A stretch of 39,177 nucleotides of DNA, taken from a virus. Taxonomy: Duplodnaviria; Caudoviricetes. The notes under the pieces were generated by a model. It made no database searches and was not told the origin of the DNA. It was given only the letters and a program-made list of their open reading frames with translations. The position numbers and the translations under genes are program-made. The stretch spans positions 1 to 39,177 of the IMG/VR virus record IMGVR_UViG_3300033155_001846, one strand, 5' to 3'. The stretch's first letter is position 1; each line of letters starts with the position of its first letter. This document shows, piece by piece, positions 1 to 39,177 of this stretch.

Positions 1-114
1 TCATTGTCATTTTATTATCTCCAATATTCTGTCAGGGGGGGGAAATGATGGAGTTATATATAAATGATAATGAGAAAAAAACGAAAGTCAATTATATTTG
101 GTGAGAGAACGCCC
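1..114. repeat. 114-bp terminal direct repeat, left copy (likely circular-assembly overlap)
   Basis: Identical to 39064-39177. Confidence 0.95.
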
Positions 115-116
115 TA

Positions 117-398
117 CTAACCAGTACAATTTATCAGGTCTAATGCAGCAACTGTCATGGGCGTGGCCTCATTATCAGCGTAGTCGCCTGCTCCGTCATA
201 AGCCCAAACAATGTTCTCACCAACCTGAGGAATCCCAACCCACGTAACGTCATACTCAACCAGAATTGACCCCGATCCAGTGACGGAATCAATAGTAGCA
301 ACCTCTAGCGTACTATTGTTTGTGATTGTTACGCCATTAGGTATTGTGACCTCGGTAAACACAATGACGCCACTAAACTCCACTGTAACTATACTCAT
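117..398 (-). CDS. Hypothetical beta-rich protein, last gene of the virion operon
   Basis: 93 aa, Val/Thr-rich; start overlaps the stop of the upstream gene (ATGA). Confidence 0.6.
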   Translation of the reverse strand: MSIVTVEFSGVIVFTEVTIPNGVTITNNSTLEVATIDSVTGSGSILVEYDVTWVGIPQVGENIVWAYDGAGDYADNEATPMTVAALDLINCTG

Positions 399-1162
399 GA
401 GAACACCTCGAATTTATAACAGGCAACCCCTGTCGATAAGCCGTAAAGACCACATTTTGTCGATTTGTTAAAGGCTGTGGTTACATAAGTTTTTGGAGCT
501 GAAGGAGCATCAACCCTGCTCACGGTTATATCTCTTGGAGTAACAACGACTTTTACTGTCTTGCGTCCGGCCTTACCACTATGCCAAATCTCATCTACCT
601 GCCGTGAATACCCTTTTTTGCCACCACCAACAAAAGCTTCGCCGCTCCCCTGAAACATGTAGTAGTCCTGAACTGAATCAAATCGAACGACGATGCCACC
701 GGCCCTAATATCAGCAATCACCGTATATGAACTAACACCAACATCAGTAATAATCATGTCTACTTCAGCTTTTTTAATGACGCCACTTTTACCTGTCAAT
801 TGCCACGTTGACTGAGTGGCCGGTGTGACTGGCGCAAGAGGCCTTCCCTTCTCTGGCTTATACTCAGTAATATTTCGACCGGCAGCGCCGTCAAACTGAG
901 AAGAGTGCAATACACCGGCACAATCCTTTTTCCCTGTCCAACCGGCAATGGGGACAATTAACCCTGGTTGGCATTTATTGTTAACCCAGAAAACGTATCT
1001 CCTGTCGGAGTAAGCAACACCTAATAATTCTACCCACATATCTTCGTTCGTGGCGGGATTCATCCCCTGAGACAAAAGATATTCACGCTCGGCATCCTGA
1101 ATACAATTTGAAGTTGCTCCATTTGATTGATAGTAAGCTAACTTGCATTCGTTATATGTCAT
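395..1162 (-). CDS. Hypothetical protein, possibly virion-associated with a beta-sandwich C-terminus
   Basis: 255 aa ORF directly after the tail fibre genes; AGGT RBS-like element upstream. Confidence 0.65.
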   Translation of the reverse strand: MTYNECKLAYYQSNGATSNCIQDAEREYLLSQGMNPATNEDMWVELLGVAYSDRRYVFWVNNKCQPGLIVPIAGWTGKKDCAGVLHSSQFDGAAGRNITEYKPEKGRPLAPVTPATQSTWQLTGKSGVIKKAEVDMIITDVGVSSYTVIADIRAGGIVVRFDSVQDYYMFQGSGEAFVGGGKKGYSRQVDEIWHSGKAGRKTVKVVVTPRDITVSRVDAPSAPKTYVTTAFNKSTKCGLYGLSTGVACYKFEVFS

Positions 1163-1172
1163 GATTTATTAC

Positions 1173-2870
1173 CTATGCTGCTCTCTGCCAAATGGGGACT
1201 GATTTGTATGGAGGTAGATTCTTGCCGGTCACACTCTCACCTATCGTACTAATCGACCCACTAGGTGTTCCTGCTGAAACGGATGACGTGTTAGAAGTAC
1301 CAGGGACTATTGGTGACGAACTGCCGGTTGTTTTTGACCCTAAAGATTGACCAGCCCATGTGTGGTGATGGGCTGGCAAAACGTTACCGCTAAAAACATG
1401 GTTATGACTTGGGATAATAGCGTCAGCACTACCACCTGTTGAATCAGTTGGATAAGTCGCTGACGCCCCAATGAGCATCACATCTTCCACCGACACCCAT
1501 GTTCCTGTAATAGTACCGTTTGGATTCGGGCCAATGAAGTATGAGCCAATAGGGTGAGTATTATTTAATGCGGAAGCGACAGCCGCATCAACATAGTCTT
1601 TTATTTCCTGTATCGACTCGCCACCATCAGCTGCATTGTTGCCAGTGAATATACAAATATTGTTGTCAGTAGCTGACGGTATTGGCTTGTCTAATTTTTT
1701 TGGCAGCTCAGTATCAACCAGCGCTGTAATTAAATTACCTAGACTTGAATCACCTGCCGAGATGGCCGCTTGTACATTTGCGCCCAGAAAATAATCTAAT
1801 GCAGCATCGTCAAATACAATATCACTCGCGTCACCAACCTCAGTCAATCTTGGCCAGTGATACCAGCCTTCATAAATTTCGTGGCCATTAGGTTGTGTCT
1901 GTCTTTCAAGATATAAAATACCATCACCTTTTTCCACTGCAATTGGTGAGGTTGTATCTGTTTGATCATCGGCTTGCATATTAATTGAGCCGGACAAGGG
2001 GGGTGACGGATCTCCCGCCTCCCCCATAGTAATGACATAAATGTCGCCATTATTAAAAGGCCCACCAAATAATTCTGTTGGGCTGCGATAGTCTGCACCA
2101 GGTGTACACACGTATGGGGGAGTCCCAACAATATCTTCATTCTTAGGGCATTCATCATCACCACGAAAAGCCCCCAACGTATTGACGCCTTGAACAGTAA
2201 AAACTTCGGGTGGTATTTTTCCGTCTACCAATTGAACTAAACCATTTTGAACATTCGTAGGCTGCACAAATAATTCAGGATTATTCGCGTCACTCGCATC
2301 AATACCCAGCATCACTGGCGAACCACTTGAACCGTCTTGTCTTATGGTAATCGTGGCCACTGCATCATCAAGTGGAACCGCGTCAACGACGCCGACACTG
2401 CCATCAGGATTAAACTTTAAATATTTATTTGCACGAACCGCAACACTGGGAGTGGTGGGGGTAGTTTTATCCCCTAAAGGAAAACGAATAGAACGCTTAG
2501 TTGCGTCGTCACCCTGTTGAATTAGCATGGTTATTTTATCCAGCGCACCCTCATGAGTTTCAGCTGGGAATGCGTCGAAAGGCTGATAGTCAACTTCCTG
2601 TGTTGGTGGAACCAGCCTAGCCAATGTAACAACAGTGGCCGCTATCAGCGGATCATTTAAAACAACCGTGCCACCAGCGGGATTACCTGGATCATGAATA
2701 GGATCGCCGAACTCCCAATCCCCTTGACTCTGTGTTACGCCATCAAAGATTACATTCAGGTCTTCTTTTTGATCGACACGAAAGTTAAACACAAAGGTAT
2801 CCTGTGGTGGAACACCGTTATAAGTAATGCTGACTGTTGTTGTTAATAATGTCATTTTATAACTCCGCAC
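1173..2870 (-). CDS. Tail fibre/spike protein 3 (T7 gp17-like N-terminal anchor)
   Basis: N-terminus TLLTTTVSITYNG...DYQPFDAFPAETHEGALDKITMLIQQ is paralogous to the 1115-aa fibre; C-terminus HPIGSYFI...HNH...HHH...NLPPYKSVPIWQRAA is typical of fibre tips; true start probably MTLLTT (2856). Confidence 0.8.
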   Translation of the reverse strand: MRSYKMTLLTTTVSITYNGVPPQDTFVFNFRVDQKEDLNVIFDGVTQSQGDWEFGDPIHDPGNPAGGTVVLNDPLIAATVVTLARLVPPTQEVDYQPFDAFPAETHEGALDKITMLIQQGDDATKRSIRFPLGDKTTPTTPSVAVRANKYLKFNPDGSVGVVDAVPLDDAVATITIRQDGSSGSPVMLGIDASDANNPELFVQPTNVQNGLVQLVDGKIPPEVFTVQGVNTLGAFRGDDECPKNEDIVGTPPYVCTPGADYRSPTELFGGPFNNGDIYVITMGEAGDPSPPLSGSINMQADDQTDTTSPIAVEKGDGILYLERQTQPNGHEIYEGWYHWPRLTEVGDASDIVFDDAALDYFLGANVQAAISAGDSSLGNLITALVDTELPKKLDKPIPSATDNNICIFTGNNAADGGESIQEIKDYVDAAVASALNNTHPIGSYFIGPNPNGTITGTWVSVEDVMLIGASATYPTDSTGGSADAIIPSHNHVFSGNVLPAHHHTWAGQSLGSKTTGSSSPIVPGTSNTSSVSAGTPSGSISTIGESVTGKNLPPYKSVPIWQRAA

Positions 2871-3759
2871 TTAGGTTGCAGGAGAAGTTTGTATAGTAAT
2901 TAACTTCACGCCCAACAGCAGTTAGTCTCTCTGAAAACAATACGGTTTTATTAGGGTTTGTAGTTGATGGTTGATGTACTGTAGCTGACGAATCCCCACC
3001 AGAATTATAGTAGTTTAACGAATCAAAGTACCACGCTGAAATAGCAGGAATAGCCCGCATCGTAACAGGAAAACAAAACTCGCCGACTGATCGACCGCCG
3101 CCTGATGTCGACATGGCACCCTGACCACCATCTACTCTTAGGAAGAATCGTTGGCACTTAGCTAATTCACTCGCTATATCTGGATACTCAAATGGTGTGG
3201 GTGTATTTCCAAGTTCAAGCTTTACGTTTTTGAGTGTGCCGTTACCGAAAGTAAAATATTCTTTTGCGAAACTTGATGTACCACTTGCAAGCGTTAGAGT
3301 TACAGGCGAACTTAGCTGTTCAGTCCATACACTTCCATTCGCTCTATAATATATGACTTGCGCTGAACCTTCCCAGCTTAAAGTTACTTGCTTATCAAAT
3401 CCTTCATCTGCCATTGGATATTGAAGACCTACTGCACCGCTGGCACCACTAATTGTTATAAATCCATTTACATCTGGAAGCGTTGCAGATACACCTACAT
3501 TATTTGCTTTCCACCTATCGAAACTATATGAATTCAATCCTATAGCACCGCCTGCAAACCCGCGTTGATTAATTAAAAACGTAGGATTAATAATATAATT
3601 TTTATTACTGGGCACAACAATATCTTGGCTCTGTCCTACCCTAGCCCATGCATTATCTGGATCACCATTAGACACGGCCATAGTGCATAACCATATGACA
3701 CCATTAGCATCTGTATATTGATCATTTAATGCGGGTGCTGTTGGAAAATTTATTGCCAT
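2857..3759 (-). CDS. Tail fibre/receptor-binding subunit 2
   Basis: MAINFPTAP N-terminus plus a KNYIINPTF..INQR..DRW..KLELG..TPFEYPDI..ELAKCQR domain shared with the 1115-aa fibre. Confidence 0.75.
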   Translation of the reverse strand: MAINFPTAPALNDQYTDANGVIWLCTMAVSNGDPDNAWARVGQSQDIVVPSNKNYIINPTFLINQRGFAGGAIGLNSYSFDRWKANNVGVSATLPDVNGFITISGASGAVGLQYPMADEGFDKQVTLSWEGSAQVIYYRANGSVWTEQLSSPVTLTLASGTSSFAKEYFTFGNGTLKNVKLELGNTPTPFEYPDIASELAKCQRFFLRVDGGQGAMSTSGGGRSVGEFCFPVTMRAIPAISAWYFDSLNYYNSGGDSSATVHQPSTTNPNKTVLFSERLTAVGREVNYYTNFSCNLSAEL

Positions 3760-3770
3760 GTTTTTATCTC

Positions 3771-6700
3771 CTAAAGCTCTGCGTCTGCTGTAAACATAAA
3801 CAAGTTACCAAAATAAGGTGTCGCATATGCGCGAACCAACAAATGAGATTGTGTAAGGTAAATTGCATTAGGCGCTTGGTTATGTGTTTGCGTACCCGTA
3901 TTATTAGCAACCGTCATCTTGCCTTCGTTGCCAGCAAGATCCCAGACTGTAATAACCGGCCTCGCCCTCAACGTAACTGGGAAGAAGTATGGTGTACTTG
4001 CTACACCACCTGAAGCATCACTACCCCAAAATGTTTGGTAAGCATAGGTATTAGGTACAACCCCGCCAATAGGATATGCCTCTGTGTAGCTAGTGGTAAA
4101 GTACCGCTGACACTTAGCTAATTCCGTTCCAATATCTGGATACTCAAAAGGTGTTGCTACGCCGCCAATTTCCAACTTAACGTTTTTAAGAGTGCCGTTA
4201 CCAAAATAAAACTCTTCTTTTATGCCACCATTATTTCCAGCTAATAAAGTCATAGTTAAAGGTGAACTAACATAAGCTGGGAGGATACCGCCGCTCGCTC
4301 TATAATAAGATGCTTGTGCTGTACCTTCCCATGATAATGTCACTTCCCCAGTAAAACCAAAATCTTCAATACGCTGTATCAATGCTTTCGCATCAATGTC
4401 TTGGCCACTTATAGTAATAAAACCATTTACATCCGGAAGCGATACTGATATATCATTTGAGTTAGTTGTCCACCTATCAAAAGTATATGCCGCACTAGTT
4501 GCACCACCAGCAAACTGTCTTTGATTAATTGAAAACGTTGGATTGATAATGTAATTCTTTTTAGCTGGTGACTCGATACTTTCACTAGTTGCAACGTCCT
4601 GTACCCACTGACTTGAATCACCATCGCTATACCAAGTAAATGTTTTACCTGTCGCCGTATTAAACCAGATAGGAAAAGTTCCTTTATCTACTGGTGGGGT
4701 ATCAGCTTGCCAAACACCTGCACCACCACCTGTACCAATTTCTTTCCACGGGTTGGCCCACACAGCCCCAGTTTGTGCACGATAATAAATTCGGTCGCCA
4801 CCCATTTGAGTTGCTAACTGACAAAAATCTGCGCCAACCAAATACGTTTGAACATTGAACGTTCCATCAAATGGCCTATTAAGTGAACTAACGCCGCCAG
4901 CATATATACCTGCTTTAATAACAGCATCGTAATCATCACTAGGAAAACTCTGAGATGATAGTGATCCGTTTATTGCAGTAAGTGCTAGGCTATTTGCATA
5001 GCCTGCACTGGCCATCTCAGTCCAGCCAAACCATGTAGCGTCCTGTCTTGGTCTGAACCACATCCTAGTCTCACCGTTATTATCTTGCCCATATATAACT
5101 TGAGTAAGATCGACAGCCCCGACTACGCTGTTCGCTGGCGCTGCGCGAAATACTGATAACATATAACGAGCGCCCTGAGCCAACGTTGCTGGGCCGTTGC
5201 TATGCGTACTAGTTGCAGCAATACCTTGATGAAATGACTTAGGTACTAGGTATGCTTCGTCGTTAAAGTCAACAATTTCTGGAAGGGTGCCACCTGCATT
5301 ACTATCGTCAACGTAATCTTTACGTGTTACATGCGAAGGTGCCGATGGAGTAAATTCTACGTTTACATGATTACAATGTAATGCACCTGCTTGATCAAGC
5401 GTAAATGTGTTTAACGTCGCTCCGGCAGCATCGTGCATTGTTAACGTAAACTGTTCAGTGGAATAGTTATAACGAAGTCGTGCCCGCGTAACGTCATCAG
5501 AACCTTGAAATAAAATATCACTCAATGACGTGTTTGTAGATTTAATTGTAAGTTGTGTATCAGGTCTGGTTAAAACTGTTTTGCCAGCTAACTCTAATGT
5601 CTTATTAGCGTTATCTATGCGTATTGCACATAGCGCAGTAGACCATCCACCTATTACTAAAACACCTGTATCAGCAGCACCTTTATTGAAAGCTAGTAAT
5701 ATGTCGTCTTCAATAACTGATGGATTTGAAGCGCCACTTCCTAGCTTTAAAAGGTATGTTAAGTTATTTGCGTTATCAGCCTGCGTTAGATTTATATGCG
5801 GTATGTTGTGCAATGCGGCAAAGTGTATTGCAAGAGCACCTGACATTTGATCGCCGGTCCTTTGAACAGCACCGTTAGCCAGTCCTTCAGTTATAACGAC
5901 TCGCGCATCTAAACCTGTAATTGCATTTTCATTATCTTGGATCGCACCTTCATTTATAACAACTCGCGCATCTAAACCTGTAATTGCATTTTCATTATCT
6001 TGGATCGCACCTTCATTTATAAAAACCTGTGCATCTAAATCACGCAAGGCCAAATCAACATTGGTAGATGTTGGCTCAATTACCTCTGTAGCTACAGCGT
6101 TAAATGCTACATCTATCGCATCACCTGCCTGAACTGATCTAACCCACAAATACCAGCCTTCATAAACCACATGGCCGTTAGGATGAATAAGATATTCCAA
6201 ATAAATAAGGCTATCACCTACATTAACCTGAACAACTTGCTCTACACCTGTTTCATCATCAACCAATAAATTCACATCACCGAATGTGGGTGGCGATAAA
6301 TCTCCAAGTTCACCATATGATGTTAGATATATGTCACCGTTACGGTATGGCCCACCTAATAATTCTGTCGGGTTTCTGTAATCTGGATCGACACAACCTG
6401 GATCAGTAACTAATTTAGGACATTCATTATCGGCACGGAACGTGCCCAGTATACGAATCGTATCGACTTCTAATAACTCATTCGGTATTTTGGCGTTTAC
6501 TAATTGAACTAATCCTGTTCCCACATTAGTAGGTTGTACAAATATTTTAGGATTATTTAAGTCTAAATTATCCACACCGATCATTGATGGAGAACCGCTA
6601 GAACCATCCTGCCTGATAGCAACTGTTTTAACATAGTCGCCTTCTTCTACCGTACCGTCGGCTAAAGAAATATCACCGTTTTCATCAAAGAAAAAATACT

Positions 6701-7118
6701 TTAATTGACGTGTAACTGCGTCCGGTAGAATCGGATCAGAATCATCACCAAATGGAAAACGAACACTGCGGGTAACAGCGCTACCATTTTGCTGAACTAG
6801 CATGGTTAATTTATCTAACGCACCTTCATGTGTCTCTGCGGGGAACGCATCAAAAGGCTGATAATCAACCTCCTGTGTCGCATCAATGATTCGACCCAGT
6901 GTCACAATCGCACCGGCAGCTAAAGGCGTATTTAAGACAACCGTACCACCAGCATTACTACCCAGTCCTGTGATCGTCCATGACGATGGAACTTGCTCAG
7001 TACCATCGAGAGAAACATGCATGTCTTCTTTATTATCGACACGGAAGTTATAAGCGAATGTATCCTGACCTAATGCGCCGTTATATTGAATAGCTGAATT
7101 GGTTGTTAAGACTGTCAT
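3771..7118 (-). CDS. Long tail fibre protein 1
   Basis: gp17-like N-terminal anchor, 21-aa coiled-coil repeat, HVTRKDYVD motif, knob-like segments, C-terminal KNYIINPTF domain. Confidence 0.85.
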   Translation of the reverse strand: MTVLTTNSAIQYNGALGQDTFAYNFRVDNKEDMHVSLDGTEQVPSSWTITGLGSNAGGTVVLNTPLAAGAIVTLGRIIDATQEVDYQPFDAFPAETHEGALDKLTMLVQQNGSAVTRSVRFPFGDDSDPILPDAVTRQLKYFFFDENGDISLADGTVEEGDYVKTVAIRQDGSSGSPSMIGVDNLDLNNPKIFVQPTNVGTGLVQLVNAKIPNELLEVDTIRILGTFRADNECPKLVTDPGCVDPDYRNPTELLGGPYRNGDIYLTSYGELGDLSPPTFGDVNLLVDDETGVEQVVQVNVGDSLIYLEYLIHPNGHVVYEGWYLWVRSVQAGDAIDVAFNAVATEVIEPTSTNVDLALRDLDAQVFINEGAIQDNENAITGLDARVVINEGAIQDNENAITGLDARVVITEGLANGAVQRTGDQMSGALAIHFAALHNIPHINLTQADNANNLTYLLKLGSGASNPSVIEDDILLAFNKGAADTGVLVIGGWSTALCAIRIDNANKTLELAGKTVLTRPDTQLTIKSTNTSLSDILFQGSDDVTRARLRYNYSTEQFTLTMHDAAGATLNTFTLDQAGALHCNHVNVEFTPSAPSHVTRKDYVDDSNAGGTLPEIVDFNDEAYLVPKSFHQGIAATSTHSNGPATLAQGARYMLSVFRAAPANSVVGAVDLTQVIYGQDNNGETRMWFRPRQDATWFGWTEMASAGYANSLALTAINGSLSSQSFPSDDYDAVIKAGIYAGGVSSLNRPFDGTFNVQTYLVGADFCQLATQMGGDRIYYRAQTGAVWANPWKEIGTGGGAGVWQADTPPVDKGTFPIWFNTATGKTFTWYSDGDSSQWVQDVATSESIESPAKKNYIINPTFSINQRQFAGGATSAAYTFDRWTTNSNDISVSLPDVNGFITISGQDIDAKALIQRIEDFGFTGEVTLSWEGTAQASYYRASGGILPAYVSSPLTMTLLAGNNGGIKEEFYFGNGTLKNVKLEIGGVATPFEYPDIGTELAKCQRYFTTSYTEAYPIGGVVPNTYAYQTFWGSDASGGVASTPYFFPVTLRARPVITVWDLAGNEGKMTVANNTGTQTHNQAPNAIYLTQSHLLVRAYATPYFGNLFMFTADAEL
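5891..6039. repeat. 63-bp in-frame tandem repeat (~2.3 copies)
   Basis: Near-identical DNA copies encoding INEGAIQDNENAITGLDARVV. Confidence 0.95.
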
Positions 7119-7126
7119 TCTCTCAC

Positions 7127-9490
7127 CTATAACTTAATGGGTTGAAAAAGGTAACCACGATCTTCATCTCTTTTTAATCTTGATTCGCGTTTATGTAATT
7201 TACCTATGTAATCAGGATCAGCAATCTGGCTGATTGTTTGATAAACATAACGATCAAAAACTAATTTTGTATACCAAAGCTGCGACGGCATATTTTTTCT
7301 AACCTCATCTGTAAGCGTCGAACCAAAGCTTTGTAATATTTTCTCGAAGGCTTTTTCATCCTGGTTGATTGCGGCTACAAACGCTTGCTGTGTATGCGCT
7401 AATAGCAACCGACCTAAAAGTGTTTCCATTGCTGCTGCTGATGGCCCAGCTAATGTAGCTACCATTGATCCACCAAAACGACTCTGATCCTTAAATATAA
7501 AGTCTGCAAAAATGCCAAGCCCACCTCCCTGCGCCGCTGCTCTCAACCATGCTGCACCTGTAGTCATATCCATTGTTTCTTTACCGGCCACAAGTTCTTT
7601 TATTTGCGCGGCCATCATACCCATCGTAGTTAAAGTAACAAAAGTTGAAGCTAGATATGCAGCGCCGCCTGCCTTACCGAATTGCTTTGCAAACTCAATC
7701 TGATACAACAGAATTGAAATACCGAACGATTTAAACTGCCCCCCTGACCTCATTCCCTCACCGTAAATTGTTCCTGATTCTGATCCCTGTCTCATTATGG
7801 CCCTTACTTCTACGTCCGGCGCTGGGATTGCACGATTGGCTAACACATCCATCATGTTCCCAACCTTCATTTGTAGCTCCATTGGAAGTTCGCGCAGATC
7901 AATATATTTAGCACCGTTAACAACTTGTTTCTTTGATTTTGCTAAAGACTTCCAGTCCGCTTCATTAATGCCGGACTCCTTCAGCATTCTTAAATTACTA
8001 GCTGATAGATCCTTCCATGCTAAACCCTCGACGTTTGCCAAATGACCTAATGCTGATAACTGAATTGAAGATCGGCCCACTTCAGTCATCTTGTTTAAAC
8101 CAGATAGACGAATAAACCGATCAGGTACAGCGGCAAATTTACCCCATACGGTATTTGCATCCACCTCACCGTAACGCGCTAACCCACTGGCAATATCAAT
8201 TACATAATCCGCGTTAACCATGCTCTGTAACAAGAACTGCTTTTCAGCCTTGCCACCGCCAGCCATATGCTTTAAAAATATCATGGTGGTCTTAAATATA
8301 GGTAATCCATTAATAGCGGATGTTATTACTAGCGTACCCTGATCACCAATGGCTGAAATAGCTGCGCCACCTAATTTAGAAACATTAATCGCACGTAACG
8401 TTTCAAAACCTTGTTGAATTTTATTATTAGTACCAGATAGCTCGCCGGTTAATTCCTTCATTGTATTATCGGCACGACCAATCAAGCGTTGATTCTTATG
8501 GCCTGCTTTTTCTGACGCTTTCGAGCGAACGTAATTATATCCGGCCCCTGGATTCGGGCCGAACTGTCGCATCAAAGCGGTCTCTTGTGCGATCCCCATA
8601 ACATGCGTAATCATGGATGAATAAATATTGTCCTCACCAAATTGTTTTTGATAATTCAAATAACTTTCACCTGTCTTAAAACGAAGAAAACGCGTTCTAT
8701 TCTGTACGCCTCTGGCCACACGAATGTCCTTATAGCCAGCCGCTTCCCAATCCATTTTAGATGCACCATTCGTTACAATGGCGTCATACATTGACTCAAG
8801 CGCTCCGCGCAATCGCGGGTCACCTGACGTAAATGATTCACCAGTTTCGCGGTTAATCATATTATCAACGTCCAATACGCCCTCTTCCATTAAGCCATCA
8901 ACCCATGATGACTTATCGACTCGACGAATTTTTAAAGCATTATGGTTTTGAGGCAAATTCCAGTGATCATTTTTTCTAATAGTGCCGCCCATTTTTGTGT
9001 GCAGCGCTACCAGTTTGTCGTTAGCTTTGATGAATGACTGTGCGAACGCTTTTGCTTCTGCATCACCAGTTGATTCACTGAATATTTCTTTAACAATATT
9101 CAGTCTCATGGTGTTATCAACCTGCCATGCATTTGATGTTCTAGGCATGAGACTTTCCATCATGTCTGACATTTCAGAAAACGCAAAACGAGAATATTGA
9201 TTTGCCATTGTTTCGACTGACTTAATGCCTGACGTACCCGTTTTATCGAATGCGAGCAAAGACATTAATCCATTTTGAGGGCCACTAGGATGTGTGTTAA
9301 TCGCCTTCATTGCGCTATCAATTGCAAGTAACTGAATCTTGGCCTGCTTTACTTTGAAGTTACCTTCATCAATTGCAAGTTTCATCTGTTCTTGGAACTG
9401 TATTTCACTCAGGTTATCCTGCCCTTTTAGCATCAGAGTTAGTTCATCTTCAGTGAACCCGTTTTTAATTAGGCAATCTCTTGTACTCAT
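7127..9490 (-). CDS. Internal virion (DNA ejection) protein
   Basis: 787 aa, helical, with hydrophobic Gly/Ala-rich C-terminal segments (GE.MR..GQFKSF, AAAQGGGLGIFADF); located between the ejection genes and tail fibres. Confidence 0.75.
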   Translation of the reverse strand: MSTRDCLIKNGFTEDELTLMLKGQDNLSEIQFQEQMKLAIDEGNFKVKQAKIQLLAIDSAMKAINTHPSGPQNGLMSLLAFDKTGTSGIKSVETMANQYSRFAFSEMSDMMESLMPRTSNAWQVDNTMRLNIVKEIFSESTGDAEAKAFAQSFIKANDKLVALHTKMGGTIRKNDHWNLPQNHNALKIRRVDKSSWVDGLMEEGVLDVDNMINRETGESFTSGDPRLRGALESMYDAIVTNGASKMDWEAAGYKDIRVARGVQNRTRFLRFKTGESYLNYQKQFGEDNIYSSMITHVMGIAQETALMRQFGPNPGAGYNYVRSKASEKAGHKNQRLIGRADNTMKELTGELSGTNNKIQQGFETLRAINVSKLGGAAISAIGDQGTLVITSAINGLPIFKTTMIFLKHMAGGGKAEKQFLLQSMVNADYVIDIASGLARYGEVDANTVWGKFAAVPDRFIRLSGLNKMTEVGRSSIQLSALGHLANVEGLAWKDLSASNLRMLKESGINEADWKSLAKSKKQVVNGAKYIDLRELPMELQMKVGNMMDVLANRAIPAPDVEVRAIMRQGSESGTIYGEGMRSGGQFKSFGISILLYQIEFAKQFGKAGGAAYLASTFVTLTTMGMMAAQIKELVAGKETMDMTTGAAWLRAAAQGGGLGIFADFIFKDQSRFGGSMVATLAGPSAAAMETLLGRLLLAHTQQAFVAAINQDEKAFEKILQSFGSTLTDEVRKNMPSQLWYTKLVFDRYVYQTISQIADPDYIGKLHKRESRLKRDEDRGYLFQPIKL

Positions 9491-10845
9491 ATCGCTTGCC
9501 CCAGTAAACAGGTTTCAGCTTGCTTCAGTTTTGCTGTCCTCTTTTCTATCTGGCCAATTGCGTTTTGGACATCAGCCTTCCCCGCCCTCACAACATCATC
9601 AAGACCAAAATAATCTAACCCGATGTCACTATCATCAAGTTCGCGCATTGTGATTTCTTGCATCTCTAAATTATCTTTCATCATGGCTTCAAATTGTTTA
9701 TCGAGTACCGAATCATCAATCACATAATCAATTTCTTCCTCTTTAACTGGTGAGGGGGTAGCGTCATTTACTCGCGATTCAGCTGCGGCTACGTTTTCAA
9801 AATGCTCTTCCGCCTTAACGTTTTTAGGTACGCTATTTAACTCGTTCTCATAATGCTTTAAATATGCCTCTGTTTCGGGGTCATCTGCTACAGTCTTTGC
9901 AGTTTTTCGAGTCAGAGACATCAGTGTTGCAACCTGACTAGCTGTGATTTTTTCACCTGTAGGCTTTTCATAAATAGCCTTAACATCGTCATAAGCTGTT
10001 TTTCCATACTGCTTAATAAATTCCTGTTTTTGTTTAGCTACTTTTTGCTCCGCCTCAAACGTGCGCTTAAACTTAGTGCCTTTTGCGATACCCGCAACAC
10101 CAGCCGTCATCACCCCCACTGATACAATATTAGTAAGCGCGTCACCCCATGTCATATCCACGCCAATATCTTCGTGCCAATTAAAAACAATAGGTTGAAT
10201 TGCTGCCTCGGTCGCCATGTTTGCGCTACCAACAATACCGCCAACCATTGCGGCGCGACCTAAACGAGTCGCGGCTTGTGATAACTGATAAGCCGCTCGC
10301 CCCAACATAACGGCCTCCAATGGAATCGCGGCAAGACCAGCCGGTTCTAGTACATAGCCATGCAATGAACCCGCAAATTCCCCCATAAAGCCAACGCCGG
10401 ACTGACGATCAAATGTGCTTTGCGCAATCTCCCTTCGCCGCTTAACTGCGTCACGCATTTCTGCATCGACTTCTTTATTCGTTTTAAAATTAGTCCCGTG
10501 TTTTCTGTTTTCGTACTCAGCCATTGCGCTATAATCAGGCATTTTTATACCGCGATTATCTGGTGTAACAAATGACATCCATTCATCATCGCTAATCAAT
10601 CCACTTTTCCGCATCGACCGTAATTCTTCGTCACGATCCGCTGTATTAAAGTCACCACCTACATGGCCATAAAACGGTATATCAAAACCTCTAACAAATG
10701 ATTCTGATATAGATAGACTTTGATCAATCGTTTGACCAATCCCCATCATATAGTTTTCCGAAAAACCAGTAGGCAGTTTTGGGCTGTCTGTGAGATTTGC
10801 ATTCACATTTTCGTCAAATTGGCGCTGTTCTGTTTCATAACTCAC
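9487..10845 (-). CDS. Internal virion (ejection) protein
   Basis: Hydrophobic central helices; start revised to GTG at 10845, which overlaps the upstream stop (track start 10932). Confidence 0.65.
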   Translation of the reverse strand: MSYETEQRQFDENVNANLTDSPKLPTGFSENYMMGIGQTIDQSLSISESFVRGFDIPFYGHVGGDFNTADRDEELRSMRKSGLISDDEWMSFVTPDNRGIKMPDYSAMAEYENRKHGTNFKTNKEVDAEMRDAVKRRREIAQSTFDRQSGVGFMGEFAGSLHGYVLEPAGLAAIPLEAVMLGRAAYQLSQAATRLGRAAMVGGIVGSANMATEAAIQPIVFNWHEDIGVDMTWGDALTNIVSVGVMTAGVAGIAKGTKFKRTFEAEQKVAKQKQEFIKQYGKTAYDDVKAIYEKPTGEKITASQVATLMSLTRKTAKTVADDPETEAYLKHYENELNSVPKNVKAEEHFENVAAAESRVNDATPSPVKEEEIDYVIDDSVLDKQFEAMMKDNLEMQEITMRELDDSDIGLDYFGLDDVVRAGKADVQNAIGQIEKRTAKLKQAETCLLGQAI

Positions 10846-12928
10846 TCTTAAACTCAAACCAACTTTTAGTTCGCTTAGTCGGTGCATTGCGATTATAAAT
10901 ATATCTAAATGGAATTGATTTCCCTGCTTCAAACTTGCTTTTCATTAGATATTCGCCAGTTGCATCTGCAATTAAATATTCACCCCGTGTTAATGATGGT
11001 TTTAATTTTAAATCACCTTCACGTATGGCCTGTAAAACATCCTTTGACTCCATACCCATTACGCCGCCCAACTGATCAATGTACTTATAATCCACGTTAT
11101 TAATCCAATCTTCAAAACTATCCGCATCCAATTCATTATTCGGTAACAAAAAGTTTTTGCTGTCATACTCGACGACGTTACCAACCACTGTTTTTATAGC
11201 CTCCTTAACCCAGTCTTCATCAACATATTCTTCTTCTCGCACCCCATTATCATTAGCCATCTTTGCGTAATAATCTTTGACCGCTTCGCGATATGATCGC
11301 AATTCTGTGTTTAACTTAAAAACATCGGCTAGTTGTGAATTTATTTCACTATCAGTATCTTCTGGAACCAGCTTTAAAGTTTTGTCTTCGCGTAACTTTT
11401 TCCCCGCGTCAATGTCATTAATAATCTCATTGTCGCCACGTTCAATAATATCTGCATAAACATTTAAGTTGCCTGCATATTTCTTATCAATCTGTGTAAA
11501 AATTTTGTCCCGATCTGCTTTTCCCATCACCTGATCTAACACTTCAGTAATAAATTCTGTTTTCTTTTTTATTGTTGCGTTTTTAAATTGACCTGCGAAC
11601 TGTTCAGCAACAGCATCACTTAGCGGTTGAGCGTTAACTTGGAAATTATTGCTCGCTTTTTTAGATTCTAAAACTGTGCGCGAAAAAAAATCATCATCTC
11701 CAGGCTTTGGTGCATCAGACATATTTCGATTCATCCATACACCTGTCGCGTCCTCTCGTACCTGCTTACTAATGTTTCCGCTAATCGTATTTAACTCAGC
11801 ACGCAATTTAATCGCTTCATTACCGGTTGCCGCGTCACCGATATAATCATTAATCAATCCTTCGTGTTGATCTTGTGGTAACAAAAACATTTCTGTAACA
11901 AAAGGCTCTAATTTTTCTGCACGTTTTACTTGTAGCGCAAGCCTATTCAACCCTAGCGCATCTAGTTCAGCCACCATTGACTTAACGCTTCCTACTGGCT
12001 GTGGATGTCCATTCTCTAAAGCGAAGACCATGTCGTTGCCGCGTTGGGTTGCCTCTGCTGTGTATACCTTTTGGCCACTTTTAGATCGGGCCTGCATTGA
12101 ACCCAGTTTTGAACGCAATCTGTTTTGCAAATTAATATTTTGATCTTCAGTTAATGCGCCGCCACTCCCCCTGTAATCATCCTGAGTTAGATCATCAAGC
12201 AATGCATTCATACCAGCGACGCTTTCCATCTGGATCATTTTTGCTCCGCGCCATAATTCAATACCCTGCTTATTTTCTTTTAGACGTTCAGCTATCTCAA
12301 ACTCTGAGCCATCAAAATTTTTAGCCATGTAATCGGCTGTGATAATGTCGCCAGTTTTTACCGCTTCAATTCGTTTGGCGTCAGACTGTGTGCGCACGGC
12401 TATACGCTGTTCTTTTGCGCCAGCCAGTCCCGCCTGCCTTACTGTATCCGCGTTATAAACCGAACGTGATCGAATAAAATCTTTTCTATATAATGGGTTG
12501 GTTATGCCTTCTGATTTTGCCAGCATGTCACCATTCAATTTATTATTTAATAGTTGCGAGTAGACTTCATAGGCAGGAATGGATCGTCGTGGAACTTGAA
12601 TTTCTTTTCCATCATCATCAGTGTCTGCCTCAGTCAGACGAACACTTTTATCGACACGGCCCTCCAGCTCATCAGCTGTATAGAATTGTTTAGCTCCATA
12701 TTCTTCAGTCCACTGAGCCATATCTATCCGTGAACTGGCAACCGCATTATCAAATTCTGCTCTTTCTTTTCGTTCGACAAATTCCTCGGCGACGCTGGCA
12801 ACATGCTGCGCCACATTAGTTTGCGCTTTAGCTAAACCGCTTTTTGCCGAAGCAATGCGACCTAGTGCAGCTGAACTGGCGCGCCCCATTGTTTGAACTT
12901 GCTGTGATTGGAATGCAGGTATTTTCAC
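10835..12928 (-). CDS. Internal virion (ejection) protein
   Basis: 697 aa, helical, MKIP N-terminus; position in the ejection-protein cluster. Confidence 0.7.
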   Translation of the reverse strand: MKIPAFQSQQVQTMGRASSAALGRIASAKSGLAKAQTNVAQHVASVAEEFVERKERAEFDNAVASSRIDMAQWTEEYGAKQFYTADELEGRVDKSVRLTEADTDDDGKEIQVPRRSIPAYEVYSQLLNNKLNGDMLAKSEGITNPLYRKDFIRSRSVYNADTVRQAGLAGAKEQRIAVRTQSDAKRIEAVKTGDIITADYMAKNFDGSEFEIAERLKENKQGIELWRGAKMIQMESVAGMNALLDDLTQDDYRGSGGALTEDQNINLQNRLRSKLGSMQARSKSGQKVYTAEATQRGNDMVFALENGHPQPVGSVKSMVAELDALGLNRLALQVKRAEKLEPFVTEMFLLPQDQHEGLINDYIGDAATGNEAIKLRAELNTISGNISKQVREDATGVWMNRNMSDAPKPGDDDFFSRTVLESKKASNNFQVNAQPLSDAVAEQFAGQFKNATIKKKTEFITEVLDQVMGKADRDKIFTQIDKKYAGNLNVYADIIERGDNEIINDIDAGKKLREDKTLKLVPEDTDSEINSQLADVFKLNTELRSYREAVKDYYAKMANDNGVREEEYVDEDWVKEAIKTVVGNVVEYDSKNFLLPNNELDADSFEDWINNVDYKYIDQLGGVMGMESKDVLQAIREGDLKLKPSLTRGEYLIADATGEYLMKSKFEAGKSIPFRYIYNRNAPTKRTKSWFEFKSEL

Positions 12929-13450
12929 TTATGCATCTCTTGACGTTGAGCCATAAATTTCGGAGACCCAGCCGCCGCCACTGTCCCACGTTGTTCCGCT
13001 ATCAAAAAAACCACCTCTACCCATTGCCGACACACCCCCCAACAGACCAGTAATCAAACCAGCTTGTTGTGAACGGCCTTGAATTTTTGTCGCTTGCGAT
13101 TCTAAAATAGCGGCCTGTTTGTTAAGGCGAATACGCGAAGCGCCTGCTTCCTCCATCCAGTCCATTTCTCTTGACTGTTCTGTTTCCATGTACGCTAAAT
13201 AATCAGCTGCTGAACCTGAAACTTCTGCACCACTTGCTGCGGTACGAGCCAAAGCTGAACCACGAACCTGTGCATTTTTGTTTTCTTGGCGACGCTTCAT
13301 TTCGTCTAATTCACGGCGTTCAAGCTGCTCATTTTCTTCAGCCATTAACCTTTGCTGTGCGGCTACCTTCTCAGTTTCTTTTCCTGATCGGTACTGTTGA
13401 ACACCACCAAAAAGACTACTGGCTGCCGATAAAAACCATAAAGGGTTCAC
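12929..13450 (-). CDS. Internal virion protein (T7 gp14-like)
   Basis: Hydrophobic N-terminal helix, coiled coil, AASGAEVSGS motif. Confidence 0.7.
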   Translation of the reverse strand: MNPLWFLSAASSLFGGVQQYRSGKETEKVAAQQRLMAEENEQLERRELDEMKRRQENKNAQVRGSALARTAASGAEVSGSAADYLAYMETEQSREMDWMEEAGASRIRLNKQAAILESQATKIQGRSQQAGLITGLLGGVSAMGRGGFFDSGTTWDSGGGWVSEIYGSTSRDA

Positions 13451-14251
13451 TTAACCACCCCACATATCTGCATCACTCTGACGTCGCCGAGCATCATCTA
13501 ATTCTAATTGCATGATCTTTTCGCCAAACGCTGTGTTTGCTCGCTGAATCTTGTCCGACATAGATGATTCAAAAGCCAGCTTGTCTTCATCTGAACCAAA
13601 ACGGTACTTAGTGTATCCCTCAATGTCCGGCCTTAATGATTGTTGATAAGCGAGATAAGCTTCCTTCCCGCCACGTAAATTGCCTGAGTATGTTCGTAAT
13701 TCGCTGGCCTGCTCTTCAGTAAAATAGCTTTCACCAGATGCTCCCTCAGTCTGGATAGAAAAAACGTCTGCCGTTTCGTCCATATCGGATCTTAACGTGC
13801 TTCTTTCAACATTAAGCCCACCTATACGCTCAAAATCCTGTTCAATATATTGATAGGCCTCACTGTTATAAAACTTATCTTCCTGAAGCTGGATTTCTTC
13901 CATTGATATATCACGACCACGCGCAACAGCTCCTTGTCTTTGTAGCCAGTCGCTGCCTTCAAAAGATCCGCCACTAGCCGCCATTCTCGCTCGCTCGCTG
14001 GCGAGGTTACGTGAGAACGTTTGACTTATCTGTTCGCGCTGTTCACGAATATCTCTAAATTCAGTTGCACCAATATCGTATGACTGTGTTGTGGATTCCG
14101 TTAGAATTCGCGCTTCTTCACGGCGACGTTTTTTACTCTCGCTACGGCCAAATAATGAGCCGGCAATACCACCAACAACTGCCCCAACGGGGCCGAACAT
14201 TGCACCGGCTGAAGCACCTGTCAAAAAACCTGATGTTTGCTCACTTGCCAT
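13451..14251 (-). CDS. Internal virion protein with glycine-zipper N-terminus
   Basis: GASAGAMFGPVGAVVGGIAGSLFG; ARMAASGG motif resembling the next gene. Confidence 0.7.
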   Translation of the reverse strand: MASEQTSGFLTGASAGAMFGPVGAVVGGIAGSLFGRSESKKRRREEARILTESTTQSYDIGATEFRDIREQREQISQTFSRNLASERARMAASGGSFEGSDWLQRQGAVARGRDISMEEIQLQEDKFYNSEAYQYIEQDFERIGGLNVERSTLRSDMDETADVFSIQTEGASGESYFTEEQASELRTYSGNLRGGKEAYLAYQQSLRPDIEGYTKYRFGSDEDKLAFESSMSDKIQRANTAFGEKIMQLELDDARRRQSDADMWGG

Positions 14252-16767
14252 TACAAATTTTCCACTCCCATTTCGCCGTAGATTGACAACACATTCATTG
14301 CGACCGGTAAGTTTTCTTCAATAGTGACCTGACCAAAATCATCCCAACCTAAACTTACAGTTTTAAAATGTTTTGATGCGTTAGGTTCCACGGTGTCCAT
14401 TGGTGTTGAAGGCGTTCTGTCGGGTGGACGAACGCCGTTAATAATTGGCATTTTAGAATCCAGCATCAAGGCATATACCTGATTCCATCTTTTTTTCCAT
14501 GATCGGATTTGACTTTTTTGAACGTCAGGGGGGAGCGTTTTAATTTTTGATGTGTAATCCAGCCCCGCATATAATTGATTACCGGTTCGCTGTGTTGTGA
14601 TCTGACCACCAATGACTAACTGCAAAGGCTCTACTGCACCATCCACCAATGACCTAACTTCTAGTCCTTCCAAATGATCTAAACCAGTTATAGTATCGGT
14701 ACCACCAGCATCAAACACACCGACATAAGAATCTAAATATTCTCGGCCACCGGAATTCAGTTCGATATCAATTTTACCTGGAGTTCGCTGACCGACGACG
14801 ACAATTTCACTAATGCCACTATCTCGTCCGGTGGAAACATCCTTTATATCCATACCGGCGATTTGATGTCGCGTCCACGCAATTGTTCCGGCTGTCCGTG
14901 CGTATGTCATGATAGCTAATGTGCCATCTTCCATTACTAAGACGAATAAATTATCTGGATGCTGCGCCCAGCATGAGTGGATTGCGATGGGGGCGGTTAC
15001 GTGTTCTGATATATATGTTAAATCCTGAGACAGCCAATTATTTTCGTTAAACTCATACGCCATTGCTCTTAATTTTCTGCCGTCGGGGGTTAAATAAAAA
15101 ATCTTTTCTCCAACCTGAACACCGCGCATATTGTTTGAGCCAAATGAGCTTTGTTGTTCCACGTGAAAATCATTCCATGTAATTACGCCGCCAGCTGACG
15201 TGATAATGTGTTCGCCATTCTCCGCCCCCACCAGTAAGTTCTTTGTCCCCAATAACCATTCAATGCGACCAAACTCCCTTAAGGTTATTGTTACTCGCGT
15301 TGCATCTGTCGGCGCATTAGGATCAAGATTGTCATCAACATTGCTAAAATCCTCATCACTACCTGAAACAGACCCCCACATTGTTTGTCTTTGATCGGGA
15401 GTGGCGGCAAGCCAAAGCCTGCCTTCATAATGCGTACCAGTTGCTGGCCAATTAGTATCTGTCCATTCTGCTGGTGGATTGGAAAACGTCACATTGGTTA
15501 AGGGCGTAAACGTATCGCTAGTATGGCTGTATGCTAGTTTTTGAGGCTGAAGGTTCGGATGCACGAAATACAACGTCCTCCCAGTAGGAGATTCGATCAT
15601 GTGTATCTCATCTAACTGATCCTCACTCCACGTCGCATCCATAAACTCACCTAAACCGGCTGCGGCTGAAGTGGTTGCTGTCCCGATAAAAGTGACCCTC
15701 GCTGTTAACGTGTTCTCTGATTCGGCCCTTACCGTGACAAAAAATGTTGCGTTATTAGGGACAAACGGGAATATTATTTCATGATCTGTAGAGATAACCG
15801 AAGCAATATCGACCGCGCCCTGAGTCGTACCAATATTAATGATTAACTTTTCAGTGTTTTGTTGTGCAACGACAACCGTATGCTCGTCAGTCGGCAGCGC
15901 AATCACCGTCGCCTCTTGAGATATTTCGACAAAGTTGGTTGTAACTTCTTCGATTTTTACTGAATCTAAAACAATGGCAGAATTAGGATTAATGCAATCC
16001 AGCGTTATCCAGAAACCTGCTGCAGCTGGCGTAAATAACAATTCATCACTCATTGCTAACGTGATATCTAAATAAGTGCCATCGCCTTCGGTTACGCCAA
16101 TTTTTACATCGAGAAAATTGCCCAAGAACTCACCACTAATGATAATGCGATATTGAACCGCTGCGGTGGGGACTGATAGTAGTTGAGCAACACCTGCGTA
16201 CTCAACACCAACTGGACGAGGAATAAGAGTTACCGTCCCGTCAGCAAATGTCACACTAGATAACACATGTGATTTTCGTATCGTCCAACCTAAACCATCA
16301 AAAGTGAAATCGGGATTTAAGACATGGTTAATATTGAGTGGTTCTGGCTCTAAATCAACATGACCAATAACGAAACTCGCGGTTGATGAGATAGGGTTAT
16401 TACTAACGAGCCAATCATCACCTGCGTTGGCAAAACTACCATTTAATAAGAGATTGTCTCCTAAAAAACTAGCCCCAGCGGCAATAATTAATAGTTTGCC
16501 TTGAGCTAAAACAATATCGTAATAGGCAATTAAGGTGTAGTAGCGTTGGCGTGAAACCTGAAGAGAAAAAGCGCGAGCATTATTACCATCGACCTGACCA
16601 AAGTGTTCTAGACCTCGACGACGAAAAGCGCCGCCACGTTTATCAATAAGGACATTCTCTGCAACAGCCAACCCCTTCTGGTAAACGTCGTCTTCAGATC
16701 GACCAAAGTAACGCGGAGAGATCTCGCCAGCTTGAAAAGATGACTCTCGTTTTTGCAATTTACCCAT
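14251..16767 (-). CDS. Tail tubular protein B / nozzle with CBM-like insertion
   Basis: SFQAGEISPRYFGR, GGAFRRRG, WPATGTHYEGRLW and SQDLTYISEH motifs; start revised to ATG 16767 (MGKLQK). Confidence 0.88.
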   Translation of the reverse strand: MGKLQKRESSFQAGEISPRYFGRSEDDVYQKGLAVAENVLIDKRGGAFRRRGLEHFGQVDGNNARAFSLQVSRQRYYTLIAYYDIVLAQGKLLIIAAGASFLGDNLLLNGSFANAGDDWLVSNNPISSTASFVIGHVDLEPEPLNINHVLNPDFTFDGLGWTIRKSHVLSSVTFADGTVTLIPRPVGVEYAGVAQLLSVPTAAVQYRIIISGEFLGNFLDVKIGVTEGDGTYLDITLAMSDELLFTPAAAGFWITLDCINPNSAIVLDSVKIEEVTTNFVEISQEATVIALPTDEHTVVVAQQNTEKLIINIGTTQGAVDIASVISTDHEIIFPFVPNNATFFVTVRAESENTLTARVTFIGTATTSAAAGLGEFMDATWSEDQLDEIHMIESPTGRTLYFVHPNLQPQKLAYSHTSDTFTPLTNVTFSNPPAEWTDTNWPATGTHYEGRLWLAATPDQRQTMWGSVSGSDEDFSNVDDNLDPNAPTDATRVTITLREFGRIEWLLGTKNLLVGAENGEHIITSAGGVITWNDFHVEQQSSFGSNNMRGVQVGEKIFYLTPDGRKLRAMAYEFNENNWLSQDLTYISEHVTAPIAIHSCWAQHPDNLFVLVMEDGTLAIMTYARTAGTIAWTRHQIAGMDIKDVSTGRDSGISEIVVVGQRTPGKIDIELNSGGREYLDSYVGVFDAGGTDTITGLDHLEGLEVRSLVDGAVEPLQLVIGGQITTQRTGNQLYAGLDYTSKIKTLPPDVQKSQIRSWKKRWNQVYALMLDSKMPIINGVRPPDRTPSTPMDTVEPNASKHFKTVSLGWDDFGQVTIEENLPVAMNVLSIYGEMGVENL

Positions 16768-16768
16768 A

Positions 16769-17401
16769 TCATCTAACCACCGTAAAAGCATCGGAACGAG
16801 TATTGAATGATCGTCCCTGCATACCATCTGACGCGGCAGCAAGTTTTATTTTATCCGCATACATTCCAGCCATGTCTTTTTGTAATGAGCGGCTATTTGT
16901 TATGGGGATGGCCAAGTCCATTGCCATTCTGGCTGCCAGCGCCTGATCGAATGCGGGACTAAATTTATTTGTATCTACGACCTGAATCAAACAGCGCATA
17001 AAAATACGTGCTGCATTATTTGCTAGAATATGATCGCCTTCACGCGACCAATCAATACGGGTTTCGCGCCCCATTCCTGTTCCGCCGCGAGCAGTAGAAC
17101 GAAAAGAATTCTCTTCATGTCCTGGTTCGCCACCTAGTGAAACCTGTAATACACGAATAACCTCTGGTGGTATTTGAAATGCTTTACTGTATCCGTAGAT
17201 AGGCGTATCAACTAACTCGACTGGTTCTAAACGCTTAACAGCAAATGTCCACTCTCTTTCTTCCAGAACAGCATCACGCAACAGCGCATAATTAGCCTTA
17301 CATAATTTTGCTTCTACGCTGTTATCGTTTAACGATATGATTAAATCAGCACCCAACCAACCTAGTGCTAAATTGCATATCTCAACCGGAGAGATAGCCA
17401 T
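16769..17401 (-). CDS. Tail tubular protein A / adaptor
   Basis: SPVEICNLALGWLG...EAKLCKANY..LRDAVLEEREWTFAVKR. Confidence 0.88.
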   Translation of the reverse strand: MAISPVEICNLALGWLGADLIISLNDNSVEAKLCKANYALLRDAVLEEREWTFAVKRLEPVELVDTPIYGYSKAFQIPPEVIRVLQVSLGGEPGHEENSFRSTARGGTGMGRETRIDWSREGDHILANNAARIFMRCLIQVVDTNKFSPAFDQALAARMAMDLAIPITNSRSLQKDMAGMYADKIKLAAASDGMQGRSFNTRSDAFTVVR

Positions 17402-17404
17402 AAG

Positions 17405-17587
17405 TTAACTCAACTCTTCTGCTTTTTTTTCCAGCTTTTCGCGGGTTTTTTTTGTTTTAACTTTAGGACAAAAAGATTTTACTCGTTCAACCGGTAATCC
17501 GAATTGCGCCGCTACTTCTTCTGGCGTACTACCAGCTGCAACCATATTGCGAATTTTAACTGACTGACCTAATGTAATTTTTTTCAT
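17405..17587 (-). CDS. Small basic HTH-like hypothetical protein
   Basis: GSTPEEVAAQFGLPVERVKS; tightly packed in the operon. Confidence 0.55.
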   Translation of the reverse strand: MKKITLGQSVKIRNMVAAGSTPEEVAAQFGLPVERVKSFCPKVKTKKTREKLEKKAEELS

Positions 17588-17589
17588 AT

Positions 17590-17892
17590 TTACGCGTCCA
17601 CTAATGGTGCAACAACTAAGCCGCGAGTTGGTGTGTGGTAAACACCTGAATCCGCTGTAAGCGTGACGCCGATATCAATTACAAAAGCCGCATCTTGCGC
17701 AGCAACAACAACTGTTCCGGTTGTTGGTGTGATGGTGTAAACCAGCTCACTGCCTCCAGGTACATCTGCCTGTAGTCCAGTTTCAATCGTTCGGGTAATA
17801 CAACGGGTATAAGTAATAAAAATTACACCATCTATTGTAATAACAGCAAGATCATCTCCCGCTGTATACTCAGGTAAGTCTACCAATGCCAT
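17590..17892 (-). CDS. Hypothetical protein (possible head decoration)
   Basis: AGGAG RBS; beta-rich; located after the capsid gene. Confidence 0.6.
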   Translation of the reverse strand: MALVDLPEYTAGDDLAVITIDGVIFITYTRCITRTIETGLQADVPGGSELVYTITPTTGTVVVAAQDAAFVIDIGVTLTADSGVYHTPTRGLVVAPLVDA

Positions 17893-17901
17893 GATGTTCT
17901 C

Positions 17902-18333
17902 CTATGGTGTTGCGACTAGACCGCTTTCACGCATCCAATCAATCAACATATTAAAAGCGTTATCAATAATGTTTGTGCTGCCATCATTACTCGTCACAAT
18001 TGTCGTGCCGACACCGATTAAAATATCGTTAGCAGACACGTCAAGAATGTTTACGGTTTGAGTAATGTTATTAACACTGTCAATATCAGCGAATGTATAA
18101 ATAGACGCACCGGTTGCGGATAATTGATTATTGTCGCGCATGTGTGTTGCGAGTGTTCGCAGGCCATTTAAAATTTCATTGTGACGATTAAGGTTAACTG
18201 TTGCTCCGATGACACAAATAATCGCATCGTCATCGGGAGCCAGTACTGTATCTGTCTGAACAACTAATAATTTGTCGCCTGTGTTGTTAGGTAAGACAGT
18301 CATCTCATATTGTTCTGCCATGATGAACTCCAA
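17902..18333 (-). CDS. Hypothetical protein (possible capsid cement protein)
   Basis: Directly after MCP; true start probably MAEQYE after the GGAG RBS; two weakly similar internal halves. Confidence 0.6.
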   Translation of the reverse strand: MEFIMAEQYEMTVLPNNTGDKLLVVQTDTVLAPDDDAIICVIGATVNLNRHNEILNGLRTLATHMRDNNQLSATGASIYTFADIDSVNNITQTVNILDVSANDILIGVGTTIVTSNDGSTNIIDNAFNMLIDWMRESGLVATP

Positions 18334-18357
18334 TTAAGCCGTCCGTGGCCATTATGA

Positions 18358-19236
18358 TTAGATTGTGTCGGCGAACTTGCCCCAAACGATATGCTCATCT
18401 TCCACACGAACTGCACCGAATGTTGACTCACAGTAAATTCTCCACGCAAATGAAACGCTTGGATCTTCCTGAACGCGAACCAACATATCTTTATTCACTT
18501 GAAGACCTAAAGCGCGCTTAGTCATGGCAAAACAGTCAAGTTGATCAACTGAAGGAACATTAAGGCGGGTAGAATAAATCCACGTAAAACCTAACCAGTT
18601 GGGTGCAATGCCATACTGTTGTAACTGCTGAAGGCGAACGTAATCTGATGATGTATTCTCGGTCAACTGCATGAGCTTACGAACCTGCTTAGGCCCAACA
18701 ACAAAAACTTTCGGCTCACTCGGGTCGATATCATTATTCATGAATCGTTCTTGAACTTCTGTTACCGCGTCAAAAGTGATGCCGGTTGTATAATCACCGA
18801 CTACCTGATTACCTGCGTTTACAACAGCAAGATCATAAGTCGTTACACCATCACCATCCAATGCGAGACCCGTTGCAGCGGTAATGATTTCATCATCCCA
18901 CGCACGGCGCATCGACATCGCTAATGACATAGCTAAATTACTATTAGGATCGACCAACATCTGAACGATATCTTCGCTCTCAGTTGAATCGGCGTTGTGA
19001 TATGTTTTTGCAACAGATAATCGACGAGACCAAGGCGTGTCAGCAACGGGTGTTGCGACTAAACGACCTGATTTGAGACTCGCGTCACTAGACCCCAAAC
19101 GCTCCCACGCATGATCCTTGCCATTAGTGCCACGCTCCATAAGATGTGGACGGAGTTTTGTTTCGCTTTGCTGCGCCAAGTGACGCAAGGTATTCTCGAA
19201 CGTCGATATATATACATTATCAACAGTATTAGCCAT
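18358..19236 (-). CDS. Major capsid protein
   Basis: LAQQSETKLR, DTPWSRR, MRRAWDDEII and GAVRVEDEHIV motifs; AGGAG RBS; follows the scaffold gene. Confidence 0.88.
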   Translation of the reverse strand: MANTVDNVYISTFENTLRHLAQQSETKLRPHLMERGTNGKDHAWERLGSSDASLKSGRLVATPVADTPWSRRLSVAKTYHNADSTESEDIVQMLVDPNSNLAMSLAMSMRRAWDDEIITAATGLALDGDGVTTYDLAVVNAGNQVVGDYTTGITFDAVTEVQERFMNNDIDPSEPKVFVVGPKQVRKLMQLTENTSSDYVRLQQLQQYGIAPNWLGFTWIYSTRLNVPSVDQLDCFAMTKRALGLQVNKDMLVRVQEDPSVSFAWRIYCESTFGAVRVEDEHIVWGKFADTI

Positions 19237-19371
19237 GATCGGCTCCTATATTACTTAGAAATAAAATTTCGTCGTAAGATAGGCACCAATCGCGGCGGTC
19301 TTTTTCGGCTTACTGATTGCTGTCAGTCGCAGTATTTTGTGGGTCTAATAAACAGATGAGGCCACCGACAA

Positions 19372-19400
19372 TATATAACACTGGCGTTATTTTTTGTCAA
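19372..19400 (-). promoter_or_regulatory. Putative sigma70 promoter for the capsid gene
   Basis: TTGACA-17 bp-TATATA with TG extension. Confidence 0.5.
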
Positions 19401-19404
19401 CTTG

Positions 19405-20271
19405 TTAAGTATCAAGCGAGGCCCTGAAGGCATCTGTTTCGTTTTTTTTGCGTCCAACTTCGGCATACTTATGTAACTCAAAATTACGTTTCACTGCCGC
19501 GTCATGATCAGGGTGACTGTTATTTAATAACGGGCCATCTTTATCGGCCCACAGTTCAGCTATACGAAGTGTAGCTTCACTTGGCGTCATAACTGATGAC
19601 TGATCATTTGGCTGTCTACCAATATTGACACCTTCCCCCTCAAACCCCTTAAGCACTTTGTCTAACGCTTTCATGTCATCAAGATTCAGTTGGCCGCTTT
19701 CAACAGCGGTCACAAAGTCCTCACTAAAACCGGTTTGTTTTACGAAGTGACCAAGACTAGAAACCTTCTCGTTATAAGTTCCACCCCATTCATCTTTTAA
19801 ACGATTAACATGTTGATCCCGACTTCCAGCGGCCAGATCTAATTTGCCCTCATAATCGCTCGTAATCGCATCAGCAATCCCCTTCATTTGATCTTGCGTT
19901 ACGCCTAGGTCGTGAGCCTTCCCCGTCAAGGCGGTCATGCTCTCTTTTATCTGGTCAGGAACAGACCCCAGATCATAATCAGCTGAATTTTTTGGACGCC
20001 CCAGTCTATTCCAGACGTCATCCCATGCTTCGTCGGGATTTGGTTTTGCTATTAGGTTTGGTAGTTTTGCCATTAACTCAGTATTGAACTTATTACGATC
20101 ATCAACTGATGCGTCGGTACTGGGAAGACGAATTGCGGTACTCCTAAAATTACGTCCATCAATAGCAATTTTGGCCAGTGTCTCAATGTTTTTTACATTT
20201 TCCAGTACACCGCTTGACTGCATCTCAACGGGCAACTCGCTGCGCCAGTCTTCAGGTAGTTCTAAACTCAT
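19405..20271 (-). CDS. Capsid scaffolding protein
   Basis: DWRSELP, WNRLGRP, LKDEWG and HPDHDAAV motifs; lies between portal and MCP. Confidence 0.8.
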   Translation of the reverse strand: MSLELPEDWRSELPVEMQSSGVLENVKNIETLAKIAIDGRNFRSTAIRLPSTDASVDDRNKFNTELMAKLPNLIAKPNPDEAWDDVWNRLGRPKNSADYDLGSVPDQIKESMTALTGKAHDLGVTQDQMKGIADAITSDYEGKLDLAAGSRDQHVNRLKDEWGGTYNEKVSSLGHFVKQTGFSEDFVTAVESGQLNLDDMKALDKVLKGFEGEGVNIGRQPNDQSSVMTPSEATLRIAELWADKDGPLLNNSHPDHDAAVKRNFELHKYAEVGRKKNETDAFRASLDT

Positions 20272-20504
20272 AATTGTTTTCCTTCTGTTCGCCAGTTGGC
20301 GAGTTGTCTTAAGTAAGCGACTACATCCCGTCGCCCCAGGTTGTAGTAGGTTTCGTGTGAGTCGCCGCCCAATAATTCACCGTCGTAAAATTCTTCTTCC
20401 AGAATACGGATGATTTCTTTTCCCGCTTCTGATTGCATAAAACCTGACACCAAACTCTGCTTATGCGCGAGTCTGGCTTTTATTTTGTCGATGCCCTGAC
20501 TCAC
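20268..20504 (-). CDS. Bbp19-like small head-module protein
   Basis: F.SEAGKEII..L...YYNLGRRDVV; directly after the portal gene. Confidence 0.7.
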   Translation of the reverse strand: MSQGIDKIKARLAHKQSLVSGFMQSEAGKEIIRILEEEFYDGELLGGDSHETYYNLGRRDVVAYLRQLANWRTEGKQL

Positions 20505-22156
20505 TATGCTGGCCCCTCGACACCGGCTTCCTGTAATGATTGCGCGCCAGCGCCAACAGCTTGCATTGCCTGTCCCTGCATTCCTGCCTGCTCCAGTTGT
20601 TGTTGCTGTAATGCATCTTGCTTTTCAGCGTCAACCATTTCATCAACTTCTTCTTTAGAGCGAACAATCGTTGCAGGAACATTTGCCGCTTTCGCCATTT
20701 CGCGTCCGTAGTTTTGAGCATCAGGCAGCATCCTTAGTTCAGGATATAACTCGCCCAACTCAGCCATGTCTCTCATCCATTGCGACATAGCACCCAACAT
20801 ATCTGATTTTTGAGCGCGCCCCATCGGCCCAATGTATTCCACATCTAACTCAGCACTTTGTTCGGCTAATACATCAGGCATCGGGGGAAATTGTCCGGCA
20901 CGAAAAAGAATTTTAAACGTGCGCTCCAACATGGGGTTCAAGAAGTCAGTTTGCAGTCGTCCAAAAACAGGGCCGAGTAATCGCTGCATCAAATCGTAAC
21001 GTGCATTTACTTCTGTTGCGGTCATCGCAGGGCTTTCCTTCAGCTCTAGACGATCAACCAAGAACATACGATTAATATTCTGCCTTAGATCCATTATTAA
21101 TCCTTCAGCAACATCAAAACGCGCACCAGACTCATAGACTTTTGCGCCATTAATATCTCGAACAACCGTCAAGCCTCCGGCGCTTAAATCCAGATCAGAA
21201 AGAAGTCCGCGCTCTGTTACTAATGAAGGAGGATCAATCGCTTTTGCTGCTGCACTTAACCGCTGCTCAACCATTGTGTTTAACGTCATTACATCTGATA
21301 TCGCAATCGTACCTGCACCAAAACCCCACATAGAACCGGATGCTTTTTGATAACGGGGGAGATATGCTGGCATCTCGTAATAACCACCGACGTCACCTAT
21401 TTCATCGGCACTAGCATGAAGAATATATTTACTTTCAAACGGACGCTGTTCAGGCGTTAATAATGTAGATGTATTTGCTTTTTCTTTTCCTTTTCGAGGG
21501 TAGATAGCAAAAATAACAGTGTGTTTTTCATCAGCTTGTCCTGGTTGCTTCGCTTTTTCTTTTATATGATCTGGAACCTTCTCACCAAACTTCGTTAAGA
21601 TCTGTAATGCTGTCCACTGAAGACGACGGAAGAAATGTTCGATCTGACCTTTGTGATTCTGTTCAAAGTAAACCTCACGAATGGGGAGCGCAGAAAAATC
21701 AATCCCTTTCCATTCCACTTCGCTTTCTGCTTCCTCAATAATGCAGGAATTACCAAAACAAACTAAGTCCTGATATGACTCGTTTACTTCTAAGTTGAAA
21801 TCTGAGTCCTGTAGTGCATACCAGATTGTTTCAGCACATGATTGTAACCACTCAGTGGCCGCGTCTTCCAGATTCAAATTGTCATTGCGAAAACGTAGGC
21901 TGAACCATCGGGTACTTGGACTGGTTAATGCGCCATGAATTGAACTGGCCAATGTATTAGCTGCCAAAATAGCGGTTGAATCAAACACGTCCCTGCCCCG
22001 CCTCCAATCAATTTCATGCTCACTCGATTGATCTTGAAAAAACTTACCGCCTCTTAATGGGGTAATAAATTTCTCAATCAAATCCCAGTCTTGCTCAACC
22101 GTTTTTCTGATACTCCACAGTGCATCATAACGCTGCTTTATTTCTTGTGCGTTCAT
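20504..22156 (-). CDS. Portal (head-to-tail connector)
   Basis: FDSTAILAANTLAS, WFSL, DLVCFGN, MTATEV...LLGPVFGRLQTDFLNP, VEYIGPMGRAQK. Confidence 0.93.
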   Translation of the reverse strand: MNAQEIKQRYDALWSIRKTVEQDWDLIEKFITPLRGGKFFQDQSSEHEIDWRRGRDVFDSTAILAANTLASSIHGALTSPSTRWFSLRFRNDNLNLEDAATEWLQSCAETIWYALQDSDFNLEVNESYQDLVCFGNSCIIEEAESEVEWKGIDFSALPIREVYFEQNHKGQIEHFFRRLQWTALQILTKFGEKVPDHIKEKAKQPGQADEKHTVIFAIYPRKGKEKANTSTLLTPEQRPFESKYILHASADEIGDVGGYYEMPAYLPRYQKASGSMWGFGAGTIAISDVMTLNTMVEQRLSAAAKAIDPPSLVTERGLLSDLDLSAGGLTVVRDINGAKVYESGARFDVAEGLIMDLRQNINRMFLVDRLELKESPAMTATEVNARYDLMQRLLGPVFGRLQTDFLNPMLERTFKILFRAGQFPPMPDVLAEQSAELDVEYIGPMGRAQKSDMLGAMSQWMRDMAELGELYPELRMLPDAQNYGREMAKAANVPATIVRSKEEVDEMVDAEKQDALQQQQLEQAGMQGQAMQAVGAGAQSLQEAGVEGPA

Positions 22157-22271
22157 GACGCCCCCATTTGTCTCTTATGATAAATAAAATTTTTTCTTGC
22201 AATGGCTTCTTCTTTTTTTTTAATAAAATTAAAATCATCAGTCCGCGTTTTTCTATTTAAAGATCAAACGA

Positions 22272-23777
22272 CTAATGACATTGACGTTTTACTTTTGGTT
22301 TAAAATGTCGCCTATCCGGTCTCTCTGCATGACGAACACTCATCACGGCATAGCGAGTCGCCGCCATAATGTCGTCATCTTTATCGACGATCTTGTGATC
22401 CTTATGGTGGTAATTCCTGAACTCCTGAAACCACTCAGCTAGATGATCGAAAACTTTTAATCGCCCTTCCTTCATTCGTGTACTCATCTCTACCAAACCA
22501 GGCATAACCTGAATCCCGCCCATACCTTCTTCTTGCCCCTCCTTTGGTGGGTTGGTAAATTTATCTTTAAGCAGGTTGACTCCGTACATTCGGTATTGCC
22601 CCTGAATAGAATCCCCCATACCAAATTGTTTGTTTCCGTCGTGAGGCCATGCGATAGGGATTCGACCTCCGTCACGTTGATTAATGTAAGGAGCGATTTC
22701 GACAATCTCTCTTTTTTCGACACAAAGAACATCGTAAATATAAATAGTGGTTGTCTCTGGATCGACAGCAATCCAAACGACAGCGGTGGGATGGGTGTAG
22801 CCGAAATCTATGCCGGCAATTCGTGGCCAGTGGTCTTGTATCGGAAAAGCGGGAATTGAAATATCTTCTTGAGCATAAGGAAAAACCAGACCCGAACCCA
22901 AAACAGGTTCACCTTCTGACCGCATCTTTATTTCGTGCGGCATCATGGCTGTCATAGCGGCGGTAATTTTTTCTTCAGTTAAGTGACCTTCTGCGCCACT
23001 ACGTCTGAATTGTTTCTCAAATTGAACGGAGTATTTTCCTAAATCTAAAAAAAAGGTAGTGCCGGCGACATCTTTCCATCCGGCTTTATGCAATGACCAC
23101 GCAGAATCTTCTGCGTCCATTAATTTGACGACACCTGTCGTTCCGTTCTCAGGAGTAAAGGTCATGAGAATAACCCCACCTGTATCAACAACAGACCGAA
23201 TGGCTTGCGACATTATCTGCTCTGGTGGCTCTTCATCTAACCAGTTAATATCTGCCTTATGCCCCATCCATGTTTCTTTAGGCATGTCGTAAGCTAAAAG
23301 CGTTACTTTTGACCAGCCGCCTGAGACATGCTTAACCCAAACGTGATACTTGGCTTCGGGGACACCAGGTTTTCGCATGGCGTCACCGATCAAGTGTTTC
23401 GGTATCCAGCCTGTCCCCCATGATGCGTGAAAAGTGGGATCGCCAAATAAGGCGTTCTGAATAAGGTCACGGGTTTTTTCATTATTCTTACCAGCGGCCA
23501 CTACCTTCACCGGACTGGTGTAACGTCTGCCTTCCCACCAATCAGGGTAGAGACCTGTTGCGTGGTAAGCGACTTCCGCTCCACCACAATGAGTTTTACC
23601 GATACGATTCCCCGCTCTAAGGCAGCGGAACTTTCCTAAGTCATTATGAAATGAAATTTGGTATTGATACGGATCATAATGATCTATAGCGTTCGTTGAT
23701 TCGTGCTTTTCTAATTCCAGATACAGCTCATCTAAGTCAGATAACAAGCCTGAAATATCTGGAGCCGAGTTAGACAT
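22272..23777 (-). CDS. terL: Terminase large subunit (P22-like)
   Basis: Walker A AGNRIGKT, GLYPDWWEG, Walker B WLDEEPP, MTFTPENG; nuclease GIDFGYTHP, WPHDG, DDDIMAATRYA. Confidence 0.95.
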   Translation of the reverse strand: MSNSAPDISGLLSDLDELYLELEKHESTNAIDHYDPYQYQISFHNDLGKFRCLRAGNRIGKTHCGGAEVAYHATGLYPDWWEGRRYTSPVKVVAAGKNNEKTRDLIQNALFGDPTFHASWGTGWIPKHLIGDAMRKPGVPEAKYHVWVKHVSGGWSKVTLLAYDMPKETWMGHKADINWLDEEPPEQIMSQAIRSVVDTGGVILMTFTPENGTTGVVKLMDAEDSAWSLHKAGWKDVAGTTFFLDLGKYSVQFEKQFRRSGAEGHLTEEKITAAMTAMMPHEIKMRSEGEPVLGSGLVFPYAQEDISIPAFPIQDHWPRIAGIDFGYTHPTAVVWIAVDPETTTIYIYDVLCVEKREIVEIAPYINQRDGGRIPIAWPHDGNKQFGMGDSIQGQYRMYGVNLLKDKFTNPPKEGQEEGMGGIQVMPGLVEMSTRMKEGRLKVFDHLAEWFQEFRNYHHKDHKIVDKDDDIMAATRYAVMSVRHAERPDRRHFKPKVKRQCH

Positions 23778-23946
23778 ACGTCCTCCATAAAAAGATCAAA
23801 AAAAATGTAAATATTTTTTGGTGGGCGATATTCAATAAAAAAATAAAAAAAATAAGAAACTATTTGGTAAAAAAAAGAGTCTGAATTATTGCAACTAACG
23901 ATGCAAAAACACTCATCTATTTTTTTTAAGAGGTAGCCCCAAAAAA

Positions 23947-24186
23947 ATGAAAAACAAAACAGCAATATTAATTTCATCTATTGTTTTGTCAGTAGCAACT
24001 CTGTCACCAGCTGTCATGGCTCACAGATCAAAGAATGTCGATAAGAAGGAAACAATCACCGCCACAGAACTAGTCAATGAGATAAAACTGAATGACCGAG
24101 AAAAAAAAGAATCCCGTGAAGCCGACCCAATACAACCCGTTGAAGGTGCGGTCTCACAACACCGCTATGTACAGTTCCGACCATAA
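23947..24186 (+). CDS. Small secreted hypothetical protein (moron)
   Basis: Signal peptide MKNKTAILISSIVLSVATLSPAVMA; GAGG RBS. Confidence 0.65.
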   Translation: MKNKTAILISSIVLSVATLSPAVMAHRSKNVDKKETITATELVNEIKLNDREKKESREADPIQPVEGAVSQHRYVQFRP

Positions 24187-24201
24187 ACAGGAGAATTTAA
24201 A

Positions 24202-24489
24202 ATGAATAAAACATTAATAGTCGGAGCAGCCTTAACACTATTAGTTAGCACATCGGTTCCAGCGGACAATTGGACATCTCAATGGGAGCCAACAGACGAC
24301 TGGATAAGGATAGATAAGGGGGTGTTCCTGCAATTAGCTGGATGGAGAGAACAATGCACACAAAACTGTTATCCCGTCTTCCATACTCACCACAGGGAGG
24401 AAGTTGGTTTCTTTATCAATATAAAAACAAAGGAGTTGGCTAGTGTTAAAGAGGACAATGATCCATCAATAAGGTTCTTATCACAGTAA
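24202..24489 (+). CDS. Small secreted hypothetical protein (moron)
   Basis: Signal peptide MNKTLIVGAALTLLVSTSVPA; AGGAG RBS. Confidence 0.7.
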   Translation: MNKTLIVGAALTLLVSTSVPADNWTSQWEPTDDWIRIDKGVFLQLAGWREQCTQNCYPVFHTHHREEVGFFINIKTKELASVKEDNDPSIRFLSQ

Positions 24490-24503
24490 CGTAAACTCGT
24501 CAC

Positions 24504-24542
24504 TCTCCCAGTCATGATCATTAAAACTTCATGACTGAGAGA
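24504..24542. terminator. Stem-loop after the moron genes
   Basis: CAGTCATGA/TCATGACTG inverted repeat, extended by TCTC/GAGA; no clear U-tract. Confidence 0.5.
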
Positions 24543-25166
24543 TTAATTAACGCTTACTGCCTTTATCTAAAAAAAGAGAGACAAAAAACTGCGTTTGGTT
24601 TTTCCTAAAAAATGATAGGGGAAGCTAAGAGGGTTTCTGGGGTTAAGGGGGGTTTGGGGGGTACCCCTCCAATAGTAGACCACTAGCATTGCCTTTGATC
24701 TAAGCAAACATATAGTTTGCGTTTCCTTCTACCGTCAGTGGTAGCTACAGAGTTAATCAGATCCAGGCCTATTGGTGTTATCTACGAAGCAGGTTACGGA
24801 ATTTTTATATTCACAGATAAACGCATCTCTAGTCCGTTTGGTCTCCTGTCATACAGGCTCATTAGCTTTTATTTACTTATTATCTACACATTGATACAAC
24901 TATATTAATTAACATCTGGTTATTCTTTTTTATTGTCGTGTGAGTGAGTAAGCAGAATATGCCATGCCAGTACTTACCAGCTAATTAATAACTAAAAACA
25001 TAAATAGACAGATAATAGGCGCTACAGGAATAAATTAATTACTAGTATCAGGACAATAAAAAAACACAGTAAATGGATAGTCATACATTTTAGCCTATTC
25101 CATAATATTGTATAAAGAATACAATTATAAAATGAATACCAATGGATGCAGCACCTAAGTAAGTAA

Positions 25167-25676
25167 TCATATATTTTCTCCAGTTAGTTGGGATATTCTT
25201 AATTGTGTTCGTTTAATCTCTGCCCTTATGTCTATCCGGTTTCTGTCTGTTTGTTTGTTCGTGTCAGGTTTATTCTTTCCGGCATATTCTATTAATAAAC
25301 TCGCGCATTTAGCTCTTATGGCTGGAGCCGTATCTTCGTCTGCCGTTATTTGATATAAGACACTGTACCCCAGTGTAGCGCCATCCATTATTCGCTGATT
25401 CAATCGCGCTTCTATTTTATGCTGGAGCCTTCTATGTATCTCACCGGCTCGCTGTCTGGAAGTATCGCAGTCAACTCCTGCGGCTTTCGCGGCTTTCTCT
25501 AACGCCTTTGTTTTATTGCTGGGGTTATCTAAATAAATACTTATGTAGTGTTCGTCTAAACTCCCCGCGCTGATTCTTTTTTGTTTTTCTGCGGGGATCA
25601 ATTCACCAGTTATCACGTCATCGTCTGTAGTGTTCATAATGTTTTTTTTCGTCACAAAATAAGCGCAATTAATCAC
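25167..25676 (-). CDS. Putative terminase small subunit
   Basis: HTH-like N-terminal half (YLDNPSNKTKALEKA..AG), PAIRAKCASLLIEYAG helical motif; upstream of terL on the same strand; start uncertain. Confidence 0.5.
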   Translation of the reverse strand: MINCAYFVTKKNIMNTTDDDVITGELIPAEKQKRISAGSLDEHYISIYLDNPSNKTKALEKAAKAAGVDCDTSRQRAGEIHRRLQHKIEARLNQRIMDGATLGYSVLYQITADEDTAPAIRAKCASLLIEYAGKNKPDTNKQTDRNRIDIRAEIKRTQLRISQLTGENI

Positions 25677-25684
25677 ATATTGTG

Positions 25685-25713
25685 TTGTGTTACATGTACA
25701 CTTTTGTTATAAT
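25685..25713 (+). promoter_or_regulatory. Strong sigma70 promoter of the ardA operon with a spacer palindrome
   Basis: TTGTGT-17-TATAAT with extended TGn; near-palindrome GTGTTACATGTACAC at 25687-25701. Confidence 0.75.
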
Positions 25714-25742
25714 AAATTATGTTAAACAAAGAGGCTAAAAAC

Positions 25743-25946
25743 ATGAAATCAATACTTCCAATAGTTACTTTTCCGCAAGGTTACGAGACAGAATGCGAAG
25801 GCATTCTTCTATTCATTGACGCCAATCACTATGCACATATTTTGCACCTAGACGACATGACGATTTATGTCGGTGGTGAATGGCAAGTAAAAGAAACAAA
25901 TGATAGCTGCCCTGTCGAATACATCGACATAAAGGCCGCCGCTTAA
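25743..25946 (+). CDS. Small acidic hypothetical protein
   Basis: Start revised to ATG 25743 after the AAGAGG RBS. Confidence 0.7.
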   Translation: MKSILPIVTFPQGYETECEGILLFIDANHYAHILHLDDMTIYVGGEWQVKETNDSCPVEYIDIKAAA

Positions 25947-25995
25947 CGAGTATTTTTATTTTTTATTAACCGAGTTAAATCAAGAGGCTATTCTT

Positions 25996-26619
25996 ATGGA
26001 CACTCAAATATATATTGCAGATCTTGCCGCATATAACGCCGGTCGTCTTCGTGGACGCTGGATAGATGCAAACCAGACACCAGACGAATTAAGCGGCGCA
26101 GTTAAAAGTATGCTGCTTGAATCACCTGAGTCAAATATCCCCTGCACAGTCTGCAATGACTGCGGACACATTGAACATTACGCGACACTCCCACACAAAA
26201 AAGGTCTTTCATTAGCTCTCGTTAATGGCTGGGCTGATCACGACGCGAACACTTGCGACTATTGCGGCTCTTCAGATCTTCGTCAGACTGTAACGGCTGA
26301 AGAATTTGCTATTCATGACACTGATGGAATAGACGTGGAAGAATACACCAGTCTTGAGACAGTATCAGAACTTGCAGAACAGTTAGCCAACAATGGCGAC
26401 GCTTATCAAGCGTATATAGAACTGGTTGGTTCTGAATATGCAACCGCTGAAGGTTTCGAGAATCAATATATGGGTGAAGCCGACTCAGAAGAAAGTTTTG
26501 CTTATCAATACGCGGATGATTGCGGAATGGAAACAAGCAATTATTTCAACTGGGATCAATTCACCTATGAATTGTTCATGGATTATTCTTTCATCAACGG
26601 CCATGTTTTTTGTAGTTGA
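25996..26619 (+). CDS. ardA: Antirestriction protein ArdA with Cys-rich insertion
   Basis: IYIADLAAYNAGRLRGRWID, AEEFAIHD, YMGEADSEESFA, YFNWDQF..ELF; very acidic. Confidence 0.9.
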   Translation: MDTQIYIADLAAYNAGRLRGRWIDANQTPDELSGAVKSMLLESPESNIPCTVCNDCGHIEHYATLPHKKGLSLALVNGWADHDANTCDYCGSSDLRQTVTAEEFAIHDTDGIDVEEYTSLETVSELAEQLANNGDAYQAYIELVGSEYATAEGFENQYMGEADSEESFAYQYADDCGMETSNYFNWDQFTYELFMDYSFINGHVFCS

Positions 26620-26665
26620 TCAATTTAAGCCGGTTATTTTTTAGCCGGTTTATGTGGATCAACTA
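26613..26665 (+). other. Long intergenic hairpin
   Basis: TAGTTGATC/GATCAACTA outer stem plus TAAGCCGGTTA/TAGCCGGTTTA inner stem. Confidence 0.75.
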
Positions 26666-26681
26666 GAAAGAGGCTATTCCA

Positions 26682-26996
26682 ATGAGTTATAAAACCGAGT
26701 TCCCCGATTTTGATTATATTCCCTTGCTGGCGTTTCATGAAGGCTGGTATGACACCAGCTGGCACAATGACACCTGCCCTTCATTTGAGCGGTTAACATT
26801 AGATCAATTCACAATAAAAGTGTTTTTTGACTACAAAAATATAAAAAAAAGAGAAGTAGACAGTGGTGAAAAGTTCTACGTTGCTCTTTATGACAAAGAC
26901 AATGATTTTATAAAAGATCTTTTATTAACAGATTATGAAAATGAACTTCGTCTATTTTTAATTTCGATTGAATACACACGGAGCGCAGACTTATGA
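26682..26996 (+). CDS. Acidic hypothetical phage protein
   Basis: WYDTSWHNDTCPSF motif; AAGAGG RBS. Confidence 0.75.
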   Translation: MSYKTEFPDFDYIPLLAFHEGWYDTSWHNDTCPSFERLTLDQFTIKVFFDYKNIKKREVDSGEKFYVALYDKDNDFIKDLLLTDYENELRLFLISIEYTRSADL

Positions 26997-27220
26997 ATAT
27001 TTACGATCTTATTTATAACAGCTACGAGATAAATACCAAAGACTGCGATGAGGACGCAACCAATTACGCCAGAGGCACAGTGTTTAGTGAATATTCACTA
27101 AATAACGAAACAATCGGAATCTACAGACACGTCGATTCTGTTAATGGTGTTGATATCTATTACGACATCGCAGCTGATTACTATTTTTTCTCACCGACTG
27201 AAGAGGCTATTCAATCATGA
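26993..27220 (+). CDS. Very acidic, Tyr-rich hypothetical protein
   Basis: Translationally coupled at both ends (ATGA). Confidence 0.7.
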   Translation: MNIYDLIYNSYEINTKDCDEDATNYARGTVFSEYSLNNETIGIYRHVDSVNGVDIYYDIAADYYFFSPTEEAIQS

Positions 27221-27537
27221 AAATGAAACCATTAAAAAAATCCCAGCGTAAACTATGGACACCTGAAAACAATAGAGAGCTAGTTGACCTTTATAATAAA
27301 ATGTTAGCTCTTCAGCTGTCCGACACTAAATACTCAAAAGCGCCCCTTGTCCGTGCATTAGCCACGACTCAAGGTAGATCAAAAGGCTCTATTGAGTGCA
27401 AGCTAATGAATGTGTCAGCTATCCGTCAAAATCTGTTACAACTTCCGATAGTAAAAGGCTATAAGGCCTTAGATAATTACAATCATGACTTAGCTGAAAT
27501 GATATGCAATGATAACAATGTAGAATACGAACGTTAA
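27217..27537 (+). CDS. Stand-alone domain resembling the N-terminus of HNH/DUF3883-type restriction nucleases
   Basis: WT.E..ELV..Y..ML...YSKA...RSKGSIECKLMNVSAI...P.VKGYK...NY. Confidence 0.6.
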   Translation: MKMKPLKKSQRKLWTPENNRELVDLYNKMLALQLSDTKYSKAPLVRALATTQGRSKGSIECKLMNVSAIRQNLLQLPIVKGYKALDNYNHDLAEMICNDNNVEYER

Positions 27538-27542
27538 ACAAT

Positions 27543-27582
27543 AGCCGAAACGCCGTCATACGGTGCTTTCGGCTTTTTTTTT
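27543..27582 (+). terminator. Intrinsic terminator of the ardA operon
   Basis: AGCCGAAA-CGCCGT-CAT-ACGGTG-C-TTTCGGCT followed by a T-run. Confidence 0.85.
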
Positions 27583-27711
27583 GATCTTTTTTGTGTTTTT
27601 TTTGAAAGAAATAGAAAATTGCGAAGCTGGTGACACCTAAAAAGCATTAACCAGACTAGGCAAAATTGAATATAATAAAAACCAGGTTATCTGTCATTTA
27701 ATGTCAGGCAT

Positions 27712-27736
27712 AAAAAAAGGCTGGTTTCCCAGCCTT
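27712..27736 (-). terminator. Intrinsic terminator
   Basis: GGCTGG-GAAA-CCAGCC followed by T7 on the minus strand. Confidence 0.85.
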
Positions 27737-27779
27737 GATCCCCCAAGACAAAGAGGCTATTCCTTGAAACATTGGGGGT
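27712..27779 (-). ncRNA. Candidate multi-target antisense small RNA
   Basis: Own promoter and terminator; hairpin CCCCCAA/UUGGGGG plus CAAGGA/UCUUUG with loop AUAGCC; complementary to six RBS regions. Confidence 0.65.
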
Positions 27780-27783
27780 GATG

Positions 27784-27812
27784 ATTCTAACAAAGAGGCT
27801 GCGGTGAAACAA
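27784..27812 (-). promoter_or_regulatory. Putative promoter of the small RNA
   Basis: TTGTTT-17-TAGAAT with extended TGn. Confidence 0.6.
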
Positions 27813-28022
27813 ACTAATAAAACAAATATTGAGTTGCTTGAGATCAAGGAAGACAATGAATTGACTCAAGCGGATATTGCAGACATGTTGAGCATCTCAG
27901 TAAATACGGTAAAGAGTTATCTGTGTAACCCAGAATCAAGCAGGTATAGGGATTTTCCCCAGTCAAACCTGAAGCATTTAAAAATGGTAGTACAGTATGA
28001 ATTGTGGCAAAAAGACAACTAG
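27804..28022 (+). CDS. XRE-type HTH regulator
   Basis: LTQADIADMLSISVNTVKSY; GTG start after AAGAGG. Confidence 0.8.
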   Translation: MKQTNKTNIELLEIKEDNELTQADIADMLSISVNTVKSYLCNPESSRYRDFPQSNLKHLKMVVQYELWQKDN

Positions 28023-28031
28023 CTTACAGAT

Positions 28032-28040
28032 ATCATAACA
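28032..28040 (-). promoter_or_regulatory. Possible late (pR'-like) extended -10 promoter
   Basis: TGTTATGAT just downstream of the Q-like gene; weak -35. Confidence 0.4.
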
Positions 28041-28049
28041 AATAAATTG

Positions 28050-28078
28050 CATAAAGCGACAACTATTGTCGTTTTATG
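28050..28078. terminator. Hairpin between convergent genes
   Basis: CATAAAGCGACAA-CTA-TTGTCGTTTTATG. Confidence 0.55.
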
Positions 28079-28090
28079 TCGTATTACTTT

Positions 28091-28555
28091 TTAGCTCAAT
28101 TTATTCTTAATTGAGTGCAGCGCGCTCTCTTCGTATGCATTCATAATCTCAAACAGTCTTTTGTATTTATCCTTCCAGATCCTTGACCAGACTGATGGGT
28201 GAACACCAATAGCTTTAGCCCTACTCCTGTCATTAAATATTCTTGTTCCAGTATATTCACTGATGGAAAGATGAACCAGACAAGGTAATCTACGCCTTTT
28301 CCATTTTCCTTTCTGCGCCTCTTCTTTAATTCTATCAATCAATAAATCTCTTAGCTTTTCATAACCAGACTGGTCATCAGAGTATTTAATCAATACTAGG
28401 TGATAACCAATTCCATTAATGGATGCACAAGCATGAGAAAGGTCGGCTGCATTTACACCAGGTATTCCGCTCAACCTCATTGGCTGGCAAGATTGAGGGC
28501 TTAGTTTTGAGATTAACTCAGTCACCAGAATACTCCAAGAAGTGAGTGACATCAT
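28091..28555 (-). CDS. Putative antiterminator Q-like protein
   Basis: FNDRSRAKAIGVHPSVWSRIWKDKY C-terminal HTH; at the end of the nin-like region. Confidence 0.6.
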   Translation of the reverse strand: MMSLTSWSILVTELISKLSPQSCQPMRLSGIPGVNAADLSHACASINGIGYHLVLIKYSDDQSGYEKLRDLLIDRIKEEAQKGKWKRRRLPCLVHLSISEYTGTRIFNDRSRAKAIGVHPSVWSRIWKDKYKRLFEIMNAYEESALHSIKNKLS

Positions 28556-28763
28556 TTAATGCCTTGTTTCTGGTTGTTTCATCTGTCGCATTTTTTACAT
28601 CAAACAACAAATCGAGTGCGTTAATAATAATAAGATGATGTCTTTTTTTTGAAAGGTAAGGAAATTTATAATATAAACTACGGATGTCCGTCGAAACGGA
28701 GAAAAAATCATCGGCCATGTAAATGGAGTCAGGGGGGTCGATATCAATATCATGTCTTTTCAT
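28518..28763 (-). CDS. Hypothetical protein
   Basis: Start moved to MKRHDID because the track start lies within a terminator hairpin. Confidence 0.4.
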   Translation of the reverse strand: MKRHDIDIDPPDSIYMADDFFSVSTDIRSLYYKFPYLSKKRHHLIIINALDLLFDVKNATDETTRNKALNDVTHFLEYSGD

Positions 28764-28772
28764 TTTTAATAG

Positions 28773-28803
28773 AAAAAGGGGGGCAACTTTAATGTTGCCC
28801 CCC
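28773..28803 (-). terminator. Intrinsic terminator after the secreted moron gene
   Basis: GGGGGGCAAC/GTTGCCCCCC stem followed by TTTTT on the minus strand. Confidence 0.8.
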
Positions 28804-28850
28804 CTCGTCAATCACTAATTAATAAAGTGTCTGACGAGGTGCGTGACAAC

Positions 28851-29237
28851 TTACACACCGAAAGCCTCCTTTATTGGGGTGATGCCTCCTTTGCCAGAAG
28901 TAGACGCAAGAGTCATATCTTCACCTAACCCATAAGCTCCATTAAAAGAAGTAAACGCGCCGGTGGAAGCATAGCCTTTCGCAATGCCCTGCATTGCGTC
29001 ACTCTCAGAACCATGACTCAAGGCAAACAGACTATCGTCGGCCTTCTCGTCGCCATGGAATTTATGTTTCAAGCTACCTATAGTCATAGTAGCCATAGCA
29101 CCACCAGTACTATAAACAGAACTGCTAGAAGCGAAGGCACCGTCAGGATCAAAAAAACTAGCCGTTTCAGCGATAGCGATTGAGGCTGTCATTAATGCAC
29201 CCGCAGCGATAGTCGCTGCAATTATTTCTTTTTTCAT
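28851..29237 (-). CDS. Secreted Ala/Ser/Gly-rich hypothetical protein (moron)
   Basis: Signal peptide MKKEIIAATIAAGALMTASIAIA; GAGG RBS; own terminator. Confidence 0.75.
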   Translation of the reverse strand: MKKEIIAATIAAGALMTASIAIAETASFFDPDGAFASSSSVYSTGGAMATMTIGSLKHKFHGDEKADDSLFALSHGSESDAMQGIAKGYASTGAFTSFNGAYGLGEDMTLASTSGKGGITPIKEAFGV

Positions 29238-29363
29238 TAGAAGAATCCTCTGTTGATTAAAAAATTGTTTTCTAAAAAGCTCTCATCCATCTCGGCAGAA
29301 AACAAAAGAACCGAATAATTGGATGATCATGTTCCTGGTATCACCAGCAAATATAAAAATTAA

Positions 29364-29720
29364 TCATATAATCATTCCTGTTTTTCGAGCCGACAATTCA
29401 GTTCGATATAATTCAATAACTAATGCAGATGTAATTCTTTTGTTTCTTACAAGCTCATAATCGTAAACAGCAGCGACGTATTTCTCTCGCCAGTGACAGT
29501 AGTCAGGGCTGGTTCGAGCTTCTGCATCTCTCAGCCCCAACGTATTACGAACTGATTTTAAAAGGTTCAATGACAATATTGTCTTCTCTTGCTTGTCTAA
29601 ACCGTTCATATAGGCTTTAGCCCTAGCAAACTGCTCATCAGTCCCAGCAAGATACTCTGTACACTGATCAACTTCTTCTGTTGATATCATTTTGGCGACG
29701 CCTTTTTTCCGCTGCTGCAT
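29364..29720 (-). CDS. Conserved-type helical phage protein
   Basis: DAEARTSPDY...IELYRTELS coiled-coil pattern; true start possibly MISTEE. Confidence 0.6.
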   Translation of the reverse strand: MQQRKKGVAKMISTEEVDQCTEYLAGTDEQFARAKAYMNGLDKQEKTILSLNLLKSVRNTLGLRDAEARTSPDYCHWREKYVAAVYDYELVRNKRITSALVIELYRTELSARKTGMII

Positions 29721-29889
29721 TTATCCCTAGAAAAGTATCAAGATGGCTGCGGGCTATATTTCGCTGCCCCTCAGTTAACGTGCCTGCATATTCCCTCATC
29801 TTTTTTTTATCTTTTTGATACAACTGAACTATTTTTCCGTTAATAACACCTTGATTATTTTTAAACTGTGGATCGTTATCTTGCGGCAA
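29668..29889 (-). CDS. Hypothetical protein
   Basis: 73-aa ORF overlapping its neighbours in the operon. Confidence 0.45.
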   Translation of the reverse strand: MPQDNDPQFKNNQGVINGKIVQLYQKDKKKMREYAGTLTEGQRNIARSHLDTFLGINAAAEKRRRQNDINRRS

Positions 29890-30616
29890 TGAGAATAGCC
29901 CTCCCTATTATTTCTGGAATATGAGGTACTACTGCATTCCCTAACGCCTTTAATTTAGCCACGTTTTTGGGTACCCCATCAGTTCTGTGACGAACAGCTG
30001 GTTCAGTCGGTGGTTTGATGGGTCTGAATGCTGGTGGATAACTGCGTCCGGTAGGTTGTTTGTTAGTGGGTTTCTTTTTGACGCCTTCATTGCTTCTGGT
30101 GAGCGAGTGCCTTTGTAGTCTCTTGTTGTTGGCGTAGGCAATAACCCAGACCCGCTCCCTTCTGTGTATACCTCCGACACTGCAAGCTGGAATAATAAAC
30201 GTTTGGCAGGCGAAGCCTTCACTCTCCAGATCATGTAGCATATCGTCGAGTGCCAAGGTGATGAAACCAATAACGTTCTCACCAATGACGATAATGGGTT
30301 TGATTTCTTTAATAAGGCGAAACATTTCTGGCCAGAGATTTCGATCATCTTCTTGCCCTCGTCTGTTTCCGGCGATGGAATATGGCTGGCAGGGGAACCC
30401 TCCGCAAATAATGTCAATTGCTCTAATTCCATCGTCATGTAATTTTTTTACCGTTAACTCTTTAATGTCCGTGTATACAGGAACACTTGGCCAGTGTTTT
30501 CTTAAAATAGATTGAGGGAACTCTTCTTTTTCACAAAAAGCGACAGTATTGTGACCTGCTCGTTCTAACCCCAAACTGAAACCACCAATCCCAGAGAACA
30601 AATCCAATACTTTCAT
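29876..30616 (-). CDS. C5 cytosine DNA methyltransferase (alpha-type chain)
   Basis: Motif I DLFSGIGG, IV GGFPCQ, VI ENV, VIII HRRERV, X KALGNAVVP; no motif IX in this frame. Confidence 0.92.
   Translation of the reverse strand: MKVLDLFSGIGGFSLGLERAGHNTVAFCEKEEFPQSILRKHWPSVPVYTDIKELTVKKLHDDGIRAIDIICGGFPCQPYSIAGNRRGQEDDRNLWPEMFRLIKEIKPIIVIGENVIGFITLALDDMLHDLESEGFACQTFIIPACSVGGIHRRERVWVIAYANNKRLQRHSLTRSNEGVKKKPTNKQPTGRSYPPAFRPIKPPTEPAVRHRTDGVPKNVAKLKALGNAVVPHIPEIIGRAILIAAR
29950..30438 (-). CDS. Overprinted methyltransferase beta-type chain
   Basis: Nested alternative frame with LPTPTTRDYKG and motif IX-like RLNQLFVTELMGYPKTW. Confidence 0.7.
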   Translation of the reverse strand: MTMELEQLTLFAEGSPASHIPSPETDEGKKMIEISGQKCFALLKKSNPLSSLVRTLLVSSPWHSTICYMIWRVKASPAKRLLFQLAVSEVYTEGSGSGLLPTPTTRDYKGTRSPEAMKASKRNPLTNNLPDAVIHQHSDPSNHRLNQLFVTELMGYPKTWLN

Positions 30617-30677
30617 TGACTCCGTTCTGTCGTCAAGCGATTCATTTAATTATCGAAGCCATATGCTCATTATCAAT

Positions 30678-31100
30678 TCAAAGAAAACCAGAAAAAGAGA
30701 GAATTCCTTGTTCTCCATCAATTCTTTTACTAATCATTCGCTTGTACTCTTCCTTCATAAAAATATACATTTCGTCCTTATCTTTCTTAGTCAGCTTAAC
30801 AATCTCTCTATGTTTTTTTTCCAGCATATCAATGACAGAATCACCACGATAATTCCTGACCCACTGATTAAATGTTATTGGATTCCCACCCAGATGCTGA
30901 TGACACGAAAAACAATGAGCGACGGCATTAAGTGGTTCCCATCTAGTTGCTCTATGACGCCGTGAGTAAAAATGAGAACAATGCAGTCCTTGCCTGCTGC
31001 CTTCAGGGTAATATCGACCGCAACACTGGCACGTCCAGTTGTCTCGTTCTCTAACACTGTCAGAAAACAACTTGTCGAACTTGTCACGCTTCATCCCCAT
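30678..31100 (-). CDS. ninG: NinG/Rap-like HNH endonuclease
   Basis: VRERD..CQCCG, HCSHFYSR..ATRWEPLNAVAHCFSCH..LGGNP. Confidence 0.75.
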   Translation of the reverse strand: MGMKRDKFDKLFSDSVRERDNWTCQCCGRYYPEGSRQGLHCSHFYSRRHRATRWEPLNAVAHCFSCHQHLGGNPITFNQWVRNYRGDSVIDMLEKKHREIVKLTKKDKDEMYIFMKEEYKRMISKRIDGEQGILSFSGFL

Positions 31101-31297
31101 TAGTCAGCCAGTCGGTATTCAGAATATCGTTTGCCATTTTTTTTTCTACTTTTACTTATGATTTTGTGTCCCGCGTTCTTTAAATCACCAATGCGAGCGG
31201 CCAGCCGAAAACACTCAAACATGTTAAGTGCCTGGATAGCATCTATTGAATTGTTGCTTTTTAAATATTTAAGTATTTTTTTATTCTGGCTTCTCAT
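31100..31297 (-). CDS. Winged HTH protein
   Basis: SQNKKILKYL...IDAIQALNMFECFRLAARIGDLKNAGH..YSEYRL. Confidence 0.85.
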   Translation of the reverse strand: MRSQNKKILKYLKSNNSIDAIQALNMFECFRLAARIGDLKNAGHKIISKSRKKNGKRYSEYRLAD

Positions 31298-31625
31298 CTT
31301 TTTTGCCTAAAAGCTTATTTAATGCCGCTCTTCCAATACTTCTGTTTGTATCTGGCGCTCCCATCGTCTTGTACTCACAAAACGACTGACCTCCTTTTCT
31401 AATAACGTCTTCATCCTTCTTACTGAATGACAGCGACTTCTTTAACCAGTTTTTAAAAGCCACATTAAAATAAGACCTTTTTTGTTTTGTCTCTTTATGC
31501 CAAAAAATAAACGCCATCTTCTCCTTATCTATAGTGTGCGAAGAGATTCCCATACTCTTACACCAATCAATAAGATTATCTGACGGGGTATAATCATCTC
31601 TAATAATCTCTGCTTTTTTTTTCAC
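31281..31625 (-). CDS. DnaT-like ssDNA-binding/replication protein
   Basis: DDYTPS..IDW...F..WH....KRS.FNVAFKNWLKK. Confidence 0.6.
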   Translation of the reverse strand: MKKKAEIIRDDYTPSDNLIDWCKSMGISSHTIDKEKMAFIFWHKETKQKRSYFNVAFKNWLKKSLSFSKKDEDVIRKGGQSFCEYKTMGAPDTNRSIGRAALNKLLGKKDEKPE

Positions 31626-31883
31626 TGGTTGTTTATGGCCTTATTTTTCATGCAAAATCCATATCCAGAGACAGTACTAATCCCAAAGACGCATCATCTA
31701 TGATGCGCTCTGAACTATGCAAAAACCCAATAGAGCCGTCGAATGCACATTCACCAGTTCAGGCTACCCTTACCTCTTATCTCTTTTAACTTCAGAACGT
31801 CTGGCGATTAATCCCTATTCTGAAGATTTTTTTATGCTGGCCAAACGGAGAACACCTTGTCAGACCTATATACCAGCAACCAC

Positions 31884-32177
31884 TCACAGTGGGTAAAAAT
31901 GATCTCTCATGTCTTTATAAGAACAGGCGTTACCTGTCGCTTTAGCTAACACCATCATCGTTTTGGAGCTAGGCTGGCATCTACATGGCCGTTTATAACG
32001 ATAATGAGATGCCAATGGTTTAACTAGGGGGCGAATGTAATTGACCTTTATTGAGTCAACCGACGTCCCCGCACTCTTTGCAAACTTTTTGCGTTCCTTT
32101 GCTGACAGTGTCGAATACCACAACTGAAATTCAGATTGCGCGTGACGAGGAATAGGTGCTGTCATTACTGGAAACAT
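31884..32177 (-). CDS. Cro-like regulator
   Basis: LSAKERKKFAKSAGTSVDSI...PS..TM..LAKA; divergent from the cI-like gene. Confidence 0.65.
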   Translation of the reverse strand: MFPVMTAPIPRHAQSEFQLWYSTLSAKERKKFAKSAGTSVDSIKVNYIRPLVKPLASHYRYKRPCRCQPSSKTMMVLAKATGNACSYKDMRDHFYPL

Positions 32178-32192
32178 AAAAATACATAACGT

Positions 32193-32221
32193 TTTATAAC
32201 GCGACTGTCGTGTTCTGTCAA
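32193..32221 (-). promoter_or_regulatory. pR-like promoter overlapped by an operator-like motif
   Basis: TTGACA-17-TATAAA; TGAC-N7-GACA at 32206-32220. Confidence 0.65.
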
Positions 32222-32306
32222 CTATTTTAAAAAGTGTCAGGCGAAGTGTTATTTTTTTTTTTTTGTTTTATACTCGACAATATGAGACATAAAAGAGAGG
32301 TGATGA

Positions 32307-32813
32307 TTGATGGACACGGTTGATGAAATTCGCCTAAAGAATTTGCAGCTACTGATGGATTATGGTTCAGGGACGGTAACTTACCTAGCCGGCGAGTCAG
32401 GTATTAGCCGATCCACACTATCGTCGGTAATGAACGGAAAAAAGATGTTAACCAAACACGCACGAGTTATCGAAAGAGCTTTTGATAAGCCGTTTGGTTG
32501 GCTCGATTTATCGCACAGCTCAAAAGGCATTGTTGAATACGACAAGCCCACACTGAGTTCAGCACTAAAATGTCTTTATGGCATAAAAGAAATGACAGCA
32601 CTATACGAGGATCTCTCCGTCAAAGGAAAAACAGACTTACTGGATAGGCTTATCCTTATTTTTTCTGATCCTGTGGCGAGAGAGTTAAAACCAAAAACAC
32701 TTATGATTATGTTGGGGGTTACTAATGATAAAAAAGGAAAAACCAAGAAAAGATCAGCTTTTGCCAAAAACGGTAATAAGACTGGTCGAGCTAAATCGAA
32801 TCCTGAAAAATAA
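32307..32813 (+). CDS. CI-like repressor (N-terminal HTH, no peptidase S24 domain seen)
   Basis: IRLKNLQLL...LAGESGISRSTLSSVMNG...ARVIERAF..P.GWLD. Confidence 0.75.
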   Translation: MMDTVDEIRLKNLQLLMDYGSGTVTYLAGESGISRSTLSSVMNGKKMLTKHARVIERAFDKPFGWLDLSHSSKGIVEYDKPTLSSALKCLYGIKEMTALYEDLSVKGKTDLLDRLILIFSDPVARELKPKTLMIMLGVTNDKKGKTKKRSAFAKNGNKTGRAKSNPEK

Positions 32814-32898
32814 AGACGCATATATAAGAAAACATGAAGCGGAAATCGCTTTAACGAGCGGAAACATAATAAACGTGAGTTTCAGAAAGAAAAGATAG
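32725..32898 (+). CDS. Small basic hypothetical protein (57 aa, below the track cutoff)
   Basis: ATG after GGGGG RBS; MIKKEKPRKDQLLPKTVIRLVELNRIL...NIINVSFRKKR; ends at the terminator. Confidence 0.5.
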   Translation: MIKKEKPRKDQLLPKTVIRLVELNRILKNKDAYIRKHEAEIALTSGNIINVSFRKKR

Positions 32899-32923
32899 CC
32901 ACGAGAATCCTTGTGGTTTTTTT
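32897..32923 (+). terminator. Intrinsic terminator of the repressor unit
   Basis: AGCCACGAG..CTTGTGGTT followed by a T-run. Confidence 0.75.
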
Positions 32924-33001
32924 CTCGCCCCCCTTTTTTGATAGTTTTTCAGATCTTACAGTATTGACAGTCTTAACGGTTTTTACTGTTTGATTGCTTG
33001 T

Positions 33002-33073
33002 TCACTTTTATCACTTTTATCACTTTTATCACTTTTATCATTTTTATCACTTTTATTACTTTTATTACTATTG
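33002..33073. repeat. 9-bp tandem array (TCACTTTTA) x7-8
   Basis: Direct read; degenerate 9-mers continue upstream at 32956-32991. Confidence 0.95.
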
Positions 33074-33097
33074 ATGGATCAACCCTCACGACGATAT

Positions 33098-33126
33098 GTG
33101 ACACACGCGTTGATTATTGTTATATT
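33098..33126 (+). promoter_or_regulatory. pL-like early promoter
   Basis: GTGACA-17-TATATT with TGn; overlapped by CGAC-N7-GACA at 33089-33103. Confidence 0.65.
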
Positions 33127-33143
33127 TGGAGTAATATACCGGC

Positions 33144-33605
33144 ATGTCAAAAGTAAAAGAACAGCTTTGGCGTGAACCTGAATATGACTCTGAAATATAC
33201 TACGAACAGGAACCTGTCATGCACATATCAAAAATGATTTCATCGAAATTCATAAAATCTGGTGATGTTGAACAGCCAATACTAGTGACCATTAATGGTG
33301 TTAGTAAGCAGAACGTTGCCAAAGAAAACGAACAGCCTGTAATCAAGTATCTACTGAACTTCTCCGATCATGAAAAGCCACTTGTTTTAAACGTAACCAA
33401 CACTCAATTATGTGCATCAGCCTGTAACTCAGAAGAGACTGAGGACTGGACTGGCCATCAGATCGTATTGTATAACGACCCAACAATTATGTATGGAGGT
33501 AGCTTAACAGGCGGCGTCAGGATTCGCGCACCAAAAAATATAATACAAAATGAAACCAAGTTCCCCGAAAAGAACAACGGCTTCAACGATGATATTGGCT
33601 TCTGA
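33144..33605 (+). CDS. Putative ssDNA-binding protein
   Basis: SKFIKS.D, KPLVLNVTN, ETEDWTG..IVLY, GGVRIR; acidic DDIGF tail. Confidence 0.6.
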   Translation: MSKVKEQLWREPEYDSEIYYEQEPVMHISKMISSKFIKSGDVEQPILVTINGVSKQNVAKENEQPVIKYLLNFSDHEKPLVLNVTNTQLCASACNSEETEDWTGHQIVLYNDPTIMYGGSLTGGVRIRAPKNIIQNETKFPEKNNGFNDDIGF

Positions 33606-34426
33606 TGGCGGATTATGCATCTGAGTCTGGTCATTGGTACACAAGGGACGGTGCCCCTTGTTATCTGGTAAAGGGGAAAAATGGAAAGATACGAAACACG
33701 ACACTCAGGGACGCAAGAACACTAAAATTAGTTCCATCAGTGACTGAAGTAATGAAGATTGTAGCTAAACCAGGTTTAGAGCGATGGAAACAAGAACAAA
33801 TAAAATTATCGTCGCTTACGTTACCAGCAAACGAAGGAGAAACGCTCGATGAGTTCTCCAATAGGATAGATGCGGATGCCAACAAGCAAGCCATCGACGC
33901 AAGAAACATGGGAACAAGTATTCACGGCGCTATTGAGAGGTACTTCAAAAATGGAGAAGTCGGCAAACACAAAAAAATAGTTGAGAAATTAATATCAGAG
34001 CTAAAAATTGAATTTGGCGACCAGTTGTGGTCTTCCGAAAAGTCGTTCTCTCACCCATCAGGCTTTGGCGGAAAAGTTGACTTATATTCTAACGAATGGG
34101 TTATTGATTTTAAAACCAGAGATTTTTTAAAAAAAGATTTAAAAAAAAACTTCACTCTTCCCGACAACCTAATGCAACTGTCAGCTTATAAATACGGATT
34201 AAACTTAAAAAAAGCAGAAACAGCCAGTGTTTTTATATCAAGAACTGAAGAGGGATTAATAAAAGTCGAAAAACATAAAAATAAATTGAACTTTTCTTTT
34301 GGAAAATTGTTGTCATTCTGGATGGCGTTAAAAGACTATGACTCTAGTTATAGTGGGAGTAACATCACCAGTCCAAAAGAGGAACCACGTAATGATAGCA
34401 ACTCAAAAAGTAAAAAAAATATCTGA
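33605..34426 (+). CDS. PD-(D/E)XK exonuclease
   Basis: HWY, PSVT, GTSIHGAIE, SEK, GGKVDL, VIDFKT, QLSAY. Confidence 0.85.
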   Translation: MADYASESGHWYTRDGAPCYLVKGKNGKIRNTTLRDARTLKLVPSVTEVMKIVAKPGLERWKQEQIKLSSLTLPANEGETLDEFSNRIDADANKQAIDARNMGTSIHGAIERYFKNGEVGKHKKIVEKLISELKIEFGDQLWSSEKSFSHPSGFGGKVDLYSNEWVIDFKTRDFLKKDLKKNFTLPDNLMQLSAYKYGLNLKKAETASVFISRTEEGLIKVEKHKNKLNFSFGKLLSFWMALKDYDSSYSGSNITSPKEEPRNDSNSKSKKNI

Positions 34427-35318
34427 TTGGCAAAAAACACTCGCGGCTCACAAAAAATCAAAAAAAAAAGAACCTGTGTTTTTAATTACCGATCTATTCC
34501 CTGAAGATGCCGATCACCTACTGGAGGTCAACGAGAGAAATCGCCATATACATGTAAAGACAGTTGACCGATATAAACGCTTCATGAGTAGTGGGAAGTG
34601 GCAGCTAAATGGTGAATGCATAAAGATAGGGGCTGATGGATCTCTCCTTGATGGACAGCACAGACTTGAGGCATTAAAGCAGTTAGATAAACCAATAAGA
34701 GTATCATTAGCCATTGGCATTGATCCAAGAACTTTTTCAGTTAATGACACGGGGAGATCTAGAACAGCTGGCGATATATTATCCATAGCTGGATACAAGA
34801 ACGTAAATGCTAACGCGGCAGCACTGCGATATCTAATATGGTATCAACAGTCGGAAACGTTCTCTACGCGAGTAGATATATCACCTTCAGATATACTGTT
34901 CGCGATAAAAAAATGGCCGCATATAAAACATTTCGTGTACCCCGCAATCGAATACAAGCACTTAATTCCAAGCAGTGTTGTGCAGTTCTTTATGTACGTG
35001 ACTCAAACAATTAATCCAGAAAAGTCATTTTGTTTTTTTAGTAAGCTGTTGACCGGCGAGGGATTAGAAAAAAAATCAAGCATCTTACAGTTGCGAGAAA
35101 TGCTACTAAAACACAAACTATCTAATGTGCATATGGATAAGCGACATAATCTCGCCTGCCTTGTCATTGCATGGGACTCCTTCATCGAAGAGAGAACAGT
35201 AAAAAATGTAAAATGGAATGGTGTTAGTTTTCCGCTAATAACAGGAGCAGACCGGAACGTGATTTTTAAACGCAACTCAGGTTTTAGTTCAAATGACTTT
35301 GGTGAGCAAAACCATTAA
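34392..35318 (+). CDS. ParB-like/DGQHR-domain protein
   Basis: NRNR...Y.R.M.SGKWQLNGE.I...LLDGQHRLEA, DTGRSRTAGDIL; start revised to ATG 34392 after GAGG. Confidence 0.75.
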   Translation: MIATQKVKKISDWQKTLAAHKKSKKKEPVFLITDLFPEDADHLLEVNERNRHIHVKTVDRYKRFMSSGKWQLNGECIKIGADGSLLDGQHRLEALKQLDKPIRVSLAIGIDPRTFSVNDTGRSRTAGDILSIAGYKNVNANAAALRYLIWYQQSETFSTRVDISPSDILFAIKKWPHIKHFVYPAIEYKHLIPSSVVQFFMYVTQTINPEKSFCFFSKLLTGEGLEKKSSILQLREMLLKHKLSNVHMDKRHNLACLVIAWDSFIEERTVKNVKWNGVSFPLITGADRNVIFKRNSGFSSNDFGEQNH

Positions 35319-35403
35319 ATGCGACATTTTACGACACTATCGTTGCTTATTGTCACATAAGAGGATACCCTATAGTTATCTAATCAATAACTATAGGGCA
35401 TCC

Positions 35404-35709
35404 ATGTTACTTACCATAAAAGACGTCGCTAAAGAGCTTCAATGCAACTACCAGACAGTTAGAAGAATGGTAGCCAGTGGCAAGATCGAAGCTATCCGCG
35501 TTAATGCACGTTGCATCAGGATTCACCCCGACAGTTTAGATAGATACATCAACACTAAACTCAAAGAGGCTAAATCATGCGAGCAACAAAAAGCAAAACA
35601 ACTGGAAGATTCCAGTTCAGGTTCTACGACTCAGCAGGAGACCAGCAGTTCTTCTCGTCAAGAAAGGATTTCCCGAAGGGTATTAATCAAAGGCAGGCGG
35701 ACGAAATAG
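35404..35709 (+). CDS. xis: Excisionase (HTH_17-like)
   Basis: MLLTIKDVAKELQCNYQTVRRMVASGKIEAIRV..IRI..DSLDRYI; overlaps int. Confidence 0.8.
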   Translation: MLLTIKDVAKELQCNYQTVRRMVASGKIEAIRVNARCIRIHPDSLDRYINTKLKEAKSCEQQKAKQLEDSSSGSTTQQETSSSSRQERISRRVLIKGRRTK

Positions 35710-36587
35710 CGACGAGTATTCATGAAATTCATGAAGCAGTATTGACTAAAACGAGCCGCCCTCTTCTATCAGATTGCGTAAACAGAATGATCGAACACCT
35801 AGCAAACACAGGTGTAAAAAACATAGACAACTATCAAAACCATGCAAACGCTGCACTAAAACACAATAGAGAAGGCAACACTATTGATGACGTAGTGAGA
35901 GTGTGCATAGAGATGAGAGACAGTATGTTAAAAGCCAAAAAAGATAACGGCTCTCCTAAATACAGTGGCAACACCATCGGTAAACGAATGTACATATATA
36001 AAAGAACGGCCAACTTGGCTTTTCAGGAATGGGACATTATCGACCAGCCTCTATCGCAAAAAATGAAAAAACCAAAAATACCAAAAGCAAGAACTCGCTT
36101 TTTGACACCTGAGGATTGTGGGCGATTAATAGATCAATGTGAAGACGACCAAACCAGATATGTTCTCGCTTTGTACGCATTGACTGGCATTCGCCATGCC
36201 GAATTAAAAAGAATGGGCAGCACAGACATATTAAAAAATCGCATTATCATTGACGGAAAAAATGGATCAACCCGATCATTTGCTATATCAAAAGAAGCCT
36301 TGGATATCGCAAGCAAGATAGATTTTCCTGTAACCAGAACATATGATCAGATGTATAAGTTCTTTTGCGATGCAAAGGACTTGGCTGGAGTTGAGGATTT
36401 TGGGATGCACGACCTTCGTCACACATTTGCTTCATGGCTGGCACAGTCAGGAGATGTATCGCTTCATCATCTACAGCAAGTTATGGGGCATTCGCAAATG
36501 AATCAGACATTAAAATACGCCCACTTGATGCCGGAGGATCTTGATGGCGTAGCAGTGAATTTATCAATAAAAGACCAAAAAAACTGA
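35577..36587 (+). CDS. int: Tyrosine integrase
   Basis: TGIRHAE (R), GKNG (K), HDLRHTFAS (HxxR), MGH, LKYAH (Y). Confidence 0.95.
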   Translation: MRATKSKTTGRFQFRFYDSAGDQQFFSSRKDFPKGINQRQADEIATSIHEIHEAVLTKTSRPLLSDCVNRMIEHLANTGVKNIDNYQNHANAALKHNREGNTIDDVVRVCIEMRDSMLKAKKDNGSPKYSGNTIGKRMYIYKRTANLAFQEWDIIDQPLSQKMKKPKIPKARTRFLTPEDCGRLIDQCEDDQTRYVLALYALTGIRHAELKRMGSTDILKNRIIIDGKNGSTRSFAISKEALDIASKIDFPVTRTYDQMYKFFCDAKDLAGVEDFGMHDLRHTFASWLAQSGDVSLHHLQQVMGHSQMNQTLKYAHLMPEDLDGVAVNLSIKDQKN

Positions 36588-36835
36588 GCCTAAAATAACA
36601 AACCCCCAGAATCAGAGAATAATAAGGCCGTAATGTTTTTATTAATCTCTGATTCTTTTTTCTATAAAATATCAAAAAAAACCATCCATCAACGACCTTG
36701 AATACAGCTAAAAAAAATTACTTATTTTTTACTTAAAAAGTGAATTATCCCCTATATAGAAAACAGTAAGTACTACATATAGTATTAAGTAAAGAAAAAG
36801 AACACTATATGCTGTAGGTATCAATGATAAATTGA

Positions 36836-36881
36836 ACTGTTAATCCGTTTGTCCCTGGTTCGAGTCCAGGTCGGGGAGCCA
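36836..36881 (+). other. att core: 3' half of tRNA-Asn(GTT)
   Basis: ACTGTTAATCCG...GGTTCGAGTCC...GGGGAGCCA; 5' half (acceptor 5' strand, D-arm) absent; located after int. Confidence 0.88.
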
Positions 36882-36891
36882 CATTCTAGAG

Positions 36892-36920
36892 GCCTCTTAG
36901 CGATAAGGGGCTTTTTTTTT
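36892..36920 (+). terminator. Terminator after the tRNA 3' fragment
   Basis: GCCTCTTA-GCGA-TAAGGGGC followed by T9. Confidence 0.8.
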
Positions 36921-36928
36921 GAAAAAAA

Positions 36929-36950
36929 ATATACTTAAAATATACTTAAA
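36929..36950. repeat. Tandem 11-mer ATATACTTAAA x2, putative integrase arm-type sites
   Basis: Related TACTTA sites at 36718-36738 on the other side of the core. Confidence 0.55.
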
Positions 36951-37242
36951 GTCCCCCCTTTTTTTCCAAGAGCCAGTCATCTTTTCCGCAAAAAAATAAT
37001 AAATATCTAAGCTTTCAATAATTCCTTGTCACGGGGGTATCTCTAAAAAAAACAACACTTCATTCAAAAAAAGAATAAAAAAAAAGAAACAGCATTCTAG
37101 ATATTCCTATCTCGAAAAATACCCCTTGATTTTATATGGATATCCTGAGCATCCATAAGAAACAAATTGATCCATATCAACTTCTTCATTAGGCGCTAAA
37201 GGCTTAATTAGTCCCCCTTCCCCCTACAAAAAAAAGTGATTT

Positions 37243-37554
37243 ATGAACAACAGCATAATATTAGCGATAGCTCTTACTGCCCCCCTTTTGATCGGTTCGT
37301 TATCAGCGGACGCCAATAGACCCCCTATGCCTTCAGGCATGGCGGCCAGCCACGCCAACTCAGACTGCCCTGGTAACAACAAGGGTAAAACAGCCAAAAA
37401 TAAAAAAAGGAGATGCACCAACATGAAAAACGAGGCCCAGAGTGACTGCACGCTACACAATGTGCTTATGGGGATTGACGATGATAAGGCGAAAGAAAAC
37501 TGTTACATAAGGTCACAAAAGGTCTTCCATGCCTGCATGTCGAGAAAACCATGA
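37243..37554 (+). CDS. Secreted Cys-containing hypothetical protein
   Basis: Signal peptide MNNSIILAIALTAPLLIGSLSADA; 5 Cys. Confidence 0.6.
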   Translation: MNNSIILAIALTAPLLIGSLSADANRPPMPSGMAASHANSDCPGNNKGKTAKNKKRRCTNMKNEAQSDCTLHNVLMGIDDDKAKENCYIRSQKVFHACMSRKP

Positions 37555-37943
37555 GAGACAGCAGGGTGATAGCGGAGCGAACGATTCTTTTTTCTGAAAA
37601 AAACAGCGAAGCAAAAAAGCCGTTAACGATAAGGATATTTGCTCCAGTAAAAATAATTGAAGATAGACGGGGGGGGTACCTATACGCTGGCGATTACGAG
37701 TGCATTGTTGAATTCAGTGAAATACTCGATAGCTATGAATGTCACGGAGAGAATGAGATACAGGCTGTTTTTTTCGCCTCAGATATAAGACATGCACTAA
37801 TGGGGCTAACTGATGAATATGATTTTTTTTTCCTCGAATCAAAAAAGCCACTTTTTGATAAAGAAGGCACGCCTAAAGAAATAAACGAAGAACTTGGTGA
37901 AAAAAAAAGAATTAAAAAAAACGATGATAAAAACAGAGGATAA
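37551..37943 (+). CDS. DUF6968-like protein
   Basis: VIAER.I......IRIFAP...YEC.VEF...GENEIQA; paralog of the next gene. Confidence 0.55.
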   Translation: MRDSRVIAERTILFSEKNSEAKKPLTIRIFAPVKIIEDRRGGYLYAGDYECIVEFSEILDSYECHGENEIQAVFFASDIRHALMGLTDEYDFFFLESKKPLFDKEGTPKEINEELGEKKRIKKNDDKNRG

Positions 37944-37944
37944 T

Positions 37945-38355
37945 ATGAAGGTAGAAGCACCTGTAGCAGAAAGAGAGATCACCGTCCTTATCAAAAAGAC
38001 AGGTGAATATAAAAAAGTGAATATACGAATCGGCGCACCGTCCCAGATGAGACCAGTTAGCCTTATTGGTTGCGACGTTGACTGGGGATGGCTGGCTAAC
38101 AAGGAAGCCGGCCCCATATTTTTACCTTCACGCTGTTATGGGAAAGATTCAATTCATGCTATTCGCAATGCAACAGACATATGCGCTTACTTAGATGTAA
38201 CAAGGGATCTATACGATTATTTTCTTCCTTCGGGTGAGCCTCTTTTTGACGCCAGTACTGATTTTGACAGAACAAAAAAAGAGGTGGAGTTGCTGAGAAA
38301 CATAAAGCAACGACTCATCAAGCTGGAGGCGGCTATGCATCAGCCGGAAGATTAA
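37945..38355 (+). CDS. DUF6968-like protein
   Basis: VAEREI...VNIRIGAP...GCDVDW...YGKDSIHAI; start revised to ATG 37945 after GAGG. Confidence 0.55.
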   Translation: MKVEAPVAEREITVLIKKTGEYKKVNIRIGAPSQMRPVSLIGCDVDWGWLANKEAGPIFLPSRCYGKDSIHAIRNATDICAYLDVTRDLYDYFLPSGEPLFDASTDFDRTKKEVELLRNIKQRLIKLEAAMHQPED

Positions 38356-38365
38356 AATTTGATAC

Positions 38366-38650
38366 TTACGTTAGAGCGGTAATCTTGTAGTCTCTATCCC
38401 AATCAATTCTGGCCATGAAATAGCCCTCAGAGGTATTAGGGTGAAAGCCATTAACGAGAGCGAGCTTTCCGTTGTACCTAACTAATGACCAGATTCTGTG
38501 GTTCTTATAGGGGTCATGCTTTCCATCATCCAGCTGATTAATAAATACAGAATCAAACATACAACATCTGAAGCCATAAGCCGAGTCGGATTGGGGTCGT
38601 TCGGGGTTTCTAATGGGTTGAAAATAGCTAATCCATTCTGTCATTGTCAT
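38366..38650 (-). CDS. Hypothetical protein, tandem paralog copy B
   Basis: Highly similar to 38789-39073 (FQPIRNPERPQSD, IWSL, LVNGFHPN). Confidence 0.8.
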   Translation of the reverse strand: MTMTEWISYFQPIRNPERPQSDSAYGFRCCMFDSVFINQLDDGKHDPYKNHRIWSLVRYNGKLALVNGFHPNTSEGYFMARIDWDRDYKITALT

Positions 38651-38723
38651 TTTATTATCTCCAATATTCTGTCAGGGGGGGGAAATGATGGAGTTATATA
38701 TAAATGATAATGAGAAAAAAACG
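38641..38723. repeat. 83-bp exact copy of the upstream regulatory region of the paralog pair
   Basis: Identical to 1-83 and 39064-39146. Confidence 0.95.
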
Positions 38724-38788
38724 TAGAGCAAGCAGCCCGCATTGCAGACAGTAGTGAGGTAGCTATGGAAAAAAACCTATGGAAAAAA

Positions 38789-39073
38789 CTACAGCAGGGA
38801 CGTAATTCTGTACTCTCTGTTCCAATCAATTCTGGCCATAAAAAAGCCTTCGGCATTGTTGGGGTGAAACCCATTAACTAGAACGAGCTTTCCGTCATAC
38901 TTAATTAGTGACCATATTTTATGATTTTCGTAAGGGTCACGATCTTCAGCAGCAGACTGATCAAGACAGACAGTATCAAACATGAAGCGTCTAAAACCAT
39001 AGGCCGTATCGGATTGAGGGCGTTCGGGGTTTCTAATGGGCTGAAAATCATCTAACCATTCGTTCATTGTCAT
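38789..39073 (-). CDS. Hypothetical protein, tandem paralog copy A
   Basis: GGAG RBS; paralog of 38366-38650. Confidence 0.8.
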   Translation of the reverse strand: MTMNEWLDDFQPIRNPERPQSDTAYGFRRFMFDTVCLDQSAAEDRDPYENHKIWSLIKYDGKLVLVNGFHPNNAEGFFMARIDWNREYRITSLL

Positions 39074-39177
39074 TTTATTATCTCCAATATTCTGTCAGGG
39101 GGGGGAAATGATGGAGTTATATATAAATGATAATGAGAAAAAAACGAAAGTCAATTATATTTGGTGAGAGAACGCCC
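39064..39177. repeat. 114-bp terminal direct repeat, right copy
   Basis: Identical to 1-114. Confidence 0.95.

Follow-up and report, generated by a model that had tools for sequence, protein, structure and literature searches.

A likely gene for a small antisense RNA in a temperate phage, with a loop matching the ribosome binding sites of an accessory cassette and of the integrase

Gene content and the accessory cassette

The window, by which we mean the whole stretch of DNA that was analysed, is an entire virus record of 39,177 bases. Its genes are those of a temperate phage with a short tail and lambda-like early control. The minus strand encodes terminase, portal, capsid and tail proteins from position 23777 downward, and a repressor-like gene, an exonuclease, xis and the integrase gene (35577-36587, PF00589) are found from 32307 on the plus strand. 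The small terminase candidate (25167-25637) was named by position and conservation. A candidate for a Q-like antiterminator (28091..28555, minus strand) has weak PHROG hits (E 0.003 and 0.0095), and homologues of this gene are present in every relative covering its region. Annotated phages gave a single 42-nt chance match to the cassette region described below, and their best terminase identity was 44%; there is therefore no cultured close relative. The nearest terminase in a named record (81%) lies on a 4.3-kb contig of a Thiohalomonadales MAG (L055), which is possibly misbinned.

Five genes on the plus strand, opposite to the late genes, form an accessory cassette (25743..27537) that encodes ArdA (25996-26619, Pfam PF07275, E 5e-28) and four unknowns. 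Its position is defined by the order small terminase, cassette, HTH gene, Q-like gene. The cassettes of the relatives, which lie at the same place, vary in content and include ArdA, ArdC and RadC besides unknowns. At the cassette end, the sequence contains a terminator-like hairpin with a U run (27543..27580, plus strand), identical in 33 of 38 positions in the related phage G004. A candidate cassette promoter with an extended -10 element was located by sequence at 25685..25713 (plus strand); its spacer contains an inverted repeat that is imperfect in the window, and a clear spacer palindrome is seen in six of the 11 cassette promoter regions examined.

The HTH gene (27804..28022, plus strand) encodes a 72-aa protein (Pfam HTH_24, PHROG 7950), a candidate Aca-like repressor of the cassette, and is found at the same place in nine phages. 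According to PMC13551039, the promoter of an anti-defence operon is the usual place for an Aca-type repressor to act. Since the spacer palindrome lies at this place, the HTH protein probably provides a first, transcriptional layer of control. Sequence searches against Pfam, PHROGs, NCBIfam and PDB returned no acr gene and no Aca label.

Several further features of the region deserve mention. Long imperfect stems of ~25 bp, alike in their pattern of bulges, occupy gaps between cassette genes shortly before the ribosome binding site (RBS); one is located in the window at 26613-26665 (plus strand), and others in the cassettes of L011, L045, L052, L053, L032, L050, L051 and L008. They look like RNase III processing sites, such as those before the T7 early genes, or like protein-bound RNA motifs, and they may function as modules for gene exchange. 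The 106-aa cassette protein encoded at 27217-27537 (plus strand) has look-alikes by predicted structure (TM about 0.8) in domains found in predicted restriction endonucleases and HNH nucleases. A domain of this kind standing alone in an anti-restriction cassette, if the structural prediction holds, would be a lead for a new anti-defence protein. Elsewhere in the window (38366-39073, minus strand), two similar 94-aa ORFs with identical 25-nt leaders represent an apparent tandem duplication.

The predicted small RNA and its matches in the window

Upstream of the HTH gene, the minus strand carries a predicted small RNA of about 68 nt (27711..27778), whose 5' end was placed from the -10 element. 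Its 5' hairpin (27740..27778) contains the anti-RBS sequence and exposes an unpaired loop of 6 nt (27755-27760) on a 6-bp inner helix; an intrinsic terminator (27710..27736) with an 8-bp stem (27717-27736) and a U run follows. This fold, described in an earlier note made from the letters of the window, was recovered by our calculations for the minus strand (z = -3.40, 0 of 200 shuffles). The promoter proposed in the same note (27784..27812, minus strand) stood in part: an extended -10 element (27784-27792) and a -35 element (27807-27812, inside the HTH start) are present in the sequence, but the latter is weak, with a fit of 3/6, and a consensus scan did not list the promoter. In comparison with G004, the locus appears as an island of conservation, with 21/23 identical positions in the core and 26/28 in the terminator versus 13/30 and 26/60 in the flanking spacers. 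The letters of the outer stem are identical in 5 of 11 and 8 of 13 positions (13/24 in total) with the pairing kept, and one terminator pair is changed on both sides. The segment 27784-27800 is identical in 16 of 17 positions, a value to which the overlapping HTH RBS contributes. Rfam covariance models gave no match at gathering score in the window. A small protein encoded by the hairpin strand was considered and rejected: although the frame is open in the window and in G004, the two do not share their start codon, nor is the internal ATG conserved.

The RNA gene would be crossed by other transcripts as well. A candidate HTH promoter lies at 27647..27676 (plus strand; 10/12 consensus, 34/38 identical in G004), and the leader transcript starting there would traverse the whole RNA gene and represent a fully antisense partner. 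In G001, it is the cassette operon that contains the hairpin. In L011, L012, L038 and L053, all type-2 phages (see below), a divergent HTH promoter apparently overlaps the RNA promoter between the hairpin and the HTH start. On the late strand, a conserved non-coding block 3' of the Q-like gene (28023..28065, minus strand; 37/43 identical in G004) is a candidate late, pR'-like promoter; an extended -10 element is visible in the window and in G004, with a spacing that is not canonical. In neither of these two phages did we find a terminator other than that of the hairpin between the Q-like gene and the small terminase. The block could possibly give rise to a 315-nt RNA with the same 3' end, and the terminator may also end transcripts of the late operon.

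Six sites complementary to the hairpin were confirmed on the plus strand, 1-5 nt before start codons and with the coordinates and lengths listed before. Four are RBSs of cassette genes, namely of the first gene (25743-25946; site 25726..25737, 12-nt match, net binding energy -5.6 kcal/mol), of ardA (25982..25993, 12 nt, -8.3 kcal/mol), of the gene at 26682-26996 (26667..26680, 14 nt, -9.6 kcal/mol) and of that at 27217-27537 (27201..27212, 12 nt, -10.7 kcal/mol). The fifth is the RBS of the HTH gene (27790..27800, 11 nt, -7.5 kcal/mol), which overlaps the RNA's own promoter, and the sixth that of the integrase gene, located inside the xis reading frame (35562..35572, 11 nt, -4.7 kcal/mol). The only one of the five cassette genes lacking a site starts at 26993 and overlaps the stop of the preceding gene. 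The starts of structural genes are devoid of the motif, as had been noted, and the motif differs among relatives; on these grounds we reject a generic host RBS. A possible weak seventh site (29893..29900, minus strand; 8-nt match, net -4.0 kcal/mol) precedes an ORF with a TTG start (29668-29889) and ranks 4 of 54 by duplex energy, with a match of only 6 nt in G004. The start of the early-operon gene leading to the Q-like gene carries a partial motif at this position as well as at L033:17679 (+) and L045:2410 (+), and this gene is possibly an additional target.

The genome is AT-rich, and the raw count of six distant 11-nt matches is not rare in it, being reached or exceeded by 50 of 1,304 segments of 60 nt. 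Rarity lies in the placement before starts: all six matches of at least 11 nt to the hairpin precede ORF starts, against a background of 0.12. Among 7,824 segments of 60 nt on both strands, a single one matches six of the 54 starts, and only six, positioned over the hairpin, match four or more. The motif 10-mer, allowing up to one mismatch, occurs nine times versus 2.54 ± 1.45 expected, a number reached in none of 100 shuffles. The expectation that a genome-wide scan would place the six RBSs on top was borne out by duplex energy insofar as they are among the top seven of the 54 starts, but the weak 29668-29889 start takes rank 4. The mean duplex energy of the best six is -22.0 versus -15.7 ± 1.3 (0 of 200 shuffles). 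After subtraction of the unfolding cost, net binding ranges from -4.7 to -10.7 kcal/mol at the six sites, compared with +0.5 to -2.5 kcal/mol at seven control starts. Some sites of the relatives show poor net binding (ardA of G005, -1.4; the fifth gene of G004, -0.5), and one control, xis of G001 (net -5.5), scores like the targets.

Matching of loop and sites across related phages

Relatives were found by scans with the HTH, terminase, Q-like and small-terminase proteins. A hairpin at the corresponding position, in the interval from the Q-like gene to the small terminase, is present in seven more phages: G004 (L002), G001, G002 (L011), G003 (L012), G005 (L038), G006 (L045) and L053. Six loci near-identical to the window (L001, L004, L005, L023, L042 and L043) were left out as non-independent, and L003, an unrelated virus that matches by chance within a coding region, was dropped. 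The variability of a broad HTH alignment precluded its use for scanning; searches with the HTH protein gave 5 and 31 proteins, without gene context, and a genome scan with the small terminase gave no matches. In a blind scan of 192 loci (2.37 Mb), from which 21 duplicate loci had been removed, the design was found in this clade only and five of the eight known cases were recovered; the loci are limited stretches, so absence elsewhere is not implied. Nine of 61 ArdC loci have an extra copy of the motif in some hairpin, and loop and U run are convincing in two clade members only.

Among the eight hairpin phages, the RBS motif occurs in three sequence types. Type 1 is present in the window and G004, type 2 (an A-rich spacer and a core longer by one G) in G002, G003, G005, G006 and L053, and type 3 (an extra G and a U-rich spacer) in G001. 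Each of the phages has one extra copy of the motif in the intergenic hairpin, and this copy is always of its own type. Hairpin and terminator are distinct elements in type 1, with the anti-RBS hairpin coming first, whereas in types 2 and 3 the anti-RBS forms the loop region of the terminator-like stem. A 6-nt loop on a short inner helix is exposed in types 1 and 2 alike. Altogether, 30 of the 47 matches of at least 10 nt precede starts, and the 5' palindrome of the RNA itself accounts for five of the 17 misses. This 10-bp palindrome is invariant at the 5' end of all five type-2 RNAs (L011:4851-4862, L012:2498-2509, L038:6826-6837, L045:5389-5400 and L053:169-180) and represents a DNA operator at the start of transcription or else a small hairpin.

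Three contigs with repeated RBS motifs (L008, L051 and L052) end before the position of the hairpin. L050, of the same family and on the type-1 side, has no hairpin before the HTH gene and a match of 4 nt at int. It contains only a 7-8 nt copy of the cassette RBS, in an unpaired stretch beside another terminator, which we regard as ambiguous and have not counted in favour of the proposal. The element in question (L050:8557-8658, plus strand) consists of a hairpin, the unpaired anti-RBS-like stretch and a strong terminator directly 3' of the Q-like gene, with 7-8 nt matches to two cassette starts; possibly the late promoter drives a version of the RNA here. A gene on the other strand of this contig (L050:4873) has a type-1 RBS. 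Outside the clade, L224, an unrelated large virus record, has several RBS-like unit repeats in non-coding DNA near ardC (7670-8000), and in L156, a distant terminase relative, the minus strand upstream of terminase has at least five small genes, one of them ArdC-like, with a common long leader and RBS; no antisense hairpin was seen within the stretch of L156 examined.

Covariation of the loop with the RBS motif in relatives had been set beforehand as a test, and the outcome was positive: each type is matched by its own loop, including at the distant integrase site. We fixed the starts by homology rather than by motif and compared orthologues of int (6), ardA (5) and ardC (4). With the own RNA, these starts have matches of 9-14 nt, which are longer than those with the best RNA of another type in 13 of 15 cases, with two ties (int of G001 and G002), whereas eight control starts match over 4-6 nt only. 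By duplex energy, the own RNA wins in only 10 of the 15; RNAs of other types score better at int of the window, G004 and G001, at ardA of the window and at ardC of G001. The integrase site, which lies inside the xis frame and 6-8 kb from the hairpin in the linear cases, matches in all six hairpin phages that have int in the DNA examined (G006 and L053 do not cover it). In G003, one loop base is changed and the int site has the partner change, giving 13 nt with its own RNA and 8-9 nt with those of its sisters. For the base before the core, a synonymous swap of an Arg codon in xis follows the flank of the RNA in G002, G003 and G005. The motif types follow the small-terminase tree with two changes, the minimum, so only about four independent coordinated changes are represented, not eight. 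The stem stays paired in 50 of 50 cells, and in two pairs both partners have changed; taken alone, this result is weak (33 of 500 shuffles reach it). The HTH gene as a target is a mixed case: its start has the 11-nt match in the window, but matches of at least 9 nt are found in only three of nine phages.

In summary of these comparisons, complementarity extends over the Shine-Dalgarno core and the spacer, the fold is predicted, and loop and sites match across lineages. An accessible seed, the hallmark used here for a trans-acting base-pairing sRNA, is predicted, conserved and covaries with several targets.

Proposed mechanism, alternatives and relation to known systems

In our view, the hairpin at 27711-27778 likely encodes a small antisense RNA whose loop would pair with the shared RBS of the cassette and integrase genes and block their translation as a set. 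Support for a single trans-acting sRNA over cassette and integrase, as suggested before, comes from sequence comparison. A sigma70 extended -10 promoter would produce an RNA of 55-70 nt ending at the intrinsic terminator. Its loop would first contact the spacer bases between Shine-Dalgarno core and start codon; the short inner helix would then open to yield 11-14 bp over the core, and loading of the 30S subunit would be prevented. On entry into a new cell the RNA would be absent, and the strong cassette promoter could give a burst of ArdA/ArdC-type proteins. With accumulation, the RNA would silence remaining or leaky messages according to a threshold logic. A cassette-sense transcript across the RNA gene (the HTH leader in the window, the operon in G001) could soak up the RNA as long as transcription is strong. 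Silencing is most plausible in the lysogen, because ArdA would disarm host restriction and Int would destabilise the prophage; this timing is the least supported step. There, host restriction would remain active and Int scarce owing to the RNA, which could also target superinfecting phages of the same type. The palindrome in the cassette promoter would be the separate site of action of the HTH protein. As for the idea of an RNA counterpart to Aca repression, sequence comparison speaks for the RNA layer, but the cassette is probably controlled by a protein repressor too; the RNA would thus be a second layer and not a replacement for Aca-type control.

Other explanations have to be weighed. The RNA could be real with the integrase as its sole selected target, as a substitute for lambda-type retroregulation (int versus xis), the cassette matches being copied intergenic stem-plus-RBS modules. 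That the int site tracks the loop more closely than the others do, down to single bases, that xis is never matched, that G003 retains its 13-nt int match despite a reduced cassette, and that similar long stems often precede cassette genes would fit such a scenario; yet the longest matches (12-14 nt) are cassette sites in the window, G002, G006 and L053, and cassette sites change type together with the loop and also precede genes without a stem module. We regard it as very unlikely. Slightly more doubtful is the assumption that the hairpin is only a late-strand transcription terminator (tR'-like, downstream of the Q-like gene), with the loop as a leftover RBS copy devoid of regulatory pairing. 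A promoter resembling lambda pR' is located where the Q-like gene ends in five relatives, and in three of them (G001, G002 and G006) a U-tailed terminator is visible before the HTH gene; the hairpin in these three is accordingly a second unit, with its own -10 element. The loop is moreover better conserved than the stem (21/23 versus 13/24) and tracks a site 6-8 kb away. The position of the hairpin in the late strand, after the Q-like gene and before the small terminase, an interval in which the window and G004 offer no other terminator, nevertheless agrees with a terminator function, as does the position of the motif in the terminator loop itself in type 2 and G001, and StxS is an example of such a transcript (PMC7547250).

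Equally improbable, in our estimate, is a motif that serves as a protein site, be it an asymmetric, stoperator-like DNA operator or an RNA element that the HTH protein recognises; the hairpin copy would then be a further site or a decoy. The HTH gene is adjacent in nine of nine phages and its sequence differs between motif types; there are also precedents in Aca1 and Aca2, which bind RNA motifs at anti-defence genes (PMC13551039, main text), and in the asymmetric one-orientation repressor sites of mycobacteriophages (PMC9283540). The strand argues otherwise. In nine of nine candidates the strand antisense to the sites folds better, with more G-U pairs (partly an effect of composition). This strand also carries the U run in seven of the eight hairpin phages (the U tail of G001 is broken), and an extended -10 element precedes the fold by about 7 nt in all five type-2 RNAs, a -10 element being present in G001. 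Fold, U run and promoter hence place the RNA antisense to the sites, and a same-sense protein decoy is unlikely. In addition, the side to which a match extends varies from site to site, which pairing would permit, the spacer palindrome of the cassette promoter (6/11) is a more usual HTH site, and the HTH protein consists of a single domain of 66-72 aa. The last alternative accepts the pairing and differs from our preferred explanation only in timing and outcome: action mainly late in the lytic cycle, or against superinfecting relatives, or through mRNA cleavage rather than occlusion. Late antiterminated transcripts would carry the hairpin, and the long stems between cassette genes presumably resemble RNase III substrates. 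Motif types differ between lineages as do the c4 specificities between P1 and P7 (PMC12197685, main text). With pairing over the Shine-Dalgarno core and spacer at every site, however, occlusion is the default, and 11-14 bp are short for RNase III, so that we judge this the least probable of the alternatives.

Returning to a small antisense RNA acting on cassette and integrase, we compared it with known systems. In the literature covered, which consisted mostly of open-access main texts, we found no phage RNA that targets a shared RBS of anti-defence genes and int. The closest likeness is to the c4 RNA of P1/P7, as described in the main text of PMC12197685: a phage-encoded structured RNA with a loop complementary to sequences near an RBS (here predicted) and with phage-specific pairing. 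However, c4 controls one operon (the ant antirepressor), whereas here one loop matches 3-6 starts including int at 6-8 kb distance. For the c4 family, there was no Rfam match, nor any c4 match at E up to 1 in L025-L028, and no antirepressor family was matched among the targets (ArdA/ArdC/RadC cassette genes, HTH, integrase). The RNA would thus work like c4 without being a member of that family, a variant of phage antisense control for which the comparison of related sequences gives good support. P22 sar, lambda OOP and aQ are likewise short phage RNAs with their own promoter that repress a lifecycle gene (PMC12197685, main text), and the likeness partly extends to cis, as the RNA of the window also overlaps a sense leader. 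According to the same text, these RNAs are cis-encoded, single-target and fully complementary, in contrast to the mostly trans targets with 11-14 bp found here.

A second group of relevant elements are the SAS repeats of Cluster K, which the main texts of PMC3203893 and PMC11373665 describe as asymmetric, RBS-overlapping and located in one orientation a few nt before the starts of non-structural genes. Their role is given there as unknown, with an RNA or protein partner left open, and four Cluster K genomes have one SAS copy in opposite orientation. Conservation beyond what anti-Shine-Dalgarno pairing demands, a point made in the earlier note, is seen in our motif as in SAS. The phages are unrelated and the sequence is another one (the 13-bp SAS consensus does not fit here), with 11-19 copies versus 3-6 here; no partner RNA is shown in these main texts, whereas a covarying partner is found here. 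With Aca operons (PMC13551039, main text), our locus shares an anti-defence cassette with a strong promoter, a spacer palindrome, an adjacent small HTH gene, multi-operon control and the need to shut off expression after entry. Control there is exerted by a protein on DNA or on same-sense RNA stems, and the word antisense is absent from that main text; here, an antisense RNA is predicted. StxS, finally, is a small RNA from the interval after Q that ends at a late-strand intrinsic terminator and acts on phage messages in the lysogen (PMC7547250). It differs in being processed from the pR' transcript and in having host targets, as opposed to the own predicted promoter and the phage RBS targets described here, and most relatives here have a separate pR'-like unit.

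Anti-defence genes have to be expressed immediately on entry and shut off thereafter, for which protein repressors (Aca) are the known solution. If our proposal is true, the phages would have found an RNA solution that works through gene-independent address tags and couples anti-defence to the integrase, and newly acquired cassette genes would fall under control by gaining a short RBS. The tag on genes of unknown function would be a simple flag for candidate anti-defence genes, and the three natural RNA-RBS pairs would allow their orthogonality to be tested in laboratory E. coli. The covarying hairpin would also offer a concrete candidate for the kind of partner that the RBS-overlapping repeats of unknown role in Cluster K may have (main texts of PMC3203893 and PMC11373665). 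More tentatively, and with somewhat less than even confidence, we envisage an RNA-addressed regulon in which any recruited gene would receive the standard RBS and a single sRNA would silence an exchangeable anti-defence cassette together with the integrase. Drift of loop and address would then create a lineage-specific RNA immunity that disarms superinfecting kin, and the same principle might explain start-associated repeats in other phages, such as the SAS of Cluster K.
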